A DNA stretch of 8,876 nucleotides, taken from the IMG/VR virus record IMGVR_UViG_2703718798_000006, one strand, 5' to 3'. Source of the DNA: a virus. Lineage: Duplodnaviria > Heunggongvirae > Uroviricota > Caudoviricetes. The position numbers were made by a program, and so were the translations under genes. This document shows positions 1 through 8,876 of this stretch, piece after piece. Position 1 is the first letter of the stretch; each line of letters begins with the position of its first letter. The notes beneath the pieces were generated by a model. It did no database searches, was not told the origin of the DNA, and saw only the letters and a list, made by a program, of their open reading frames with translations.

Positions 1-116
1 TCACTCAGCCAGGGCAGACCACCGGGGAGATTTAACACACCTTACCCCCCTTGATGATTTACTTATTTTTCAATGACTAAATCAAAAAAAGGGGAGCAAA
101 TTAACGCAAATTACAA

Positions 117-1109
117 CTAGTCAATGGACAGTTTATGGACACTATCAGCCAGCGGATTAAAGCTAATCGCATCCTGTAAAAAGTCCGGTGAAAAATGCGC
201 ATACGTCATCGTTTGTTGAATCGTGGCGTGCCCAAGGATTCGCTGTAACGTAACGATATTTCCGCCGTTCATCATGAAATGCGTGGCGAACGTGTGACGC
301 ATAACGTGAGTCGCCTGACCTTTGGGTAAATCCGGTTTCACCTCCTGAAGGATATCCCGAAAACGGATGTAATCAGCCTGGTACAATAGCCCGGTTTTTC
401 GGGTTTTTATCAACGAAAGCACCGTATCAGAAACAGGAACCGCGCGGGATTTTCCATTCTTTGTGTTAAAGAACATTACGCGGTTACCAACGATATGCTC
501 ACCACGTAAGCCAGCTGCTTCCCCCCACCTTGCGCCAGTGGAAAGACACAGAACAGCAACACGACGCGCATCCCCCTCGAGTCGTTCAAGCAGCCGATCA
601 ATCTCATCATCTGAAAGAAAGGCCATTTCTGTATTCCTGACCTTGAGCTTACGTATTCCACGCACCGGGTTTTCGTTATGGAAAACCTCCGCATCAATCA
701 GCGAGGTAAACATTGCAGACAAGGCGCACAAATCACGATTAACACTGGAGGGCATTAATCCGGCCTGTAATTTGTCTGAACGATACCCGAGCATAAACTT
801 TCGCGTCATCTCACTGGCGCGGGGGTCCCTCATCTCACGGTTTATTTTTTCCAGCCTGACCCTGTAAGTATCCCCGTAAGGCTGATTCCGGCCATCAAGC
901 ACCCACCAGGCATCTATCAGTTCGGATAACCGACGCTGATCAGCTGGCTTGGCCTGCCACGGTTTATCGTGGAAATTCTGCAAAACATACCTTTCAAACT
1001 CCTGTGCCTTTGACTTCAGGGTAAAAATCTTACGGATCCGCTTTCCTTCCGTCCCTTGCGGTCTTACATCAACCTTATAACGCCCGTCTTTGAGTTGCTT
1101 AATCGACAT
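117..1109 (-). CDS. int: Tyrosine site-specific integrase (P2/186 Int family), 330 aa from ATG at 1109
   Basis: ORF 117..1124 opens with TTG; first ATG at 1109 (MSIKQLKDGRY...) is preceded by GGAGGGG. Length ~P2 Int (337 aa). C-terminal catalytic region has H-x-x-R (VMRHTFATH) and GHATIQQTMTYAH with terminal Tyr, typical of tyrosine recombinases. Confidence 0.9.
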   Translation of the reverse strand: MSIKQLKDGRYKVDVRPQGTEGKRIRKIFTLKSKAQEFERYVLQNFHDKPWQAKPADQRRLSELIDAWWVLDGRNQPYGDTYRVRLEKINREMRDPRASEMTRKFMLGYRSDKLQAGLMPSSVNRDLCALSAMFTSLIDAEVFHNENPVRGIRKLKVRNTEMAFLSDDEIDRLLERLEGDARRVAVLCLSTGARWGEAAGLRGEHIVGNRVMFFNTKNGKSRAVPVSDTVLSLIKTRKTGLLYQADYIRFRDILQEVKPDLPKGQATHVMRHTFATHFMMNGGNIVTLQRILGHATIQQTMTYAHFSPDFLQDAISFNPLADSVHKLSID

Positions 1110-1178
1110 GATTAGCCCCTCCAACGGATGAATCAGCCGTACACTCTCTACGGGATGAAACCCGCTCGATGTACAGCG

Positions 1179-1520
1179 TTAGCCAGCATTGCGACGAGAT
1201 CGGGGTGATTTTTGGGTAATGCCGATTGAAACCTGATCGCCCTCCGACTGAATGGAGCCATCAAGAGAGAGAGCCGGGGCAACCTGCCCGGCAGCGGGAA
1301 ATGTTTTGTCGTGAAGTATCCACATAGTGTATTTTTCGAATCGCTCGACTTGGATTACTTTTTCTACAACCTCAATTCGCGCAGGTTTATATCCAGACTC
1401 ATAATTTCCTATAGTTCCTACAGAAACTCCCGTTACTTGCGAAAACTGAGATTGTGTAAGGTTTTCCGCGTTTCTGATTGCCTTTAGTTTTTTGGCGTAA
1501 TCTCTTGACATGTTCACCAT
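1179..1520 (-). CDS. Immunity repressor, P2 C-type (short HTH repressor); start ATG at 1520 (or 1511)
   Basis: ORF 1179..1661; in-frame ATGs at 1520 and 1511, SD GAGGA upstream of 1520. Sequence ...LTQSQFSQVTGVSVGTIGNYESG...FEKYTMWIL...GQVAPAL... follows the pattern I recall for P2 C (YESG, KYT-W, Q-APAL). Sits just upstream of int on the same strand, as in P2. Confidence 0.75.
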   Translation of the reverse strand: MVNMSRDYAKKLKAIRNAENLTQSQFSQVTGVSVGTIGNYESGYKPARIEVVEKVIQVERFEKYTMWILHDKTFPAAGQVAPALSLDGSIQSEGDQVSIGITQKSPRSRRNAG

Positions 1521-1534
1521 ACGATGAGTATCCT
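1505..1534 (+). promoter_or_regulatory. Putative rightward early promoter (Pe-like): -35 TTGACA (1505-1510), 18-bp spacer, -10 TATCCT (1529-1534)
   Basis: Perfect -35 hexamer and a TA...T -10 at acceptable spacing, pointing toward the cox-like gene; overlaps the repressor start, consistent with face-to-face promoter architecture in P2/186 switches. Confidence 0.5.
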
Positions 1535-1542
1535 CTATTCGA

Positions 1543-1562
1543 ACTTCACCACAGGGTGAAGT
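1543..1562. promoter_or_regulatory. Candidate operator: perfect 20-bp palindrome ACTTCACC-ACAG-GGTGAAGT
   Basis: 8-bp perfect inverted arms with 4-bp spacer, at the predicted Pe transcription start between the divergent repressor and cox-like genes. Confidence 0.4.
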
Positions 1563-1623
1563 AAACAAATCAAAACAAACCTTCATGATGCGCGACAAGC
1601 GCACCAACGCAAGAGGATAGCAA

Positions 1624-2148
1624 ATGCGGAAGTCAATTGCCGATAAAGAGTTATCTGACACACAAGCCCTTCAGGAAAACGACAGCATCACCGAATCCGT
1701 TGGCGCGGCAAACGACGATGAACACCAAGAGGAAAAGAAAAAACGCACCTACAAAAAAGGGGCAACCTTGCGACTGGATGGCCCGGTAGCCGGACTTTGC
1801 TCACTTGAAAAAGGGGCAGCCTATATCGGGTTGACAAAAGCTGCATTGCGCGTGGCGCTTCAGCGAAATCAGATGCCTGGACACAAGACCCGTTCAAACC
1901 CTGAAGATGAAAATTCGGATGGCGTGTGGTGGTTTAACGCCAGAGAGTGGGACAAGCTGGCTGACGAACTACCAGAATGCGAGCCGCCAGAATGGCACAA
2001 CTGGAAAAGCTACTGGACATACGACCGACAGAAAAGAAAGTTTTCCCCGGCAAACAAAGAAGACTGCCAGACCATCAATGGAAAGCGGGTTTACACAGGA
2101 AGAAAGTCAAAACTGGAGCAACACCAATACAGTGGAGGCAACCAGTGA
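1624..2148 (+). CDS. Cox/Apl-like excisionase or early regulator (HTH), unusually long at 174 aa
   Basis: ATG 1624 with strong SD AAGAGGA (1609-1615). Central segment LEKGAAYIGLTKAALRVALQRNQMPG...GVWWFNAREWDKL resembles the excisionase/AlpA/Cox HTH plus aromatic wing pattern. First rightward gene opposite the repressor. N-terminal ~60 aa is acidic and low-complexity. Confidence 0.5.
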   Translation: MRKSIADKELSDTQALQENDSITESVGAANDDEHQEEKKKRTYKKGATLRLDGPVAGLCSLEKGAAYIGLTKAALRVALQRNQMPGHKTRSNPEDENSDGVWWFNAREWDKLADELPECEPPEWHNWKSYWTYDRQKRKFSPANKEDCQTINGKRVYTGRKSKLEQHQYSGGNQ

Positions 2149-2169
2149 CATCAAAATAAACCGGCAACA

Positions 2170-2195
2170 GCGAAATCCCAGGAATGAGATTTCGC
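2170..2195. terminator. Perfect 8-bp hairpin (GCGAAATC / GATTTCGC, 10-nt loop) between convergent genes; possible weak or bidirectional terminator
   Basis: Lies between the cox-like stop (2148) and the minus-strand gene stop (2233). No adjacent U-tract on plus; T-rich run starts 9 nt after the hairpin on minus. Confidence 0.3.
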
Positions 2196-2232
2196 CGCAG
2201 ATGCTGTGGAAAATGGTTGTTATGCAAGCAGC

Positions 2233-2688
2233 CTACCAGGCTGATGGATGATCATCATCAATATCAAACACATTTCTGTAAAAACGAGAATGTTGCAAGG
2301 GATGAATAAGCGACCCCCAACAATCATAAATATCAGCCAGTTCGAACACATCGTATGAGAGATGTTGAGCAAACGATTCGGCACCTTCAAAAGACTCAAA
2401 CACCTCATCATACAAGTGAATGTTTTCAGGATACGAAAGTGACAAGCAAAAACCAGACGTAGATTCCGTAACCAAGAAGACAAGGTGATATTTATCATTC
2501 ACCAGTGACTGAGCACATTTTTTTACAGAGCGAAGAATCACAGGGGAACGCGCGCCAATACGAAAGAGTTCTGCATGAGCACGGGCATCAACAAAACTGT
2601 GAAACCCCTCACTTCTTGCAAGCTCACGTTCGGCAGCACGCAAAACCCAAAACCACCGCCCAGATTCGGATGTAAGGATAATTTTCAT
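2233..2688 (-). CDS. Hypothetical protein, 151 aa, antisense to the early operon
   Basis: Only long ORF across 2233..2688; plus strand has no ORF >=60 aa from 2252 to 2574. Protein-like alternating beta/alpha pattern (MKIILTSESG..., PVILRSV..., HLVFLVTE...) with acidic C-terminus. ATG at 2688 has a weak SD. Confidence 0.45.
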   Translation of the reverse strand: MKIILTSESGRWFWVLRAAERELARSEGFHSFVDARAHAELFRIGARSPVILRSVKKCAQSLVNDKYHLVFLVTESTSGFCLSLSYPENIHLYDEVFESFEGAESFAQHLSYDVFELADIYDCWGSLIHPLQHSRFYRNVFDIDDDHPSAW

Positions 2689-2952
2689 ATGAATAAAGAG
2701 AAATCTCCGGATTATTTTGTGAAACGATTACAGGATGCAACAGAGTCAATGTTGATTGCCCTGAATAATTATTCTTACGAAGAGGCCGTAACGGTACTTG
2801 AGTGGATAAAGGAAAAAATAACGGAAGACAGCATCGTCAAGATGCAGAGTATCAACATCTCCCGTGACAAAACATTTCCACTGCGAATACCGCCAAAACG
2901 ACGACTGGTTTACTCGATACCAGTCTCAATGCAGTGCAAATTGCCGAAATAG
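2689..2952 (+). CDS. Hypothetical protein, 87 aa (alternative start ATG 2575 gives 125 aa)
   Basis: ATG 2689 preceded by AAGGA (2674-2678); the ORF upstream of 2689 overlaps the minus-strand gene and encodes a proline-rich low-complexity stretch. Confidence 0.5.
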   Translation: MNKEKSPDYFVKRLQDATESMLIALNNYSYEEAVTVLEWIKEKITEDSIVKMQSINISRDKTFPLRIPPKRRLVYSIPVSMQCKLPK

Positions 2953-3104
2953 TTTATGAGAAAACATAAATACTCCTTTGTGTGGTTGGTTATCGTTACA
3001 ACAGTTCGGGCAAGAATTGCAAGGCGTAACGAAATTACTACAAAACCATGCGCCGGGCATGGCTAAAAACCCGGCACAAATTCACAGCAGCAGTAGGGAT
3101 TTTT

Positions 3105-3449
3105 ATGAAGAAACCGGGAAATTTTTCACAGCAGAATTTTCGAACAAGTGCCGAACGCCACGTTGCACGCCAGCACTTCCGCAAAAATAGTGCGACCACA
3201 ACCACTGAAATCCATGCCACACCAGACGGTCACCCGGTAAAACAAACCGGCAAGCACACCTGGGCGATTGGCGACACTGGCATCGTTATTCACAAAAGTT
3301 TTCGCAGCCCTGTTACTGGCCGATTTAATTTCACCCTGACTCGCGGGGATGATTACTTCGGACAGGACTTCACATTTTTTGAAGCCTTAAGAACGGCAGA
3401 CAGATTAATCAGCGGCCTGCGTTTTCAATATCCGGGAAGCAAGCACTGA
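3105..3449 (+). CDS. Hypothetical protein, 114 aa (ORF opens at ATG 3048)
   Basis: ATG 3105 preceded by AGGGA with 5-nt spacing; ATG 3048 has no SD. Globular-looking composition. Confidence 0.6.
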   Translation: MKKPGNFSQQNFRTSAERHVARQHFRKNSATTTTEIHATPDGHPVKQTGKHTWAIGDTGIVIHKSFRSPVTGRFNFTLTRGDDYFGQDFTFFEALRTADRLISGLRFQYPGSKH

Positions 3450-3467
3450 TAAATAAAGGATTCAGCC

Positions 3468-3710
3468 ATGATCGAAGCCTACAAAATACTTATCAATAAC
3501 GCGTTGCAACGTTATCACTTTGAACTCGCAAACCGGGGCGTAACTAAGGATGAAAGCCTTCGTAACTCACTGCGCGGCGCAATTATGGGGCTATACAACT
3601 GCGCACTGGGCAGCGATGACCGTGAAGCGCTGGAAGAATTAAAGTCGATTATGACAGAACTGTTTGAAGGTGAAATTGTCGAGCCTTACTTCACAGGGGT
3701 AGCCGCATGA
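3468..3710 (+). CDS. Hypothetical protein, 80 aa
   Basis: ATG 3468 preceded by AAGGA (3456-3460) at 7-nt spacing; stop overlaps the next start (ATGA at 3707-3710). Confidence 0.65.
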   Translation: MIEAYKILINNALQRYHFELANRGVTKDESLRNSLRGAIMGLYNCALGSDDREALEELKSIMTELFEGEIVEPYFTGVAA

Positions 3711-3832
3711 GCATATTCCTTTCATGGGTAATTCTGATTATCTCCGTGCTTATGGCAATCGGCATTATGCGAATTATCCACACACTGAAGGATATCGAAT
3801 TATTCTTTACCGGCGATAAACGCCGTAAATAA
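3707..3832 (+). CDS. Small single-TM peptide, 41 aa (MSIFLSWVILIISVLMAIGIMRIIHTLKDIELFFTGDKRRK)
   Basis: Not in the ORF track (below cutoff). ATG overlaps the upstream stop (translational coupling), GGGG 7 nt upstream; hydrophobic helix followed by a basic tail. Confidence 0.4.
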   Translation: MSIFLSWVILIISVLMAIGIMRIIHTLKDIELFFTGDKRRK

Positions 3833-3844
3833 AGCAAAAACCTT

Positions 3845-3940
3845 ATGAAGAATGTAAAAGCAATACACACCATCGCCACTGTATGGGTGATATTTCAGGT
3901 GAGTGCGCTTATCTGGTTAGCCCTGAAGATCTGGGAATAA
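3845..3940 (+). CDS. Small hydrophobic peptide, 31 aa (MKNVKAIHTIATVWVIFQVSALIWLALKIWE)
   Basis: ATG 12 nt after the previous stop; no clear SD. Single hydrophobic helix. Speculative. Confidence 0.25.
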   Translation: MKNVKAIHTIATVWVIFQVSALIWLALKIWE

Positions 3941-4046
3941 CCTGAAGCCGAAAGCAGGCGCGGAATAACACCAGAAAACACACGAGCAATTAATTAAGGC
4001 ATTCATGCCTTCGGGTTCCCTTTGTCTTTTTTTCAGGAGTCAACAA

Positions 4047-4280
4047 ATGAGAACAGCCGAATCACCCGGCAGAGAAATAACCGCCAGACCAGCTAACCAT
4101 CATGCGCATATCAGCATGGCCGCAAGAAAAGCCGAGCGTGCACATATCTGCGAATTACTGCGCGAGCTGACCGAGACAGCGAAAGAAAAACACACCTCCC
4201 CGCTGGAAACCTGTTCAGTCATTGAACGACTGATTGCAATGCTCACCAGCCAGGACGAACCGAAGGAGCCCGTACAATGA
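4047..4280 (+). CDS. Hypothetical protein, 77 aa (ORF opens at 4005)
   Basis: ATG 4047 preceded by AGGAG (4035-4039) at 7-nt spacing; the upstream ATG 4005 lies inside a hairpin with no SD. Stop overlaps the exonuclease start (ATGA). Confidence 0.55.
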   Translation: MRTAESPGREITARPANHHAHISMAARKAERAHICELLRELTETAKEKHTSPLETCSVIERLIAMLTSQDEPKEPVQ

Positions 4281-4858
4281 ACCATCTCATGATTGACACC
4301 GAAACACTGGGTAACGGACCGGACGCAGTCATATTCGCGATCGGCGCGGTGTTTTTCGACCCGTTCACCGGAAAACTGGGCAAGCAGTTTGAGAAATTCA
4401 TCGACCCGGTGGATTCAGAACGCAACGGCGGAACCGTCAGTGCAACAACCGCTGTATGGTGGGCCGGACAATCCGTGGAGGCCAGGGCCTGCCTGCGCAA
4501 CGCAGAGGGAACAGAGCTGGCAGCAGTGACCGAATTTCTGGCGTTCATTTCACGCAATATGCATGACGAAAGCCCGGGCAATTCACTGACCATATGGTGC
4601 AAGGGCGCATCCTTCGATTTCCCAATCCTGAGATCCGCCATAAAGCGAACAACCGGAGAAAAAAGTATTCCGTGGTGTTACTGGGACGAGCGCTGTATGC
4701 GTCCGCTTATCGCCATGGCTGAATCAACCGGCTGGAGAATGCCAGGCCGATCAGGAAAAGAGGCTATTGCTCACACTGCACTGGGCGATGCCATTTACCA
4801 GGCAAAGGTCGTGTCAGAAATCTGGCAGCGCTTCACAACGCCATTCCTGAACATATGA
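4277..4858 (+). CDS. DEDDh-type (DnaQ-like) 3'-5' exonuclease, 193 aa
   Basis: SD AAGGAG (4263-4268). Exo I motif MIDTETLG (Asp/Glu), central ...GASFDFPIL..., Exo III motif HTALGDAIYQ (His-x4-Asp), in the order expected for DEDDh exonucleases. Confidence 0.8.
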   Translation: MNHLMIDTETLGNGPDAVIFAIGAVFFDPFTGKLGKQFEKFIDPVDSERNGGTVSATTAVWWAGQSVEARACLRNAEGTELAAVTEFLAFISRNMHDESPGNSLTIWCKGASFDFPILRSAIKRTTGEKSIPWCYWDERCMRPLIAMAESTGWRMPGRSGKEAIAHTALGDAIYQAKVVSEIWQRFTTPFLNI

Positions 4859-4941
4859 GGTGAAGCATGGTCGCCATCCTGAATGTGTGTTGCTGCCCCC
4901 CCCTGAACGTGGAAAGAAAAGCCCGCGCATCGCTGCGTTTA

Positions 4942-4966
4942 TTCCGCAACGGTGTGCGGAATTTTT
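4942..4966 (+). terminator. Rho-independent terminator: 7-bp stem TTCCGCA/TGCGGAA, 6-nt loop, T5 tail
   Basis: Perfect hairpin immediately followed by TTTTT, in the gap between the exonuclease and dam. Confidence 0.55.
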
Positions 4967-5090
4967 CACGCATAAAGCCCCACAACTACCTGGTGATAAG
5001 AATCGGTTTTCGCTGGCGATTACTCAGCAAGAACAACGGGAAGTCATGGGATTTATTAACGCATGAAACCTATAACAAAGAGGCCGCGTT

Positions 5091-6071
5091 ATGAGCAAAG
5101 AACTGTTATCCGGCACACCGCTGAAATGGGTGGGTGGCAAAAGCCGCATCATGAACACACTGAAGGTGCATCTGCCAGAAGCTGACTGCCTGGTTGAACC
5201 GTTCGTGGGTGGCGCATCGGTATTCATGAACACCAGTTACAAACGCTACATCCTGGGTGATTCCAATGGTGCGCTGATTAATTTCTGGCGGGCAGCACGG
5301 GACAACACAGACAGTCTGATCGACGAGGCGAAAACCCTGTTCCTGAACCACAACAACAGGGGTGACTATCTCATCATTCGCGAAACCTTTAACGCAGAGA
5401 ATCATGCCTTCCTGAGTAGCAGAACGGGAATAAGCGACCGCCGTGAACTGCGACTGGCCGCCATGTTTTTGTACCTCAACCGGCACTGTTTTAATGGCCT
5501 GTACCGGGTGAACGGAAAAGGCGATTTTAACGTGCCTTTCGGCTGCTACCGCAAGCCCTATTTCCCTGAGCATGAAATCCGCGCATTTGCAGACAAGGCA
5601 AACAGCACCCGAACGCTGCTTATCCACGCAGATTTTAAGGATACGCTGAACTCTGCCAGTCACCTGTTCGGCATGGGCAACACGCTTTGCGTGTACTGCG
5701 ATCCCCCTTACCTGCAATTCAGTGGCCGGGACAATTTCACCGCCTACGGAAAACCATTCGATGAACACGAGCACGTTCGCCTGAGGGCAGCACTTGACCG
5801 CCTTTCGCAGGAAACGGGCGGCATGACCAGCATCACCATCTCCAATTCCGACACACCGGAAACCAGACGCATTTATCAGGGTTACCGGATGAACTGCATA
5901 CAGGCACCACGCAGCGTTGGCGCAAGAACCCGCGAACCAGCACCGGAAGTTATCGCCACCCTGAGACAGTGCGACGCCTGCGGTCACTATGGCGGTGGCT
6001 ACTGCCCGGACTGCGGACCGGTAACGGGAGATGCAACTTACTGCGTGATGTTTACCCCTGCCAGTACGTGA
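5091..6071 (+). CDS. dam: Dam-family N6-adenine DNA methyltransferase with C-terminal Cys4 extension, 326 aa
   Basis: SD AGAGG at 7-nt spacing. N-terminal LKWVGGK and AdoMet motif FVGGASVF (res 38-45), catalytic DPPY (res 204-207). C-terminal CDACGHYGGGYCPDCG (CxxC-x7-CxxC, nt 5970..6014) not present in canonical Dam as I recall it. GATC specificity not verifiable here. Confidence 0.9.
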   Translation: MSKELLSGTPLKWVGGKSRIMNTLKVHLPEADCLVEPFVGGASVFMNTSYKRYILGDSNGALINFWRAARDNTDSLIDEAKTLFLNHNNRGDYLIIRETFNAENHAFLSSRTGISDRRELRLAAMFLYLNRHCFNGLYRVNGKGDFNVPFGCYRKPYFPEHEIRAFADKANSTRTLLIHADFKDTLNSASHLFGMGNTLCVYCDPPYLQFSGRDNFTAYGKPFDEHEHVRLRAALDRLSQETGGMTSITISNSDTPETRRIYQGYRMNCIQAPRSVGARTREPAPEVIATLRQCDACGHYGGGYCPDCGPVTGDATYCVMFTPAST

Positions 6072-6106
6072 ATAAACAGATGAATCAGTAACACAGGAGT
6101 CAGGAA

Positions 6107-6343
6107 ATGAATAGCGAAAGAAACAAAGCACTTTTGCGGGGGTTACGTCACATCGCCCATGCACACGAGGAAACAGCCAAAGTTGCGGCTGCCGTTGGAA
6201 AACCAAAGGTCGTTATATCTTCCTCGATCTCACTGGGGATCACCATGGAAGCAATCCGGGTGATTCAGGATCAGGAAAGTGAAATCGCCGCCCTTAAAAA
6301 GCAGCTCAACGAGAAATCTGCCGGACAAAGGGGTCAGCAATGA
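6107..6343 (+). CDS. Hypothetical protein, 78 aa
   Basis: ATG 6107 preceded by AGGAG (6095-6099); stop overlaps the next start (ATGA 6340-6343). Confidence 0.6.
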   Translation: MNSERNKALLRGLRHIAHAHEETAKVAAAVGKPKVVISSSISLGITMEAIRVIQDQESEIAALKKQLNEKSAGQRGQQ

Positions 6344-6558
6344 TCCAGGAGTCAACCGTCATCCGGTTCACAGCCAACGGCCGCCAGTACGAAGTCGACG
6401 AAAGCCTGATTGACCAGGGCATGACACGCCAGGATTCACGCAATCCTGAGATGCATCACATCCGCCTTATCAACGGTTCTCACTTCTGCGCCACGAACAT
6501 GGAAGAAGTACGCGTGCTGACAGCAACACGCAACGCGGGAGGTAAAGCATGGCCGTGA
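6340..6558 (+). CDS. Hypothetical protein, 72 aa
   Basis: Translationally coupled to the upstream gene; AAGGGG upstream; 3' end overlaps the next gene by 10 nt. Confidence 0.6.
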   Translation: MIQESTVIRFTANGRQYEVDESLIDQGMTRQDSRNPEMHHIRLINGSHFCATNMEEVRVLTATRNAGGKAWP

Positions 6559-6899
6559 TTTATATCGCCGGTCCCATGACCGGATACAAAGACGACAACA
6601 GACTGGAGTTTTGCCTGGCGGACCTGAAGCTTAGGTACGCCGGAAACATTGTTCTTAATCCTGCCGTACTGCCTGACGGATTAAGCCAGCAGCAGTACAT
6701 GAGCATTTGTATTCCGATGCTCATGTGTGCCGATGCCATTTACTTACTGGATGGATGGGAAGAGTCCGCTGGCGCACGGGCTGAGTACGCAATGGCACTC
6801 AAGCTGAACATGCCGGTGTCATTCCCGGAAAATCGGGCGGCCGGCGAAACTGTCGCACAGCTGCTTGGCAAATCAAAAGCCGCACAGGCGACTGAGTAA
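6549..6899 (+). CDS. Nucleoside 2-deoxyribosyltransferase-like (DUF4406-type) protein, 116 aa
   Basis: SD GGGAGG upstream. N-terminal VIYIAGPMTG and later ...DAIYLLDGWEESAGARAEYAMA... match the motif pattern I associate with the NDT-like/DUF4406 fold. Confidence 0.65.
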   Translation: MAVIYIAGPMTGYKDDNRLEFCLADLKLRYAGNIVLNPAVLPDGLSQQQYMSICIPMLMCADAIYLLDGWEESAGARAEYAMALKLNMPVSFPENRAAGETVAQLLGKSKAAQATE

Positions 6900-7337
6900 C
6901 CGACCGGAGATCGAAACATGATTGCGCGAAGAGCTGCCAACCGCCTCACAGGCTTTATTCCAGGCAAGATTAATCATGCACTCCATGATGGGACTGTCAC
7001 TTTCCTCAACAAAGGAGAGGCGCGCAATCATGCATTCCTTACTAATCACATGGCGCTGACTGATAAGGCGCTGGTAACTGACTGCCTGCCATTCAGCCTT
7101 TTCAGCCCTGCGTTCAAAACTGGCAGCCATGCACTGCCAAAGCAGAAACAGAACCACACTGAAGAGTACCAACACAACAAAATCACACAGGACAAACGCC
7201 GCAACACCAACCAGAAAGGCGCTGATTCGCAGAGCAGCAGAAACGCGTCGGTGAAACACACATGTAATACGTTCAAGCCAGTAGCTGTACCACAGGTCAA
7301 AAAGAATGTCGTAATCAGAAGGGAGCTTATCACTCAT
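6873..7337 (-). CDS. Hypothetical two-TM membrane protein, 154 aa, antisense to the early operon (alternative start ATG 7397)
   Basis: Internal ATG (7337) of minus ORF 6873..7673. Two adjacent hydrophobic helices (ISAFLVGVAAFVLC-D-FVVLVLFSVVLFLLW) flanked by basic residues. The overlapping plus ORF 6918..8030 is low-complexity and runs through two terminators. Weak SD (GGGG 10 nt upstream). Confidence 0.4.
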   Translation of the reverse strand: MSDKLPSDYDILFDLWYSYWLERITCVFHRRVSAALRISAFLVGVAAFVLCDFVVLVLFSVVLFLLWQCMAASFERRAEKAEWQAVSYQRLISQRHVISKECMIARLSFVEESDSPIMECMINLAWNKACEAVGSSSRNHVSISGRLLSRLCGF

Positions 7338-7500
7338 CAGAAACACCCCGCGTATGCAGACAATCACCAGTTGCCAGGTGATATTAATTCGCCACATTCT
7401 AACCACATCAGCACGCAACACAAAAACCGCTTGCCAGCGTTCGCCTGGTCGGGTTACAGTTTTCCCGCACCTCATAAAACGGGTGCCGGGATTGCAACCC

Positions 7501-7542
7501 CCGCTGACTACACAAGCGCACAACCGCGCCAGCGGTTTTTTT
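7501..7542 (+). terminator. Strong Rho-independent terminator T1: stem CCGCTG/CAGCGG with internal GCGC/GCGC sub-stem, then T7
   Basis: 6-bp GC-rich outer stem (7501-7506 / 7530-7535) directly followed by TTTTTTT (7536-7542); 4-bp inner stem 7516-7519 / 7526-7529. Confidence 0.6.
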
Positions 7543-7582
7543 GTGCGTACCGCATCGTCACATCTTTTTCGCGTCAGAATTA

Positions 7583-7660
7583 TGGTGGGGCGTACAGGGC
7601 CGACTTCGGTCGGGCCGGGGTCTTGTGTAGCCGGTGGTTGCAACCCTGTACGTCTCACCA
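7583..7660 (+). ncRNA. Candidate structured RNA (sRNA or cis-acting leader/antiterminator) in the 17-bp stem fold
   Basis: 7583-7599 pairs with 7644-7660 over 17 bp including two G-U wobbles (7590-7653, 7588-7655), which are valid only in plus-strand RNA. Enclosed hairpin 7600-7604/7609-7613 has loop TTCG with C-G closing pair (cUUCGg). ORF-free region. Confidence 0.45.
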
Positions 7661-7692
7661 CCCAGAATTGCAACCTCTGGATGGTGAGTTTT
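7654..7692 (+). terminator. Putative intrinsic terminator T2: 7-bp + 5-bp stem (one mismatch), 9-nt loop, T4 tail; mutually exclusive with the 17-bp stem
   Basis: CTCACCA(7654-7660)/TGGTGAG(7682-7688) and CCAGA(7662-7666)/TCTGG(7676-7680), followed by TTTT (7689-7692). The 5' arm is also the 3' arm of the long stem at 7583-7660. Confidence 0.45.
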
Positions 7693-7720
7693 CAAAACTT
7701 ACTACACAAGAGGCCACACC

Positions 7721-7948
7721 ATGGCAAACCGCAAGCAACAGCGCGCCCGCGCTGAGCGTCTTCACATCCACACCGAAATCAACCGCAGACTCCATCGGGC
7801 TGCATCTGTCTCCTTCATCATGCAGTCAAACGTATTACACCGACTTAACGACGGTATCGCTGCCGGGTATTACGCGGCAGTCTTCAGCTATCTGGCCGAA
7901 GACCTGGCAGAACTGCAGGACCTTATCAACCAGCAACACCACCACTAA
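7721..7948 (+). CDS. Hypothetical small basic/helical protein, 75 aa, ending HHH
   Basis: ATG 7721 preceded by AAGAGG (7708-7713) at 7-nt spacing; first gene after the structured leader. Confidence 0.6.
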   Translation: MANRKQQRARAERLHIHTEINRRLHRAASVSFIMQSNVLHRLNDGIAAGYYAAVFSYLAEDLAELQDLINQQHHH

Positions 7949-8016
7949 ACAACATCCTGAAGCCATCCCGCACCCGTGCGCGGGAGGCTTCCGCACGTCT
8001 GTTACCGGAGGTTCTC

Positions 8017-8427
8017 ATGAAGAGCGTTAAGGGACTTTCAGATATTCAGGATTTTTTTAACTGGATGTGGGCAGTGGATCCCCGGCTGGCTTCCCGCCTG
8101 AACGACTGGCACGACTATTACCGCCGCGCCTGTAAACAGGCCGCCAGACACGTCACCACATACGGGGATTTCTCCTTCACCGTTGACGACCGTTACCGCG
8201 TGGACGTGAAAGGTGATGGTTTTGGTTTATTTCACATCAACGGAACCGACAGCACCGCCATCAGTTGGTCGTCGTCAGAGATGACGCTTGTTCTGGAAAT
8301 GACAACGCACAGCGTGGCCGTGAAAGGCATATACACCGCAGAAGACTTTATCGGTGAATATCAGCGCCTTCTCGTGCTGTACCGCGCGGCGTTTCAGGCG
8401 GCGACTGCCGGGGAGTGCGACGCATGA
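8017..8427 (+). CDS. Hypothetical protein, 136 aa
   Basis: ATG 8017 preceded by GGAGG (8007-8011); stop overlaps the next start (ATGA 8424-8427). Confidence 0.65.
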   Translation: MKSVKGLSDIQDFFNWMWAVDPRLASRLNDWHDYYRRACKQAARHVTTYGDFSFTVDDRYRVDVKGDGFGLFHINGTDSTAISWSSSEMTLVLEMTTHSVAVKGIYTAEDFIGEYQRLLVLYRAAFQAATAGECDA

Positions 8428-8651
8428 GTGACCACAATGCACAGCTGGCGTACCCGTGGAACGCCCCGCTACCGGTTATCGATCCTGAAACGTTCGGCAG
8501 AGCGCAGCCAACCGCATTACGCCAGGCCATTCAGAGCTACATCAACGAGGATATTCGCACTGACGCCAGACTGGATGAAGAAACCGTCGCCTTCCTGACA
8601 ACCACAGACGAAGGGAAGCGAATTAATTCGCATCTTCAAACTGGTATCTGA
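8424..8651 (+). CDS. Hypothetical protein, 75 aa (ORF opens with GTG at 8415)
   Basis: ATG 8424 translationally coupled to the upstream gene; GGGGAG upstream. Confidence 0.5.
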   Translation: MSDHNAQLAYPWNAPLPVIDPETFGRAQPTALRQAIQSYINEDIRTDARLDEETVAFLTTTDEGKRINSHLQTGI

Positions 8652-8655
8652 AGCC

Positions 8656-8876
8656 ATGGCAGAGCTGCGCGCCCTGCCGCCGTTTCTTGCCGGTCCGCTC
8701 ATCCGTGACCTGGCGCGCCTGAGCCGCAAACAGGAGAGCGCACGCCGGGAAGGGCTTAAGAATAACAGCGCATATGCGGCGGATAACTTCGTTCGTCACG
8801 GGCTGCGTGCCCGCCTGAAACGTATCGCCCGTGTGAATGAACGCTTTGCCACCCCGGCCTTTAAGGCCACCGCCGC
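8656..8876 (+). CDS. 5' end of an ORF running off the window (>=73 codons); possibly the replication initiator (gpA-like) by position
   Basis: ATG 8656, 4 nt after the previous stop and in a different frame; open to the window end (MAELRALPPFLAGPLIRDLARLSRKQ...RIARVNERF...). Functional guess rests on P2 gene order and a faint recollection of P2 A; unverified. Confidence 0.4.
   Translation, partial: MAELRALPPFLAGPLIRDLARLSRKQESARREGLKNNSAYAADNFVRHGLRARLKRIARVNERFATPAFKATA

Follow-up and report, generated by a model that had tools for sequence, protein, structure and literature searches.

A perfect dyad and a weaker upstream copy at the predicted early promoter of a P2-like prophage immunity switch

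Described switches and the immunity region of the prophage

Immunity classes I–VII are reportedly set out by Karlsson et al. 2006, as cited in PMC2995052 and PMC3448106. The P2 C repressor, a symmetric dimer, is a textbook oddity in that it is said to read non-palindromic direct repeats, and the paper on its structure went no further than proposing that one recognition helix binds specifically and the other loosely (PMC2995052). The P2 half-sites are 8-bp non-palindromic repeats placed 22 bp apart (PMC1904268, PMC2995052), and in P2, WPhi, and P2 Hy dis repression depends on the presence of both (PMC1904268). Phage 186 resembles the locus described here in having convergent promoters, a Cox/Apl-type lytic repressor, and a CI protein that binds inverted repeats (PMC1904268). 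It differs in that CI is a two-domain protein of ~ 190 aa and of other origin, which uses distal sites and cII help (PMC3448106). The two-domain CI with cII that marks the 186 type was not found here, no cII-like gene being detected after cox in the window. The structural neighbours cited for P2 C are P22 c2, the 434 repressor, and C.Esp1396I (PMC2995052). Like the layout predicted below, the N-terminal domains of the P22 c2 and 434 repressors, and C.Esp1396I, seat one symmetric helix-turn-helix dimer on a dyad whose half-sites are separated by about one turn, with another dimer on a weaker dyad next to it. However, these proteins belong to other families and regulatory contexts, and the dyad spacing is 15 bp for C.Esp1396I against 32 bp here.

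The window, that is, the whole stretch of 8,876 nucleotides analyzed, carries at 1505-1623 the region that decides between lysis and lysogeny in an E. coli prophage of the P2-like (Peduoviridae) group; an example of a lysogen with 100% identity is E. coli STEC17-183 (NZ_CP075652.1). A P2-type tyrosine integrase is encoded on the minus strand (117..1109; Pfam Int_N and Phage_integrase, phrog_1), and two TGGACA repeats near 129-150 fit the P2-type arm consensus tgTGGaCa (PMC3448106). This gene is followed by a 113-aa immunity repressor of the P2 C family on the same strand (1179..1520), identified by phmmer to P2 C, Pfam HTH_3, and phrog_147 (3e-28). The phmmer alignment with P2 C (2XCJ/2L49; E = 6.8e-15) pairs residues 4-89 with residues 1-86, covering the whole fold, and the C-family motifs FxKY..W and GQIAPAL are both present. 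An alternative start at 1511, instead of 1520, would give a protein of 110 aa and is the one that aligns with the start of P2 C. The recognition helix comprises residues 34-42, VGTIGNYES, with positions mapped from the P2 C structure, in which helix 3 is Tyr31-Ser39 (PMC2995052). P2 C is 36% identical to the window's repressor (tblastn), and the closest characterized relative is WPhi C (47% identical, tblastn), with LGTVKNYES as helix 3 versus VGTIGNYES here.

The first gene of the early operon, on the opposite strand (1624..2148, plus), encodes a 174-aa Cox-like protein. It was assigned by phrog_23196 (1e-120), phrog_1831 (4e-15), and the names of its RefSeq homologues, the close ones being called Cox family DNA-binding protein. 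Its score against Pfam Phage_Cox was 25.3 bits, under the cutoff of 27.5, and a search of PDB sequences gave no match. NCBIfam contained no specific family for either the repressor or the Cox-like protein. The length fits the 'larger' Cox group 2 of PMC3448106, while Cox is 91 aa in P2 and 90 aa in WPhi. The cox Shine-Dalgarno sequence is GAGG at 1613-1616, 7 nt ahead of the ATG. The gene order is therefore int and C on the minus strand and then cox on the plus strand, with a spacer of 103 bp between C and cox, and this order is shared with P2 and is identical in WPhi. The integrase, the P2 C-like repressor, and the Cox-like gene together bear out the original prediction of a P2-type immunity switch, and the locus is a variant within the known P2-type switches, not a new kind of system.

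The predicted early promoter and two tandem dyads

A TTGACA hexamer (1505..1510, plus strand), which shares bases with the repressor-frame ATG at 1511-1509, is followed after an 18-nt spacer by TATCCT (1529..1534, plus strand). This combination matches the promoter consensus at 10/12 positions and was the best promoter-like site in 1100-2300. A match of at least 10/12 on a given strand is expected in 0.4% of random 119-bp sequences of the window's first-order composition. The TTGACA was invariant in 12 class A variants (the classes are defined below), and TA[T/A][C/A/T]CT was found at the identical 18-nt spacing in all classes. TTGACA-N18-TATCCT can be regarded as a strong rightward promoter and as the predicted Pe of the switch. 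The original prediction had proposed a rightward promoter at this site, and its position proved to be conserved in all relatives and to match the annotated Pe of P2: the -35 hexamer lies at -119 from the cox ATG, compared with -121 in P2, where it likewise overlaps the C start, and in WPhi the Pe -35 TTGACA also abuts the start of C. With the usual distance of 7 nt from the -10 hexamer, transcription from Pe is predicted to start at ~ 1541-1543. The palindrome that had been placed at the predicted rightward start does fall there, at about +1 to +20 of Pe.

This palindrome is an inverted repeat at 1543-1562, the arms of which, ACTTCACC (1543-1550) and GGTGAAGT (1555-1562), are complementary at 8/8 positions with 4 nt between them. 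It had been described as a perfect palindrome of 20 bp; the repeat is real, but it is an 8+4+8 dyad, and its centre, ACAG, is not self-complementary. Among relatives only 7+7 positions were conserved (CTTCACC/GGTGAAG, 1544-1561), and this perfect dyad, CTTCACC-ACAG-GGTGAAG (1544..1561), was taken as the predicted operator O2. In the 12 class A variants none of the 14 arm columns varied, while variation was seen in 4/4 columns of the centre and in 5/9 of the linker. Perfect inverted repeats with arms of at least 8 are expected in 0.9% of random 119-bp sequences of the same composition. The two arms are 11 bp apart, centre to centre, and therefore both recognition helices of one dimer could read the same sequence; such a spacing fits a dimer binding two consecutive major grooves (PMC2995052). 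The palindrome thus behaves in the comparisons as a protein-binding dyad, in line with the original prediction. Note that the sequence GGTGA occupies +50 to +54 from the -35 hexamer both in the right arm of O2 and in the experimentally defined O2 of WPhi (TATTGGTGAC), placing the half-site core in the same register (PMC1904268). A search for distal operators (CTTCACC-N4-GGTGAAG, up to 3 mismatches) found the motif once only in 8.9 kb, an extra TTCACCA at 2498 was within chance, and no intrinsic terminator was found at the palindrome.

A second, degenerate copy of the O2 unit, absent from the original prediction, was observed 32 bp upstream. This predicted operator O1 (GTTCACC-ATAC-GATGAGT, 1512..1529) lies in the spacer between the -35 and -10 hexamers of Pe as a direct repeat of the O2 unit, so that the half-site occurs a third time, as GTTCACCA at 1512-1519, 32 bp upstream of CTTCACCA at 1544-1551. 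The 15-nt units TTCACCATACGATGA and TTCACCACAGGGTGA are 80% identical, TTCACCA being present at 1513 and at 1545, and the two units flank the -10 hexamer. One arm of O1 is perfect and the other degenerate, the right arm matching at 4/7 positions only, although in two relatives (L018 and L020) it reads GGTGAGT and is more palindromic. An inverted repeat of at least 7 together with a third core copy is expected in 0.24% of random 119-bp sequences with the window's first-order composition. Of the two tandem dyads, the palindrome is the better preserved. An inverted-repeat operator had been considered notable beside the direct repeats bound by P2 C. The dyad itself stands, but the contrast between inverted and direct repeats is false, because a direct-repeat partner, O1, sits 32 bp upstream of the palindrome and the arrangement is a direct repeat of dyads.

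Across the repressor family, the palindrome together with a third copy was present in 22% of 79 C-type switches compared with 2.8% in shuffled sequences, an 8-fold enrichment, and the third copy was upstream of the palindrome in 15/17 cases. The layout is consequently less exceptional than originally held, being present in roughly one C-type switch in five. A palindrome and a weaker upstream copy that together bracket Pe are a common arrangement, though one seldom described, among repressors whose family is noted for binding non-palindromic direct repeats. P2-type switches have an operator of two direct repeats 22-34 bp apart that flank the -10 or the -35 of Pe, and the units 32 bp apart around the -10 hexamer of the window agree with this; P2 likewise has operators flanking the -10 hexamer and a repressor of the same fold family. 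Non-palindromic half-sites, the trait stressed for P2 C (PMC2995052), were not found here, O2 being a perfect 7+4+7 (8+4+8) dyad, and because the dyad is also present in 22% of the 79 switches, this trait describes P2 and WPhi and not the whole family. The -10 hexamer of WPhi is likewise flanked by two repeats roughly three helical turns from each other, at 34 bp against 32 bp in the window (PMC1904268). The defined WPhi half-sites are, however, a same-strand TATTGGTGAC pair, of which O2 is without a symmetric partner and O1 has a 5/6 partner only (GTAACC-TATT-GGTGAC), whereas in the window it is the opposite (left) arm that is conserved as a direct pair, and O2 forms a perfect dyad. The window suggests that in close relatives the promoter geometry is unchanged but the downstream site is a perfect dyad.

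It could be that the palindrome alone is the operator, a single dyad bound by one dimer, and that the upstream TTCACC is incidental or constrained in another way, by coding or by the promoter spacer; the operator would then be of the ordinary inverted-repeat kind, in keeping with the original prediction. O2 is indeed the only perfect dyad and the right arm of O1 is poorly matched, as given above. Moreover, O1 overlaps the Pe spacer and, if the repressor starts at 1520, its first codons, and other constraints could therefore explain part of the conservation of O1. Nevertheless, an O1-equivalent copy was present in every sequence class at 32-33 bp, even though the sequences of the classes are unrelated. 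The 15/17 upstream third copies, the 8-fold excess of the combination over shuffles, and the need for both repeats in P2, WPhi, and P2 Hy dis also speak against a single dyad, which we regard as unlikely.

Co-variation of the sites with the repressor

At least five half-site classes share the layout, namely class A with TTCACC, B with AGATAACC, C with AGATACTC, D with ATCCTC, and ESSI2_ev239 with ATGTG. The spacing between O1 and O2 was 32-33 bp in all of them, and O2 started at +36 to +40 from the -35 hexamer. Helix 3 of the repressor reads VGTIGNYES in class A, LATIRNYES in B, LAAIRNYES in C, and LGAIRNYET in D, and the half-site sequence was found to change across the classes together with this recognition helix. 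An Arsenophonus prophage with a WPhi-like helix 3 (LGTLKNYET) carries AGTCACC-ATAA-GGTGACT plus an upstream TAGTCACC.

Two sets of natural recombinants were observed. Three relatives (L019, L021, and L040) combine the Cox of the window (99.4% identical) with another C (71-73% identical) and another operator. Others (L007-L014 and L039) have the C of the window (97% identical) and its operator with a different Cox (82-83% identical). The sites thus travel with the repressor gene and not with cox. Both this linkage and the co-variation with the recognition helix were established directly.

Another interpretation is that the palindrome acts mainly in RNA, as a stem-loop of 8 bp right at the 5′ end of the Pe transcript and possibly in the leftward leader, where it would stabilize the mRNA or modulate antisense pairing of the convergent transcripts, a role compatible with that of an operator. 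In the predicted Pe transcript (1541-1630) the palindrome forms a hairpin of nt 3-22 (-23.9 kcal/mol, z = -3.85), none of 200 shuffles being as good, and conserved arms with a variable loop would also be expected of a hairpin. Left unexplained by a hairpin are the upstream copy of the arm in every class, the co-variation with the recognition helix, and the register shared with the proven DNA half-site of WPhi. In addition, a stem-weakening C-A arm mismatch, AGATAACC...GATTATCT, was present in six class B/intermediate variants (L025, L029, L046, L055, L061, and L063), with the mismatch found also in L042, and no Rfam family matched in the switch. A mainly RNA-level function is therefore judged improbable, a little more so than a single dyad. 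That the palindrome is instead a site for the Cox-like protein, which as lytic repressor could in principle shut the leftward promoter from a position between the two genes, was rejected as very improbable on the recombinant linkage, given that the palindrome changes with the repressor at 99.4% Cox identity and stays when Cox falls to 82-83%, and given that the characteristic targets of Cox/Apl proteins are not dyads but direct repeats spaced by one helical turn (PMC7498355, PMC3936717).

The repressor thus most likely binds two dyads, 32 bp apart and bracketing the -10 hexamer, and so shuts off Pe. From the gene identities, motif positions, and conservation patterns, which were established directly, we infer binding, stoichiometry, and transcription starts as follows. 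Pe would start near 1541-1543 and drive transcription of the early operon, beginning with the Cox-like gene. As a symmetric helix-turn-helix dimer, the P2 C-family repressor would place one dimer on each dyad. The 32 bp between O1 and O2 correspond to three helical turns, and two dimers on the same face of the DNA would cover both the -35/-10 spacer and the start site, turning Pe off and maintaining lysogeny. Cooperation between O1 and O2 is an assumption in this model, because P2 and WPhi C dimers formed no tetramers without DNA (PMC1904263) and the characterized half-sites are non-palindromic.

It is quite possible, although we propose it tentatively, that the native operator of the P2 C type is a pair of tandem dyads, each for one symmetric dimer. 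On this view P2 and WPhi, with their non-palindromic direct repeats, would represent a decayed extreme in which one arm per dyad has been lost, and the intact form, a perfect O2 dyad with a half-decayed O1, would have been preserved in the clade of the window and in about a fifth of the family. If true, this would explain how DNA without symmetry can be read by a symmetric P2 C dimer, a question of long standing, and would provide natural specificity pairs such as the change of helix-3 Thr to Ala (LATIRN to LAAIRN) with the change of half-site from AGATAACC to AGATACTC. One dimer per dyad, with the two dyads three turns apart, is a simple, testable model for the window. The natural pairs of operator and recognition helix can help to work out specificity and heteroimmunity in a very common group of E. 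coli prophages, some of them in STEC and ExPEC strains, and for annotation the layout supplies a rule for finding operators in P2-like prophages.

Candidate leftward promoter and the cox-side block

The repressor/integrase operon would be read from a leftward promoter, Pc, further to the right, the identity of which, like that of the Cox sites, we infer from the sequence comparisons. The best candidate is the extended -10 element TGCTATCCT (1614..1622, minus strand, read from 1622 to 1614), which overlaps the cox Shine-Dalgarno sequence and has a predicted start at ~ 1605-1608. It has a single match in the window, where 0.14 are expected, and was a recurring top minus-strand candidate in all classes. 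AGGATA-N-CA was kept in 7/8 lineages examined, and GAGGATA-N-CA was conserved well beyond the needs of a Shine-Dalgarno sequence. A leftward promoter at the cox Shine-Dalgarno site is plausible; the assignment of TGCTATCCT as Pc is, however, confounded because the same bases are constrained by cox translation. Every Pc candidate was weak by consensus, and the perfect TATAAT of the P2 Pc, 38 nt upstream of cox, is absent in the window. With Pc at TGCTATCCT, the convergent transcripts would overlap by ~ 65 nt, compared with 82 nt in WPhi (PMC1904263).

The second TATCCT noted earlier on the minus strand is present, but as the complement of 1614-1619 and not of 1613-1618, an error of one position. 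The octamers TATCCTCT (1529-1536) and AGAGGATA (1612-1619) do form an exact 8-nt inverted pair. Their symmetry had been read as a feature of the switch, a view that did not hold: the 8/8 identity is not conserved, class B relatives having TAACCTCT on the repressor side. The repressor-side octamer is separated by 10-11 nt from the ATG at 1520 and by 19-20 nt from that at 1511; it is with the latter, more distant ATG that the P2 C start aligns, which leaves the role of the octamer as a Shine-Dalgarno sequence uncertain. The symmetry of the octamers needs no special explanation.

Of three other leftward candidates, two were rejected. TTTACT-N17-TCGAAT, across the palindrome (score 7.7), was rejected for a -10 that is unconserved even within class A, 1537-1542 varying in most variants. 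TTGTCG-N18-TGtTTTGAT (1598 to 1569; score 8.7) is without the key A at -11, reads TTTGGT or TTTGGC in relatives, and is a weak alternative only. A candidate with TTGACT inside the cox reading frame, as in WPhi, was also rejected: just 11 nt separate this hexamer from TATCCT, and most relatives lack it.

Repression of Pc by the Cox-like protein presumably acts through a cox-side block (1563-1612). Two AAACAAA[T/C] repeats 10 bp apart occupy 1563..1580 (plus strand); the whole window holds three copies against 1.4 expected, and in one relative (L063) the 10-bp unit occurs a third time. Cox/Apl sites typically consist of direct repeats spaced by one helical turn (PMC7498355), and the two repeats here may be bound by the Cox-like protein or may belong to Pc. 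The rest of the cox-side module includes the block CGCGACAAGCGCACCAACGCAA (1591..1612), which was the same or nearly so in classes A, B, and C despite their differing O1 and O2 sequences. It includes a small GCGC-GACAA-GCGC hairpin, which shows up in the RNA fold.

Organization of the immunity region and its predicted operators

Positions 1100-2200 of the window were 100% identical to the E. coli STEC17-183 chromosome. Similarity of the window to prophages from several hundred further E. coli genomes and to three Peduoviridae phage entries, vB_EcoM-569R5 and a P88-like phage among them, was 77-99%. A P2-type integrase is encoded on the minus strand at 117-1109, followed on the same strand by a 113-aa HTH protein (1179-1520) that matches the P2 C repressor and covers nearly the whole fold of the solved structure (2XCJ/2L49; E = 6.8e-15). 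The 174-aa protein encoded on the plus strand (1624-2148) matched phrog_1831, scored slightly under the Pfam Phage_Cox cutoff and has homologues carrying the RefSeq name 'Cox family'. It is probably an unusually long Cox protein; a 'larger' group 2 of Cox proteins has been mentioned (PMC3448106). Given these three genes, the motifs considered here fall in the C-cox spacer, and the region is a P2-type immunity switch.

The rightward early promoter Pe (TTGACA at 1505-1510, an 18-nt spacer and TATCCT at 1529-1534) was present as originally predicted. The adjacent 20-bp palindrome, which had been called perfect, has perfectly matching arms, ACTTCACC (1543-1550) and GGTGAAGT (1555-1562), but its ACAG centre is not symmetric. 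A third copy of the half-site, GTTCACCA, was overlooked in the original prediction; it lies in direct orientation at 1512-1519, 32 bp upstream of CTTCACCA (1544-1551). In random 119-bp sequences of window composition, the frequency was 0.4% for a 10/12 promoter on a given strand, 0.9% for a perfect inverted repeat whose arms reach 8 or more, and 0.24% for an inverted repeat of at least 7 with a third core copy. A repeat finder stretched the direct repeat to 15 nt (TTCACCATACGATGA versus TTCACCACAGGGTGA, 80% identical), and the upstream site is therefore read as a degenerate copy of the whole dyad. The predicted operators O1 (1512-1529, GTTCACC-ATAC-GATGAGT, a degenerate dyad) and O2 (1544-1561, CTTCACC-ACAG-GGTGAAG) bracket the -10 hexamer, which is the arrangement published for P2 and WPhi, where repeats flank the Pe -10 at 22 bp and 34 bp, respectively (PMC1904268, PMC2995052). 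The palindrome most likely serves as O2 within a C operator of two dyads.

The P2 C crystal structure is a symmetric dimer suited to contacting two consecutive major grooves, and its authors proposed that one helix reads the repeat while the other binds less specifically (PMC2995052). The arm centres of O2 are 11 bp apart, so one C dimer could read both arms, while O1 would present a good arm and a poor one. A pair of dimers on the same face of the DNA, separated by 32 bp, would then cover the Pe spacer and start site. This model, in which binding, stoichiometry and cooperativity are what we infer, is considered probable. The predicted two-dyad arrangement is relevant to the way in which P2 C-type dimers recognise DNA.

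Predicted operator classes and natural recombinants

Related switch regions (designated by L numbers) from 32 IMG/VR contigs, several E. coli genomes and phage records formed at least five classes. Common to all were TTGACA, a half-site copy in the promoter spacer, TA[T/A]xCT at 18-nt spacing and an inverted half-site repeat, with O1 and O2 spaced by 32-33 bp and O2 starting at +36 to +40 from the -35. The recognition helix of the repressor (helix 3; Tyr31-Ser39 in P2 C (PMC2995052), corresponding to residues 34-42 of the window repressor) shifted together with the half-site sequence across classes: TTCACC with VGTIGNYES in class A, to which the window belongs, AGATAACC with LATIRNYES in class B, AGATACTC with LAAIRNYES in class C, and ATCCTC with LGAIRNYET in class D. 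The half-site of ESSI2_ev239 is ATGTG, and helix 3 reads LGTVKNYES in WPhi and YGTLSYYES in P2. Among 12 distinct class A variants, none of the 14 O2 arm positions varied, while all four centre positions, 5/9 positions between the -10 and O2 and about half of those to the right of O2 did. A less likely reading, in which the palindrome folds as a hairpin at the 5' terminus of the Pe RNA, is thermodynamically credible but leaves O1, the co-variation with helix 3 and the tolerated C-A arm mismatches unexplained.

Three switches (L019, L021 and L040) share the right half of the spacer with the window and encode a Cox 99.4% identical to that of the window, while their repressor is just 71-73% identical and their operator is of class C. 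Conversely, L007-L014 and L039 carry the repressor (97% identical) and operator of the window together with a Cox that is just 82-83% identical and of the type found with class B. The junction falls ~10 nt beyond the right end of the palindrome. On sequence comparison, these natural recombinants assign the predicted operator sites to the repressor, which contradicts a reading of the palindrome as a Cox-binding site. The upstream half-site copy, being conserved, contradicts an operator made of one dyad alone.

The stretch at 1563-1612, which moves with the cox gene in the recombinants, contains AAACAAA[T/C] repeats 10 bp apart, with ACAA recurring in ~10-bp phase to ~1605, followed by the block CGCGACAAGCGCACCAACGCAA; a third 10-bp unit is present in L063 (IMGVR_UViG_2541047944_000005). 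The Cox-like protein may bind at these repeats.

The O1 site of classes B and C combines a B-type and a C-type arm into a hybrid dyad, AGATAACC-ATTT-GAGTAT (L019, L021, L040, L042, L038 and L033 versus L001), and both arms of O2 are of the class's own type. L042 is intermediate (AGATAATCG-TAT-GAGTATCT), and L038 has its two arm types exchanged between O1 and O2. Within helix 3, the sole difference between the class B and C repressors is Thr to Ala. Taken together, these patterns look like a shift of specificity that is still under way.

Relationship to WPhi and frequency in the family

Measured from the first T of the -35, GGTGA lies at +50 to +54 both in the WPhi O2 half-site TATTGGTGAC, an experimentally defined operator, and in the right arm of the window O2. 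WPhi O1 may be interpreted as a dyad matching at 5/6 positions (GTAACC-TATT-GGTGAC), its centre being 4 nt long as in the window. In an Arsenophonus prophage whose helix 3 (LGTLKNYET) is close to that of WPhi, TATCCT is followed by the perfect dyad AGTCACC-ATAA-GGTGACT, and the spacer contains TAGTCACC. Together, these three likenesses argue that the same half-site is used inverted within the family.

A survey took one genome per species and covered 79 non-identical C-type switch regions. Of these, 35% had a perfect inverted repeat whose arms were at least 7 long (11% in shuffles), and 22% had an inverted repeat of at least 6 with a third core copy 20-45 bp away (2.8% in shuffles), the third copy being upstream of the palindrome in 15/17 cases. 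Dyad symmetry within the repeat units was also found in PhiR44_2, ENT4, phiT5282H, Chuche, L-413C and a Pseudomonas phiCTX-like phage; exact matching did not reveal it in P2 or WPhi. Published accounts describe the P2 C family as binding non-palindromic direct repeats and assign no operators to immunity classes VIII-X, the newer ones of E. coli (PMC2995052, PMC3448106). A literature search found no paper describing the palindrome with an upstream copy. The window switch appears to be a new variant of the P2-type switch, with a predicted operator design that is common in the family.

Leftward promoter, repressor start and neighbouring features

No strong consensus promoter was found on the minus strand. 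The candidate for Pc, the leftward promoter for C and int, is an extended -10, TGCTATCCT (1614-1622, minus strand), the sole match of its kind in the window (0.14 expected) and stronger than first described; its TATCCT is the complement of 1614-1619 rather than 1613-1618. The AGGATA-N-CA upstream of the cox ATG was kept in 7/8 lineages examined. Cox length varies widely among these lineages, and the Cox of class D, which diverges most among those compared, is only ~22% identical to that of the window. Class D is without the TG of the extended -10, but has a TTGAGC -35 at 16 nt. If transcription begins near 1606, as predicted, the convergent transcripts would overlap by ~65 nt and O2 would lie ~54 nt downstream, compared with 82 and 60 nt in WPhi (PMC1904263). 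These bases also form the cox ribosome-binding site, so conservation does not discriminate between promoter and translational roles, and the assignment as Pc is tentative, its chances being put slightly below even. Two alternative leftward candidates were rejected or downgraded as not conserved.

The octamer TATCCTCT (1529-1536) is indeed the exact complement of AGAGGATA (1612-1619). The original prediction made this symmetry a feature of the switch; the exact 8-nt identity is not conserved, and a special mechanism is therefore unnecessary.

Either of two in-frame ATGs within 1509-1520 could start the repressor: that at 1520 is the PGAP start in homologues, and that at 1511 aligns with the P2 C start. 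The proposed Shine-Dalgarno role of AGAGGA is uncertain given these rival starts, its distances from them (10-11 and 19-20 nt, respectively) and the annotation of the equivalent GAGGAT as coding in some related lineages. The O1 left arm sits exactly between the two ATGs (codons 2-3), and repressor N-termini therefore vary by operator class (MVNM in class A versus MVIL in class B).

Two TGGACA repeats (aaTGGACAgtttaTGGACAct, 127-150) within the 3' end of int fit the P2-type integrase arm-site consensus tgTGGaCa (PMC3448106), and their location agrees with the P' arm position annotated in P2. Early-region genes absent from P2 itself encode an uncharacterized 151-aa protein (phrog_28512; 2233-2688, minus strand, opposite to the others) and, on the plus strand, a DnaQ-like exonuclease (4277-4858), a DNA methyltransferase (5091-6071) and a nucleoside 2-deoxyribosyltransferase-like protein (6549-6899). 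Rfam gathering-level matches identified the isrK Hfq-binding RNA (7467-7542, plus strand; 59.6 bits) and C4 antisense RNA (7578-7665, plus strand; 78 bits). The 7467-7665 segment looks like a P1/P7-type c4-controlled antirepressor module within a P2-like prophage, and could give an induction route for a repressor type that is not cleaved by RecA.

Follow-up and report, generated by a model that had tools for sequence, protein, structure and literature searches.

Organization of the locus

The window analyzed here is the whole 8,876-nucleotide stretch of the IMG/VR virus record IMGVR_UViG_2703718798_000006 (Caudoviricetes). Its rightward early operon opens with a gene of 174 amino acids that matched PHROG 23196 (transcriptional regulator) at E = 1e-120 and Pfam Phage_Cox at E = 1.4e-5 (25.3 bits, just below the 27.5-bit cut-off), and whose homologues are named 'Cox family DNA-binding protein' by PGAP. 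Between this gene and the next gene of the operon, which encodes a DUF4761 protein, lie a stem-loop, a leftward gene (orf151), a rightward gene (orf87) and a conserved element that we call X (Table 1). The initial annotation had described here a minus-strand ORF of 151 amino acids, convergent with cox, separated from it by a perfect 8-bp hairpin and abutting the ATG of the next rightward gene with its own ATG, and had read it as an antisense gene embedded in an otherwise co-directional early operon. All of these points were borne out, including the hairpin (GCGAAATC/GATTTCGC) and the ATG start of orf151. A second antisense gene was observed in the window at 6873–7340 (−).

Table 1. Features of the orf151/orf87 locus, numbered from the first nucleotide of the window
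Feature	Position	Strand	Description
Cox-family regulator	1624–2148	+	174 aa; first gene of the rightward early operon; context, outside the cassette
Stretch without counterpart in sister prophages	2165–3150		Cassette and divergent allele of the DUF4761 5' region
3' stem-loop	2167–2198	−	Just after the orf151 stop codon; inverted-repeat arms 2170–2180 and 2185–2195
orf151	2233–2688	−	151 aa; ATG start
Abutting starts CATATG	2686–2691		orf151 (−) / orf87 (+)
orf87	2689–2952	+	87 aa; co-directional with the early operon
Upstream ORF	2926–2967	−	13 aa (MFSHKLFRQFALH); starts at the SD-ATG of X, ends antisense within the 3' end of orf87
Element X	2965–3077	−	About 110 nt, just beyond orf87; conserved promoter/leader-like module
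X, translation start	2973–2978; 2965–2967	−	SD AAGGAG; ATG
X, stem 2	3025–3031 with 2994–3000	−	Covarying; followed by a CA-rich spacer
X, motif TGTAGTAATTT	3032–3042	−	TGnTAnnnT in relatives; hexamer TAATTT at 3032–3037
X, GC hairpin T1	3070–3075 with 3052–3057	−	GCCGGG with CCCGGC; inner stem CCATGC/GCATGG ending at 3046, then TTT
DUF4761 gene	3105–3449	+	Next early-operon gene right of the cassette; Pfam DUF4761, E = 2.8e-30; PGAP coordinates from L001

orf151 and orf87 are conserved genes with abutting start codons

orf151 matched PHROG 28512 (E = 1.7e-94) and was conserved over its full length down to 38% identity, a level at which the N-terminal 15 residues (MKIIL.SES..W.W) were still kept. 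The dN/dS values between lineages were 0.16–0.44, with dS saturated. Lack of conservation, which the initial annotation had named as grounds for doubting the ORF, does not agree with these values, and the comparison indicates that orf151 is a real gene under purifying selection. For orf87, dN/dS between diverged lineages was 0.09–0.26. Its N-terminal part is conserved and helical by reading of the sequence, and its C-terminal tail is basic (FPLRIPPKRRLVY, C-terminal pI ~11), so that the tails of the two proteins are opposite in charge.

The start codons of both genes were compared across loci. PGAP annotated the 151-aa form of orf151 in E. coli strain G1/2 and a TTG start at codon 16 in one strain, a codon that is TTA in Salmonella. 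No alternative upstream start of orf151 was present in 5 of the 8 loci examined (the window, three Salmonella loci of the same type and Yersinia), and none of orf87 in seven loci other than the window; stop codons interrupt the in-frame plus-strand extension from 2575 in all lineages but that of the window. Because the N-terminus is conserved, alternative upstream starts are missing where tested, codon 16 is TTA in Salmonella and PGAP gives the 151-aa form, we take both starts to be real and not artefacts of ORF calling. The back-to-back CAT and ATG were invariant in all paired loci (L004, L005, L006, L007, L009–L013, L022–L025), which amount to six lineages, or seven when both Salmonella loci L004 and L013 are counted; the abutting pair occurs in at least six diverged lineages (E. 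coli, two Salmonella types, Yersinia, Klebsiella and Trabulsiella). The Shine-Dalgarno (SD) sequence of each gene lies within the first codons of the opposite gene. That of orf87 is TAAGGA at 2673–2678, 10 nt before the ATG, and that of orf151 is GGAG, at a suboptimal 16 nt before the ATG in the window; in 4 of the 5 other lineages the latter spacing was 5–8 nt, and in L022 it was not clear.

It is extremely improbable, in our judgement, that orf151 is a non-functional or decaying remnant whose start abuts that of orf87 by accident. The inconsistent start annotation by PGAP, the rarity of the cassette, the substituted X motif of the window allele (see below) and a truncated orf151 beside an intact orf87 in some Salmonella could be cited for it, but the conservation data already contradict it: full-length conservation to 38% identity and low dN/dS at saturated dS, to which are added a compact and confidently predicted fold and a CATATG that is invariant in six diverged lineages.

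Database searches gave little for either protein. tblastn of orf151 against 50,697 phage records returned no match, searches of orf151 and orf87 against Pfam, NCBIfam, PADLOC and PDB sequences returned nothing significant, and the PADLOC-DB 2.0 HMMs gave zero matches to the two proteins at E up to 1. Likewise, no Pfam, PHROG, NCBIfam or PADLOC family was found for orf87. The initial annotation could assign no family to the 151-aa protein, and indeed no characterised functional family fits it. orf151 was found only in early regions of P2-like prophages of Enterobacterales, and the orf87 family is as rare and has the same narrow taxonomic range; a search for related loci with the orf87 alignment returned only one species-representative genome and three IMG/VR loci. 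The ORFs of 64 and 117 aa in alternative cassettes were considered as relatives of orf87 and rejected, no relatedness being found.

Every orf87 locus examined adjoins an orf151-family gene, intact or truncated. The reverse does not hold: a distant, partner-less branch of the orf151 family, also antisense in the early operon, comprises E. coli orf155 and Citrobacter P0024, and orf155 aligned with the orf151 family over the full length by hhalign (94.6%, E = 6.6e-8). These distributions bear on the possibility that the genes form a toxin–antitoxin-like or abortive-infection pair, with orf151 inhibiting growth and orf87 counteracting it, or with the roles exchanged. We regard such a pair as quite unlikely. 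The constant adjacency of orf87 to an orf151-family gene, the equally narrow range of both families, the oppositely charged tails and the compact, mobile arrangement would fit, but the genes are divergent and not co-transcribed, which is atypical for toxin–antitoxin modules; a module of this kind is made up of two neighbouring genes that share a transcript and never occur one without the other, and this was not what we found for orf151 and orf87. Family members without partner exist in E. coli and Citrobacter (L018, L019, L020 and L044), and PADLOC, Pfam and NCBIfam gave no toxin or antitoxin signal. Moreover, truncated orf151 with intact orf87 persists in Salmonella, and therefore orf87 has no strict need of an intact partner.

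The pair is exchanged as a low-GC cassette

By blastn against the sister prophages L002 and L003, homology ended at 2164 and restarted at 3151, and the intervening stretch was replaced by 292 bp with a 64-aa plus-strand ORF. The flanks were 99.8% and 94.7% identical to L002 while 2165–3150 was replaced, so that the comparison with related prophages that the initial annotation had proposed revealed a variable locus. At least three alternative contents were found at this site. The GC content was 0.40–0.44 in 2165–3150 against 0.49–0.52 in the flanks, and the pair corresponded to a low-GC cassette of ~900 bp present in 6 of 5426 complete E. coli genomes. Positions 3032–3134 match the region upstream of DUF4761 in other prophages. 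Presence or absence between near-identical phages together with atypical composition is what marks an accessory cassette, and by these comparisons orf151 and orf87 form a swappable pair, which is a mobile two-gene accessory cassette. Accordingly, the suggestion that orf151 is an accessory gene held as far as its behaviour is concerned; a role in defence, anti-defence or conversion remains a candidate only, with no PADLOC match.

At its left end the cassette carries the 3' stem-loop. Folded as minus-strand RNA, 2167–2198 gave a 14-bp stem with G-U pairs (−24.4 kcal/mol, z = −2.9, 0 of 200 shuffles as good), and as plus-strand RNA it was weaker (z = −0.84). The stem-loop has no canonical U-tract, and a non-homologous hairpin occupies the same place after orf151 in every lineage. 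It is thus a candidate terminator or 3'-end stabiliser of a leftward mRNA. The cassette's own promoter and terminator would be the TGnTAnnnT motif in X and this stable hairpin, both of which fall below canonical consensus scans.

orf151 is predicted to adopt a YegP-like fold

Structure prediction pointed to a tandem DUF1508/UPF0339 (YegP-like) fold for the 151-aa protein: the unit of ~50 residues with beta-beta-beta-alpha topology is predicted twice in tandem, as a pseudo-dimer. This fold was taken from AF2 with 8 sequences only, since AF2 with 5 sequences gave a poor model (pLDDT 61). Sequence similarity to the family was marginal. Pfam PF07411 (DUF1508) scored 13.3 bits against a cut-off of 22 bits (E = 0.078, residues 8–31 only) and gave any match in only 1 of 8 orf151-family members; hhalign against DUF1508 gave E = 7e-4 at a probability of only 27%; and phmmer in a library of 1.84 billion proteins matched, at E = 5e-4, five stretches on a protein with nine Pfam DUF1508 domains. 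orf151 is accordingly predicted to be a divergent tandem member of this fold with a conserved acidic C-terminal tail. It differs from the UPF0339/DUF1508 proteins of known structure (Shewanella SO_3888, PDB 2k49; E. coli YegP, 2k8e) in a sequence that lies under the Pfam threshold and in the extra conserved acidic tail of ~35 residues (motif HPLQHSRxYRxxFDIxDDHPS), which ends in DDHPS. The YegP family has so far only stress and immune-operon associations, plus one computational suggestion of a Whirly/PC4-like ssDNA-binding topology.

Element X resembles a promoter and leader

Just beyond orf87, element X is conserved across lineages whose synonymous sites are saturated. Its SD and ATG were found at the position of the upstream ORF in 7 of 7 paired loci tested (six diverged lineages), with encoded peptides of 13–22 aa, and in L018, L019, L020 and L044, relatives without the partner gene, the orf151-family gene itself starts at the equivalent ATG. 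Upstream of it lies the motif TGnTAnnnT, which is extended −10-like and has no −35. T1, A2 and T6 of the hexamer were invariant in every sequence examined, with TG at −15/−14; this TG was missing only in L020 (TGTGATAAC) and in the allele shared by the window and STEC17-183. In the window an A replaces the otherwise near-invariant G of TG, and therefore the window copy may be poorly expressed. A near-palindrome, CCATGC-CCGGC-GCATGG, covers −37 to −21 (positions by our own count).

The stems of X showed covariation: 96.6% of cells were paired compared with 90.3% in shuffles and 25–53% in slid controls, and 21 cells were changed on both sides compared with 8.1 in shuffles, a value as high as which was reached in 0 of 500 shuffles. 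The G-U asymmetry on stem 2 made the X sense the more stable in 16 of 35 sequences and does not discriminate the functional strand. An Rfam scan of the whole window gave nothing at 2965–3077; the only Rfam matches in the window were C4 and isrK, at 7467–7665. Conservation of the TGnTAnnnT motif points to a putative promoter. A start ~7 nt past the hexamer falls in the 5' arm of stem 2, which implies either that the stem in the RNA does not span the full inverted repeat of the DNA or that the motif is not a −10. In addition, the T1 hairpin, followed by TTTT, also resembles a leftward terminator, for which there is no obvious use at this place.

X marks an antisense accessory-gene slot in P2-like prophages

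Thirty-eight P2-like contigs of IMG/VR carried X (T1 pattern). In 38 of 38, X was on the strand of int and C, inside the early region, and antisense to cox, DUF4761 and Dam; in all of them, and in the window, the slot lay between C/cox and DUF4761/Dam. Downstream of X were found more than ten unrelated cargo families, which are single small ORFs of 27–161 aa, and a stable hairpin separated every cargo from the next gene. The distance from X to C and the content between them varied widely among these contigs. PADLOC-DB 2.0 gave chance-level matches only (E ≥ 0.005) for ten other cargos of the slot. X was present in 82 of 5426 E. coli genomes. Among well-studied phages it occurred only in SEN4/5 and three Yersinia phages and was absent from P2, 186, Fels-2 and similar records. 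In the isolated phage SEN5 it adjoins a leftward gene of 60 aa, and in SEN5 and Trabulsiella it is immediately divergent from the Cox-like gene. Judging from this distribution, X marks a previously undescribed antisense accessory-gene slot of P2-like (Peduoviridae) prophages, whose cargos are small and uncharacterised.

The accessory and defence hotspots described for P2-like phages are old/tin (gpA-portal), Z/fun (tail genes) and tail-CI (Rousset 2022, PMC9122126; iLund4u preprint, 10.1101/2024.10.15.618418; PMC13586616), and the integrase-primase interval is a minor hotspot with 8% of P2 defence systems (PMC13586616). The X slot resembles them in being a fixed site with interchangeable, mostly uncharacterised cargo in otherwise near-identical prophages, and it falls within the integrase-primase interval listed in PMC13586616. 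It is not at the classical locations (gpA-portal old/tin, tail-gene Z/fun), and it differs in lying inside the early lytic operon, oriented against it and marked by a conserved element of ~110 nt, and in holding single small ORFs with no DefenseFinder- or PADLOC-type match. The wording 'antisense' or 'opposite strand' does not occur in PMC13586616, and X is not described in the literature on P2-like hotspots that we considered.

The cassette may also be set beside another kind of accessory unit. The morons of lambdoid phages, described by Hendrix and colleagues, are autonomous promoter-gene-terminator units. The cassette shares with them presence/absence polymorphism, a GC content lower than that of the flanks, a putative upstream promoter, a downstream stem-loop and likely operon-independent expression. 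However, the X signal is fixed in the phage backbone and what changes is the cargo behind it, the unit lies antisense to an essential operon, and in the case of orf151 the cargo holds a second gene on the opposite strand within the leader.

Promoters of the pair

Since no intergenic base separates the two genes, the initial annotation had concluded that at least one promoter must lie inside the coding sequence of the other gene. In that form the conclusion found no support. A consensus scan and PWM scans of both strands in six to eight lineages found no conserved sigma-70-like site near the junction; X lies beyond orf87; and the early promoter upstream of cox can serve orf87, because a consensus scan found no plus-strand terminator-like site between cox and orf87. 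With X beyond orf87 and the early promoter available for orf87, the likely arrangement is one without an embedded promoter, in which the transcript of either gene covers the other gene entirely in antisense. With zero intergenic bases and each SD inside the other ORF, the mRNAs would have to overlap the other gene in antisense. We consider X the probable origin of the orf151 transcript, which would cross orf87 in antisense, and the early transcript, antisense to orf151, probably the only one to reach orf87.

Promoters embedded in each other's first ~100 nt, which would face each other and give short, 5'-overlapping transcripts as in IS10 and leave X unrelated to the expression of orf151, are unlikely in our view. 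The zero intergenic bases agree with such an arrangement. The best minus-strand candidate of the window (TTGCAT-N18-AATAAT, ending 22 nt before the orf151 ATG) reached the 95th percentile of background, but it is not conserved, the other lineages scoring 4.7–5.4 there, close to the background median of 4.2; the consensus scan found nothing at the junction, and no conserved plus-strand candidate was found inside orf151. A synonymous-site conservation test for embedded signals showed only a slight rise of third-codon-position identity in the first 10 codons of orf87 (0.55 compared with ~0.40). Embedded promoters would furthermore leave unexplained why X, SD and ATG are kept beside the pair in every lineage and why X heads the homologous gene directly in the partner-less relatives.

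X itself might instead be a regulated leftward lysis-lysogeny promoter like pE of 186 or PRE of lambda that runs into C and int, with cargo such as orf151 riding along and with a mainly regulatory role (antisense on cox and the early genes, raised expression of C and int). Within the early regions of 186 and lambda, leftward establishment promoters are well documented; X always shares the strand of C and int, to the right of both and inside the early region; its −10-like motif without −35 and the near-palindrome over −37 to −21 are expected of a factor-dependent promoter; and the immediately divergent Cox-like gene in SEN5 and Trabulsiella points in the same direction. We nevertheless give this role a small probability, no different from that of embedded promoters. 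A stable hairpin follows every cargo before the next gene, a conserved SD-ATG precedes the cargos, which are diverse and code for proteins, and purifying selection acts on orf151. How far X is from C, and what lies between them, differs widely, and in the window ~1 kb separates orf151 from C, including the antisense of the whole 174-aa gene.

A proposed scheme of mutually antisense expression

For the pair we infer the following transcription start, expression logic, and protein function and interaction. Transcription of orf151 would run leftward from X with a start near 3025, and the mRNA would contain the short upstream ORF, have a leader that covers the whole of orf87 in antisense, and end at the 2167–2198 stem-loop. 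For orf87 the sole source would be the rightward early transcript, which comes from the promoter ahead of cox and runs antisense to the whole of orf151. In the lysogen, where the early promoter is repressed, orf151 would be made and orf87 not; upon induction, early transcription would yield orf87 and suppress orf151 through collision and RNA duplex formation. orf151 would most likely be an accessory factor of the lysogenic phase that excludes other phages or modulates the host, and orf87, with its basic tail, would act as partner or antagonist of orf151 in the lytic phase. Taken together, this scheme of a mobile pair in the X slot, with mutually antisense expression and a division between lysogenic and lytic phases, is one that we hold with evenly balanced confidence. 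Further points weigh against it: an untranslated gap of at least 200 nt between the upstream ORF and orf151 in the proposed mRNA might be prone to Rho termination, and orf151, orf87 and the other X cargos gave no match to any defence family.

Comparable arrangements exist. The excludon was reportedly described in Listeria by Sesto and colleagues, and interference between the convergent promoters pR and pL of phage 186 is said to have been analyzed by Callen and colleagues. As in these systems, orf151 and orf87 are divergent genes of which each transcript would cover the other gene in antisense, with the strong lytic promoter of a temperate phage as one arm, and full antisense coverage by divergent transcripts predicts mutually exclusive expression. 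The pair differs in that the overlap would be total, since the start codons abut. In IS10, RNA-IN and RNA-OUT are short, 5'-overlapping transcripts from face-to-face promoters. The likeness to our pair is that in both mRNAs the ribosome-binding site is complementary to the opposing transcript's 5' part; the difference is that orf151 and orf87 are both protein-coding and have probable promoters that lie hundreds of nucleotides from where they overlap.

A bolder extension would make X a portable, regulated promoter-leader at a new hotspot of single-gene cargos expressed in lysogeny in the direction opposite to the early operon of P2-like phages, possibly for exclusion, defence or anti-defence, and orf151/orf87 a self-contained antisense toggle with full overlap, in which a YegP-like effector made in the lysogen is, on induction, silenced at the RNA level and neutralised as a protein by orf87. 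We regard this extension as speculative and rather doubtful; if true, it would provide the first functional handle on the DUF1508/YegP fold. The pair in any event links this widespread, functionless fold to a phage context where a phenotype can be sought, and it offers an unusually clean natural case of two protein genes that are probably mutually exclusive through total antisense overlap. P2-like prophages are a proven anti-phage reservoir, in which prospecting has been limited to the old/tin, Z/fun and tail-CI hotspots. The X slot appears to be a further site, within the early operon, and a search for X may offer an easy route to new phage-phage or phage-host factors.

Genomic setting and variable content of the locus

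The window belongs to an E. coli P2-like prophage integrated beside dmsA and represents its immunity and early region. The ORF of the antisense gene orf151, the CATATG at 2686–2691 shared with the start of orf87, and the perfect 8-bp hairpin (arms within 2170–2195) described in the initial annotation were all confirmed in the sequence, and the locus proved to be variable between related prophages. Up to 2164, sister prophages at the same chromosomal site were 99.8% identical to the window, and the match resumed at 3151 with about 95% identity. Between the equivalents of these positions lay 292 bp holding an unrelated ORF of 64 aa on the plus strand; in a third variant (E. coli A36 and STEC316), one gene of 117 aa was on the plus strand and one of 155 aa on the minus strand. 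The orf151 cassette (2165–3150) is AT-rich compared with its flanks and was found in only 6 of 5426 complete E. coli genomes, and the window allele, which is that of STEC17-183, showed only four differences from G1/2 over the 986 bp. Elsewhere in the window, a 75-aa ORF labelled ParE-family toxin-like protein in RefSeq had no obvious antitoxin among the adjacent genes. Two Rfam matches above the gathering score (isrK and C4 antisense RNA) suggest a P1/P7- or Gifsy-type antisense-RNA immunity or antirepressor module within this P2-like prophage, and the long ORFs called over 6918–8030 are probably spurious.

Features of the window; X is the minus-strand-reading element to the right of orf87
Feature	Position	Strand or direction	Remarks
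Integrase	117–1124	leftward	
C-type HTH repressor		leftward	
Cox-family regulator	1624–2148	rightward	174 aa
Stem-loop	2167–2198		
orf151	2233–2688	−	151 aa; between cox and DUF4761
orf87	2689–2952	+	87 aa; between cox and DUF4761
X part 6	2965–2967	−	ATG
X part 5	2973–2978	−	AAGGAG
X part 4		−	CA-rich stretch
X part 3	3025–3031 with 2994–3000	−	second stem
X part 2	3032–3042	−	TGTAGTAATTT; TGTGGTAnnnT in relatives other than L020
X part 1	3070–3075 / 3052–3057	−	GC hairpin GCCGGG / CCCGGC; inner stem CCATGC/GCATGG; then TTT
DUF4761, DUF4754, 3'-5' exonuclease, ParE-like protein, Dam methylase		rightward	after the Cox-family gene
75-aa ParE-like ORF	4867–5094	+	between exonuclease and Dam genes
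Second antisense gene	6873–7340	−	155 aa; two predicted TM helices
isrK match	7467–7542	+	59.6 bits
C4 antisense RNA match	7578–7665	+	78 bits

orf151 and orf87 are a conserved abutting pair

At every locus of the main branch, the orf151 family member was head-to-head with an 86–88-aa gene, the two starts exactly abutting (CAT/ATG): in E. coli (window and L023), two types of Salmonella locus (L004, L013–L017 and L024; L022), Yersinia (L007), Klebsiella (L009–L011 and L025) and Trabulsiella (L012). The position of the pair varied, straight after cox or 1–4 genes further on, and the 87-aa gene was always co-directional with the early operon and orf151 always antisense. The Shine-Dalgarno sequence of each gene lies within the first codons of the other, so that either mRNA must include sequence complementary to the ribosome-binding site of the other. 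At two Salmonella loci (L005 468–818, L006 909–1259), the orf151 homologue is cut to 116 aa with loss of the C-terminal tail and is directly followed by a 93-aa gene, and the intact 87-aa partner still abuts.

PGAP called orf151 as 136 aa from TTG 2643 in STEC17-183 (L001 4134–4544) versus 151 aa from the ATG in G1/2, and the PHROG 28512 model has the 136-aa form. Comparison among lineages argues that the ATG of the 151-aa form is the true start, since homologues as distant as 38% identity keep the first 15 residues, codon 16 in Salmonella is not a start codon, and no alternative start lies upstream in five of the eight loci compared. In the window, an in-frame upstream extension of orf87 reaches back to 2575; stops 4–8 codons upstream close it in all other lineages, indicating that ATG 2689 is the start of orf87. 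Between diverged lineages, dN/dS was 0.16–0.44 for orf151 and 0.09–0.26 for orf87, with synonymous sites saturated; both genes are under purifying selection.

No known domain was found in the 87-aa family, which has a basic tail, FPLRIPPKRRL(V/I)Y, and whose N-terminal part reads as helical. For orf151, PHROG 28512 was the sole family match: nothing exceeded the Pfam threshold, PADLOC and NCBIfam gave no match, and none of 50,697 phage records held a relative. Exhaustive searches showed a small family confined to Enterobacterales prophages (E. coli, Salmonella, Klebsiella, Yersinia, Trabulsiella and Citrobacter). A confident AlphaFold2 model from 8 sequences (pLDDT 87, pTM 0.81) consisted of two beta-beta-beta-alpha units and a C-terminal extension, and weak sequence links to DUF1508 were observed (Pfam DUF1508, E = 0.078; phmmer, E = 5e-4, to five repeats of a 9xDUF1508 protein). 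By its predicted fold, orf151 is a divergent YegP-like protein. The literature on YegP/DUF1508 describes stress induction, association with DNA-damage-regulated immune operons and, for tandem DUF1508, a computational likeness to Whirly/PC4 ssDNA binders. The protein is acidic (pI 5.1–6.3) with a conserved C-terminal tail, HPLQHSRxYRxMFDIxDDHPS, the last motif of which is kept even in the most distant family branch. The 155-aa protein of A36/STEC316 aligned with orf151 over its full length (hhalign 94.6%, E = 6.6e-8; end D.HPS) and is, on this profile match, a distant full-length homologue; its gene has no 87-aa partner, and the Citrobacter branch (P0024) is also antisense and also partner-less.

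A conserved leftward element lies beyond orf87

The initial annotation had argued that at least one promoter must lie inside the other gene's coding sequence. This was not supported: near the CAT/ATG junction, neither consensus nor PWM scans gave a conserved sigma-70-like site on either strand in any lineage, and a conserved element X (2965–3077, about 110 nt) lies beyond orf87 instead, in a gap of 120–185 nt that is always present after the 87-aa gene. X matched no Rfam family. T1, A2 and T6 of its hexamer, which are the three most important positions of a −10 element, were kept in all of about 40 sequences; TG at −15/−14 was kept everywhere except in L020 and the window allele. Position 3039 is a plus-strand T (minus-strand A in TGTAGTAATTT) in the window and STEC17-183; G1/2, the IMG/VR copies and every other type-1 X have TGTGG, except L020 (TGTGATAAC). 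With A where the TG otherwise has a near-invariant G, the window strain may carry a promoter-down allele and show weaker expression.

The stems of X covary (96.6% of cells paired, 21 changed on both sides); none of 500 shuffles scored as high, and slid controls paired only 25–53%. By G–U asymmetry in stem 2, the X sense was more stable in 16 of 35 sequences, a split that favours neither strand. A start about 7 nt past the hexamer would fall within the 5' arm of this stem, and the first hairpin also looks like a leftward terminator, or like an operator placed over the −35 region. The orf151-family gene uses the ATG of X as its start codon in relatives that lack the partner, and in paired lineages the SD-ATG of X opens a 13–22-aa upstream ORF that runs antisense into the 3' part of the 87-aa gene and ends there. 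Conservation of a minus-strand translation start at this position, right of orf87, argues for a leftward transcript covering that region.

X marks a slot with many cargos

By searching IMG/VR with the pattern CCATGCCCGGCGCATGGYTTTKT, X was found in 38 contigs of P2-like size, in all 38 on the int and C strand between C/cox and DUF4761/Dam, placing it inside the early operon and antisense to it. Across phages, its SD-ATG was followed by more than 10 unrelated small ORFs (60, 71, 78, 95, 147, 151–158 and 155–161 aa, the last with two TM helices, and 27–29-aa peptides), none with a significant Pfam or PADLOC match. X occurred, always unannotated, in 82 of 5426 complete E. coli genomes; among isolated phages SEN4/5 and three Yersinia phages have it, and it is absent from P2, 186 and other well-studied relatives. 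Published P2-like hotspots include old/tin, Z/fun and tail-CI, with an integrase-primase interval holding 8% of P2 defence systems (PMC13586616); we found no description of X or of an antisense slot in the accessible literature on P2 hotspots.

In SEN5, an annotated 38-aa plus-strand 'hypothetical protein' (SEN5_35, L065 2447–2563) lies exactly over X and is probably a spurious call; the X-slot cargo here is SEN5_34, the adjacent 60-aa gene, which points leftward. In several phages (IMG/VR loci L036, L041, L048, L051, L054, L057 and L059), the ATG of X opens a conserved 23–29-aa peptide (23 aa, MSRSVGAHRPNKP..., in L041; 27–29 aa with an acidic end, MSDTDKFHVPRKP...DEED, in L048, L051 and L059) followed by a 2-TM protein; the peptide may be a leader or part of a two-gene cargo. 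The second antisense gene of the window, immediately left of the isrK/C4 region, encodes a protein 34% identical (E = 2e-25) to the 155–161-aa cargo of L036 and L048, and the minus strand upstream of it carries the X-motif-like TGTGGTTAGAAT (about 7403–7414). A Cox-like gene lies right of the slot in Yersinia (L007 4631–4912), Trabulsiella (L012 4412–4693) and SEN5 (L065 2581–2862), immediately divergent from X in the latter two; the repressor is followed by a different gene, of 158–171 aa in Trabulsiella and SEN5 and a doubtful 68-aa call in Yersinia (L007 6353–6559).

Proposed expression logic

The mechanism inferred as most likely has X as a promoter-leader. Leftward reading of orf151 would begin at about 3025; its transcript would cross the upstream ORF and the antisense of orf87 over its whole length, and would end at the 2167–2198 stem-loop. 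This stem-loop is clearly stronger as minus-strand RNA (z = −2.9 versus −0.84 for the plus strand), and non-homologous counterparts follow every orf151 family member. No terminator-like site was found between cox and orf87; since orf87 also has no room for its own promoter, it would be read from the early promoter by a transcript running through the antisense of orf151. Each transcript being antisense to the other gene, mutually exclusive expression is predicted: in lysogeny, with the early promoter repressed, orf151 would be made, and upon induction orf87 would be made while collisions and duplex formation would shut orf151 down. More speculatively, orf87 might act on orf151 or on its target, as suggested by the co-occurrence of the pair and their opposite tail charges.

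The orf151 finding stands, and it holds more interest than an isolated orphan ORF would: orf151 and orf87 are a conserved antisense pair, with full overlap predicted, and this pair is one cargo among many in a so far undescribed antisense slot that a sequence element marks in the P2-like early operon.

Follow-up and report, generated by a model that had tools for sequence, protein, structure and literature searches.

Two adjacent single-helix peptides in the early region of a P88-like Escherichia coli prophage

The window, meaning the whole 8,876-nt stretch of prophage DNA analysed here, encodes two adjacent short ORFs, ORF1 and ORF2, which we interpret as genuine early genes for single-pass inner-membrane proteins acting on the host envelope, the first translated by coupling to the preceding gene and the second by reinitiation. 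Taken as a whole, this reading is given a probability of about 0.55. ORF1 belongs to a widespread and already annotated family, and ORF2, found in a single prophage lineage, is plausibly a new small gene.

Small phage membrane proteins are under-studied, and a few have proved to inhibit host machines with precision. ORF1, present on thousands of contigs of E. coli, Shigella and Salmonella, is thereby an inexpensive and clearly defined candidate for screening by expression, and ORF2 illustrates that standard annotation can overlook a second, lineage-specific peptide gene beside an annotated one. The finding is otherwise ordinary: the picture of a P2-like early region is unchanged, and the sequence assigns no mechanism to either peptide.

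Prophage setting and predicted membrane helices

The window originates from the early region at the left end of a P88-like E. coli prophage (Xuanwuvirus, Peduoviridae; P2-family), and the features discussed below are collected in Table 1. The closest phages on deposit were found in the P88-like Xuanwuvirus group of the Peduoviridae, and near-identical copies (95–99%) are carried by approximately 20 complete E. coli genomes. In relatives, the gene encoding the replication endonuclease (gpA) comes next after the genes of the window, and the DUF4754 gene is labelled "DUF4754 family protein" by PGAP. Both ORFs were found on the early-gene strand of the P2-like prophage, in agreement with the early-operon placement given in a preliminary description of this DNA; continuity of the early transcript is nevertheless an assumption, since a minus-strand gene is situated between cox and the DUF4761 gene. 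For the 77-aa gene, 4047 was taken as the true start, as variation in the length of the upstream T-run among relatives breaks the mechanically predicted ORF that begins at ATG 4005.

Two scans of species-representative genomes, one with the exact hairpin pattern and one with a profile of the 77-aa gene, gave no matches. Scans of viral contigs using DUF4754 of the types found at loci L011 (E. coli SCU-106) and L002 added almost no further loci, and a word-indexed protein search with DUF4754 returned near-identical matches only. Within the collections scanned, the locus type is restricted to prophages of the E. coli group.

Table 1 Features of the window discussed in the text. Positions are those of the 8,876-nt window.
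Feature	Position	Strand	Details
Tyrosine integrase gene	117-1124	-	
HTH repressor gene (C-type)		-	
Cox-like gene	1624-2148		
Minus-strand gene	2233-2643	-	Between cox and DUF4761
DUF4761 gene			Before DUF4754
DUF4754 gene	3468-3710	+	80 aa; Pfam PF15946, E = 1e-15; phrog_2549
SD-like AGGGG for ORF1	3695-3699	+	Inside the DUF4754 3' end, 8 nt 5' of the ORF1 start
ORF1	3707-3832	+	41 aa, predicted single-pass membrane protein; ATG 3707, TAA 3830-3832; product MSIFLSWVILIISVLMAIGIMRIIHTLKDIELFFTGDKRRK
131-nt segment with ORF2	3833-3963	+	Whole block present in some relatives, absent in others
ORF2	3845-3940	+	31 aa, hydrophobic single-helix peptide; ATG 3845, TAA 3938-3940; product MKNVKAIHTIATVWVIFQVSALIWLALKIWE
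Hairpin	3996-4011	+	Stem AAGGCA (3996-4001), loop TTCA, TGCCTT (4006-4011)
Tail and T7 run	4013-4033	+	GGGTTCCCTTTGTC, then T7 at 4027-4033
77-aa gene (phrog_22206)	4047-4280	+	SD AGGAG 4035-4039; first gene 3' of the hairpin
Rv2179c-type 3'-5' exonuclease gene			After the 77-aa gene
ParE-like toxin ORF	4867-5094		
Dam methylase and DUF4406 genes			In the window

The two ORFs had been described as tandem peptides of 41 and 31 aa with one hydrophobic helix each, and the coordinates, hydropathy and structure predictions all agree with this. The maximum Kyte-Doolittle mean over 19 residues was 2.75 for ORF1 and 2.01 for ORF2. When all ATG-initiated ORFs of 28–60 aa in the six frames of the window were compared, 4 out of 38 reached a value of at least 1.9 (0.6 ± 0.8 in shuffled sequences), and ORF1 and ORF2, adjacent and on the same strand, make up two of these four. 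AlphaFold2 predicted a single continuous helix in each case, covering residues 2–38 of ORF1 (pLDDT 84) and residues 2–30 of ORF2 (pLDDT 92). The transmembrane (TM) segment of ORF1 is predicted to span approximately residues 2–24 and is followed by a conserved, charged amphipathic tail. By the positive-inside rule, ORF1 would adopt an N-out/C-in topology with the tail (R22, K28, E31, F34) in the cytoplasm, and ORF2 would be oriented with its N-terminus inside.

ORF1 and its coupling to the DUF4754 gene

ORF1 is virtually certain to be a real membrane-protein gene. ORF1 loci were gathered by anchoring on DUF4754 in IMG/VR and in annotated genomes, and in each of the approximately 100 loci obtained (44 distinct ORF1 DNA sequences) the start codon overlaps the TGA stop codon of the DUF4754 gene as ATGA. 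This arrangement, which supports the coupling to the upstream gene given in the preliminary description, holds even where the DUF4754 proteins share only 25–43% identity, and was found with four divergent DUF4754 types. The anti-SD duplex energy for ORF1 is -6.6 kcal/mol, and a value of -6 is reached by only 9% of the plus-strand ATGs in the window; at the position of this SD, relatives have GGAGG or GGGG. ORF1 would in our proposal be made by translational coupling, through the ATGA overlap together with the SD inside the DUF4754 gene.

Comparison of the window type with the P88 type gave pS values of 0.70–0.82 and pN values of 0.17–0.20 for ORF1 which, with synonymous sites near saturation, corresponds to a dN/dS of approximately 0.1. 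On these comparisons ORF1 is under purifying selection, and its variable columns are distributed over codon positions 1/2/3 as 22/13/28. A set of 92 distinct full-length peptides showed no variation at S6, W7, I23 and I24 and very little at L10, I11, A17, G19, R22, K28, E31 and F34. As conserved residues are found in each part, both the helix and the juxtamembrane tail appear to be constrained; some copies carry a frameshifted (45-aa) or truncated (30-aa) form, so the tail is in part dispensable.

The preliminary description expected peptides of this size to be missed by annotation, which does not apply to ORF1. All close relatives have a PGAP annotation for it, a 126-nt gene for a "hypothetical protein" (e.g. 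WP_000021704.1), the exact 41-aa sequence is present on at least 956 public contigs, and a 37-aa type occurs on at least 1000 contigs of E. coli, Shigella and Salmonella, in some cases named "prophage membrane protein". In tblastn searches, 12 phage records were matched, 11 of them with 64–71% identity over at least 95% of the length of ORF1 (E down to 8e-11), and the match to the twelfth, Chuche, was confined to ORF1 residues 1–30. The P88 gp07 "membrane protein" (YP_009113050.1) was found to be a homolog of ORF1, with 68% identity over 41/41 residues (tblastn E = 2e-10). The two proteins share the ATGA overlap after DUF4754 as well as a TM helix with a charged tail; P88 gp07 has 37 aa and ends in ...TGE, whereas ORF1 has 41 aa and ends in ...TGDKRRK. 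With full-length homology, ATGA synteny and an N-terminal TM helix containing S6, W7, A17, G19 and R22, ORF1 has the features of the P88 gp07 family. An ORF1 profile compared to 1.84 billion representative sequences retrieved 14 representatives, all belonging to this family, which by this search is small and closed.

In E. coli SCU-106, the coupled slot behind DUF4754 is occupied by a different 34-aa TM peptide, MSSTLIIIASWVILLASFVVSYFVVKLLTQYLNL, with an unrelated tail. Its resemblance to ORF1 is above chance (shuffle P = 0.005), and the presence of this peptide in the slot suggests that a coupled TM helix is kept rather than any particular tail. The same peptide was also considered as a homolog of ORF2 on account of a shared 13-nt sequence, CATGGGTGATATT, but the similarity was at chance level (shuffle P = 0.46) and a divergent relative of ORF1 is favoured. 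Paralogy between ORF1 and ORF2 was likewise unsupported (shuffle P = 0.10). A further candidate within this region, a nested ORF in the +2 frame of ORF1 (3724–3819), was rejected; it showed a codon-position variability of 28/22/13 and was missing from several loci. A programmed -1 frameshift from DUF4754 into the TM helix was also considered, but the ORF1 frame was found to be open only from 3674 and no slippery heptamer was seen by eye in 3674–3706.

The coupling could also mean that ORF1 serves as membrane subunit, or anchor, in a module of two proteins with DUF4754, where coupling would set the stoichiometry and the cytoplasmic tail would dock the DUF4754 protein. An ATGA junction that is invariant throughout the loci and across the divergent DUF4754 types is what such a module would be expected to show, and the TM peptide in the coupled slot of SCU-106 and the conservation of K28, E31 and F34 in the tail point in the same direction. 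A docking tail is harder to reconcile with the unrelated tail of the SCU-106 peptide, and locus L002 carries an ORF1 that is 95% identical to that of the window beside a DUF4754 that is only approximately 25% identical. As near-identical ORF1 proteins thus accompany highly different DUF4754 proteins, tight co-evolution of the two is disfavoured and the partner idea is weakened, leaving the module a doubtful explanation, though the best placed of the alternatives to our main reading.

ORF2 and the segment that carries it

ORF2 is probably a lineage-specific gene of one small prophage lineage, judging by its distribution and pattern of change, and we consider it likely to be translated and functional. 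The 131-nt block in which it resides is cleanly missing in E. coli 2013C-3033 (locus L010), where the ORF1 stop codon abuts ATAACACCAG. Complete E. coli genomes include 21 with the block and 5 with the downstream 82 nt only. ORF2 is absent from SCU-106 and from all P88-type loci, no homolog was found among deposited phages, and PGAP never called it, including in annotated relatives; for this ORF, the expectation that annotation would overlook it was correct. The exact peptide is on deposit as KGM81220.1 and in two viral MAG records.

The ORF2 frame is open in 8/8 DNA haplotypes, representing 44 loci from viral, genomic and metagenomic contigs. A minimum-change count over codons 1–28 gave 13 synonymous and 11 non-synonymous changes, compared to ratios of 4:19 and 3:21 in the other frames. 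In a neutral simulation with 24 substitutions the mean was 6.3 synonymous changes and the probability of at least 13 was 0.0036, a test that comprises only 24 inferred changes in 8 related and possibly recombinant haplotypes. In the hydrophobic core (codons 17–28), 1 non-synonymous change was found versus 5 synonymous ones. The sole internal indel is a 3-nt in-frame insertion, and the gap between the ORF1 stop codon and ORF2 is 12 nt in 43/43 loci. Conservation in related prophages had been named as a check in the preliminary description, and with these results both ORFs display comparative signs of coding.

The alternative we consider next is that ORF1 is the sole gene and ORF2 a chance open frame within a recently inserted or otherwise non-coding 131-nt segment, whose apparent conservation would come only from the close kinship of its carriers. 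ORF2 has no Shine-Dalgarno sequence (-0.1 kcal/mol), in contrast to the operon's other genes, all of which have one. Its narrow distribution, with no counterpart in L010, L011 or any P88-type locus, no homolog in deposited phages and no PGAP call, is also what a chance frame would give, and 24 random substitutions spare the open frame 30% of the time. The C-terminus is furthermore altered by a 1-nt insertion near the end, which exchanges a final KIWE for KNLGII (each followed by a stop codon), and when the window was compared to loci L016 and L104, ORF2 was the most divergent segment, with 17.7% difference versus 2–7% in the flanks. Such a frame would, however, not be expected to show an excess of synonymous changes confined to the ORF2 frame, an internal indel in a multiple of three or a constant spacing to ORF1, and strongly hydrophobic small ORFs are uncommon by chance. 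A structured sRNA in the segment was also considered and rejected; neither strand folds better than shuffled sequences, which leaves no alternative RNA role to account for the segment. On balance, a chance origin of ORF2 is rather unlikely.

In our main reading, where ORF2 is a gene, it would be translated by termination-reinitiation: ribosomes terminating at the ORF1 stop codon would restart 12 nt further on, in an A-rich and unstructured leader. The ORF2 start region was found to be unpaired in the minimum free energy (MFE) fold.

The downstream boundary element and comparison with known systems

A hairpin followed by a T-rich tract had been noted after the two ORFs and is indeed present at 3996–4033, but it lacks the form of a canonical terminator. 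It was not flagged in a scan for consensus terminators, its T7 run begins 15 nt past the stem, and the stem has 6 bp with 3 G-C pairs; an intrinsic terminator would have a G+C-rich stem and a U tract within 0–2 nt. Its folding energy was no better than that of shuffled sequences (z = -1.07 for a 51-nt stretch and +0.38 for an overlapping 56-nt stretch). An alternative fold that places the U tract beside a stem reached only -7.9 kcal/mol, and the inner helix of this fold is disrupted in relatives. The stem is invariant across relatives of the window type, with a single change located in the loop (locus L019), and the T-run varies in length from 6 to 8. The sequence 3964–4046 (82 nt) is 92–100% conserved, even in relatives without ORF2 or ORF1. 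We read the hairpin and T-run as a conserved boundary element and a candidate tR1-like element rather than a canonical intrinsic terminator; the element could act as a terminator, an attenuator or a stabiliser of mRNA 3' ends.

The comparison with tR1 comes from the related phages 186 and P2. According to GenBank, tR1 of phage 186 follows fil and dhr and is noted among the regional terminators that are anti-terminated during the early lytic phase, and a "putative rho-independent terminator" follows gene B in P2. The window, 186 and P2 have a layout in common: a stop cluster of the TTAATTAA type comes first, then a short hairpin with a GGG(C/T)(A/T)T(T)C...T-rich tail behind it, and finally the SD for the gene that follows; in 186 and P2 the hairpin is followed by GGGCWTTCTTTT, ahead of that SD. 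All three elements are positioned at an equivalent boundary between the first gene block and the exonuclease/replication block, whereas their stem sequences differ. Position and the GGGYWTYC...T motif agree with a 186 tR1-type element, but window-type and P88-type elements could be aligned only ambiguously by automatic means.

P88-type loci have a UCCGC-AUUC-GCGGA hairpin (5 bp, 4-nt loop) after ORF1, followed by at least five different downstream genes. This hairpin has almost no U tract, in contrast to the long T-run located 15 nt from the stem in the window. Ten distinct variants of the P88-type hairpin include one compensatory change from C:G to U:A and one mismatch closing the loop, and three single-change variants give G.U pairs in the plus-strand RNA and C.A in the complement; the pattern of compensatory and G.U variants favours a hairpin in the plus-strand RNA for the P88-type element. 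The window AGGCA/UGCCU stem was also considered as a fully covarying counterpart of P88 UCCGC/GCGGA. This was rejected, as MAFFT pairs the window sequence AAGGCATTC with the P88 post-hairpin sequence GAGGTATTC, and covariation is therefore claimed within the P88-type set only. Judged by sequence, the identity of the window hairpin with the P88-type hairpin is uncertain.

As ORF1 and ORF2 lie just 5' of an element placed like 186 tR1, the two peptides would end the first-transcribed early segment. The fil and dhr genes of 186 are comparable in this respect, as these small genes come last in the promoter-proximal block, ahead of a hairpin and U-rich element, and GenBank notes describe them as non-essential and responsible for a division block and a host-replication block, respectively. 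The proteins themselves are different: Fil (75 aa) and Dhr (66 aa) are not transmembrane, with maximum Kyte-Doolittle values of 1.26 and 0.49. Homology to division inhibitors was assessed by direct comparison with Fil and Dhr only, and alignment of ORF1 and ORF2 with these two proteins in hhalign gave probabilities below 1%. A 6-residue likeness between IIRIVH in Fil and IMRIIH in ORF1 was not significant.

Cell-division inhibitors encoded in prophage early regions include Kil of phage lambda and DicB. An activity as division inhibitor, membrane-protein inhibitor or toxic peptide, as suggested in the preliminary description, is hypothetical for ORF1 and ORF2 and gains indirect support only from their place at the end of the promoter-proximal block, where 186 has fil and dhr. 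Searches of Pfam, PHROG, NCBIfam and PADLOC gave no family match for ORF1 or ORF2, neither peptide matched a solved structure among PDB sequences, and full-text literature searches on DUF4754, Xuanwuvirus, the peptides and 186 tR1 returned nothing informative on function. No function was found reported for any member of the P88 gp07/ORF1 family.

Our main reading continues with a host-envelope-modulating mechanism, which we put forward tentatively. Both peptides would be encoded on the part of the transcript that is produced first upon infection or induction. They would become embedded in the host inner membrane and act there through helix-helix contacts with a host envelope protein, or jointly with the DUF4754 protein, and they would serve as non-essential host-modulating factors in lytic growth. 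A bolder extension, which we consider improbable, is that DUF4754 and the TM peptide coupled to it, supplemented by ORF2 in this lineage, make up an uncharacterised early host-takeover module of P88-like phages, whose peptides inhibit a specific host inner-membrane machine. The target might then be the divisome, a transporter or receptor, or a membrane-bound defence effector, and ORF2 might be a small gene early in its spread, acquired recently or arisen de novo.

Type I toxins such as Hok, Ldr, TisB, ShoB and Zor, as well as regulators of the AcrZ and MgtS type, are inner-membrane peptides of 20–50 aa with one hydrophobic helix. ORF1 and ORF2 resemble both groups in being small and in having short charged ends around a single hydrophobic helix, and one or both might accordingly be envisaged as membrane-damaging, type I toxin-like or holin-like peptides serving host killing, abortive infection or addiction, in a region where the nearby ParE-like ORF indicates the presence of toxin-type cargo. 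We consider this very unlikely. Unlike type I toxins, both ORFs are part of a phage operon and coupled to upstream translation, with neither a promoter of their own nor a long, regulated 5' UTR. Rfam gave no match in 3700–4050, no antisense or adjacent sRNA was found, and the region holds no structured RNA. The promoter scan yielded one weak promoter-like site on the minus strand, inside ORF1, and the terminator scan none, with no convincing promoter or terminator found on either strand around ORF2. PADLOC matches were zero. Lacking an antisense or neighbouring RNA, a promoter and RNA structure, the two ORFs do not pass the test by which type I toxins are defined.

Least probable of all is that ORF2 is a regulatory uORF or leader peptide controlling the hairpin or the 77-aa gene, as its location between the coupled gene and the terminator-like hairpin and its occurrence only upstream of the phrog_22206 gene might suggest, given that its stop codon lies 56 nt 5' of the hairpin and out of reach of the ribosome, that the hairpin and downstream gene exist without ORF2 in L010 and L011, and that selection acts on the amino acids of its hydrophobic core.

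A mosaic boundary and a possible recombination boundary around the 41-aa peptide gene

The junction between the DUF4754 gene and ORF1, which encodes the 41-aa single-helix membrane peptide, was found to be a sharp mosaic boundary when window 3468-3832 was compared with L002, L007 and L104, three relatives carrying ORF1: the lineages differ by approximately 58% at the DNA level in DUF4754 versus only 2–6% in the adjoining downstream ORF1. On the 3′ side of the ORF1 homologue, the P88-type loci encode a hairpin (UCCGC-AUUC-GCGGA) that is found at the same position in approximately 60 loci (L022-L091) and lies 5′ of at least five different genes. Its variants include one compensatory pair change as well as three changes resulting in G·U on the plus strand only, and the hairpin may also act as a boundary at which gene modules recombine.

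ORF1 was also compared to the phage 186 early gene fil (L109 2453-2680); the C-terminal part of Fil (GFLIIRIVHFVIKGVK) bears a loose likeness to an ORF1 segment (IGIMRIIHTLKDIE), which was not significant (hhalign probability 0.4%).

Start of the 77-aa gene

The T-run at 4027-4033 comprises six to eight Ts among relatives, and these length differences shift the frame of an ORF that an ORF scan called from ATG 4005. The 77-aa gene therefore starts not there but at ATG 4047, which is preceded by AGGAG at 4035-4039.

Further features of the early region

Features in the window and in the P88-type locus L003
Feature	Position	Strand	Remarks
136-aa gene	window 2233-2643	-	between cox-like gene and DUF4761; no family match
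87-aa gene	window 2689-2952	+	between cox-like gene and DUF4761; no family match
75-aa ORF	window 4867-5094	+	ParE-like toxin domain (PF24732, E = 1.2e-18)
isrK RNA match	window 7467-7542	+	Rfam, 59.6 bits, over gathering score
C4 antisense RNA match	window 7578-7665	+	Rfam, 78 bits, over gathering score
Hairpin	L003 3095-3125		5 bp, 4-nt loop; conserved

Relatives such as CP145707 carry a 195-nt ORF in place of the 136-aa and 87-aa genes, and this gene pair looks like a moron-like insertion breaking the early operon. The Dam methylase gene starts (5091) before the end of the ParE-like ORF, for which no antitoxin partner was evident in the adjoining genes.

The isrK and C4 matches are consecutive and constitute a predicted RNA pair resembling that of P1/P7 immI, within a P2-like prophage. 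A long ORF called by scan only (6873-7673, minus strand) lies opposite the two matches, and the pair is followed downstream by a gene at 8017-8427 and by that for the replication endonuclease.

Follow-up and report, generated by a model that had tools for sequence, protein, structure and literature searches.

The region at positions 4005-6899 of the window (the whole 8,876-nt stretch of viral DNA analysed) is probably an accessory, non-essential mosaic of two gene units, carried on one transcript within the early operon (Pe) of an E. coli prophage. The prophage itself is P2-like (Peduoviridae, P88/Xuanwuvirus-related). Prophages matching the region at 93-95% identity were found in 27 complete E. 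coli genomes; they are inserted beside dmsABC and have genes for a P2-type portal, terminase, and capsid. Upstream of the region, the window encodes an integrase, a repressor, and a Cox-like regulator and has a Pe-like promoter (1505-1534); downstream it encodes the N-terminus of gpA. The region is flanked by the Cox-type regulator and small early genes at one end and by the isrK/C4-gpA replication region at the other. The isrK and C4 RNAs were observed downstream of the region. The following features were identified:

4005-4280, plus strand: small early ORF (orf91), 91 aa as listed, conserved part about 75 aa; phrog_22206, E 2e-42
4277-4858, plus strand: DEDDh 3'-5' exonuclease of the Rv2179c/T4-DexA family, 193 aa; PF16473, E 2.5e-50; phrog_255, E 2e-60
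4867-5094, plus strand: RelE/ParE-fold protein (Pfam ParE_like), 75 aa; PF24732, 67.3 bits (cut-off 24.4); phrog_1525, E 6.7e-28
4896-4903, plus strand: poly-C tract of 8 C in the 5' part of the ParE-like ORF, of variable length among close relatives
4941-4966, plus strand: intragenic hairpin followed by TTTT, called a terminator in the original prediction; incidental to the codons R-N-G-V-R-N-F-S
5091-6071, plus strand: orphan Dam-family (D12 class) N6-adenine DNA methyltransferase with a C-terminal CxxC...CxxC zinc ribbon, 326 aa
5958-6056, plus strand: zinc-ribbon segment of Dam, aa 290-322 (CDACG 294-298, CPDCG 305-309)
6107-6343, plus strand: orf78, 78 aa; phrog_23826, E 1e-40; AGGAG Shine-Dalgarno sequence upstream
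6340-6558, plus strand: orf72, 72 aa; phrog_3459, E 3e-34; start overlapping the orf78 stop (ATGA)
6549-6899, plus strand: DUF4406 protein with a nucleoside 2-deoxyribosyltransferase/nucleotide N-glycosidase fold; PF14359, E 8e-33; phrog_355, E 3e-38

The seven genes abut or overlap, neighbours either sharing bases or lying no more than 35 nt apart with a Shine-Dalgarno sequence, which indicates a single early-operon transcript. Stop and start codons are fused as ATGA between orf91 and the exonuclease gene (4277-4280) and between the ParE-like gene and dam (5091-5094); a GAGGTG ribosome-binding sequence lies 4 nt upstream of the ParE-like ATG, and the DUF4406 start overlaps orf72 by 10 nt. Neither Rfam matches nor called terminators were found within 4277-6899, and no internal promoter for the exonuclease gene was found. 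The region 4005-6899 is an uninterrupted, translationally coupled transcript that lacks an internal terminator. The three enzymes of the original prediction were confirmed by profile matches and motifs, its two small ORFs are real (both match phrog families), and the genes are accessory rather than core, as their presence varies among P2-like prophages. Its gene list was incomplete, the RelE/ParE-fold gene at 4867-5094 having been missed.

An intrinsic terminator at 4942-4966 had been proposed to divide these genes. The site lies inside the conserved 75-aa ORF 4867-5094, the stop of which overlaps the Dam start, so the 232-nt "intergenic gap" is itself a gene. The hairpin (4941-4962, ATTCCGCA-ACGGTG-TGCGGAAT) forms 8 bp with 4 GC pairs (-10.0 kcal/mol) and is followed by TTTTC, and thus lacks the G+C-rich stem leading directly into a run of at least five U that is typical of intrinsic terminators. 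It occupies codons 25-33 of the ParE-like ORF rather than following a gene end, its T-run being the Asn-Phe-Ser codons of a conserved RNFSR motif, and the Dam gene downstream of it is translationally coupled to that ORF. In the surrounding sequence a competing fold is more stable than the hairpin, which is not the minimum-energy structure. The hairpin is not conserved among relatives and is missing from homologues (about 60% identity) in which the ParE-like protein is retained. A terminator scan of the window did not call the hairpin, and the number of terminator-like sites in the window (15) showed no excess over shuffled sequences (12.0 +/- 4.0). The case illustrates how a conserved short ORF can be misread as an intergenic terminator.

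The gene that contains the hairpin encodes a member of the RelE/ParE superfamily by profile score and fold; its E. coli orthologue is annotated in RefSeq as "ParE family toxin-like protein", and nearly all homologues (n=37) are 75 aa long. Across 11 aligned E. coli relatives the poly-C tract in its 5' part is one C longer or shorter, which puts the first ~12 codons into another frame. Compared with the type II toxins RelE, YafQ, YoeB, HigB, and ParE, the protein is short (75 aa) with a single N-terminal helix, shares at most 17% identity with solved toxins of the superfamily, and is encoded in a phage lytic operon with no adjacent conserved antitoxin. A toxin-antitoxin or abortive-infection pair, with this protein as the toxin and the upstream exonuclease-like protein, Dam, or orf78 as the antidote, is an alternative that we consider unlikely. 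Residues R45, R51, K55, H66, and Y69 are conserved and are reminiscent of mRNA-interferase sites; orf78 has a faint match to ParD antitoxins (E 0.084); and in a Klebsiella clade 72 of the 82 exonuclease genes upstream of the ParE-like gene have lost the catalytic residues, yet remain full-length and abut it. However, no conserved partner or adjacent cognate antitoxin was found across the compared loci. The ParE-like gene is preceded by the exonuclease gene, dam, orf74, or some unrelated ORF and followed by dam, a PAPS-reductase-like gene, a 64-aa ORF, gpA, or other unrelated ORFs, and the small neighbours are not homologous to one another. The ParD match is not significant, the exonuclease of the window is catalytically intact, and the association of dead exonucleases with the ParE-like gene is confounded by lineage and by the choice of anchor gene. 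As one gene of the two-unit operon, the ParE-like protein is predicted from its fold to have a host-directed role.

The exonuclease matched PF16473 over its full length (171.1 bits, cut-off 27) and retains all five DEDDh residues (D7, E9, D114, H166, and D171, corresponding to D7, E9, D119, H186, and D191 of DexA). The closest solved structure is T4 DexA (8KEL/8KEN, E 5e-11), and a tblastn search with the protein matched T4 dexA itself. Both DexA and the E. coli enzyme EcD, published as HREX (Kang et al., Nucleic Acids Res 2025, PMC12153337; PDB 8KEL/8KEN), belong to the same Pfam family as the window protein. Identity to DexA is about 23-26%, and the extra loops of DexA are missing from the window protein. 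In HMMER and MAFFT alignments A82 (A78 counted from Met5) aligns to DexA D90, so that the tetramerisation position holds Ala instead of Asp, which is the EcD-type dimer signature. W136 aligns to DexA W152, one of two 5hmC-recognition residues; in the column of the other, the acidic DexA D169, where the alignment is loose, the window protein has S150 with E149 adjacent.

The window exonuclease is very probably an orthologue of EcD, as judged from primer matching, residue numbers, and sequence clusters. Positions 4289-4305 are identical to the gene-specific part of the EcD forward primer; the reverse primer has a 1-nt indel relative to the window. The numbering of EcD is shifted by exactly four N-terminal codons, which makes EcD "A78" the A82 of the window, and 189-aa E. 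coli forms starting at Met5 fall into the same 90% clusters as the window protein. It has been shown that EcD digests 5hmC-modified T4 DNA, releasing 5hm-dCMP, and protects E. coli from T4 (PMC12153337). By orthology, the window exonuclease may share the preference for 5hmC DNA. EcD was treated as a bacterial gene (PMC12153337), whereas in the window and in the 27 E. coli genomes the gene lies in the early operon of a prophage, beside the ParE-like gene and dam. A role of the prophage exonuclease in the defence of lysogens is putative, the gene being located in the repressed early operon.

The methyltransferase was identified by PF02086 (E 1.6e-53, 182.5 bits, cut-off 22) and TIGR00571 (227 bits, cut-off 114.85), with motif I (FxGxG) as FVGGASVF at aa 38-45 and motif IV as DPPY at aa 204-207. 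Its best PADLOC model is "orphan methyltransferase" (251 bits). The score against the equivalog of housekeeping E. coli Dam (NF008152) was 218.6 bits, below the cut-off of 441, which marks it as a phage-type family member and not the host orthologue. Like the orphan Dam proteins of T4, P1, and Stx phages (TIGR00571), it is a D12-class enzyme with DPPY and FxGxG motifs that lacks a partner endonuclease. A GATC specificity is predicted from family membership; the window has 20 GATC sites, where its base composition would give 33.8. The protein differs from the T4, P1, and Stx-phage enzymes in carrying a zinc ribbon otherwise found in RecE-N-like proteins and exonuclease fusions. The ribbon matches positions 524-556 of the RecE/ExoVIII profile and the "exonuclease" families phrog_20376 and phrog_2082. 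In lambdoid prophage proteins of 808-858 aa, the ribbon motif precedes a C-terminal Rv2179c-like domain by about 60-70 aa.

The last three genes of the operon are known chiefly from their families and folds. orf78 is restricted to close E. coli relatives, and orf72 weakly resembles (E 0.099) the ORF located 5' of DUF4406 in a P2-like prophage of Salmonella. The DUF4406 assignment follows from a profile score above threshold, an NDT-like fold (AF2 model, pLDDT 90.2), and a conserved active-site Glu within the invariant motif S73-x-G75-x3-E79. The best structural match is a hydroxymethyl-CMP hydrolase. A sequence search of the PDB gave no match to any solved chain, and no characterised DUF4406 member was found in a literature search; compared with MilB, NDT, and DNPH1/Rcl the protein is shorter (116 aa) and shares no detectable sequence match with solved chains. 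The fold suggests putative functions for orf78, orf72, and the DUF4406 protein, whose enzymatic activity is a prediction.

Comparison of loci separated the region into two parts. Among exonuclease-anchored loci, dam was present in 46 of 54, a PAPS-reductase-like gene (mostly replacing dam) in 6, and the ParE-like gene in 17; ParE-anchored loci contained the exonuclease in 75 of 80 and dam in 72, though all loci with the gene block belong to one phage family, in which synteny by descent and functional linkage are inseparable. A homologue of orf91 (47% identity) lies directly 5' of the exonuclease gene in Klebsiella P2-like loci. Enterobacterial P2-like prophages conserve exonuclease followed by Dam as a block, often with a ParE-like gene in between. 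In Klebsiella phage ST16-OXA48phi5.4 (Reipivirus) the order is exonuclease, ParE-like, Dam, gpA, as in the window, but the Reipivirus exonuclease has lost its catalytic residues, which are intact in the window. Salmonella phage SW5 (Irrigatiovirus) has the order Dam, ParE-like, Dcm, so that the ParE-like gene stands between two methyltransferases, and no exonuclease. Both phages carry this cargo between cox and gene A, as does the window, and lack orf78, orf72, and DUF4406. These three genes are a sporadic, lineage-restricted add-on.

The distribution of DUF4406 bears on the original proposal that exonuclease, Dam, and DUF4406 form one terminator-bounded module for anti-restriction or manipulation of the nucleotide pool (anti-signalling), a reading that now appears improbable. 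All three proteins would act on nucleic acids or nucleotides, and Dam methylation is a classical anti-restriction device. The three genes occur together in the E. coli lineage, in Serratia and Sodalis P2-like prophages (44-57% identity; order exonuclease, Dam, small ORF, DUF4406 in Serratia), and in one IMG/VR contig. However, DUF4406 was found in only 8 of the 54 exonuclease-anchored loci, 7 of them close relatives. Distant loci contained it in 1 of 46 cases when anchored on the exonuclease and in none of 73 when anchored on the ParE-like gene, where it was limited to the 7 close relatives. Loci anchored on DUF4406 had the exonuclease in 6 of 51, mostly lambdoid and with the exonuclease within 8 kb, which speaks for the module, and Dam in 5 of 51. 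DUF4406 occurs in 476 phage records, mostly of actinophages and vibriophages, beside MazG or dCMP-deaminase genes. The expected co-occurrence holds for exonuclease and Dam, whereas DUF4406 is mostly found elsewhere, without either of the other two. The supposed terminator boundary is inside a conserved gene and is itself not conserved. PADLOC and anti-defence families gave no matches other than generic methyltransferase models (including a weak PD-Lambda-5_B) and a weak Cas-associated DEDDh model. EcD, the one family member characterised by experiment and a probable orthologue, attacks modified DNA of competing T4-type phages and not host defence signals, and does not serve to counter restriction or nucleotide signalling (PMC12153337). 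Of the proposed anti-restriction or nucleotide-pool link, the joint recurrence in Serratia and Sodalis stands; the rarity of DUF4406 beside the exonuclease and the target of EcD argue against it.

Exonuclease and Dam, with DUF4406 where present, might alternatively constitute a self/non-self DNA-modification system in which Dam would mark or recruit by way of its zinc ribbon, the exonuclease would degrade foreign-modified DNA, and DUF4406 would destroy the modified nucleotides set free. The slot after the exonuclease nearly always holds a DNA-modification gene (Dam or PAPS-reductase-like in the counts above, often Dcm too), and the Dam ribbon is fused upstream of the exonuclease domain in lambdoid proteins. 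The structural match of DUF4406 to a hydroxymethyl-CMP hydrolase would fit the 5hm-dCMP released by EcD (PMC12153337). This system is nevertheless very unlikely: EcD discriminates 5hmC DNA in vitro on its own, and its protection against T4 was demonstrated from a plasmid with neither Dam nor DUF4406 (PMC12153337), DUF4406 rarely accompanies the exonuclease, and sharing of the ribbon may reflect a common module for binding DNA or a host factor and not an interaction. Equally doubtful is a cooperation of EcD-type exonuclease, zinc-ribbon Dam, and DUF4406 (where present) in the disposal of foreign hypermodified DNA. The exonuclease would degrade 5hmC-type competitor DNA while the Dam ribbon tethers or regulates it; DUF4406, as a MilB/DNPH1-like N-glycosidase, would hydrolyse the released hydroxymethylated dNMPs and so prevent their re-use by competitor or host; a shut-off of the host would be contributed by the solitary RelE-fold protein.

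In the two-unit mosaic that we favour, orf91, exonuclease, ParE-like, and Dam would form the first unit, and orf78, orf72, and DUF4406 a second, lineage-restricted addition. By orthology to EcD, the exonuclease would spare unmodified DNA and degrade the 5hmC-modified DNA of T-even competitors. The antitoxin-less ParE-like protein would be expressed only once the prophage repressor is lifted, which suggests a host-directed factor of lytic growth. Host Dam has been reported to be limiting when DNA is present at high copy (10.1101/2020.06.22.160242); the orphan, GATC-type Dam would keep fast-replicating phage DNA methylated under such limitation and may thereby avoid GATC-directed restriction, MutH nicking, and SeqA binding. 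The N-glycosidase/deoxyribosyltransferase fold and conserved Glu suggest that DUF4406 may act on the (deoxy)nucleotide pool. We read the genes as sharing a DNA/nucleotide theme and a transcript, not as an obligate three-enzyme machine. The high adjacency of exonuclease and Dam, together with the ribbon common to Dam and lambdoid exonuclease proteins, could mean a coupling tighter than that of independent cargo.

As such the region is ordinary, a further copy of a gene block already annotated in RefSeq in dozens of E. coli prophages. The "bacterial" anti-T4 enzyme EcD (HREX) very probably belongs to the early genes of a P2-like prophage, with a RelE/ParE-fold gene and Dam as conserved neighbours. 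The ribbon common to Dam and exonuclease proteins and the dead exonuclease copies beside the ParE-like gene provide cheap leads for HREX studies. As a prophage gene, EcD would be recast as a weapon of phage-against-phage warfare, and the timing of its expression becomes of interest.

The window corresponds to the left end of a P2-like prophage. The segment 4277-6899 was found over its full length, at 93-95% identity, in 27 complete E. coli genomes. In the best-matching genome it lies within a prophage that adjoins dmsABC and encodes the replication endonuclease (gpA) together with P2-type portal, terminase, and capsid genes. Among isolated phages, DNA similarity to the window was detected only in P88/Xuanwuvirus-type phages, outside 4277-6899. 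Between 4005 and 6899, successive genes either overlap or are separated by a short gap that carries a Shine-Dalgarno sequence.

Features of the early region and junctions between its genes
117-1124, minus strand: integrase
minus strand: repressor (phrog_147)
1505-1534: Pe-like promoter, followed by a Cox-like regulator, the first gene of the rightward early operon
4005-4280: orf91; ATGA overlap with the next gene
4277-4858: exonuclease; 8-nt gap with GAGGTG
4867-5094: ParE-like gene (RelE/ParE fold); ATGA overlap at 5091-5094
5091-6071: Dam methyltransferase; 35-nt gap with AGGAG
6107-6343: orf78; ATGA overlap
6340-6558: orf72; 10-nt overlap
6549-6899: DUF4406 protein
6873-7397, minus strand: convergent gene overlapping the DUF4406 3' end by 27 nt, where the accessory block ends

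The original prediction placed three enzymes and two small ORFs here, and all five were recovered by family searches: the exonuclease (PF16473, Rv2179c-like, E = 2.5e-50), Dam (PF02086, D12 methyltransferase, E = 1.6e-53; TIGR00571 dam, 227 bits, cut-off 114.85), DUF4406 (PF14359, E = 8e-33), and orf78 and orf72, which match the phage families phrog_23826 and phrog_3459 of unassigned function. An intrinsic terminator that had been proposed at 4942-4966 was rejected after folding, scanning, and homologue comparison. The hairpin (4941-4962; 8 bp, -10.0 kcal/mol, tail TTTTC) sits inside a conserved 75-aa ORF (4867-5094), where it covers the codons for F-R-N-G-V-R-N-F, and the segment has a more stable alternative fold. 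It was not called in a terminator scan of the window, which showed no excess of such sites over shuffled sequences; homologues of ~60% identity retain the peptide motif RNFSR but lack the hairpin and T-run. Neither Rfam families nor plus-strand promoter-like sites were found within 4277-6899.

The 232 nt separating the exonuclease from Dam are taken up by the 75-aa ORF, which matches phrog_1525 from end to end (E = 6.7e-28) and Pfam ParE_like at 67.3 bits (cut-off 24.4); its RefSeq orthologue is named "ParE family toxin-like protein." Almost all of 37 homologues, from Escherichia, Klebsiella, Salmonella, Enterobacter, Citrobacter, and Pantoea, are exactly 75 aa long. mRNA-interferase members ranked above ParE members, and the invariant residues R45, R51, K55, H66, and Y69 would presumably fit an mRNA-interferase site; a solved-structure search with the ParE-like profile gave no match. 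Depending on the locus, the upstream neighbor is the exonuclease, Dam (phage SW5), an orf91 homologue, or unrelated ORFs, and the downstream neighbor is Dam, a PAPS-reductase-like gene, a 64-aa ORF, gpA, or unrelated ORFs (phage Sortsne). Since no antitoxin candidate is conserved beside the gene among the compared loci, the product is treated as a solitary RelE/ParE-fold protein. The small flanking ORFs of the window, Klebsiella, Salmonella, and Sortsne loci were discarded as antitoxins, having no mutual homology, as was orf78 as a ParD antitoxin (match not significant, E = 0.084). A poly-C tract in the 5' part of the ORF (4896-4903, plus strand, 8 C) varies by +/-1 C among close E. coli relatives, so that the first ~12 codons change frame and the annotated start changes with them; this could be slippage-prone phase variation or sequencing error.

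The nearest solved structure to the exonuclease is T4 DexA (8KEL/8KEN, E = 5e-11), and tblastn matched T4 dexA itself and 1,456 phage records. Alignment with T4 DexA showed all five DEDDh residues (D7, E9, D114, H166, D171) and a tryptophan, W136, equivalent to DexA W152; A82, however, stands where DexA has the tetramerization residue D90. A DexA homologue of E. coli, EcD (HREX, HAK9828821.1), has been characterized (Kang et al., 2025; PMC12153337). It has been shown that EcD carries alanine ("A78") at the D90 position, leaves unmodified dsDNA uncut, digests 5hmC-containing T4 DNA, and protects cells against T4 when plasmid-borne; prophages are not mentioned in that paper (PMC12153337). We found that the gene-specific part of the EcD forward primer, ATGATTGACACCGAAAC, matches window 4289-4305 exactly, from Met5 onward, which accounts for the four-residue numbering offset (A78 = A82). 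Moreover, the closest relatives of the window exonuclease share 90% clusters with 189-aa E. coli annotations starting at Met5, although HAK9828821.1 is absent among the cluster members listed. For the reverse primer, which differs by a 1-nt indel, neither the window nor the sampled loci offered an ungapped match. On these primer and cluster comparisons the window exonuclease is very probably, though given that indel not provably, the EcD orthologue. Degradation of 5hmC-containing DNA and exclusion of T4 may, by analogy with this probable orthologue, be ascribed to it. The setting differs: EcD protected from a plasmid, whereas the window gene belongs to a repressor-controlled operon and has no detectable promoter of its own.

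Klebsiella-type P2-like prophages carry an exonuclease orthologue without the DEDDh residues (DEDHD replaced by DIKRD, DIKCD, DRS-D, or similar; 4286-4852 in locus L003, 2839-3387 in L040, and about 70 other ParE-anchored loci). It is kept at full length, directly upstream of the ParE-like gene, and its retention hints at a non-catalytic role. The striking contingency that a dead exonuclease implies a ParE-like neighbor is not claimed, because it is confounded by the anchor gene used in sampling.

Gene neighborhoods were compared by anchoring each gene in IMG/VR, with GTDB genomes added for the ParE-like gene, and scoring neighbors by tblastn. Around the exonuclease (54 usable loci), Dam was present in 46, the ParE-like gene in 17, Dcm in 18, a PAPS-reductase-like gene in 6, and DUF4406 in 8, seven of them close relatives of the window; 23 further exonuclease loci were lambdoid-type contigs without any other query gene. 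The 80 usable ParE-like loci held the exonuclease in 75, Dam in 72, the PAPS-reductase-like gene in 6, and DUF4406 in 7, every one of them with 70% identity or more to the window. With DUF4406 as anchor (51 usable loci), the exonuclease was seen in 6, Dam in 5, the ParE-like gene in 1, and an MT-A70 methyltransferase in 6; when the flank-length filter was lifted, 38 of 78 loci lacked all other query genes within 8 kb. The proposed grouping of three enzymes is thus only partly borne out: the exonuclease and Dam commonly occur together, and DUF4406 occurs mostly without either. Look-ups of distant exonuclease homologues gave exonuclease-Dam-67aa-DUF4406-gpA in Serratia, exonuclease-Dam-gpA...DUF4406 in Sodalis, and the exonuclease alone in the non-P2 phages, while a Salmonella P2-like prophage lacks the exonuclease and has the ParE-like gene, an orf72-like ORF, a 37-codon Dam remnant, and DUF4406. 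Enterobacterial P2-like prophages stably pair an exonuclease with a DNA-modification gene downstream of it, and the ParE-like gene is often inserted between the two; orf78-orf72-DUF4406 is a separate, sporadic unit. Descent and function are inseparable here because all positives come from one phage family and one genomic position.

Dam carries motifs I and IV. At 218.6 bits, below the 441 required, it is not the E. coli Dam equivalog, and its best PADLOC model is "orphan methyltransferase." PADLOC matches across the region were only generic: methyltransferase models, including a weak PD-Lambda-5_B (E = 1e-13), and a weak Cas-associated DEDDh model (E = 4e-5). The last about 35 residues of Dam form a CxxC...CxxC ribbon (5958-6056; CDACG...CPDCG...GDATY) matching RecE profile positions 524-556 and two PHROG "exonuclease" families. 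In lambdoid prophages a ribbon of this type precedes a C-terminal Rv2179c-like exonuclease domain by about 60-70 residues, in RecE-N-terminal-like proteins of 808-858 aa (L189, 1471-4047; L248, 273-2747; L256, 157-2583; all minus strand). As judged from these alignments, the predicted zinc ribbon connects the C-terminus of Dam with the exonuclease family at the level of domains.

The place of Dam, after the exonuclease and ParE-like genes, is taken in some P2-like prophages by a 338-aa PAPS-reductase-like protein with an SGGKDS motif (L041, about 5126-6142; L043, L044, L046, L050, L147-L149), and this site thus acts as a slot in which DNA-modification genes are exchanged. Deletions were also observed that fuse the first about 37-47 Dam codons to DUF4406 or leave them just upstream (L022, 5060-5401; L098, 4855-5306), and one database protein (P0120) has both Pfam domains within 117 aa. 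Dam is therefore readily lost from the block.

DUF4406 was found in 476 phage records, mostly of actinophages and vibriophages, often adjoining MazG or dCMP-deaminase genes. S73, G75, and E79 are invariant in 22 homologues. Neither a sequence search of the PDB nor the literature search yielded a characterized member, and the latter returned no functional report for DUF4406, Rv2179c with phage, or ParE-like with P2-like. Lambdoid prophages of E. coli have an MT-A70 adenine methyltransferase and an unrelated 72-aa ORF ahead of DUF4406 (L096, 4130-5297; L187, L196, L239), so that DUF4406 is paired independently, for a second time, with an adenine methyltransferase.

Beyond the block, the convergent gene at 6873-7397 encodes 174 aa with a hydrophobic segment (phrog_6315, E = 3e-54) and is a reverse-oriented moron within the early region. 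Rfam searches identified the Hfq-binding sRNA isrK (7467-7542, plus strand; 59.6 bits, GA 50), ending in a clean intrinsic terminator, and the C4 antisense RNA (7578-7665, plus strand; 78 bits, GA 45). They form a P1/P7 immI-like cassette just 5' of orf75, orf136, and replication gene A, which suggests that this P2-like lineage regulates its replication region by antisense RNA, and they account for the ORF-poor gap at 6900-8016. Two long ORFs covering them (6918-8030, plus strand, 370 aa; 6873-7673, minus strand, 266 aa) have no family match as wholes and are artifacts of T-poor composition; a 133-aa ORF (7354-7755) matches "transcriptional regulator" PHROGs, probably through mis-annotated ORFs over isrK/C4 genes in other phages. 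gpA (8424-8876, plus strand) is apparently disrupted: residues 1-72 lie in one frame (8424-8639) with a stop at 8651, and residues 95-172 of the E. coli orthologue resume in another from 8641, an apparent deletion of about 22 codons with a frameshift. The prophage may be defective, or this may be an assembly error.

All of the genes are already annotated in RefSeq copies, one with a published function; the searches made returned no discussion of the block as a whole or as the locus that harbors EcD. The analysis directly shows the identities, folds, and catalytic motifs of the genes and their products, the tight packing of the operon, and how the genes are distributed. A cooperative system for disposal of modified DNA, built from the exonuclease, the Dam zinc ribbon, and DUF4406, appears improbable. 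With moderate confidence, we prefer to read the region as a mosaic accessory segment of the early operon, whose genes share a transcript and a theme and form no obligate system. In such a segment Dam may supplement limiting host Dam and DUF4406 could act as a nucleotide N-glycosidase, while the ParE-like protein would be made only upon derepression of the early operon and may serve as a host-directed factor.

Follow-up and report, generated by a model that had tools for sequence, protein, structure and literature searches.

Genes for Dam methyltransferases are common in phages, and the enzyme itself is routine. The Dam gene considered here lies within 8,876 nt of viral DNA (IMG/VR record IMGVR_UViG_2703718798_000006, hereafter the window), and the question that it raises concerns the end of the protein, where a tail with four cysteines follows the methyltransferase fold. 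What is this tail, where else does it occur, and what might it do for the proteins that carry it?

An orphan Dam in a P2-like prophage

The gene, its enzymatic core and its two upstream neighbors were located as follows.

4277..4858, + strand: stand-alone DnaQ-type 3'-5' exonuclease, Rv2179c-like (PF16473, E 2.5e-50)
4867..5094, + strand: ParE-like ORF of 75 aa, overlapping the Dam start codon (PF24732, E 1.2e-18; phrog_1525)
5077..5083, + strand: Shine-Dalgarno-like AAAGAGG, 7 nt upstream of the ATG at 5091 (read from the sequence)
5091..6071, + strand: Dam-family DNA (adenine-N6) methyltransferase gene, 326 aa plus stop (ORF list, PF02086, TIGR00571)
5121..5960, + strand: Dam core, aa 11-290, with catalytic and DNA-binding domains (phmmer against PDB 2g1p and 4rtj, aligned with E. 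coli Dam 8-267)
5196..5225, + strand: AdoMet-binding motif I, EPFVGGASVF, aa 36-45 (aligned to E. coli EPFVGAGSVF)
5700..5711, + strand: catalytic motif IV, DPPY, aa 204-207 (sequence and invariance among homologues)

The identity of the enzyme is not in doubt. The protein matches Pfam PF02086 over aa 13-267 (E 1.6e-53, 182.5 bits against a cut-off of 22) and TIGR00571 at 227 bits (cut-off 114.85), and its residues 11-290 align with residues 8-267 of the E. coli Dam structure 2g1p (E 7.5e-51). Both profiles and this alignment confirm that the Dam core is intact, AdoMet motif and DPPY included, as had been predicted; in the alignment of Dam homologues, P37, F38, V39 and G40 as well as D204, P205, P206 and Y207 are invariant. 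E. coli Dam (2G1P), a D12-class or alpha-group N6-adenine methyltransferase, shares with the window Dam the fold-level family, motif I and DPPY. The DNA of the gene is 95% identical to that of E. coli prophage genes annotated "DNA adenine methylase", and the protein has already been annotated as Dam in RefSeq prophages. Against the host-Dam equivalog NF008152 it scores 218.6 bits, below the cut-off of 441, and thus falls in a phage subfamily rather than among orthologues of the chromosomal dam gene.

The recognition sequence can be predicted from the residues that touch DNA. In the published structure of E. coli Dam on DNA, GATC is contacted by K9, Y119, N120, L122, R124, P134 and Y138. Six are identical in the window Dam (K12, N135, L137, R139, P149 and Y153, equivalent to K9, N120, L122, R124, P134 and Y138), and the other is a conservative change, Y119 to F134. 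Judged by these conserved residues, the window Dam is a predicted GATC-type enzyme. The window itself holds 20 GATC sites, a mild depletion relative to the 31 +/- 5 found in shuffles.

The surroundings are those of a temperate phage. The genes of the window comprise an integrase, a CI-type HTH repressor, a cox-like gene, the exonuclease, the ParE-like ORF, Dam and DUF4406; a replication endonuclease follows downstream of these in the E. coli locus that is 95% identical, and the layout matches that of the Peduoviridae phages phiT5282H, SW3, ST16-OXA48phi5.4 and SEN5. The window Dam is an early-operon gene of a P2-like (Peduoviridae) prophage, and would be transcribed as part of the early or replication operon, in which it comes after the cox-like switch gene and before the replication endonuclease. 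Its start codon shares bases with the stop codon of the ORF before it (ATGA, 5091-5094), an arrangement that likely couples translation of the ParE-like ORF and Dam; related phages (loci L006, L008 and L009) have a small ORF in the same slot. The neighbors of Dam are the ParE-like ORF, the DnaQ-type exonuclease, small ORFs of unknown function and DUF4406, and no restriction endonuclease family was detected among the adjoining genes. Lacking the adjacent endonuclease of a type II restriction-modification system, the window Dam is an orphan prophage methyltransferase, and E. coli Dam is likewise an orphan enzyme. The window Dam would most likely methylate GATC sites of the phage, and of the host as well, during lytic replication.

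The four-cysteine tail

The window Dam had been described as about 50 aa longer than E. coli Dam. The figure itself holds (326 versus 278 residues), but the tail accounts for no more than about half of the difference. Internal insertions contribute 20 aa and the N-terminus 3, and beyond the point where the alignment stops the window Dam continues for 36 residues, with the Cys4 module, as against 11 in E. coli Dam. These last 36 residues lie outside the Dam fold, and none of the matching PDB Dam sequences reaches into them.

5970..6014, + strand: four-cysteine element C294-x2-C297-x7-C305-x2-C308, CDACGHYGGGYCPDC (read from the sequence; the interval originally flagged, followed by G309)
6015..6053, + strand: second half of the module, GPVTGDATYCVMF, aa 309-321 (G309, G313, T316 and Y317 invariant)
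5970..6053, + strand: whole portable module, aa 294-321 (common to RecE residues 517-544 and other phage early proteins)

The predicted CxxC-x7-CxxC pattern can be read directly from the DNA, with the TGC at 5970 encoding C294, the TGC at 6012-6014 encoding C308, and C297 and C305 between them. The cysteines form two CxxC knuckles, C294-D-A-C297-G and C305-P-D-C308-G, the second in the CPxCG form, within a consensus of about 30 residues, C-x2-C-G-x-x-G-G-G-x-CPDCG-x-V-M-GDATY-x-x-M-F. Three of the cysteines are invariant among 56 module variants; in a C-x6-C-x2-C-x2-C variant the fourth is replaced by a cysteine four columns downstream.

Neither loss of the tail nor a lack of conservation, named beforehand as signs against its importance, was seen among homologues, and the tail is held more tightly than the catalytic core. 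All 96 full-length proteins (at least 300 aa) among the best 120 matches (at least 49% identity) possess the four-cysteine tail, and in 21 homologues (down to 50% identity) the four cysteines, G301, G303, P306, D307, G309, G313, T316 and Y317 are invariant. The four-cysteine motif is far beyond chance. When the window gene was compared with three distant module-bearing phage genes, pN was 0.17-0.24 in the tail and 0.37-0.40 in the core, with a tail pS of 0.67-0.88; among the module-bearing genes themselves the tail gave a pS of 0.65-0.88 and a pN of 0.11-0.24. A pN below that of the core, combined with saturated synonymous sites, points to selection on the peptide and not on the DNA. Homologues use different codons for the invariant Cys, Gly and Pro residues, and conservation at the DNA level, as for a recombination linker or a regulatory site, was ruled out by this codon analysis.

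Of the proposal that the tail resembles a zinc ribbon, the two CxxC knuckles stand, while a significant match to a zinc-ribbon Pfam model or PDB structure did not materialize. Pfam gave no match to the tail of the window Dam at E values up to 1 and only sub-threshold DZR and TFIIB matches on other module carriers, and the best hit of a PDB profile search with the module (E 0.011) was not significant. Full-length AlphaFold modeling from a 21-sequence alignment (mean pLDDT 55.6, about 30 in the tail) was too poor to be used in a fold search. A module-only model built from 56 diverse sequences reached a pLDDT of 58, with isolated beta-bridges and a tentative helix from D314 to F321, and Foldseek found nothing significant for it in the PDB (best E 1.9). 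The low-ranking Foldseek and HMM matches are mostly small Cys4 zinc domains, which is suggestive at most. Such low confidence is compatible with a metal-dependent fold beyond the reach of the method, and also with disorder; it leaves a zinc-ribbon fold plausible but unproven.

Comparison with small Cys4 zinc ribbons and knuckles (the TFIIB ribbon, RanBP2/NZF fingers, rubredoxin-type sites) places the module in familiar company, in that both have two CxxC knuckles, the second of them CPxCG, and a strand-like V-x-GD segment after the second knuckle. The module differs from these domains in its glycine-rich spacer of 7 residues and in its GDATYxxMF extension, which has no counterpart there. From the arrangement of the cysteines, the two knuckles most likely hold one metal ion, probably zinc.

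A module shared with RecE and small early proteins

The tail is not peculiar to Dam. Its only non-Dam profile matches are stretches of 30-38 residues in RecE-type profiles: positions 524-556 of the RecE profile NF007259 match aa 290-322 of the window Dam at 21.1 bits (cut-off 1269), and positions 255-285 of the exonuclease phrog_20376 match aa 291-321. Because the match to the RecE profile is confined to aa 290-322, the part in common is the module alone and not RecE as a whole. In the Rac prophage RecE (exodeoxyribonuclease VIII) of E. coli K-12 the same module, QCDACGHYGGGYCPDCGPVTGDATYCVMF, occupies residues 517-544, with its cysteines at C517, C520, C528 and C531, a region covered by no Pfam domain. 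Outside the module the two proteins differ, RecE consisting of an Exonuc_VIII N-terminal domain and a PD-(D/E)XK nuclease. The position differs as well: whereas the module of the window Dam is C-terminal, that of RecE is internal, set between long acidic low-complexity linkers about 70 residues upstream of the crystallized nuclease domain, and the widely used RecE truncations (nuclease domain, 564-866) do not contain it.

A broader survey used a 35-column module profile, searched exhaustively against 1.84 billion representative proteins. (A word-indexed search with the tail profile returned only short proteins and fragments, and the architectures described here are taken from the exhaustive search.) Single full-length matches were found in Dam, RecE-like and DnaQ-fusion proteins, the last including fusions of the RecE N-terminal region with DnaQ-type exonucleases. 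Small, unrelated early proteins that end in the module are also numerous in lambdoid and Mu-like phages, and one carrier sits in the early region of a Mu-like prophage. The module is C-terminal in many small proteins and N-terminal once (P0212). Translated searches (tblastn) located the motif in the RecE genes of Rac-like and Stx phages, in phage Tritos and in one Aeromonas phage. Lambdoid phages carry the Rv2179c-like exonuclease domain, a stand-alone gene in the window, fused behind the RecE N-terminal region and the four-cysteine module (P0166, P0176, P0179 and phage Tritos). The non-module parts of the carriers belong to unrelated families: PF02086, PF06630, PF12684, PF16473, phrog_6680, phrog_10472, phrog_27803 and phrog_21008. 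The four-cysteine tail is a portable module.

Several matches were set aside. Giant repeat proteins headed the profile search (E down to 4e-44) but are not homologues, since they lack cysteines altogether and align only with columns 12-34 or 19-34; each score adds up as many as 20 partial matches to repeats of the Listeria-Bacteroides type ("TFSGWTPE..VTGDATYTATF"). An "Actinomycetes" locus from the genome scan (L032) proved to be a generic zinc ribbon without GDATY, and a contig from a "Roseburia" MAG, 99% identical to E. coli RecE, is presumably contamination.

Among the closest known counterparts of the window protein are the Dam proteins of Enterobacter phage phiT5282H, Salmonella phage SW3 and Klebsiella phage ST16-OXA48phi5.4. 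Like the window Dam, these have the Cys4 tail, and their genes stand before the replication endonuclease in the early operon, at 317-327 aa and about 45-52% identity to the window protein; Salmonella phage SEN5 Dam has a different tail, with 11 cysteines. The tail is annotated in none of the Peduoviridae phage Dam records compared. None of the Pfam models, NCBIfam domains or PDB entries covers the module, and the literature on RecE and zinc, on the CPDCG and GDATY motif strings and on P2-like Dam yielded no description of it. There is no described family for the module, and the window Dam is an ordinary phage enzyme to whose end a mobile mini-domain, hitherto undescribed, is attached. Compact and strongly selected, this element links P2-like Dam, RecE, a protein important in biotechnology, and small early phage proteins without an assigned function.

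Possible roles of the module

Of the two roles originally suggested for the tail, protein interaction fits better than altered DNA targeting. The latter is disfavored by the retention of the GATC contacts in the core, the acidic character of the module in 56 of 56 variants and the unrelatedness of its carriers. Our leading, though still tentative, reading is that of an orphan GATC-type prophage Dam whose module serves as a tethered protein-docking handle and not as a DNA reader. The module would be an independent mini-domain of about 30 residues at the end of the Dam fold, its knuckles CxxCG and CPDCG followed by GDATYxxMF, which temperate phages of Enterobacterales and neighboring groups appear to attach to Dam, RecE, DnaQ-type exonucleases and several small proteins without an assigned function. 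It may recruit the proteins that bear it to a partner that they have in common, the most plausible candidate being a hub protein of host replication or repair, and would neither read DNA nor change GATC specificity. Docking in preference to DNA binding is also favored by the acidic linkers around the module in RecE and by a terminal peptide of many Dam homologues, taken up below; the absence of this peptide from the window Dam and the low confidence of the structural models count against it. What the sequences show is the identity of the Dam, the position, conservation and purifying selection of the tail, its modular spread and its acidity; metal binding, fold, docking function and type of partner we infer. 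A beta-clamp-binding role for YxxMF was considered and rejected, as both spacing and leading residue misfit the QL[SD]LF-type motif.

The fusion partners of known function are all DNA enzymes (Dam, the PD-(D/E)XK nuclease of RecE, DnaQ-type exonucleases), an observation that goes against docking to the extent that it would also fit a nucleic-acid role. The tail might then be a small nucleic-acid-binding zinc ribbon that gives Dam, and likewise RecE and the exonucleases, extra grip on DNA, whether for processivity or for a preference for forks, ends or single strands. CPDCG-x-V-x-GD does resemble CPECGLVVGD, the stretch of the TFIIB zinc ribbon that forms its second knuckle and strand (E 0.11, not significant), and an R or K directly precedes the first cysteine in 49 of 56 variants. 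That said, we consider such a ribbon unlikely. From the first Cys to the F, the 56 variants have net charges of -4 to 0 (mean -1.9) and never a positive one, which makes DNA binding improbable; the exposed positions that are conserved hold D, D, T, Y, M and F, not K or R, many carriers are small and have no recognizable DNA domain, and the GATC-reading residues of the Dam core are kept.

The module could also act by itself, with no external partner, as a metal or redox switch or as a stability or turnover tag limiting the persistence of early proteins. An arrangement of four cysteines around a glycine-rich spacer would respond readily to oxidation or to losing its metal, the module is mostly found at the very end of the C-terminus, a common site of degradation signals, and its closest PDB sequence match, at the level of the motif only, is MtrI, a small Cys4 protein responsive to oxygen stress (9qtr_i, E 0.011). 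We regard this as quite improbable, given that the module is internal in RecE and in the Aeromonas phage protein and N-terminal in P0212, and that the conserved GDATYxxMF surface exceeds what a cysteine switch needs; MtrI itself, to go by the titles of publications, docks onto a protein complex. Finally, a functionless passenger, either a fragment left by mosaic recombination or a conserved DNA-level junction, would suit the location of the module, which lies where genes end or domains meet in strongly mosaic parts of phage genomes, but is close to refuted by the pN/pS and codon comparisons, with amino acids kept more tightly than in the catalytic core despite saturated synonymous sites, Cys, Gly and Pro codons that differ among homologues, and a tail retained in every one of the 96 full-length proteins among the best 120 matches.

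Returning to the docking handle, a bolder version holds that CxxCG-GGG-CPDCG-GDATYxxMF is a portable docking domain, not recognized before, by which temperate phages of Enterobacterales deliver varied early proteins (Dam, RecE, DnaQ-type exonucleases and small host-takeover proteins) to a single host target, located either at the replication fork or at the ends of DNA; this is possible but doubtful. We know of no explanation, over decades, for the function of the part of RecE that bears the module. Were this version correct, the module would be the first defined functional element in this long-unexplained N-terminal portion of the protein. It might then account for the better performance of full-length RecE, relative to its nuclease domain, in linear-linear recombination. 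A common address label could moreover reveal which host machine is targeted, give roles to many orphan early genes and guide the engineering of RecE-based cloning tools. If the module is only a stabilizing metal knuckle, the gain is a minor improvement in annotation.

Though the window Dam ends without it, most Peduoviridae Dam proteins add a terminal FD..E-x-F peptide after the module; the peptide occurs in 62 of the 96 full-length Dam homologues and resembles the C-terminal docking tip of SSB.

A phage Dam with a conserved cysteine tail

The 326-aa product of the open reading frame at 5091-6071 (+) retains an intact Dam core, as the original prediction had it. Both diagnostic motifs are present:

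5196-5225 (+): motif I, EPFVGGASVF, intact
5700-5711 (+): DPPY, intact

The protein matches PF02086 (E 1.6e-53 over aa 13-267) and TIGR00571 (227 bits; cut-off 115), and its closest solved structure is that of E. coli Dam (2g1p; E 7.5e-51, residues 11-290 against Dam 8-267). The residues that we take to contact GATC in the E. coli Dam-DNA structure (K9, Y119, N120, L122, R124, P134 and Y138) align in 2g1p with K12, F134, N135, L137, R139, P149 and Y153 of the window protein, and it is on this match that the enzyme is expected to be GATC-specific. Its score of 218.6 against a host-Dam equivalog cut-off of 441 marks it as a member of a phage subfamily, neither a second copy of chromosomal dam nor an orthologue of host Dam; it is of a known kind, the Peduoviridae enzymes annotated Dam in RefSeq. 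It is indeed about 50 aa longer than E. coli Dam, the additional length being accounted for by an N-terminal extension of 3 aa, internal insertions totalling 20 aa, and a tail of 36 residues as against 11 in E. coli Dam.

Read directly, the DNA places codon 294 (TGC) at 5970 and codon 308 (TGC) at 6012-6014, and the 45 bases between these limits (5970-6014) encode CDACGHYGGGYCPDC, followed by G309. The predicted CxxC-x7-CxxC pattern is thus present, running from C294 to C308. The loss of the tail among homologues that had been named as counter-evidence was not seen: the four-cysteine motif is kept in 96 of the 96 full-length proteins (at least 300 aa, all at least 49% identical) among the best 120 matches, from Escherichia, Klebsiella, Citrobacter, Enterobacter and Raoultella. 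In an alignment of 21 sequences C294, C297, G301, G303, C305, P306, D307, C308, G309, G313, T316 and Y317 are invariant.

A Nei-Gojobori count over six genes indicates the level at which the tail is conserved. When the window gene is compared with three distant phage genes that bear the module, the tail shows saturation at synonymous sites (pS 0.67-0.88), and its non-synonymous divergence (0.17-0.24) is lower than that of the catalytic core (0.37-0.40). Since, in addition, the invariant residues are encoded by differing codons across homologues, conservation acts on the peptide, and the constraint is at least as strict as that on the enzyme core.

The Cys4 module on unrelated early proteins

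The tail carries a more widely shared element of about 30 residues, which we call the Cys4 module (aa 294-321, 5970-6053). The consensus of 56 variants is (R/K)-x-C-x-x-C-G-x-x-G-G-G-x-C-P-D-C-G-x-V-M-G-D-A-T-Y-x-x-M-F: two knuckles in rubredoxin or zinc-ribbon style, CxxCG and CPDCG, separated by a 7-residue glycine-rich loop, after which come an invariant G..TY and then a conserved M-F pair. From this pattern we infer metal binding. "Zinc-ribbon-like", the label first given to the tail, is reasonable for the motif, though no described zinc-ribbon family was matched. Likeness to MtrI (KCEACGRESDTKYCNDCGKVM, E 0.011) and to the TFIIB ribbon (CPECGLVVGD, E 0.11) in a PDB profile search is at the motif level only, and a Foldseek search with the module model gave no significant match (best E 1.9), its list consisting mostly of small Cys4 domains such as RanBP2/NZF fingers, ribosomal zinc ribbons and rubredoxin-like domains. 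The proposed structure prediction, run by AlphaFold on the isolated 40 residues, returned beta-bridges near the knuckles and a low-confidence helix at D314-F321, at a pLDDT (58) too low for a claim about the fold; if the helix holds, Y317, M320 and F321 would share one face.

The earliest sign of sharing came from the NCBIfam model for RecE (exodeoxyribonuclease VIII), whose positions 524-556 matched aa 290-322; a PHROG exonuclease family also matched aa 291-321. The 43-residue tail, used as a tblastn query against phage genomes, hit Dam genes in P2-like phages and, as the second class of target, RecE genes in Rac-like and Stx phages, Rac-SA53 RecE being one example. The module cysteines of E. 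coli K-12 RecE are C517, C520, C528 and C531; its conserved stretch ends at F544, within a region to which Pfam assigns no domain (only 2-178 and 615-850 are covered). The module is all that the window protein, which is not a RecE, shares with that enzyme. Phage Tritos carries the motif in a protein ending with a DnaQ-type exonuclease, not the RecE nuclease, and an Aeromonas phage protein carries a variant spaced C-x6-C-x2-C-x2-C.

A 35-column profile searched against 1.84 billion representative proteins gave 239 matches at E <=1e-3. Genuine matches, single and spanning the profile, fell into the following carrier groups:

Dam proteins
RecE-type proteins, in which the module lies between an Exonuc_VIII N-terminal domain and a PD-(D/E)XK nuclease
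Proteins in which an Exonuc_VIII N-terminal domain precedes the module and an Rv2179c-type exonuclease follows it
Proteins made up of the module and the nuclease only
Many 79-190-aa proteins that end in the module, save for one (P0212) that has it at the N-terminus

The remaining parts of the small carriers belong to unrelated families of unknown function (phrog_6680, 10472, 27803 and 21008), and one carrier, P0132, lies between DUF3164 and GemA among the early genes of a Mu-like prophage. The highest profile scores went to giant surface-type repeat proteins (P0139-P0162 and similar; up to 4279 aa and 20 matches), which were rejected as homologues: they are cysteine-free and their scores are summed over repeats. 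Their repeats, 'YTYTFSGWTPE..VTGDATYTATF' (Listeria-Bacteroides type; PF09479 in P0141), were judged to resemble CPDCGPVTGDATYCVMF locally, not by homology. The E. coli K-12 Rac prophage also encodes, two genes upstream of recE, the 56-aa 'zinc-binding protein' ydaE (L010 6839-7009), whose cysteine pattern, C-x4-C ... C-x3-C, is unrelated to the module.

When one genome per species was scanned for the pattern, the true module was confined to Enterobacterales (Plesiomonas included) and Oceanisphaera, bar two metagenome bins ('Proteobacteria' and 'Roseburia'), each with a 99% E. coli RecE. Searches of phage genomes extend the range to one Aeromonas and one Actinobacillus phage. Pfam and NCBIfam domain models matched the module on none of the carriers tested, no solved structure in the PDB contains it, and no coverage was found in PHROG annotation or the searchable literature. 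Small cysteine knuckles are frequent in phage proteins, and domain shuffling is common. The module connects an unexplained part of RecE with a family of orphan early proteins, a link that makes the question of its role directly testable.

Candidate roles for the module

We infer that the appendage is a docking handle rather than a DNA-reading element: stabilised by metal, it would recruit its carrier to a shared partner. It occurs on unrelated early phage proteins, either terminally or within acidic linkers, and the range of its carriers, some of them small and devoid of a DNA domain, speaks against a methylation-specific role. A DNA-binding ribbon is the first alternative; the net charge from first cysteine to F is -4 to 0 (mean -1.9 over the 56 variants), and this acidity, with the lack of conserved basic residues, argues against binding of the phosphate backbone. 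The module might instead be a self-contained redox, metal or turnover element. That it is a functionless passenger is essentially excluded by the Nei-Gojobori result.

For a docking handle, the partner is more likely to come from the host than from the phage, because P2-like, lambdoid and Mu-like carriers have few genes in common. A terminal FD..E-x-F peptide follows the module in 62 of the 96 Dam homologues and resembles the C-terminal docking tip of SSB, DFDDDIPF, a likeness in sequence suggesting that the whole tail region serves protein contacts. No such tip is present in the window protein or its close relatives in E. coli, which end in TPAST, TSAHP or GNH. Among P0023-P0120 and at two Dam loci (L006 3176-4147, L007 3167-4150), FD..E[GPAS]F-COOH lies 15-19 residues past the module tyrosine; endings include GAFDDLEAF, GAFDGAEGF and GFDPAKGCETQEPF.

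Salmonella phage SEN5 Dam (L009 3188-4171) differs in keeping the first knuckle, CxxCGR, and replacing CPDCG-GDATY by a different and longer 11-cysteine tail, CAQCCPGIAACEEGWSFDCCGNCDICEPSDNPETW. Cysteine-rich tails appear to be exchanged within this Dam clade.

Prophage setting

The window is the early region of a P2-like prophage:

117-1124 (-): integrase
within 1179-1661 (-): HTH repressor
1624-2148: cox-like gene
between the cox-like and exonuclease genes: small ORFs without known function
4277-4858 (+): stand-alone Rv2179c-type DnaQ exonuclease (PF16473)
4867-5094 (+): 75-aa ORF with a ParE-like toxin domain (PF24732, E 1.2e-18), overlapping the Dam start codon as ATGA
5091-6071 (+): Dam gene
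between Dam and DUF4406: two small ORFs
6549-6899: DUF4406

The region is found in E. coli chromosomes at 93-95% identity, adjoining dmsA in the locus examined, with a replication endonuclease downstream. The Peduoviridae phages phiT5282H, SW3, ST16-OXA48phi5.4 and SEN5 encode a tailed Dam at the equivalent position. No restriction endonuclease was detected among the genes neighbouring Dam, which is therefore an orphan enzyme and not part of a restriction-modification pair. The ParE-like ORF and Dam form what looks like a conserved pair, probably coupled in translation; phiT5282H, ST16-OXA48phi5.4 and SEN5 likewise have a small ORF (about 70-75 aa) immediately ahead of Dam.

In lambdoid phages, the Rv2179c-type DnaQ domain is fused behind a RecE N-terminal region and the Cys4 module (L003 1387-3858; L014-L016), in proteins annotated 'exonuclease VIII'. 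In the P2-like prophage of the window, the module is on Dam, the neighbour of the stand-alone exonuclease, and not on the exonuclease.

Long ORFs overlap on opposite strands at 6873-8030 (266 aa on the minus strand, a 370-aa low-complexity one on the plus); in the related E. coli locus, annotation is limited to small ORFs and one of 175 aa on the minus strand. The stretch around 7400-7900 has matches of 81-86% in P88-like and other P2-like phages, variously annotated as 'derepression protein', 'transcriptional regulator' or hypothetical. GATC occurs 20 times in the whole window, compared with 31 +/- 5 in dinucleotide-preserving shuffles (at least 20 in 199 of 200), and is thus mildly under-represented in a prophage that codes for its own predicted GATC methylase.

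What the first reader, a model, noticed from the sequence alone, without database searches (positions are those of the whole stretch)
6873..7397. Antisense two-TM membrane protein gene embedded in the rightward early operon, with a palindrome in its upstream region
A minus-strand ORF encodes a protein with two adjacent hydrophobic helices, convergently overlapping the NDT-like gene by 27 nt. Its upstream region carries the inverted repeat ATCACCAG-TTGC-CAGGTGAT (7363-7382; 7 of 8 arm positions complementary). Opposite-orientation genes with their own promoter in temperate phages are often lysogen-expressed morons, and small membrane proteins in that role are frequently superinfection-exclusion or abortive-infection factors. 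The gene call is uncertain because the opposite strand also carries a long (likely shadow) ORF.
Basis: partly seen in the sequence, partly recalled or inferred. Interest (0 to 1): 0.6.

Follow-up and report, generated by a model that had tools for sequence, protein, structure and literature searches.

The report
Antisense prophage membrane-protein gene, SLATT-like
The minus-strand reading frame is a real, conserved gene for a small two-helix inner-membrane protein of an uncharacterised phage family. In P2-like and lambda-like prophages it always points against the early lytic genes, which makes it a good but untested candidate for a lysogen-expressed phage-exclusion factor.

Summary
The minus-strand ORF, its two hydrophobic helices, the 27-nt overlap with the DUF4406 gene, the palindrome and the long plus-strand ORF are all at the stated coordinates.

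The ORF is a real gene. Between E. coli alleles dN/dS is 0.21 in its frame and 1.15 in the plus-strand frame, which is a shadow. It matches PHROG 6315 (E 2e-54). It has about 155-aa homologues across Enterobacterales prophages and 225 clusters at 50% identity in the wider library.

The true start is most likely ATG 7337 (154 aa), not ATG 7397.

AlphaFold gives a confident helical hairpin followed by short helices. Weak but repeated hits point to SLATT 2TM effector domains. No curated cut-off is reached and no nucleotide-signalling partner gene is nearby.

In every locus with gene calls the gene runs against the early lytic genes: P2-like phages of five genera and lambdoid prophages.

The palindrome is not special. 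Ten of equal quality occur in the window, and it is degenerate or absent in other alleles.

Lysogen expression and an exclusion or abortive-infection role are inferred, not shown.

Next to the gene lies an isrK–C4–derepression module whose pairing sites covary between alleles.

The parts
6873..7337 (-). Protein-coding gene: a 154-aa inner-membrane protein. An N-terminal cytoplasmic helix runs into TM1 (~33-51), followed by a very short turn, TM2 (~53-72), a long cytoplasmic helix and three short helices. Family PHROG 6315.
   Evidence: - dN/dS is 0.21 in this frame against 0.46-1.95 in the other five frames; 0.15-0.44 by segment and allele pair.
- PHROG 6315, E 2e-54.
- 34% identical homologue in Yersinia phage vB_YenM_42.18, E 2e-25.
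- A 21-sequence alignment with 14 invariant residues.
- AlphaFold mean pLDDT 85.4, pTM 0.77.
- Hydropathy profile.
7338..7397 (-). Leader region: probably 5' UTR plus promoter -10, not coding. It is an in-frame 20-codon extension that PGAP sometimes annotates, giving the 174-aa form.
   Evidence: - Homologues are 154-159 aa and their N-termini align with ATG 7337; the PHROG profile is 152 positions long.
- The 13 differences from L007 show no third-position bias: 5/3/5 by codon position.
- Alleles L015 and L016 have no such extension.
- The Shine-Dalgarno-like GGGG (GGAG in L007) lies 8 nt before ATG 7337; none precedes ATG 7397.
7363..7382 (.). Imperfect palindrome ATCACCAG-TTGC-CAGGTGAT. On the minus-strand RNA it would form a 7/8 stem with a GCAA loop.
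   Evidence: - Present as described.
- One of 10 equivalent inverted repeats in the window.
- 8 of the 13 leader differences from L007 fall inside it and break the pairing.
- Absent in L015 and L016.
- Leader fold z = -0.46.
7396..7423 (-). Predicted sigma-70 promoter of the membrane-protein gene: -35 TTGTGT (7423-7418), 16-nt spacer, -10 TAGAAT (7401-7396). The predicted start is near 7389.
   Evidence: - Read directly from the sequence. At 8/12 matches it falls below the threshold of the scan.
- The position is conserved in L002, L007 and L016, and L016 has a perfect TATAAT there.
- The -10 overlaps ATG 7397, which argues against the 174-aa form.
- Not verified experimentally.
6878..6893 (-). 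Weak terminator-like hairpin followed by TTTGATTTG, overlapping the last codons and the stop of the gene.
   Evidence: Consensus scan; weak, 6 pairs counting G-T. A much stronger terminator (14 pairs) follows the homologue in Pectobacterium, L013 6491-6524.
6918..8030 (+). Shadow ORF, not a gene. It is codon-for-codon antisense to the membrane-protein gene and runs across isrK and C4.
   Evidence: - dN/dS 1.15.
- No family hit.
- It covers the two Rfam RNA matches.
- The same frame compared with the Yersinia phage scores 36 bits, against 82 bits for the minus frame.
- RefSeq annotates nothing on this strand here.
6549..6899 (+). Context: DUF4406 / nucleoside 2-deoxyribosyltransferase-like gene, the last early-operon gene before the antisense gene.
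   Evidence: Pfam PF14359, E 8e-33; PHROG 355, E 2.7e-38.
7431..7542 (+). Context: isrK-like sRNA (7467-7542) with its promoter (TTGCCA-18-TACAGT, 7431-7460) and terminator (7522-7537 plus a T run). The promoter is divergent from, and back to back with, that of the membrane-protein gene.
   Evidence: Rfam RF01394, 59.6 bits (gathering score 50); promoter and terminator scan.
7578..7948 (+). Context: C4 antisense RNA (7578-7665), followed by the 'derepression protein' gene (7721-7948). The gene's ribosome-binding region (7702-7713) is complementary to a C4 loop.
   Evidence: Rfam RF01695, 78 bits (gathering score 45); Pfam PF25738, E 7.6e-7; three-way covariation between alleles.

Best explanation
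**Shown**
- Window 6873-7337 (minus strand) is a genuine gene.
- Its 154-aa product is predicted to be an inner-membrane protein with both ends in the cytoplasm. A conserved N-terminal helix (W16, W20, E22, R31) continues into TM1. A two-residue turn follows, then TM2, which continues into a long helix (Q84, Y88). Three short helices complete it (E112, D114, N123, A125, A129).
- It belongs to an uncharacterised phage family, PHROG 6315, which is not in Pfam. The family is found in P2-like and lambdoid prophages of Proteobacteria.
- In all 13 loci with gene calls or RefSeq annotation the gene runs against the adjacent early lytic genes. In a cruder ORF-based survey of 43 loci the nearest downstream ORF is on the opposite strand in 32.

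**Inferred**
- It is an autonomous transcription unit, driven by a sigma-70 promoter (TTGTGT-16-TAGAAT) back to back with the isrK promoter.
- It would therefore be expressed while the early operon is repressed, that is in the lysogen. Convergent early transcription would then shut it down when the prophage itself is induced.
- By its architecture and its faint SLATT-like signal, the protein most likely acts as a membrane effector in phage-phage conflict. It could exclude a superinfecting phage, or abort its infection by perturbing the inner membrane.
- Antisense gating would protect the prophage's own lytic cycle from this activity.

**Sub-confidences**
- Real gene and membrane protein of this family: 0.95.
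- Start at 7337: 0.8.
- Lysogen-expressed accessory unit: 0.6.
- Exclusion or abortive-infection function: about 0.4.
For: **Coding**
- dN/dS is 0.21 (43.7 synonymous and 44.3 non-synonymous changes against L002; binomial p 8e-9). The aligned plus frame gives 1.15.
- The signal holds in three allele pairs and in all three segments of the protein.

**Family**
- PHROG 6315, E 2e-54.
- 19 clusters of 155-159 aa in Yersinia, Pectobacterium, Brenneria, Serratia, Sodalis, Enterobacter and Pantoea.
- 225 clusters at 50% identity with E <= 1e-3; nearly all full-length hits are 146-190 aa.
- Two further, highly divergent alleles sit at the same site in E. coli prophages.

**Structure**
- pLDDT 85.4, a helical hairpin plus three helices; hydropathy, and basic residues flanking both TM segments on the N- and C-terminal sides.

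**SLATT-like signal**
- NCBIfam SLATT_4 at E <= 0.01 in 25 of 112 family members (best 8.6e-7). The next family is SLATT_1 with 3 members, and no unrelated family has more than 2.
- Pfam SLATT_3 and SLATT_fungal give faint hits.
- Foldseek against viral models puts SLATT proteins at ranks 1, 6, 10, 12, 15 and 18.
- UniRef names family member P0178 as a SLATT protein.

**Orientation**
- Opposite to the early genes and the same as repressor and integrase in E. coli, Yersinia, Serratia, Pantoea and Pectobacterium.
- In lambdoid prophages it lies between the cII-like gene and the replication genes.
- In L013 a strong early-promoter-like site (TTGACA-18-TAAATT) fires through the cassette, which has its own 14-pair terminator.
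- In a crude survey of 43 loci, the first downstream ORF is on the opposite strand in 32.

**Promoter**
- The -10 is conserved in place across alleles whose downstream leaders are unrelated.
Against: - No transcription, translation or phenotype data exist for any family member that I could find.
- The window protein itself has no SLATT hit at E <= 0.1. No family member reaches a curated SLATT cut-off: the scores shown are 15-22 bits against cut-offs of 55 and 41.
- The fold-search E-values are 0.035 or worse, and a helical hairpin is a common shape.
- No SMODS, SLOG, TIR or reverse-transcriptase partner is nearby in any locus with gene calls.
- PADLOC has no hit.
- The promoter is only 8/12 to consensus, and the terminator in the window is weak.
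- Selection is purifying throughout, with none of the diversifying selection often seen in conflict genes.
- The gene is fixed in this prophage lineage rather than sporadic, so a role in the phage's own biology cannot be excluded.
Confidence: 0.5

Rival explanations
1. The unit serves the prophage's own regulation. Transcription from the antisense promoter collides with early lytic transcription. It acts as a brake on leaky read-through into the isrK-C4-antirepressor module and the replication genes, comparable in position to lambda oop between cII and O. Alternatively the protein has a role in the phage's own replication or lysis timing. Exclusion of other phages would not be its function.
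For: - The position just upstream of the replication genes, with opposing orientation, recurs in both P2-like and lambdoid prophages.
- In Pectobacterium the cassette sits between the early-promoter-like site and cox.
- The gene is fixed in this E. coli prophage lineage.
- Selection is purifying and uniform.
Against: - Transcriptional interference alone would not need a conserved 154-aa membrane protein with 14 invariant residues and dN/dS of 0.2.
- The family is absent from most P2-like phages: only 29 of 5426 complete E. coli genomes carry this lineage's DUF4406-linked locus. It is therefore dispensable for the basic life cycle.
- The boundary between regulatory and replication modules is also a common place for accessory genes.
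Confidence: 0.2
2. It is the toxic half of a small addiction or toxin-antidote pair. In other taxa a 27-39-aa acidic peptide, encoded immediately upstream, neutralises the membrane protein. The window allele has lost the peptide and is kept harmless by low expression.
For: A small ORF with a strong Shine-Dalgarno sequence and the motif D-F-H-V-L-H-K-P-A-P-P-E-E...DDEE ends 3-10 nt before the homologue's ATG. This is seen in Yersinia, Serratia, Pantoea and Pectobacterium, with a shorter version in E. coli L015. SLATT-type proteins are regarded as membrane-permeabilising effectors (PMC7159879, PMC9503650).
Against: - The peptide is missing from the window and from alleles L002, L007 and L016, where the membrane gene is still under purifying selection.
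- The peptide matches no known family.
- No toxicity data exist.
Confidence: 0.1
3. The protein starts at ATG 7397 (174 aa, as PGAP annotates in several genomes). The palindrome is then coding sequence for a third hydrophobic N-terminal segment.
For: - The frame is open, and ATG 7397 is conserved in L001-L005 and L007.
- The 20 extra residues are hydrophobic in both alleles.
- RefSeq uses this start in L001, L004 and L005.
Against: - All 21 aligned homologues are 154-159 aa with N-termini matching ATG 7337.
- There is no third-position bias in the extension and no Shine-Dalgarno sequence before 7397.
- ATG 7397 overlaps the conserved -10 hexamer.
- L015 and L016 lack the extension.
- RefSeq uses the 154-aa start in L002 and L003.
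Confidence: 0.1
4. There is no minus-strand gene. The ORF is a chance or shadow ORF of a plus-strand early gene.
For: A longer ORF (370 aa) lies on the plus strand. In Yersinia phage vB_YenM_42.18 the deposited annotation places the gene (gp08) on the early-operon strand.
Against: - Plus-frame dN/dS is 1.15 against 0.21.
- The plus ORF crosses two RNA genes and has no family hit.
- Minus-frame similarity between E. coli and Yersinia is 82 bits, against 36 bits for the plus frame.
- PHROG 6315 matches the minus frame.
Confidence: 0.02

Closest known systems
PHROG 6315 (phage protein family of unknown function)
   Same: Full-length profile match: residues 6-154 against profile positions 2-149 of 152, E 2e-54. 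All alleles and distant homologues tested hit the same PHROG.
   Different: Nothing differs; this is the family. It carries no function, has no Pfam model and has no literature that I could find.
SLATT 2TM effector domains (SMODS- and SLOG-associating 2TM; Pfam PF18181/18183/18184/18186/18160, NCBIfam NF033632/NF033634)
   Same: - Size about 150 aa, with an N-terminal helix, a tight two-TM hairpin and a C-terminal helical region.
- Repeated sub-threshold hits to SLATT_4 and SLATT_1 over the TM hairpin and the following helix.
- SLATT proteins top the viral fold search.
- The setting is mobile elements engaged in conflict.
   Different: - No curated threshold is reached, and the window protein itself gives no hit.
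- The family is stand-alone, with no nucleotide-synthesising or reverse-transcriptase partner nearby. Described SLATT effectors sit beside CD-NTase/AGS-C, TIR or RT genes (PMC11381338, PMC9503650, 10.64898/2026.04.29.721553).
- The only recurrent neighbour is a small acidic peptide ORF.
Lysogen-expressed small membrane exclusion proteins of temperate phages (P22 SieA/SieB, lambda SieB and RexB, HK97 gp15, K139 Glo). Comparison from general knowledge.
   Same: A small inner-membrane protein encoded in the immunity/early region of a prophage, transcribed independently of the lytic operons.
   Different: No sequence relationship was detected: there is no Pfam SieB or other hit and no PADLOC hit. 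No exclusion phenotype has been tested.
Morons (autonomous promoter-gene-terminator units inserted between phage genes; Hendrix and colleagues). From general knowledge.
   Same: Opposite orientation to its neighbours, a candidate promoter of its own, and a terminator. The terminator is strong in the Pectobacterium homologue.
   Different: - It is not sporadic within this lineage: every E. coli prophage of the lineage that was inspected has an allele at the site.
- GC content differs only slightly from its neighbours, 0.50 against 0.54.
- The promoter and the window's terminator are weak matches.
Lambda oop / antisense transcription between cII and O. From general knowledge.
   Same: In lambdoid relatives the gene occupies the cII-replication gap and is transcribed against pR-type transcription.
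   Different: oop is a 77-nt non-coding RNA. Here the antisense unit encodes a conserved 154-aa protein.

Membership tests
PHROG 6315 | Significant full-length match to the family profile | tested here: met
   E 2e-54, 184.5 bits, residues 6-154 against profile 2-149/152. Alleles L015 and L016, and distant members P0176 and P0178, also match.
SLATT domain (Pfam / NCBIfam models) | Score at or above the curated cut-off of a SLATT model | tested here: not met
   The window protein has no SLATT hit at E <= 0.1 in NCBIfam or E <= 1 in Pfam. Among the relatives whose bit scores were listed, the highest is 22 bits against the cut-off of 55 (SLATT_4) and 18 against 41 (SLATT_1). 25 of 112 members reach E <= 0.01 for SLATT_4, the best at 8.6e-7.
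SLATT domain (Pfam / NCBIfam models) | Two closely spaced TM helices flanked by N- and C-terminal helical segments, about 150 aa | tested here: met
   AlphaFold H8-50, H54-93, H100-111, H119-133 and H143-152, pLDDT 85; hydropathy.
SLATT domain (Pfam / NCBIfam models) | Fold similarity to SLATT structures or models | tested here: inconclusive
   In the BFVD Foldseek search, SLATT-named proteins are at ranks 1, 6, 10, 12, 15 and 18. E-values are 0.035-0.67 and TM-scores 0.34-0.53. No SLATT-like hit appears in the PDB. The afdb50 library was not available.
SLATT domain (Pfam / NCBIfam models) | Gene-neighbourhood link to a nucleotide-signal or DNA-synthesis partner (SMODS/CD-NTase, SLOG, TIR, reverse transcriptase) | tested here: not met
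   No such gene lies within 5-6 kb in the 13 loci with gene calls or annotation. Neighbours are phage regulatory, methylase and replication genes.
Moron (autonomous accessory transcription unit) | Own promoter and terminator | tested here: inconclusive
   The promoter is TTGTGT-16-TAGAAT (8/12), conserved in place, with TATAAT in L016. The window's terminator-like hairpin is weak; the one in L013 is strong. There is no transcript mapping.
Moron (autonomous accessory transcription unit) | Present or absent between otherwise adjacent genes of related phages | tested here: not met
   Of 29 E. coli genomes with this lineage's DUF4406 region, 25 carry the window-type alleles. The two other loci inspected carry divergent PHROG 6315 alleles at the same site. 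No empty site was seen.
Known superinfection-exclusion / defence families (SieB PF14163 and others; PADLOC models) | Profile match | tested here: not met
   No Pfam hit to Sie, Imm or holin families in the window protein or in the 112 relatives. No PADLOC hit.
Lysogen-expressed prophage gene | Transcription in the repressed prophage | not testable with these tools
   Only orientation (the same as repressor and integrase) and a predicted promoter are available. RNA-seq or 5' mapping is needed.

The most novel reading that the evidence does not exclude
PHROG 6315 could be a stand-alone, SLATT-derived pore-forming effector that temperate phages of two unrelated lineages (P2-like and lambdoid) deliberately place antisense in their early lytic operon. 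The lysogen would then be armed with a membrane 'suicide or exclusion' switch against superinfecting phages. The prophage's own early transcription would disarm the switch by convergent collision on induction. In many alleles a co-translated acidic micro-peptide (D-F-H-V-L-H-K-P-A-P-P-E-E) would act as its keeper or sensor. This would be a new one- or two-gene anti-phage system with a built-in self-protection logic.
Probability: 0.2. Interest if true: 0.75.

Novelty: new variant of a known kind. Interest (0 to 1): 0.5.

Why it matters
Prophage accessory genes expressed in lysogens are a main source of phage-resistance factors. The known hotspots of P2-like phages lie elsewhere: at the old/tin locus, and in P4 satellites (PMC9122126).

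This family is widespread, with 225 clusters at 50% identity. It is uncharacterised and inconsistently annotated: the start codon varies between records, and in one reference phage genome the gene is placed on the wrong strand.

It shows an unusually strict design rule. In every locus with gene calls, in two unrelated phage lineages, it points against the early lytic genes.

If it is a stand-alone SLATT-like membrane effector, two things would follow. SLATT-type effectors would be shown to work without a nucleotide-signalling partner. And it would be a clean example of convergent transcription used to protect a phage from its own defence gene.

If it is instead a regulator of leaky early transcription, it would bear on how P2-like prophages keep replication and antirepressor genes silent.

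Tried and rejected
- **Plus-strand ORF as the real gene.** Rejected on dN/dS, its overlap with isrK and C4, and cross-species similarity.
- **The 174-aa start.** Judged unlikely.
- **Palindrome as operator or stabilising hairpin.** It has no statistical excess of its own, is not conserved, has no related site elsewhere in the window, and the fold is unremarkable.
- **Pfam.** No family for the window protein beyond sub-threshold noise (Mlo, DUF6239, DUF6136) and none for the 112 relatives.
- **PADLOC.** Nothing.
- **afdb50 fold library.** Unavailable.
- **Genome-contig scan with the single protein.** No relative found, because the patterns were too specific.
- **Viral-contig scan with the 112-sequence alignment.** The 21-sequence alignment worked.
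- **Obligatory link to isrK-C4.** Rejected. The RNAs are absent from the Yersinia, Serratia, Pantoea and Pectobacterium loci, and membrane-gene alleles do not track C4 specificities.
- **Positive or diversifying selection in the TM region.** Not seen; dN/dS is 0.19-0.44.
- **Co-transcription with the repressor in Pectobacterium.** Judged unlikely, because a 14-pair terminator follows the gene and an early-type promoter faces it.
- **Literature.** Searches for SLATT with prophage or superinfection exclusion, for PHROG 6315, and for antisense membrane genes in P2-like early operons found no description of this family.
Full report
**What the window is**

The window is the left end and early region of a P2/186-like (Peduoviridae) prophage of E. 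coli.

- On the minus strand: integrase (117-1124) and an HTH repressor (1179-1661).
- On the plus strand: a rightward early operon with a 3'-5' exonuclease (4277-4858), a Dam methylase (5091-6071) and a DUF4406 / nucleoside-deoxyribosyltransferase-like gene (6549-6899).
- The best E. coli match, 95.5% identical over 6500-7800, continues into a replication endonuclease (gpA), portal and terminase.
- To the right of the finding, Rfam finds an isrK-like sRNA (7467-7542, 59.6 bits) and a C4 antisense RNA (7578-7665, 78 bits). Both are on the plus strand.
- After them comes a 75-aa 'derepression protein' gene (7721-7948, PF25738).

**The observation**

- The minus-strand frame is open from 7673 to the stop at 6873-6875. 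It has in-frame ATGs at 7397 and 7337.
- RefSeq annotates it in related genomes as a hypothetical protein of either 174 aa or 154 aa.
- The 27-nt overlap with DUF4406 is there, as are the palindrome at 7363-7382 (7 of 8) and the long plus-strand ORF 6918-8030.

**Is it a gene?**

E. coli carries two main alleles that are 83% identical at the DNA level, and a third in metagenome contigs.

- Nei-Gojobori counts between the window and L002 give dS 0.64, dN 0.13 and dN/dS 0.21 in the minus ORF frame.
- The plus-strand ORF frame gives 1.15. The other four frames give 0.46-1.95 and contain 7-20 stop codons.
- Synonymous changes number 43.7 of 88, where 19 are expected (p = 8e-9).
- The signal holds for three allele pairs and for the N-terminal, TM and C-terminal thirds: 0.15-0.44.
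- The plus ORF is codon-for-codon antisense to the gene. That is the classical shadow frame, closed only by TTA, CTA or TCA codons in the real gene. It also runs across both RNA genes.

The protein matches PHROG 6315 at E 2e-54. A 34%-identical homologue (E 2e-25) lies in Yersinia phage vB_YenM_42.18. There the deposited annotation (gp08) is on the opposite strand. The minus-type frame is conserved at 82 bits and the gp08 frame at only 36 bits. The gene call is therefore secure.

**Start codon**

- Nineteen clusters from Yersinia, Pectobacterium, Brenneria, Serratia, Sodalis, Enterobacter and Pantoea are 155-159 aa. Their N-termini (M-x-K-Q-P-T-E) align with ATG 7337.
- The 60 nt between the two ATGs differ from allele L007 at 13 positions, with no third-position bias.
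- Alleles L015 and L016 have unrelated leaders with no in-frame extension.
- ATG 7397 overlaps a TAGAAT hexamer. That hexamer sits 16 nt downstream of TTGTGT, and L016 has TATAAT at exactly the same place.

I read this as the gene's promoter: -35 at 7423-7418, -10 at 7401-7396, and a start near 7389. It stands back to back with the isrK promoter, TTGCCA-18-TACAGT at 7431-7460. The promoter is a prediction. At 8/12 to consensus it falls below the scan's threshold.

**The palindrome**

The palindrome is real but unremarkable.

- Ten inverted repeats of the same quality occur in the window, against 3.8 +/- 1.9 in simulated sequence. The leader RNA fold has z = -0.46.
- Eight of the 13 differences in the L007 leader fall inside the palindrome and break the pairing. 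L015 and L016 lack it.
- No related site exists elsewhere in the window.

It may form a 5' hairpin with a GCAA loop in this allele. Nothing indicates an operator.

**The protein**

AlphaFold, run with the 21-sequence alignment, gives mean pLDDT 85.4 and pTM 0.77. Two long helices (8-50 and 54-93) form a hairpin, followed by three short helices. Hydropathy places the membrane spans at about 33-51 and 53-72. Basic residues lie before TM1 (HRR) and after TM2 (ERRAEK), which implies that both ends are cytoplasmic.

Invariant residues cluster in three places:
- the N-terminal helix (W16, W20, E22, R31);
- the helix after TM2 (Q84, Y88);
- the C-terminal part (E112, D114, N123, A125, A129).

A profile search of 1.84 billion representatives finds 225 clusters at E <= 1e-3. 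Nearly all the full-length hits are 146-190 aa, with no long multidomain protein among the 150 listed, so the family is stand-alone.

**What it resembles**

Pfam has no model for the family, PADLOC has nothing, and the PDB shows only generic helical hairpins. One weak signal nevertheless recurs from independent sources:

- NCBIfam SLATT_4 is hit at E <= 0.01 by 25 of 112 members (best 8.6e-7). SLATT_1 is hit by 3 members, and no unrelated family by more than 2.
- Pfam SLATT_3 and SLATT_fungal give faint hits.
- Foldseek against viral models ranks SLATT proteins 1, 6, 10, 12, 15 and 18, at E 0.035-0.67.
- UniRef names family member P0178 as a SLATT protein.

SLATT domains are two-TM effectors predicted to open the membrane in response to nucleotide signals (PMC7159879, PMC9503650). 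They occur beside CD-NTases, TIR proteins or reverse transcriptases (PMC11381338, 10.64898/2026.04.29.721553).

Here no curated cut-off is reached and the window protein itself gives no hit. No such partner gene is present in any of the 13 loci with gene calls. I therefore call it SLATT-like and do not file it as a SLATT family member.

**Context across phages**

This is the most informative result.

- **E. coli.** Twenty-nine complete genomes carry this lineage's DUF4406 region, and 25 carry the window-type alleles. The two others I inspected carry 30-40%-identical PHROG 6315 alleles at exactly the same site and strand. No empty site was seen.
- **Other P2-like prophages.** In Yersinia, Serratia and Pantoea the homologue again lies inside the early operon on the opposite strand.
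- **Pectobacterium.** The homologue lies between the repressor gene and cox. A strong early-type promoter (TTGACA-18-TAAATT) next to the repressor gene fires through it, and it has its own 14-pair terminator.
- **Lambdoid prophages.** Distant members in Vibrio prophages and metagenome contigs lie between the cro/cII-like genes and the replication genes. They are oriented like cI.
- **Wider survey.** In 43 loci, including 37 from IMG/VR, the nearest downstream ORF is on the opposite strand in 32. This survey is crude.

The gene thus has the orientation of the lysogenic genes and opposes early lytic transcription.

**How it most likely works**

Shown: it is a conserved membrane protein, and its placement is antisense.

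Inferred:
1. The unit is transcribed from its own promoter while the early operon is repressed, that is in the lysogen.
2. On induction, convergent early transcription shuts it down.
3. The protein acts at the inner membrane against superinfecting phages, either by exclusion or by aborting the infection through membrane perturbation, as its SLATT-like architecture suggests.
4. The antisense placement protects the prophage's own lytic growth from this activity.

I give about 0.6 to lysogen expression and about 0.4 to the defence role.

The rivals are these:
- A role in the phage's own regulation, through transcriptional interference with leaky early transcription into the antirepressor and replication genes.
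- A toxin-antidote pair with the small acidic peptide found upstream in other taxa.
- The 174-aa form.
- No gene at all, which is refuted.

**Novelty**

The gene belongs to an existing but uncharacterised PHROG. I found no paper on it. The known defence hotspots of P2-like phages are elsewhere (PMC9122126). Three things are new here:
- the demonstration that the family is real, widespread and inconsistently annotated;
- its faint SLATT affinity without a signalling partner;
- the strict antisense placement in two unrelated temperate-phage lineages.

Function remains untested, so I score interest as moderate.

Noticed in passing
window 7467-7948 (+); compared with L001-L005: The module isrK-like sRNA, C4 antisense RNA and 'derepression protein' shows three-way covariation between near-identical prophages. 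C4 loop A (7622-7630, CUUGUGUAG) and loop B (7636-7645) are complementary to a site pair inside isrK (7492-7499 and 7508-7516). They are also complementary to a second pair just before the derepression gene (7668-7675 and 7702-7710), the latter overlapping its ribosome-binding site. At least four specificity combinations exist: win, L001, L002-L004 and L005. L005 mixes the A site of L001 with a new B site. This is the P1 c4 / P4 CI type of RNA immunity, here inside a P2-like prophage and controlling an epsilon-like antirepressor.
   Followed up: partly
L003 2073-3293; L005 2722-3772: Some E. coli prophages of this lineage carry a tandem duplication of the isrK-C4-derepression module, with two 'derepression' / 73-aa genes in a row.
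   Followed up: no
L008 3873-3992; L009/L010 ~5899-5994; L012 ~5905-5994; L013 ~5880-5993; L015 ~3606-3689 (minus strand): In Yersinia, Serratia, Pantoea and Pectobacterium, and in one E. coli allele, the homologue is preceded on the same strand by a 27-39-aa acidic ORF. That ORF has a strong Shine-Dalgarno sequence and the motif D-F-H-V-L-H-K-P-A/E-P-P-E-E...DDEE, and it ends 3-10 nt before the membrane gene's ATG. It matches no PHROG. It is absent from the window allele.
   Followed up: partly
window ~2955-3090 (minus strand): This is a copy of the conserved leader that precedes the small-ORF-plus-membrane-gene cassette in other taxa. It consists of the hairpin GTGCCGGG...CCCGGCGC, then ATGGTTTTGT(A/G)GTAATTTCGTTA(C/T)GCC, a second hairpin and AAGGAG. 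Here it is followed only by a 13-codon ORF (MFSHKLFRQFALH) and no membrane gene. It lies antisense between two early-operon ORFs. No Rfam family matches it. Its function is unknown: promoter, leader or remnant.
   Followed up: partly
L008 3809-4474 (NC_070913.1 2950-3615): In the reference genome of Yersinia phage vB_YenM_42.18 the annotated gp08 (221 aa, early-operon strand) appears to be the shadow of the unannotated PHROG 6315 gene on the other strand (record 2974-3423). The annotated gpB start also looks over-extended into the conserved leader element.
   Followed up: partly
L002 2073-2261; L003 2073-2441 and 2633-2821; L016 3638-3826: RefSeq annotates minus-strand 'hypothetical proteins' lying across the isrK and C4 RNA genes. 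These are probably spurious ORFs over structured RNA.
   Followed up: no
window ~4867-5094 (+): A small ORF between the exonuclease and Dam genes corresponds to what RefSeq calls a 'ParE family toxin-like protein' (PF24732 in L006). No adjacent antitoxin gene is annotated in the related loci.
   Followed up: no
P0006 (E. coli, 174 aa, 'Uncharacterised protein'): This database homologue switches in and out of frame relative to the other alleles. Compensating frameshifts are the likely cause, probably assembly indel errors rather than a real variant.
   Followed up: no
L009/L011 1-1634 and 9209-11261; L010 176-1393: The Serratia P2-like prophages that carry the homologue also carry known-type defence cargo. 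Beyond gpA there is an AAA plus Peptidase_S8 pair, or a SduA_C (Shedu-like) gene. Next to the integrase there is an AAA_15/AAA_21 gene with a partner.
   Followed up: no

Follow-up and report, generated by a model that had tools for sequence, protein, structure and literature searches.

The window analysed here, a stretch of 8,876 nt of viral DNA, contains between 7338 and 7542 a segment in which the original prediction had placed a short regulatory RNA, made up of a promoter-like TTGCCA-N18-TACAGT, a 5' hairpin and a strong terminator (T1), with the proviso that T1 could equally be just the terminator of the upstream early operon. The question raised by this locus is whether the segment is a transcription unit of its own and, if so, which RNA it encodes and on which gene that RNA acts. 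On sequence grounds, positions 7467-7542 (+) are a new IsrK-family (a1b1) small RNA, a member of a known family with its own pairing specificity. This IsrK is most likely the decoy partner of a downstream C4 RNA, and the pair most likely gates an anti-repressor gene in a P2-like prophage.

The window corresponds to the early region of a P88-like (Xuanwuvirus, P2-family) prophage, with the following genes:

117-1124 (-): integrase
1179-1661 (-): helix-turn-helix repressor (C-type)
1624-2148 (+): Cox-like regulator
up to 6899 (+): early genes, including those for a Dam methylase and a DUF4406 protein
6873-7337 (-): convergent antisense gene, 154 aa, phrog_6315
7721-7948 (+): derepression (P4 epsilon-like) protein, 75 aa, Pfam PF25738 and phrog_3688, the gene proposed to be regulated
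8017-8427 (+): small ORF
8424-8651 (+): small ORF
from 8656 (+): start of the replication nickase gene A

Among complete genomes, the highest identity (94.6%) is to E. coli prophages located beside dmsA, and 6900-7400 was found only in these closest E. coli prophages. A sharp mosaic boundary lies at ~7400-7406, where the similarity to other P88-like phages begins 25-30 bp 5' of the -35 element, indicating that cassette and promoter together make up one mosaic unit. The antisense gene next to this boundary had been taken as a 95-aa ORF at 7046-7333, which has to be replaced by the 154-aa gene listed above; its product has a hydrophobic centre, and the gene shares 27 nt at its 3' end with the DUF4406 gene. 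Further upstream in the early operon, another 75-aa ORF (window 4867-5094), annotated in an E. coli relative as a ParE-family toxin-like protein, lies immediately 5' of, and overlaps, the Dam-type methylase gene (5091-6071).

The 75-aa ORF at 7721-7948 scored 29.2 bits against PF25738 (Derepression), which is marginal at a cutoff of 27, and for comparison P4 epsilon, around which this family was constructed, scored 170 bits and P88 gp14 31.8 bits. With BLASTP it showed 36% identity to P4 epsilon over 50 aa (E = 5e-9), and it matched phrog_3688 with E = 2e-32.

In the Rfam scan of the whole window, exactly two matches were obtained, isrK (RF01394) and C4 (RF01695), each above its Rfam threshold and separated by 36 nt. 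The isrK match was located at 7467-7542 (+) with 59.6 bits (E = 4e-11; gathering score 50 bits) and covered model positions 1-77, its 5' end being the predicted start at 7467 and its 3' end falling in the predicted U7 tail. The RNA of ~75 nt that had been proposed to begin near 7467 is thus aligned by the model from the first position to the last. The predicted signals of this unit are:

7431-7436 (+): -35 element TTGCCA, from the consensus scan, TTG invariant in 79/79 unique upstream sequences
7455-7460 (+): -10 element TACAGT, separated by an 18-bp spacer from the -35 element, aligned columns conserved
7467-7542 (+): IsrK-family small RNA of 76 nt by RF01394 and fold, also the 5' leader of the read-through transcript
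7467-7472 / 7481-7486 (+): hairpin 1, 6 bp, with compensatory changes
7487-7490 / 7500-7503 (+): hairpin 2, its loop presenting site a1, helix 98.8% paired
7522-7542 (+): intrinsic terminator T1, AACCGC-GCCA-GCGGUU followed by a U run, with hairpin and T run family-wide

Both promoter hexamers are present exactly where they had been placed. The 5' hairpin is correctly positioned as well and has 6 bp, one more than had been given. When 7467-7542 was folded alone, the energy was -26.1 kcal/mol (z = -2.82; 1/200 shuffles equally stable), and the minimum-free-energy fold includes the stem 7501-7506 / 7530-7535, an inner GCGC/GCGC helix and then T7 at 7536-7542, that is, the long-stem form of T1 in the original prediction. 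The terminator kept family-wide consists of the inner hairpin 7522-7527 / 7532-7537 and the U run, and in the P88-like group T1 can be extended to the stem 7501-7506 / 7530-7535.

By consensus, promoter-like sites (9 vs 8.5 expected) and terminator-like sites (15 vs 12 expected) occur in the whole window at chance level, and the IsrK signals stand above chance because of the full-length isrK match and because every element is kept in the 79 unique upstream sequences. In the -10 columns of these sequences, the first T was found in 78/79, and A at position 2, A at position 4 and T at position 6 were each found in 79/79; the distance from the -10 element to hairpin 1 was exactly 6 nt in 79/79. 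In RefSeq relatives, no RNA is annotated at the IsrK position. Operator-like words common to 7338-7470 and the Pc/Pe switch (1440-1760) amounted to one 8-mer vs 1.4 expected, a chance-level result that gives no evidence for control of the isrK promoter by the C-type repressor.

The c4-a1b1 model (RF03163; membership score 46.7 bits) gave no match in 7400-7760 even at E <= 10, so that membership by score is not claimed, only functional equivalence. The layout of this motif is nevertheless present in the window: two hairpins precede C4, the loop of the second contains a1, b1 follows just 3', and the two sites are complementary to C4.

The second Rfam match is a full-length C4-type antisense RNA (78 bits, E = 2e-14; gathering score 45), which was absent from the original prediction together with its target sites and the site complementarity, and which lies directly 3' of IsrK. 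Following the P1 nomenclature taken from the P1 record, the RNA and the pairing sites are:

7492-7499 (+): site a1, UUGCAACC, in the loop of hairpin 2, complementary to a' of C4
7508-7516 (+): site b1, CUACACAAG, just 3' of hairpin 2, complementary to the b' loop of C4
7578-7665 (+): C4-type antisense RNA, RF01695, homologue of P1 C4 and P4 CI RNA
7621-7630 (+): b', UCUUGUGUAG, loop of the second inner C4 hairpin
7636-7645 (+): a', GGUUGCAACC, single-stranded joint of C4, a perfect 10-nt palindrome
7668-7675 (+): target site a2, UUGCAACC, complementary to a'
7702-7711 (+): target site b2, CUACACAAGA, overlapping the Shine-Dalgarno of the next gene

In a narrower delimitation a' is GGUUGCAA (7636-7643), and the Shine-Dalgarno AAGAGG occupies 7708-7713, 7 nt ahead of the ATG at 7721. 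Exact complementarity extends over 9 bp for b'/b1, 8 bp for a'/a1, 10 bp for b'/b2 and 8 bp for a'/a2, and no further copies of the pairing-site words were found anywhere in the 8.9-kb window. The features of a C4 system are therefore found here: C4 above threshold, a' and b' complementary to downstream sites, and b2 over the ribosome-binding site. A consensus scan detected no second promoter-like site between T1 and C4.

The local duplex energies were -11.7 kcal/mol for a1·a', -13.2 for b1·b', -12.1 for a2·a' and -14.7 for b2·b', so that the pairing of IsrK is slightly weaker than that of the true target, which it copies. The gain on co-folding was -2.3 kcal/mol for IsrK with C4 and -0.6 kcal/mol for the target with C4; these values are small because the nested prediction keeps the own stem of C4 and cannot model loop-loop contacts, and it even mis-pairs b' with a', so the local duplex energies were used instead.

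Some further features of the C4 region were observed. The palindrome at a' would permit self-pairing of C4 and a weak a1-a2 pairing in this specificity type, and the same a type as in the window was found at another locus (L021) in combination with a different b type. Between a2 and b2, a 10-bp hairpin with the arms GGUGAGUUUU / AAAACUUACU occupies 7682-7704, its 3' arm overlapping the first bases of b2; its entropy is 0.18 among the P88-like modules, and the hairpin may determine how the target is arranged or how accessible it is.

For the comparison across related modules, a 16-nt word from the C4 5' end was used and retrieved 120 viral contigs; from these, the window and the P88, Gifsy-1 and P1 loci, 88 unique IsrK-C4-target modules were parsed, which fall into P1-like, Gifsy-like, lambdoid/Stx and P88-like groups. 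These modules contain 26 b' loops and 17 a' segments in 38 combinations. The mean number of Watson-Crick base pairs within the own module vs with another specificity was 7.1 vs 3.9 for a' with a1, 7.9 vs 4.4 for b' with b1, 7.1 vs 4.0 for a' with a2 and 8.4 vs 4.8 for b' with b2. The sites of the decoy, the antisense RNA and the target covary three ways.

Among the 17 unique P88-like modules, the mean entropy was 0.77 in the six sites and 0.19 elsewhere (Mann-Whitney p = 2e-10), the backbone being almost unchanged, with values of 0.0 for the terminator and 0.04 for hairpin 1. The closest E. coli prophage departs from the window mainly at the pairing sites, in all three sets. In the P88-like module of E. 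coli strain STEC17-183 the sites are UUCGCAG for a (window UUGCAACC) and CUAGCAAAG for b (window CUACACAAG). Among the modules compared, the b type of the window occurs only in the window and in one metagenomic contig (L107), and exact-pattern scans of GTDB species genomes for its IsrK and its C4 gave no match to the specificity type of the window.

In hairpin 1, compensatory changes were present at 6/7 aligned pairs (41 sequences). In hairpins 1 and 2 together, 93% of the cells were paired vs 78% in shuffles (0/500 reached the observed value) and 34-53% in slid controls, helix 1 being paired at 90% and helix 2 at 98.8%. A terminator hairpin followed by T4-7 was found between b1 and C4 in 57/58 unique family RNAs. 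Conservation of the promoter geometry, of the two 5' hairpins and of the terminator extends over the P1, P4, Gifsy-1, lambdoid and P88-like groups; for P4, the terminator was assigned from the isrK model alignment.

Among the closest known relatives is IsrK of Gifsy-1 in Salmonella, the founding member (Padalon-Brauch 2008; Hershko-Shalev 2016), an experimentally detected RNA of 77 nt (PMC2330248). Accumulation at this length, Hfq binding and activation of the anti-repressor in trans are known for the Gifsy-1 member only. It has its own promoter and a leaky terminator; the promoter drives the short RNA and a translationally silent read-through transcript, and its deletion abolished the transcripts (PMC4825925). 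When Gifsy-1 IsrK was supplied in trans, translation of the downstream anti-repressor increased 114-171-fold, and an RNA mutated in a1 failed to do so (PMC4825925). The compensatory mutations reported there, G28A/C162U and G31A/C159U (PMC4825925), were located by the present alignment in the a1 site (G28A/G31A) and the a' site (C162U/C159U). A processed RNA, STnc1160, covers the C4 position, and a1-a' pairing in cis keeps the long transcript folded in an inactive form (PMC4825925). In the Gifsy-1 record, isrK (79 bits) and C4 (69 bits) lie side by side, and c4-a1b1 (RF03163, 48.1 bits) overlaps isrK.

The window element resembles that of Gifsy-1 in hairpin 1, hairpin 2 with a site in its loop, the linker with the second site and the terminator, in its length (76 nt vs 77 nt), in the common promoter geometry (-35, N18, -10, N6) and in the position of IsrK directly 5' of a C4-type RNA (STnc1160 / 'orf45') and of a gene counteracting the phage repressor. 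The two differ in that the window element is P2-like whereas Gifsy-1 is lambdoid, the regulated product is a 75-aa P4-epsilon-like protein instead of the Rha/Ant-type AnrP, and neither AntQ nor isrJ is nearby in the window. The a site is UUGCAACC in the window vs UUGGCGU in Gifsy-1, the b site is CUACACAAG vs UCACCG, and the sequence of hairpin 1 differs. The orf45-like frame of the window is 57 codons long and runs into the beginning of the next gene.

In P4, the immunity leader scored as isrK with 60.8 bits (P4 record L125, match at 8615-8692 (-), epsilon at 7888-8175 (-)), the CI RNA as C4 with 74.9 bits, and RF03163 gave 44.1 bits. The seqA of P4 is reportedly, in the account ascribed to Sabbattini et al. 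(1995), the target via which CI RNA enforces termination. The order of the cassette is the same in the window and P4, namely leader (seqA), C4 (CI RNA, seqB in P4), target (seqC), epsilon and a replication gene (alpha in P4). The differences are that the epsilon-like gene comes first among the ORFs that follow the target sites in the window but lies further downstream in P4, that the replication gene is a P2 A-type nickase in the window and the alpha primase in P4, that the two intervening window ORFs (8017-8427 and 8424-8651) are without similarity to P4 orf151 and orf106, and that the window element is a phage of the helper type and has a C/Cox switch of its own.

In the immI region of P1, c4-a1b1 (51.0 bits) and C4 were matched, and isrK reached 35 bits, which is sub-threshold. 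In P1/P7 and P4, C4 is matured by RNase P from the read-through transcript, represses translation and exerts polarity on distal genes. The window and P1/P7 immI (P51b, a1 b1, c4, a2 b2, icd, ant) have in common the order of the sites, with b2 over the ribosome-binding site. The P1 equivalent of the predicted promoter is the annotated sigma-70 promoter P1c4 (P51b), with the -10 element at the same position and divergent genes upstream, and the distance from the -35/-10 elements proposed here to hairpin 1 equals that of P1c4 (P51b) and of the Gifsy-1 promoter. P1 differs in having a long-loop terminator and icd and ant as the regulated genes, and RF03163 matches P1, not the window. The supplement of Weinberg 2010 describes two covarying hairpins enclosing a1, with b1 just 3', and repeats the P1 proposal that a1b1 competes with a2b2 for C4. 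Judging by the side-by-side matches in Gifsy-1, P1 and P4, a single type of element goes under the names IsrK, a1b1 motif and P4 seqA leader, and in every case a C4-type RNA directly follows it.

Other explanations of the segment have to be weighed against these results. T1 might be a plain terminator of the upstream early operon, with TTGCCA and TACAGT matching a promoter by chance and no independent start of transcription. The chance-level rate of promoter-like and terminator-like sites in the consensus scan fits this explanation, and so does the scan between the end of the DUF4406 gene (6899) and T1, in which no plus-strand terminator was detected, so that read-through from upstream would also stop at T1. 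However, the hexamers and the 6-nt gap to hairpin 1 are kept in 79/79 sequences from at least four phage groups, the P1 counterpart is an annotated promoter that follows divergent genes, the Gifsy-1 transcripts depend on their promoter as described above, and promoter and RNA move as one unit from the mosaic boundary. A mere operon terminator also offers no explanation for T1 travelling with a1/b1 in every phage group, and this origin of T1 is considered highly improbable. Still closer to negligible is the possibility that the region is protein-coding, as 7354-7755 (+), as 6918-8030 (+) or as a long antisense form. Mechanical ORFs (6918-8030 (+), 7354-7755 (+) and 6873-7673 (-)) do cross the IsrK region, which had been described as ORF-free; that description holds in the sense that none of them is supported as coding there. 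ORF 7354-7755 matches PHROG 'transcriptional regulator' families (best E = 7e-14), and RefSeq relatives annotate a 215-aa antisense protein whose 5' end covers 7467-7520. The PHROG matches are nevertheless explained by a lambdoid AUG inside C4 that is in frame with the Rha/Ant gene, from which annotators extended the protein over the RNAs. The orf45-like frame stops after 8-16 codons in many relatives, the coding candidates across the IsrK region gave no Pfam or NCBIfam matches, the phrog_6315 profile covers only the 154-aa antisense form starting at 7337, and the variation tracks RNA pairing, not codons.

With regard to this frame, the AUG at 7582 in the conserved C4 5' end (AAUUAUGG) opens 57 codons (7582-7755, +) ending 35 nt into the derepression gene, in a position corresponding to 'orf45' of Gifsy-1. 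An orf45-like ORF from the AUG inside C4 was considered as a family feature and rejected, the relatives in which it closes early including two P88-like ones; the frame 7582-7755 is probably not a conserved coding feature. Phage annotations (hits H21 and H25-H32) and PHROG 'transcriptional regulator' families hold Rha/Ant N-terminal extensions translated from the IsrK-C4 RNA, apparently an artefact of annotation that was carried over into the profile library.

The reading preferred here, which we regard as likely, is that IsrK serves as a1b1 element in the C4-type immunity cassette of a P88-like prophage, competing for C4 and thereby relieving its block. Transcription would start ~6 nt past TACAGT, and most transcripts would end at T1, giving an RNA of ~76 nt with a1 in the loop of hairpin 2 and b1 just 3'. 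Read-through of T1 would produce an RNA containing C4, a2, b2 and the epsilon-like mRNA, followed by the two small ORFs and the nickase gene A. C4 would pair through b' and a' with b2 and a2, cover the Shine-Dalgarno and silence the derepression gene, and by analogy with P1 icd-ant and P4 it would probably also silence the distal genes up to A by polarity. The short IsrK, carrying the same two sites, would titrate C4 and favour expression of the derepression protein, as Gifsy-1 IsrK does in trans, and the derepression protein would then inactivate the prophage repressor. The sequences show the family membership, the anatomy, the complementarity, the three-way covariation and the conservation of promoter and terminator, and from these we infer the accumulation of IsrK in the phage of the window, its action in trans and the direction of its effect. 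The Gifsy-1 mechanism invokes translation of the upstream ORF orf45, and the lack of family-wide conservation of that frame counts against the preferred reading, as do the negative RF03163 scan, the small co-folding gain of IsrK with C4, the RefSeq records with no RNA at this position, and the P4 seqA account, in which the sign of the effect is the opposite. As regards the original prediction, the small RNA proved correct to the nucleotide, and its expression in the phage of the window stands as a prediction.

The competing account closest to this reading is that the element acts in cis only, as a leader or attenuator of the P4 kind, in which a1/b1 on the nascent RNA would let C4 enforce termination or an inactive fold and the short RNA would be a by-product of autoregulation with no role in trans. 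Such an account is favoured by the P4 leader, which scores as isrK in the same place relative to CI RNA, and by the work on Gifsy-1, whose authors raise the analogy with P4 SeqA/CI and show that cis pairing of a1 with a' keeps the long transcript inactive (PMC4825925); furthermore, IsrK and C4 come from a single promoter, so that their ratio would be set by termination at T1. The activation of the downstream gene by Gifsy-1 IsrK in trans, and the failure of the a1 mutant RNA, speak against it, and a stable RNA flanked by hairpins and ending in a U tail would titrate C4 regardless of whether selection had favoured it for this role. A role in cis only is thus judged rather unlikely. The sign of the effect cannot be set from sequence alone, and the decoy role and a P4-like cis role would not be mutually exclusive.

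The family, the partner RNA and the principle of their action were already known, and the link between IsrK and C4 is only implicit in the literature: the Gifsy-1 authors mention the analogy with P4 SeqA/CI, the families in Rfam overlap, and a 2025 review gives IsrK and c4 as unrelated items. Both Rfam and this review keep IsrK, c4-a1b1 and the P4 seqA leader apart. In the present comparison IsrK, c4-a1b1 and the P4 seqA leader behave as one element. Two things are new: a P2-like phage harbours a family member of distinct specificity, 5' of a P4-epsilon-like gene and a replication gene, and there is dense evidence for diversification of the pairing sites as a matched set of three; the literature search found no paper linking C4 or IsrK to P2-like phages. 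An unannotated intergenic stretch under doubtful protein calls of RefSeq and phage records is thereby replaced by two defined regulatory RNAs and a defined target.

These results suggest a second, RNA-based layer of lysogeny control in the P2-like lineage, with an origin in common with the immunity of satellite P4. The concentrated three-way variation of the sites also provides ready natural specificity swaps for the study of decoy/antisense competition. A bolder proposal, put forward tentatively as possible rather than probable, is that P88-like phages carry a complete P4-type RNA immunity cassette gating an epsilon-like anti-repressor and the nickase A, in which the six hypervariable sites, recombining as two independent modules, form an RNA 'immunity code' with IsrK as its specificity-matched inducer. 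If this is true, an element of matching type could be switched on or off by the IsrK or C4 of another resident element, whether prophage, P4-like satellite or incoming phage, and the epsilon/CI cassette of satellite P4 would be of common ancestry with a cassette native to the helper lineage.

Follow-up and report, generated by a model that had tools for sequence, protein, structure and literature searches.

What are the repeated motifs in front of a small early gene of a P2-like prophage for? The DNA analyzed here (8,876 nt, referred to throughout as the window) corresponds to the early region of a P2-like E. coli prophage (Peduoviridae, Xuanwuvirus/P88-type). It carries an integrase gene (117-1124, minus strand), a gene for an HTH repressor (1179-1661, minus strand), and Cox (1624-2148), which is followed by early genes. 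A divergent gene for a 154-aa protein (6873-7337, minus strand) comes next, and between it and a plus-strand gene for a 75-aa protein (7721-7948) lies the stretch that holds the repeats. Farther downstream are a gene for a 136-aa protein in the same orientation (8017-8427, plus strand; PHROG 3237) and, following it, a replication endonuclease gene (from 8424).

Two motifs are repeated in this stretch. Motif 1 (ATTGCAACC) has just two exact copies in the window, at 7491-7499 and 7667-7675, against an expectation of 0.17; 2 or more copies appeared in 2/200 shuffles. Motif 2 (ACTACACAAG) occurs exactly at 7507-7516 and 7701-7710. An earlier sequence-only reading of the region had reported both repeats correctly but had overlooked a further copy of motif 2, with one mismatch, on the minus strand at 7622-7631; at least 3 copies of this motif arose in 1/200 shuffles. 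Read on the plus strand, the reverse complement of motif 2 (CTTGTGTAG) occupies 7622-7630, between both motif 2 copies and, as described below, in a hairpin loop of a C4-type RNA. The distance from motif 1 to motif 2 is 7 nt in the upstream pair and 25 nt in the downstream pair, and a 10-bp palindrome (GGTTGCAACC) sits at 7636-7645 between both copies, all of which agrees with the earlier description. That reading had also judged the repeats unlikely to arise by chance. Taken singly, each exact repeat is only moderately improbable; the ordered composite TTGCAA-N(5-30)-CTACA was found 4 times in the window against 0.13 expected and in 0/200 shuffles. We found no enrichment of TTGCAA across the window, where an excess had been suspected by eye: there are 8 copies compared with 5.1 ± 2.1 expected, and 30/200 shuffles reached 8. 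Three of the eight copies lie inside the RNA module.

A scan of the whole window against Rfam returned two matches only, both within the motif region. The C4 antisense RNA family (RF01695) matched over the full model (1-87) with 78 bits (gathering threshold, 45; E = 2e-14), and the isrK family (RF01394) matched 7467-7542 with 59.6 bits (gathering threshold, 50; E = 4e-11); both matches recurred when the scan was repeated on 7400-7760. A third family, c4-a1b1 (RF03163; gathering threshold, 46.7 bits), gave no match in 7400-7760 at E values up to 10; its scores are 51 bits for P1, 48.1 for Gifsy-1, and 44.1 for P4. The upstream half of the region is therefore recognized by the isrK model only, and it is also covered by the covarying sites described below.

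These matches, together with promoter and terminator scans, place every repeat within a predicted plus-strand transcript. A predicted sigma-70 promoter (-35 TTGCCA, 18-nt spacer, -10 TACAGT) lies at 7431-7460, and from it we infer a transcription start near 7467, which is where the isrK match begins. The promoter blocks AAAAACCGCTTGCCA and GGTTACA(G/T)T do not vary among 12 related loci, despite differing upstream genes. The predicted product of this promoter is an IsrK-like leader, or short RNA, at 7467-7545 (the equivalent of seqA), laid out as a first hairpin, a second hairpin with a target site that we call a1 in its loop, a single-stranded target site b1, and a Rho-independent terminator (stem 7522-7537 plus U run, to 7545). 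Site a1 (TTGCAACC, 7492-7499) corresponds to the first copy of motif 1 and is complementary to an element a' at 7636-7643, while b1 (CTACACAAG, 7508-7516) corresponds to the first copy of motif 2 and is the exact complement of an element b' at 7622-7630.

Both a' and b' belong to the C4-type antisense RNA gene (7578-7665, plus strand), the equivalent of the P4 CI RNA and of Salmonella STnc1160. The predicted C4 fold has a 17-bp closing stem (7583-7599 with 7644-7660), a first hairpin with a CUUCGG loop, a second hairpin (7614-7635), and an 8-nt linker. Element b' (CUUGUGUAG) lies in the 12-nt loop of the second hairpin, where it could pair with b1 or with a downstream site, b2. Element a' (GGUUGCAA) is the linker, which is unpaired in the Rfam structure line, and could pair with a1 or with a downstream site, a2; it is also the core of the palindrome. 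The palindrome is thus this part of the antisense RNA rather than the separate element that it had been taken for, and its resemblance to motif 1 on the same strand stems solely from the self-complementarity of TTGCAA. Motif 1 recurs as a2 (TTGCAACC, 7668-7675; inverted repeat I6), which begins 7 nt past the C4 stem and is complementary to a' at 8/8 positions. The second copy of motif 2 is b2 (CTACACAAGA, 7702-7711), which overlaps the Shine-Dalgarno sequence GAGG (7710-7713) of the 75-aa gene; its partner TCTTGTGTAG at 7621-7630 is 100% complementary to it (10/10; inverted repeat I9).

The internal folds of the IsrK-like and C4 RNAs were taken from the Rfam matches, and the minimum-energy fold of 7578-7665 has inner hairpins unlike the Rfam consensus. 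For whole molecules, RNAduplex takes no account of intramolecular structure, and its energies therefore resembled those of shuffled controls; we used only the local duplexes of the individual elements, which range from -12 to -18 kcal/mol. In addition, a2 sits at the apex of an alternative hairpin formed by 7654-7666 with 7676-7688, a placement seen in the 15 loci listed and in 34/63 by a strict criterion. Here the closing stem of C4 loses its 3' strand to a downstream partner, which points to folds that exclude one another as long as the transcript is unprocessed.

If the repeats are RNA pairing sites, they should change together with their partners, and this is what related prophages reveal. 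In an alignment of 12 P88-like loci (mean identity, 90%), the six patches a1, b1, b', a', a2, and b2 are the sole variable parts. For the upstream pairing of a1/b1 with a'/b', 99.4% of cells are paired and 9/15 pairs are compensated, and 0/500 shuffles reach the covariation score; control partners slid along the alignment gave 22 to 51% paired. Taken separately in the 12 loci, the a1:a' helix (36-41/182-187) has 98.6% of cells paired with 3 compensated pairs, and b1:b' has 100% paired with 6 compensated pairs. The downstream pairing of a2/b2 with a'/b' behaves similarly (94.9% of cells paired, 9 compensated pairs), as does its b2:b' part (98.3%, 5 compensated pairs). The earlier reading had looked to conservation in related prophages as the test of its motifs: their position is indeed kept, while their sequences vary and covary with the C4 loop and linker. 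The two halves of this code are also mixed between loci, as one locus (L075) has the b allele of the window with another a, and a second (L049) has the a allele of the window with another b. Nor is the reassortment of these alleles tied to the adjacent protein genes.

The same rule extends beyond the P88-like group. Searching viral contigs with a pattern for the conserved core of C4 gave 120 loci, of which 77 passed a stem filter and 75 had usable flanks. These 75 loci contain approximately 50 distinct combinations of loop and linker. A complement of at least 7 nt to the hairpin loop is present upstream in 55/75 and downstream in 67/75, and the linker has such a complement upstream in 74/75 and downstream in 69/75; control windows elsewhere in the 75 loci contained one of at least 7 nt in only 7 to 9%. 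The complements lie at near-constant offsets, with the downstream loop complement abutting a Shine-Dalgarno sequence and ATG, and about 60 further C4 loci obey the same pairing rule. By complementarity and covariation, a' and b' can therefore pair with a2 and b2, and b2 covers the predicted ribosome site of the 75-aa gene.

The product of that gene points to what the pairing might control. The 75-aa protein matches the derepression protein family (Pfam PF25738), if marginally, at 29.2 bits against a gathering threshold of 27 (2 bits above it), and is 36% identical to P4 epsilon over 50 aa (E = 5e-9); its homologues are named "derepression protein" in RefSeq. P4 epsilon is an anti-repressor that inactivates the P2 C repressor. 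By this likeness the 75-aa product is a putative anti-repressor that would inactivate the prophage repressor. In other C4 modules the gene behind b2 encodes Rha, Bro-N, AntA/ANT, or P22_AR_N, which are anti-repressor-type regulators, and in one case a helicase. For the genes farther downstream, the 136-aa protein shows no similarity to P4 orf151, and no NCBIfam match was found for the five window proteins tested. The replication gene contains a 65-nt deletion; perhaps this prophage is defective and no longer depends on the module.

The C4 gene itself may be open to ribosomes. From a conserved AUG at the 5' end of C4, an upstream reading frame of 57 codons (7582-7755, plus strand) continues across C4 and terminates 35 nt inside the 75-aa gene. 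The frame set by this AUG is stop-free through C4 in 58/61 loci, compared with 25 and 35 for the other two frames. Two long open reading frames that overlap the module, at 6918-8030 (plus strand) and 6873-7673 (minus strand), were rejected as genes: their homologues carry indels of 1 to 2 nt, the covariation is of the RNA type, and RefSeq has no such genes.

The arrangement closely resembles three known systems. In P4, the CI RNA and the seqA region match the same Rfam C4 and isrK models as the window does, and the first recognizable downstream protein gene is epsilon, the homologue of the 75-aa gene, with a replication gene further on in both. P4 CI acts mainly via premature transcription termination. 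To our knowledge, P4 has no separate protein repressor, whereas the window also has a P2-type C/Cox switch. With P1/P7 immI the module shares a promoter, a1, b1, a terminator-like hairpin, c4 with b' in a loop and a' in the linker, a2, and b2. The P1 GenBank record has these in the same order, namely, a1 (TTGACAG), b1 (GTTAGTGC), c4, a2 directly after c4, and b2, with gaps from a to b of 7 and 22 nt compared with 7 and 25 nt in the window. The P1 b2 site abuts the icd Shine-Dalgarno sequence, just as b2 of the window does at the 75-aa gene, and P1 c4 scores 68.8 bits with the Rfam C4 model under which the window scores 78, with the same RNA fold. The systems differ in the sequences of the sites themselves (TTGACAG and GTTAGTG in P1), in cargo (icd and ant1/2 in P1, an epsilon-like 75-aa protein in the window), and in host element, a plasmid prophage for P1 and a P2-like myovirus at a chromosomal site for the window. 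In addition, P1 has a C1 operator on its c4 promoter, and none is evident in the window. In P1/P7, c4 RNA blocks the ant mRNA around its ribosome site (PMC12197685).

In the lambdoid prophage Gifsy-1, the shared features are IsrK with its terminator, a C4-like RNA overlapped by an open reading frame, an anti-repressor gene (anrP), and a b2 site that abuts the Shine-Dalgarno sequence; the isrK model also matches Gifsy-1 IsrK. Its cargo is different, since AnrP turns on AntQ, whereas the window is P2-like with epsilon-type cargo. Numbered from the IsrK start, a1 of Gifsy-1 spans U26-U32 and a' spans A158-A164. Two compensatory mutant pairs, G28A/C162U and G31A/C159U, have been described for this system (Hershko-Shalev et al. 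2016, PMC4825925), and at these mapped positions G28:C162 and G31:C159 are exactly a1:a' pairs. In the same study, the short leader RNA IsrK activates translation in trans, and activation needs translation of orf45 (PMC4825925), the equivalent of the 7582-7755 frame that is predicted here from sequence. Binding of such a leader to Hfq, like its trans-activation of the reading frames downstream, is known for Gifsy-1 only (PMC4825925). The authors likened IsrK to P4 seqA and STnc1160 to the CI RNA, and they did not use the a/b site description or the C4 name (PMC4825925).

Collectively, these data make it very likely that 7431-7720 is a C4 antisense-RNA immunity module of the type represented by P1/P7 immI (c4-icd-ant), P4 CI (seqA-seqB-seqC), and Gifsy-1 IsrK-STnc1160-anrP. 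The resulting switch probably keeps the anti-repressor gene of this P2-like prophage silent. In the mechanism that we propose, transcripts would start near 7467 from the predicted promoter at 7431-7460, and most of them probably end at the terminator (7522-7545), yielding a short IsrK-like RNA that would show a1 in a loop and b1 in single-stranded form. Transcripts that read through would hold C4 (7578-7665), which is probably excised as a stable RNA of approximately 80 nt. Its a' and b' elements would then engage a2 (7668-7675) and b2 (7702-7711), whether in cis or on a second transcript. Such pairing would block ribosome binding at the 75-aa gene (AUG at 7721), as b2 overlaps the Shine-Dalgarno sequence GAGG. 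By blocking translation there, it would keep the anti-repressor off, in the lysogen as well as in a superinfecting phage that shares its specificity. Expression of the 136-aa and replication genes would probably be lowered too, as the C4-controlled leader may exert polar effects on both and so coregulate them. Sites a1 and b1 would compete for a' and b', either in cis, giving an inactive folded leader, or in trans, where the IsrK-like RNA would act as a decoy that frees the ribosome site; this competition would constitute the switch. A trans-acting C4 RNA would thus add a second layer of immunity. The two halves of this scheme have precedents in P1/P7 and Gifsy-1, where pairing blocks translation and an upstream copy or short leader RNA counteracts it (PMC12197685; PMC4825925).

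The closest competing explanation is that the patches act only in cis, as alternative folds of the leader transcript in the manner of an attenuator or of the Gifsy-1 "structure A/B," with neither a stable trans-acting C4 nor immunity. For Gifsy-1, experiments showed the a1:a' helix to form inside one transcript and to set the translationally silent state (PMC4825925). The authors of that work favored mainly cis refolding plus IsrK in trans over a free C4-like repressor, and constitutive STnc1160 gave no relief of IsrK toxicity (PMC4825925). In the window, the alternative downstream partner of the C4 stem 3' strand, which holds a2 in a hairpin loop, and the upstream frame that is open through C4 are both in keeping with this idea. 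However, strong conservation of the 17-bp closing stem and a match over the whole model fit a discrete RNA, and P1 c4 is annotated in GenBank as a discrete 77-nt RNA. P1 c4 and P4 CI are processed, trans-acting RNAs. STnc1160, moreover, is a stable RNA species in Salmonella (PMC4825925). We consider an exclusively cis-acting leader improbable, and it overlaps with the C4 immunity module as proposed here rather than excluding it.

The sequence-only reading had taken the repeats for protein-binding sites or a duplicated regulatory unit. It was right that they are functional recognition sites within one regulatory unit, but they are best explained as sites of RNA-RNA pairing. Short intergenic repeats beside regulatory genes, one of them a perfect 10-bp palindrome, are indeed what DNA sites bound by a protein of phage or host origin (Cox, the C repressor, the 75-aa protein, or IHF) might look like. 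Yet these lie downstream of the predicted promoter and inside RNA family matches, and their sequences differ among near-identical prophages, always changing together with the complementary loop and linker, which an operator does not need. The independence of the a/b alleles from the adjacent protein genes likewise argues against a protein partner encoded there. Since the sites fall within the transcript and track their RNA complement, the operator reading is unsupported, and we regard it as very unlikely. Even less probable is that the repeats are chance matches or the functionless relic of a local duplication. The modest rarity of the single repeats in shuffled sequence would allow this, but the composite is absent from all shuffles, the two units are alike only at the sites themselves, and covariation across dozens of loci already refutes it.

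A looser, third copy of the motif pair at 3016-3042, which the earlier reading had also pointed out, is present but is not a target of C4. It could pair through only 6 + 5 nt, and about 0.13 such extra matches are expected per window. It also fails by covariation: E. coli STEC17-183 matches 2950-3200 at 100% identity despite carrying another C4 allele, and the copy is absent from E. coli N51, whose C4 module is identical to that of the window. Across 77 loci, extra a and b pairs elsewhere numbered 67 on the same strand and 55 on the opposite strand, which is no enrichment. The copy at 3016-3042 is a chance occurrence.

The module is common in E. coli, and its alleles are diverse. A 296-nt module sequence matched 718 of 5,426 complete E. 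coli genomes (approximately 13%), and only one of these, N51, has the exact allele of the window, in a module that is 100% identical next to flanking early genes that differ. In N51 the module lies at 3316424-3316719 of NZ_CM165887.1. The exact allele had no match in species-representative genomes, and a second scan, with the conserved ribosome site and gene start, hit a single contig. STEC17-183, the closest relative overall, shares 94.6% identity with the window and only 86.5% with the module, where it has a different allele (a, TTTCGCAG; b, CTAGCAAAG). RefSeq annotates no RNA in this region of E. coli genomes, and the module is either left unannotated or miscalled as an "ash family protein."

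C4 biology has been textbook material for P1 and P4 since about 1990. All components of the module have curated Rfam families, and the logic of the sites is already described for P1/P7, P4, and Gifsy-1; the gain is thus one of annotation and scope, not a new principle. What may be less appreciated is that C4 and an epsilon-type gene occur together in P2-like, helper-type phages, that the a and b alleles reassort, and that an open frame runs through C4. It is conceivable, though we put it forward only tentatively, that P88-type prophages gate an epsilon-type anti-repressor, and perhaps replication, by a C4 RNA with a two-part a/b code whose gene is also read by ribosomes. If this were true, independent reassortment of a and b would give many mutually non-cross-reacting immunity types in polylysogens, and an RNA gene would underlie the annotations "Phage_ASH" (Pfam) and "ash family protein" (PGAP). 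For the locus itself, a vague repeated motif is replaced by a precise proposed circuit that specifies which RNA would pair where and which gene would be silenced. The table of a and b alleles would predict which prophages are mutually immune at the C4 layer, and this bears on induction, on polylysogeny, and on conflicts between phages and satellites of the P2/P4 type.

The C4-type antisense RNA carries a conserved AUG (AAUUAUGG) at its 5' end, from which a reading frame runs through the RNA gene (window 7582-7755). We compared all three frames at 61 C4 loci among L001 to L123. Across C4, the AUG frame was free of stop codons at 58 of these 61 loci, versus 25 and 35 in the two alternative frames, and it was still open at +45 nt at 48 of them, versus 16 and 12; kinship among the loci qualifies both sets of counts. 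The counterpart of this frame in Gifsy-1 is orf45, whose translation is required for activation (PMC4825925).

The same region is touched by a protein family in Pfam, PF10554 ("Ash protein family"). Against the conceptual translation over the region of C4 and the IsrK-like leader RNA (window 7354-7755, plus strand), this model scored 21 bits, under the threshold of 26; against the old "cI gene product" open reading frame (ORF) of P4 (L124, 8168-8584, minus strand), it scored 59.7 bits. In some E. coli genomes, PGAP annotates the module as "ash family protein." The Ash protein family seems to have been built on an RNA gene or on the upstream frame belonging to it.

Immediately 5' of the -35 element of the predicted promoter lies an invariant block, ACACAAAAACCGCTTGC (window 7418-7434), which forms an inverted repeat with the IsrK terminator in its 3' half (GCCAGCGGTTTTTTTGT, window 7528-7544); the two are 88% complementary. 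The minus strand of the block resembles a weak terminator, with a hairpin and then a T run.

The gene for the replication endonuclease gpA is broken at the end of the window (8424-8876): positions 8424-8651 correspond to residues 1 to 71 of the homologue in E. coli strain N51, and positions 8656-8876 correspond to residues 100 to 172 in a different frame. DNA alignment revealed a 65-nt deletion after approximately position 8637, which results in the frameshift and the stop codon at 8649-8651. The prophage may be replication incompetent; alternatively, the break may stem from faulty assembly. Two back-to-back ORFs lacking a Pfam match (151 amino acids, 2233-2688, minus strand; 87 amino acids, 2689-2952, plus strand) occupy window 2233-2952, with cox on one side and the DUF4761 gene on the other. 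This pair is missing from P88, Shae_phiSM, and N51 and looks like an inserted cassette.

Among species-representative genome contigs, only L126 (1355-1375) carried a ribosome site and gene start of the P88 type. This contig is labeled "Vagococcus sp. WN89Y," a Gram-positive genus, and is probably a contaminant or a mislabeled assembly. On one metagenomic viral contig (L005, 2210-5050), the downstream C4 target site b2 gates a 946-amino-acid helicase (ResIII and Helicase_C domains) that is split by an intein. In viral contig L036 (5183-5460), the upstream target site a1 (TTCTCAC) is mismatched to both its own a' and a2 (TTTCCAC); b1, unlike a1, matches. The locus looks like a recombinant with a mismatched upstream decoy site, and it would be a natural test of the role of a1.

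Follow-up and report, generated by a model that had tools for sequence, protein, structure and literature searches.

A predicted C4-type antisense RNA gene in a putative IsrK-C4 immunity module of a P88-like, P2-family prophage

Introduction

What is the role of a long RNA stem-loop on the plus strand, upstream of the replication-proximal gene cluster of a prophage? This question is raised by positions 7583 to 7692 of the window, by which we mean the whole stretch of 8,876 nucleotides analysed here (Caudoviricetes; IMG/VR virus record IMGVR_UViG_2703718798_000006). This DNA comes from a prophage of the P2 family, of P88/Xuanwuvirus type, and represents its left end. It carries genes for an integrase, a C-type HTH repressor, a Cox-like protein, an exonuclease, a Dam methylase and a DUF4406 protein; the repressor gene occupies 1179-1661 on the minus strand. 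Among phages it comes closest to P88, P884B11 and Citrobacter Shae_phiSM, with identities of 82-88%. An original prediction, made from the sequence alone, read the stem-loop as a novel cis-acting element in which a 17-bp stem competes with an intrinsic terminator (T2), after the manner of attenuators or of the put RNA of phage HK022, and named a phage sRNA as the fallback. In our analysis the locus as a whole is very probably best explained by a C4 antisense RNA that lies in an IsrK-C4 module and silences a derepression gene, with the functional steps taken from homologous systems.

Results

The stem-loop matches the C4 antisense RNA family over its full length

When the whole window was scanned with Rfam, only two families were matched, C4 (RF01695) and isrK (RF01394), each above its curated GA. 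The C4 match covers 7578-7665 on the plus strand and model positions 1-87 of 87, with 78 bits against a GA of 45 and an E value of 2e-14. The long stem-loop is thus a predicted C4-type antisense RNA gene, a homologue of c4 of P1 and P7, the CI RNA of P4 and STnc1160 of Gifsy-1; of the readings originally offered, the fallback was the right one. ARAGORN found no tRNA or tmRNA in the window. The parts of the predicted gene are as follows.

7578..7665, plus strand: C4 antisense RNA gene (Rfam match, RF01695)
about 7584-7662, plus strand: predicted mature C4 RNA (alignment to annotated P1 c4, L008 3344-3420, and RNase P GGU site)
7583-7599 with 7644-7660, plus strand: basal stem of 17 bp (base-by-base check)
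7600..7613, plus strand: hairpin 1, CCGAC-UUCG-GUCGG, with the cUUCGg tetraloop (Rfam model and base-by-base check)
7614..7635, plus strand: hairpin 2, whose 12-nt loop carries the segment b' (Rfam model, covariation and target pairing)
7636-7643, plus strand: unpaired junction (C4 fold)

The structural observations from which the original prediction had started were borne out, apart from one coordinate. Inspected base by base, the pairing of 7583-7599 with 7644-7660 forms at all 17 positions, with G-U pairs at 7588:7655 and 7590:7653, and the CTTCGG at 7604-7609 is the tetraloop of C4 hairpin 1. Two near-identical 5' partners had also been described; ATGGTGAG is found at 7681 as stated, whereas ATGGTGGGG begins at 7582 and not at 7581. 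Folding of 7578-7665 gave -50.1 kcal/mol on the plus strand (z = -5.83; none of 200 shuffles folded as well) and -34.8 kcal/mol on the minus strand (z = -2.62). The far stronger fold of the plus strand fits a plus-strand structure that acts at the RNA level, as had been supposed. The minimum-energy interior computed by RNAfold departs from the Rfam consensus.

Covariation in homologous regions, proposed as a check in the original prediction, was examined in an alignment of 60 unique C4-plus-flank sequences, which were collected by a pattern scan of viral contigs, in every case by exact match to a 16-mer from the 5' end of C4. Compensatory changes were found in the C4 stems. Over the 27 pairs of the Rfam C4 structure, 99.9% of cells were paired, compared with 37-48% in slid controls; 9 pairs were changed on both sides, and 128 cells were compensatory. 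Hairpin 1 showed compensatory changes at all five of its pairs. In the basal stem, 99.8% of cells were paired, with double changes in 3 pairs and single ones, for the most part giving G-U, in 9 others, in a sample in which basal-stem diversity is under-represented because every homologue was retrieved by the exact 16-mer. The P4 sequence, reached instead through the covariance model, has a quite different basal stem in which the pairing is retained. In all the C4 family traits that can be judged from sequence, the element conforms to the family, and it is an undescribed yet ordinary member of it.

An IsrK-like leader precedes the C4 gene and a derepression gene follows it

The second Rfam match lies upstream of the first. 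It covers 7467-7542 on the plus strand over the full isrK model, with 59.6 bits against a GA of 50 and an E value of 4.3e-11. The c4-a1b1 model (RF03163) gave no match in the window at E <=1, although isrK was matched. Three features make up this upstream part.

7431..7460, plus strand: candidate promoter-like site, TTGCCA-18 nt-TACAGT, just 5' of the IsrK-like start
7467..7542, plus strand: IsrK-type leader RNA with the segments a1 and b1 and, at its 3' end, a strong intrinsic terminator; the equivalent of P4 seqA and of the P1 c4-a1b1 region
7522..7542, plus strand: intrinsic terminator of the IsrK-like RNA, AACCGCGCCAGCGGTT with a run of 7 T (terminator scan; matches the 3' hairpin of the isrK model)

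Hexamers of the -35 and -10 type were recognisable in seven phage loci (TTGCCA/TACATT, TTGATT/TACACT and TTGACT/TATATT). The tandem of isrK and C4 was present in 7/7 phage loci fetched, which were P88-like or lambdoids of the Stx/mEp460 type, and in Gifsy-1 and P4 as well.

Downstream of C4, the order is a gene for a 75-aa protein, an ORF of 136 aa and replication gene A.

7721..7948, plus strand: derepression (anti-repressor) gene, 75 aa, a P4 epsilon homologue and the putative regulated gene (Pfam, PHROG and BLASTP)
8017..8427, plus strand: ORF of 136 aa, phrog_3237, between the derepression gene and replication gene A (conserved synteny)

The 75-aa protein matched the Pfam family PF25738, "Derepression", with 29.2 bits (GA 27), fell into phrog_3688, and showed 36% identity to P4 epsilon over 50 aa by BLASTP (E 5e-9). 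In RefSeq the gene product is named "derepression protein", and the identical protein was found in 243 blocks of the assembly index. The 136-aa ORF, which is unrelated to orf151 of P4, probably shares a transcription unit with the derepression gene and replication gene A. C4 is the core of a predicted IsrK-C4 RNA immunity module (about 7431-7720) in this P88-like, P2-family prophage.

The "IsrK-C4 immunity system" had already been named by Barquist 2013 (PMC3632133), and satellite P4 has the same order of IsrK-like RNA, C4, epsilon and replication genes. The original prediction's statement that no such element is described in P2/186-type phages needs correction on both counts. In the literature searched, we found no paper that joins C4 to P2-like phages, and the RefSeq record of a close relative has no ncRNA annotated at the C4 position.

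The recognition segments of C4 co-vary with their targets

Exact complementary motifs recur in and around the C4 gene, as an a set at 7492, 7636 and 7668 and a b set at 7508, 7622 and 7702. The segments were named by position after the P1 annotation.

7492..7499, plus strand: a1, UUGCAACC, complementary to a', in hairpin 2 of the IsrK-like RNA
7508..7516, plus strand: b1, CUACACAAG, complementary to b', in the IsrK-like leader
7621-7630, plus strand: b', UCUUGUGUAG, that is (U)CUUGUGUAG, in the loop of C4 hairpin 2
7636..7645, plus strand: a', GGUUGCAACC, self-complementary in this allele, with the core GGUUGCAA at 7636-7643, in the C4 junction
7668-7675, plus strand: a2, UUGCAACC, in the 9-nt loop of the hairpin that the original prediction called T2
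7702..7713, plus strand: b2, CUACACAAGA (7702-7711), overlapping the Shine-Dalgarno sequence AAGAGG (7708-7713), 7 nt before the start codon

The energies predicted for the duplexes were -12.2 kcal/mol for a':a2, -17.5 for b':b2, -17.8 for a':a1 and -17.4 for b':b1. Across the 60 homologues the scaffold was nearly invariant, and a' occurred in 16 alleles and b' in 27; 42 distinct combinations of the two were counted on slightly longer segments. In a core 7-mer test on these homologues, a phage's own a1, a2, b1 and b2 were complementary to its C4 in 92-95% of cases when Watson-Crick or G-U pairs were allowed, and exactly so in 60-92%, whereas the sites of phages with another allele were matched exactly in 0.2-0.7% of cases. 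The core 7-mer test was used in place of the longest duplex anywhere in 125 nt, a measure that discriminated poorly between own and foreign targets.

The C4 segments and their putative targets co-vary three ways, which is direct sequence evidence of the predicted antisense pairing and of a diversified immunity specificity. An antisense logic is indicated because the variable loops of C4 covary with complementary target sites, one of which lies on the ribosome-binding site of the next gene.

The hairpin downstream of C4 presents a2 and overlaps the C4 stem

The original prediction had assigned the hairpin that follows C4 to an intrinsic terminator, T2.

7654..7692, plus strand: a2-presenting hairpin, with its 5' arm common to the C4 3' strand, a2 in the 9-nt loop and UUUU after it (covariation and homologues)

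Its 5' arm begins with CTCACCA (7654-7660), which is complementary to TGGTGAG (7682-7688), and TTTT comes next (7689-7692). The hairpin of 7654-7688 consists of 7 + 5 bp with a C7661/A7681 mismatch and has an energy of -17.7 kcal/mol when folded alone. A hairpin that presents a2 on a 5' arm shared with C4 occurs in 60/60 homologues, at -6.5 to -20 kcal/mol, and the same overlap with the C4 3' strand is found in P1, P4 and Gifsy-1. When 13 columns of the hairpin were aligned, 76.9% of cells were paired against 32-49% in slid alignments, with covariation in the outer stem. The arms change together from clade to clade, as CUCACCACC/GGUGGUGAG, as CUCGCCA/UGGCGAG, as CCUGC/GCAGG in P1 and as GCUAUCGCC/GGCGAUAGC in P4, where these arms lie within 8378-8410 and GUUAUUU comes after them. 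The two folds compete for CTCACCA, as had been noticed, and the concerted change of the arms makes this mutual exclusivity a family trait.

The claim of a terminator fared less well. The hairpin is real and is followed by TTTT, but the U-tract is not conserved: it reads UUUUC in 17/60 homologues and UUAUU, AGUUU, UAACC, AAACA or UGAAA in others, with at most 2 U in the first 6 nt in 12/60, and the tail of Gifsy-1, UAAACAAAA, lacks a U-tract. A simple terminator scan made no call at T2, where the stem is interrupted, the loop has 9 nt and just 4 U follow. The variability of the U-tract in homologues rules out a conserved intrinsic terminator, and T2 is a conserved hairpin that presents the target a2.

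The balance between the folds was estimated from computed energies. In the window, the full C4 stem with an inner 5-bp hairpin has -51.6 kcal/mol and a 10-bp C4 stem with the full hairpin has -49.1 kcal/mol. The difference between the C4 fold and the full hairpin is thus +2.5 kcal/mol here; it averages +3.45 over the 60 homologues and is about 0 in P1-type sequences. On 7578-7700 the outer pairs of T2 reach an equilibrium probability of about 0.01. When the leader 7467-7700 was folded, the minimum-energy structure (-101.0 kcal/mol) contained a cis duplex of a1b1 with a'b' and the full hairpin, with the C4 fold lost; the C4 fold was regained once 45 nt more were added. Because 7-9 nt of the hairpin also belong to the C4 3' strand, two states are open to the unprocessed leader, the C4 fold or the cis a1b1:a'b' duplex with the full hairpin.

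These results bear on the cis-acting switch proposed originally, in which the 17-bp stem is an antiterminator against T2 (7654-7688 + UUUU) and sets read-through into 7721, a role that could add to the trans action of C4. We consider this explanation unlikely, though it is the strongest of the alternatives. The folds exclude each other at a small energy difference, the hairpin is present in every homologue, its outer stem and the 3' strand of C4 covary, and T2 is complete in the leader's fold of lowest energy. Further, according to the account of P4 within PMC4825925, immunity there is exerted by premature termination, which depends on pairing of CI RNA with seqA and seqC and takes place upstream of the replication genes, so that the idea of termination at this point has a precedent in a related system. 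The variable U-tract, the silent terminator scan and the low probability of the outer T2 pairs all argue against it, and because the loop of the hairpin is a2, the conservation of the hairpin is explained by the role of a2 as target alone. Briani et al., in 2000, reportedly described two terminators in P4, t1 in the leader, which depends on CI and seqA, and t4, an atypical Rho-independent terminator just 3' of cI. The T2 of the window could, we presume, be the counterpart of t4.

Leader switching is likely to be a secondary layer of control and not the primary function of the element. A selected conformational switch built on the overlap of the C4 3' strand with the a2 hairpin is a tentative extension of the C4 reading. 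The choice between C4 maturation and the a2 hairpin might depend on a1/b1:a'/b' pairing, which could occur in cis or be relieved by RNAs in trans, and where the hairpin is followed by U residues, as here, it might serve as an RNA-dependent terminator before the anti-repressor and replication genes. Such a switch may underlie the atypical terminator t4 of P4. The overlap is conserved with covariation in P88-like, lambdoid, Gifsy-1, P1 and P4 modules, and no description of this coupling as a family-wide feature was found in the literature searched.

Protein-coding and put-type readings of the region

Long ORFs overlap the region on both strands, some phage records place CDSs across it, and an ORF that starts at the C4 AUG of Gifsy-1 was reported to be translated (PMC4825925). 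The region might on these grounds be protein-coding, through ORF 6918-8030, ORF 7354-7755 or an "orf45"-like ORF from ATG 7582, with the pairing incidental. We regard this as very improbable: the variation is compensatory in stems and is not concentrated at codon third positions, the ORF that opens at the C4 AUG is cut short by a stop in 20/60 homologues and lies variably in frame 0, 1 or 2 to the next gene, an intrinsic terminator lies inside the long ORFs, and the RefSeq record of a close relative has no plus-strand CDS here. The long ORFs at 6918-8030 (plus), 6873-7673 (minus) and 7354-7755 (plus) were rejected as genes; the minus-strand gene here extends over just 6873-7397.

A put-like RNA of the HK022 kind, which would modify RNA polymerase directly in cis to antiterminate, can practically be dismissed, as its likeness to the element is of a general kind (a structured RNA in an early phage transcript, 5' of terminator-like hairpins), while the element is a full-length C4 family match, the loops expected to contact protein are hypervariable and covary with complementary RNA sites, and the homologues in P1 and P4 are processed antisense RNAs that act in trans (PMC5320573, PMC4825925). 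The same family match and loop/target covariation dispose of the original attenuator or put-type reading as a novel cis element.

Discussion

Comparison with known systems

The predicted C4 module has its closest parallels in the immI region of P1 and P7 (c4, icd, ant), in P4 and in Gifsy-1. P1 c4 matches the same Rfam model with 68.8 bits, and the P1 region has the same order of a1, b1, c4 (with b' in a hairpin loop and a' in the junction), a2 and b2, the same C4 5' context (AAUUAU|GGUGGGGCGU) and the same a2 hairpin overlapping the c4 3' strand. In P1, b2 overlaps the Shine-Dalgarno sequence of icd, and in the window that of the derepression gene; the putative regulated product is likewise an anti-repressor. 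The two differ in that P1 is a plasmid prophage and the window comes from a P2-like integrating prophage, in that icd-ant1/2, with icd the directly repressed ORF, stands in place of a 75-aa P4-epsilon-like protein, and in the alleles of the a and b recognition sequences. The element 5' of C4 in the window, moreover, scores as isrK and not as c4-a1b1.

In P4 (seqA, CI RNA = seqB, seqC), the CI RNA matches the C4 model with 74.9 bits and the seqA region matches isrK with 60.8 bits. P4 and the window share the order of IsrK-like RNA, C4, targets, derepression protein (epsilon) and replication gene, and in both the 5' arm of the a2/seqC hairpin is common to the 3' strand of the antisense RNA. In P4 a small ORF separates epsilon from the targets, replication depends on alpha (primase) whereas the replication gene of the window is an endonuclease of the P2 A type, and the basal stem has another sequence (AUGGUAGC...). 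Premature transcription termination is documented for P4 and would apply to the window by analogy.

Gifsy-1 (IsrK, "orf45"/STnc1160, AnrP) gave 79 bits with isrK and 69 bits with C4, followed by the anti-repressor-like STM2616. It has a stable processed RNA downstream of IsrK. Two alternative structures, A and B, in which the middle region of IsrK pairs with C4 a'b' or the C4 stem forms, were shown there experimentally (PMC4825925), and the alternatives predicted for the window match this pair. Gifsy-1 is a lambdoid phage with another anti-repressor family, and those who described the locus interpret its C4 region as an ORF that is translated and coupled to anrP; this ORF is not conserved across the family.

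Attenuators and HK022 put resemble the locus in having mutually exclusive leader hairpins, one with U residues after it. Unlike attenuators, the window shows no leader peptide or ligand logic; its long stem is that of an antisense RNA family whose members are processed and act in trans, and the U-tract is not conserved. Its loops pair with RNA targets, in contrast to put, which acts on RNA polymerase.

Proposed mechanism

By analogy with P1, P4 and Gifsy-1, transcription from the promoter at about 7431-7460 would for the most part stop at the 7522-7542 terminator and yield short IsrK-like RNA. Transcripts that read through would be processed by RNase P, with cleavage between U7583 and G7584, and by trimming of the 3' end, to give a C4 RNA of about 79 nt. 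A GGU site for RNase P in C4 processing is given in the part of PMC5320573 that summarises Hartmann 1995, and the C4 gene has the same 5' context (AAUUAU|GGUG) and 3' sequence (...CACCACC) as P1. The predicted limits of the mature RNA given above follow from combining this cut site with the alignment to annotated P1 c4 (3344-3420).

The C4 RNA would then pair with a2 and b2 on the leader, so that the Shine-Dalgarno sequence is occluded and access of ribosomes to the derepression gene is blocked. In the lysogen, polarity or premature termination would keep this gene silent together with those that follow it, replication gene A among them. The copies of a1 and b1 in the IsrK-like RNA may provide a competing C4 site for autoregulation or as a decoy; in Gifsy-1, the anti-repressor is activated by IsrK supplied in trans (PMC4825925). 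The details of coupling may differ here, because the Shine-Dalgarno sequence overlapped by b2 is that of the derepression gene itself and no conserved ORF runs from the C4 AUG, in contrast to icd in P1 and the translated, coupled ORF in Gifsy-1.

Significance

As the C4 family and its logic are already established, the discovery is a modest one. The module probably governs expression of an anti-repressor, and with it induction and immunity, in widespread P2-like enterobacterial prophages. That a phage of the helper type bears the same IsrK-C4-epsilon cassette as the satellite P4 has a bearing on helper-satellite conflict and heteroimmunity. Of the original idea, what remains most interesting is that the C4 3' strand and the a2 hairpin overlap, with conservation and covariation. 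Conceivably, though we would not count on it, this overlap couples the maturation of C4, or pairing in cis, either to termination or to presentation of the target. Annotation errors also came to light, as several public records put CDSs over these RNA genes.

Allele combinations of the C4 recognition segments

The two segments through which the C4 antisense RNA recognizes its targets, a' and b', were compared among 60 unique homologues of C4 and its flanks from viral contigs. Counted over slightly longer segments, they occur in 42 distinct combinations in the 60 sequences; the homologue L078, for example, joins the a' allele of the window to the b' allele of phage P88. This variety of combinations suggests that recombination takes place between the two specificity segments, which would give the phages a modular heteroimmunity. 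In one viral contig, L045, a C4 module at 2410-2559 is followed, at a distance of about 1 kb, by another at 3415-3564; their b' loops are identical (GUCCUUUUCAG) and their a' segments differ (AGUUCCAA versus AGUGCAAA).

In the allele of the window, the a' segment GGUUGCAACC (7636-7645) is a perfect palindrome, and the same UUGCAACC is common to a', the upstream complementary copy a1 (7492-7499) and the downstream copy a2 (7668-7675). With this allele, C4 molecules could thus form dimers by self-pairing, and pairing between a1 and a2 would likewise be possible. The palindromic a' allele is also carried by L078 and by a second homologue, L047.

Gene context of the module

Two protein-coding genes lie on either side of the module:

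6873-7397, minus strand, gene for a 174-aa protein of unknown function (phrog_6315), flanked by the DUF4406 gene and the IsrK-like promoter
8424-8876, replication gene A, ATG at 8424, its start overlapping the stop of the preceding ORF

The minus-strand gene, which encodes a protein with hydrophobic stretches and is accompanied by a terminator-like hairpin at 6893-6878, looks like a moron. Since it breaks up the rightward early operon, transcription of the block from the derepression gene to gene A may depend chiefly on the IsrK promoter.

Comparison with five near-identical prophages revealed a net absence of about 65 nt at 8639/8640 of the window, where 2 nt stand in place of positions 3919-3985 of L133. 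Gene A is therefore frameshifted and its reading frame meets a stop codon at 8649-8651, which would reflect either a replication-defective prophage or an assembly error.

In Gifsy-1 (L135, 32813-33480, minus strand), the block formed by isrK, C4 and the anti-repressor gene is followed by isrJ (100 bits), a tRNA-Arg and isrI (80 bits). The window contains no counterpart of isrJ or isrI.

Annotated proteins across the RNA genes

In public records, coding sequences are drawn across the isrK and C4 RNA genes, for example:

L002/L003 (Stx2a_1447 and mEp460), 1155-2306, 383-aa 'antirepressor/Rha' proteins, start upstream of isrK
L001 (P88), 5033-5221, minus strand, hypothetical protein gp13
L136 (P4), 8168-8584, minus strand, 'cI gene product'

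In 34 of the 60 homologues, the AUG within C4 shares the reading frame of the gene that follows, which is the probable cause of over-extended N termini in such annotations.
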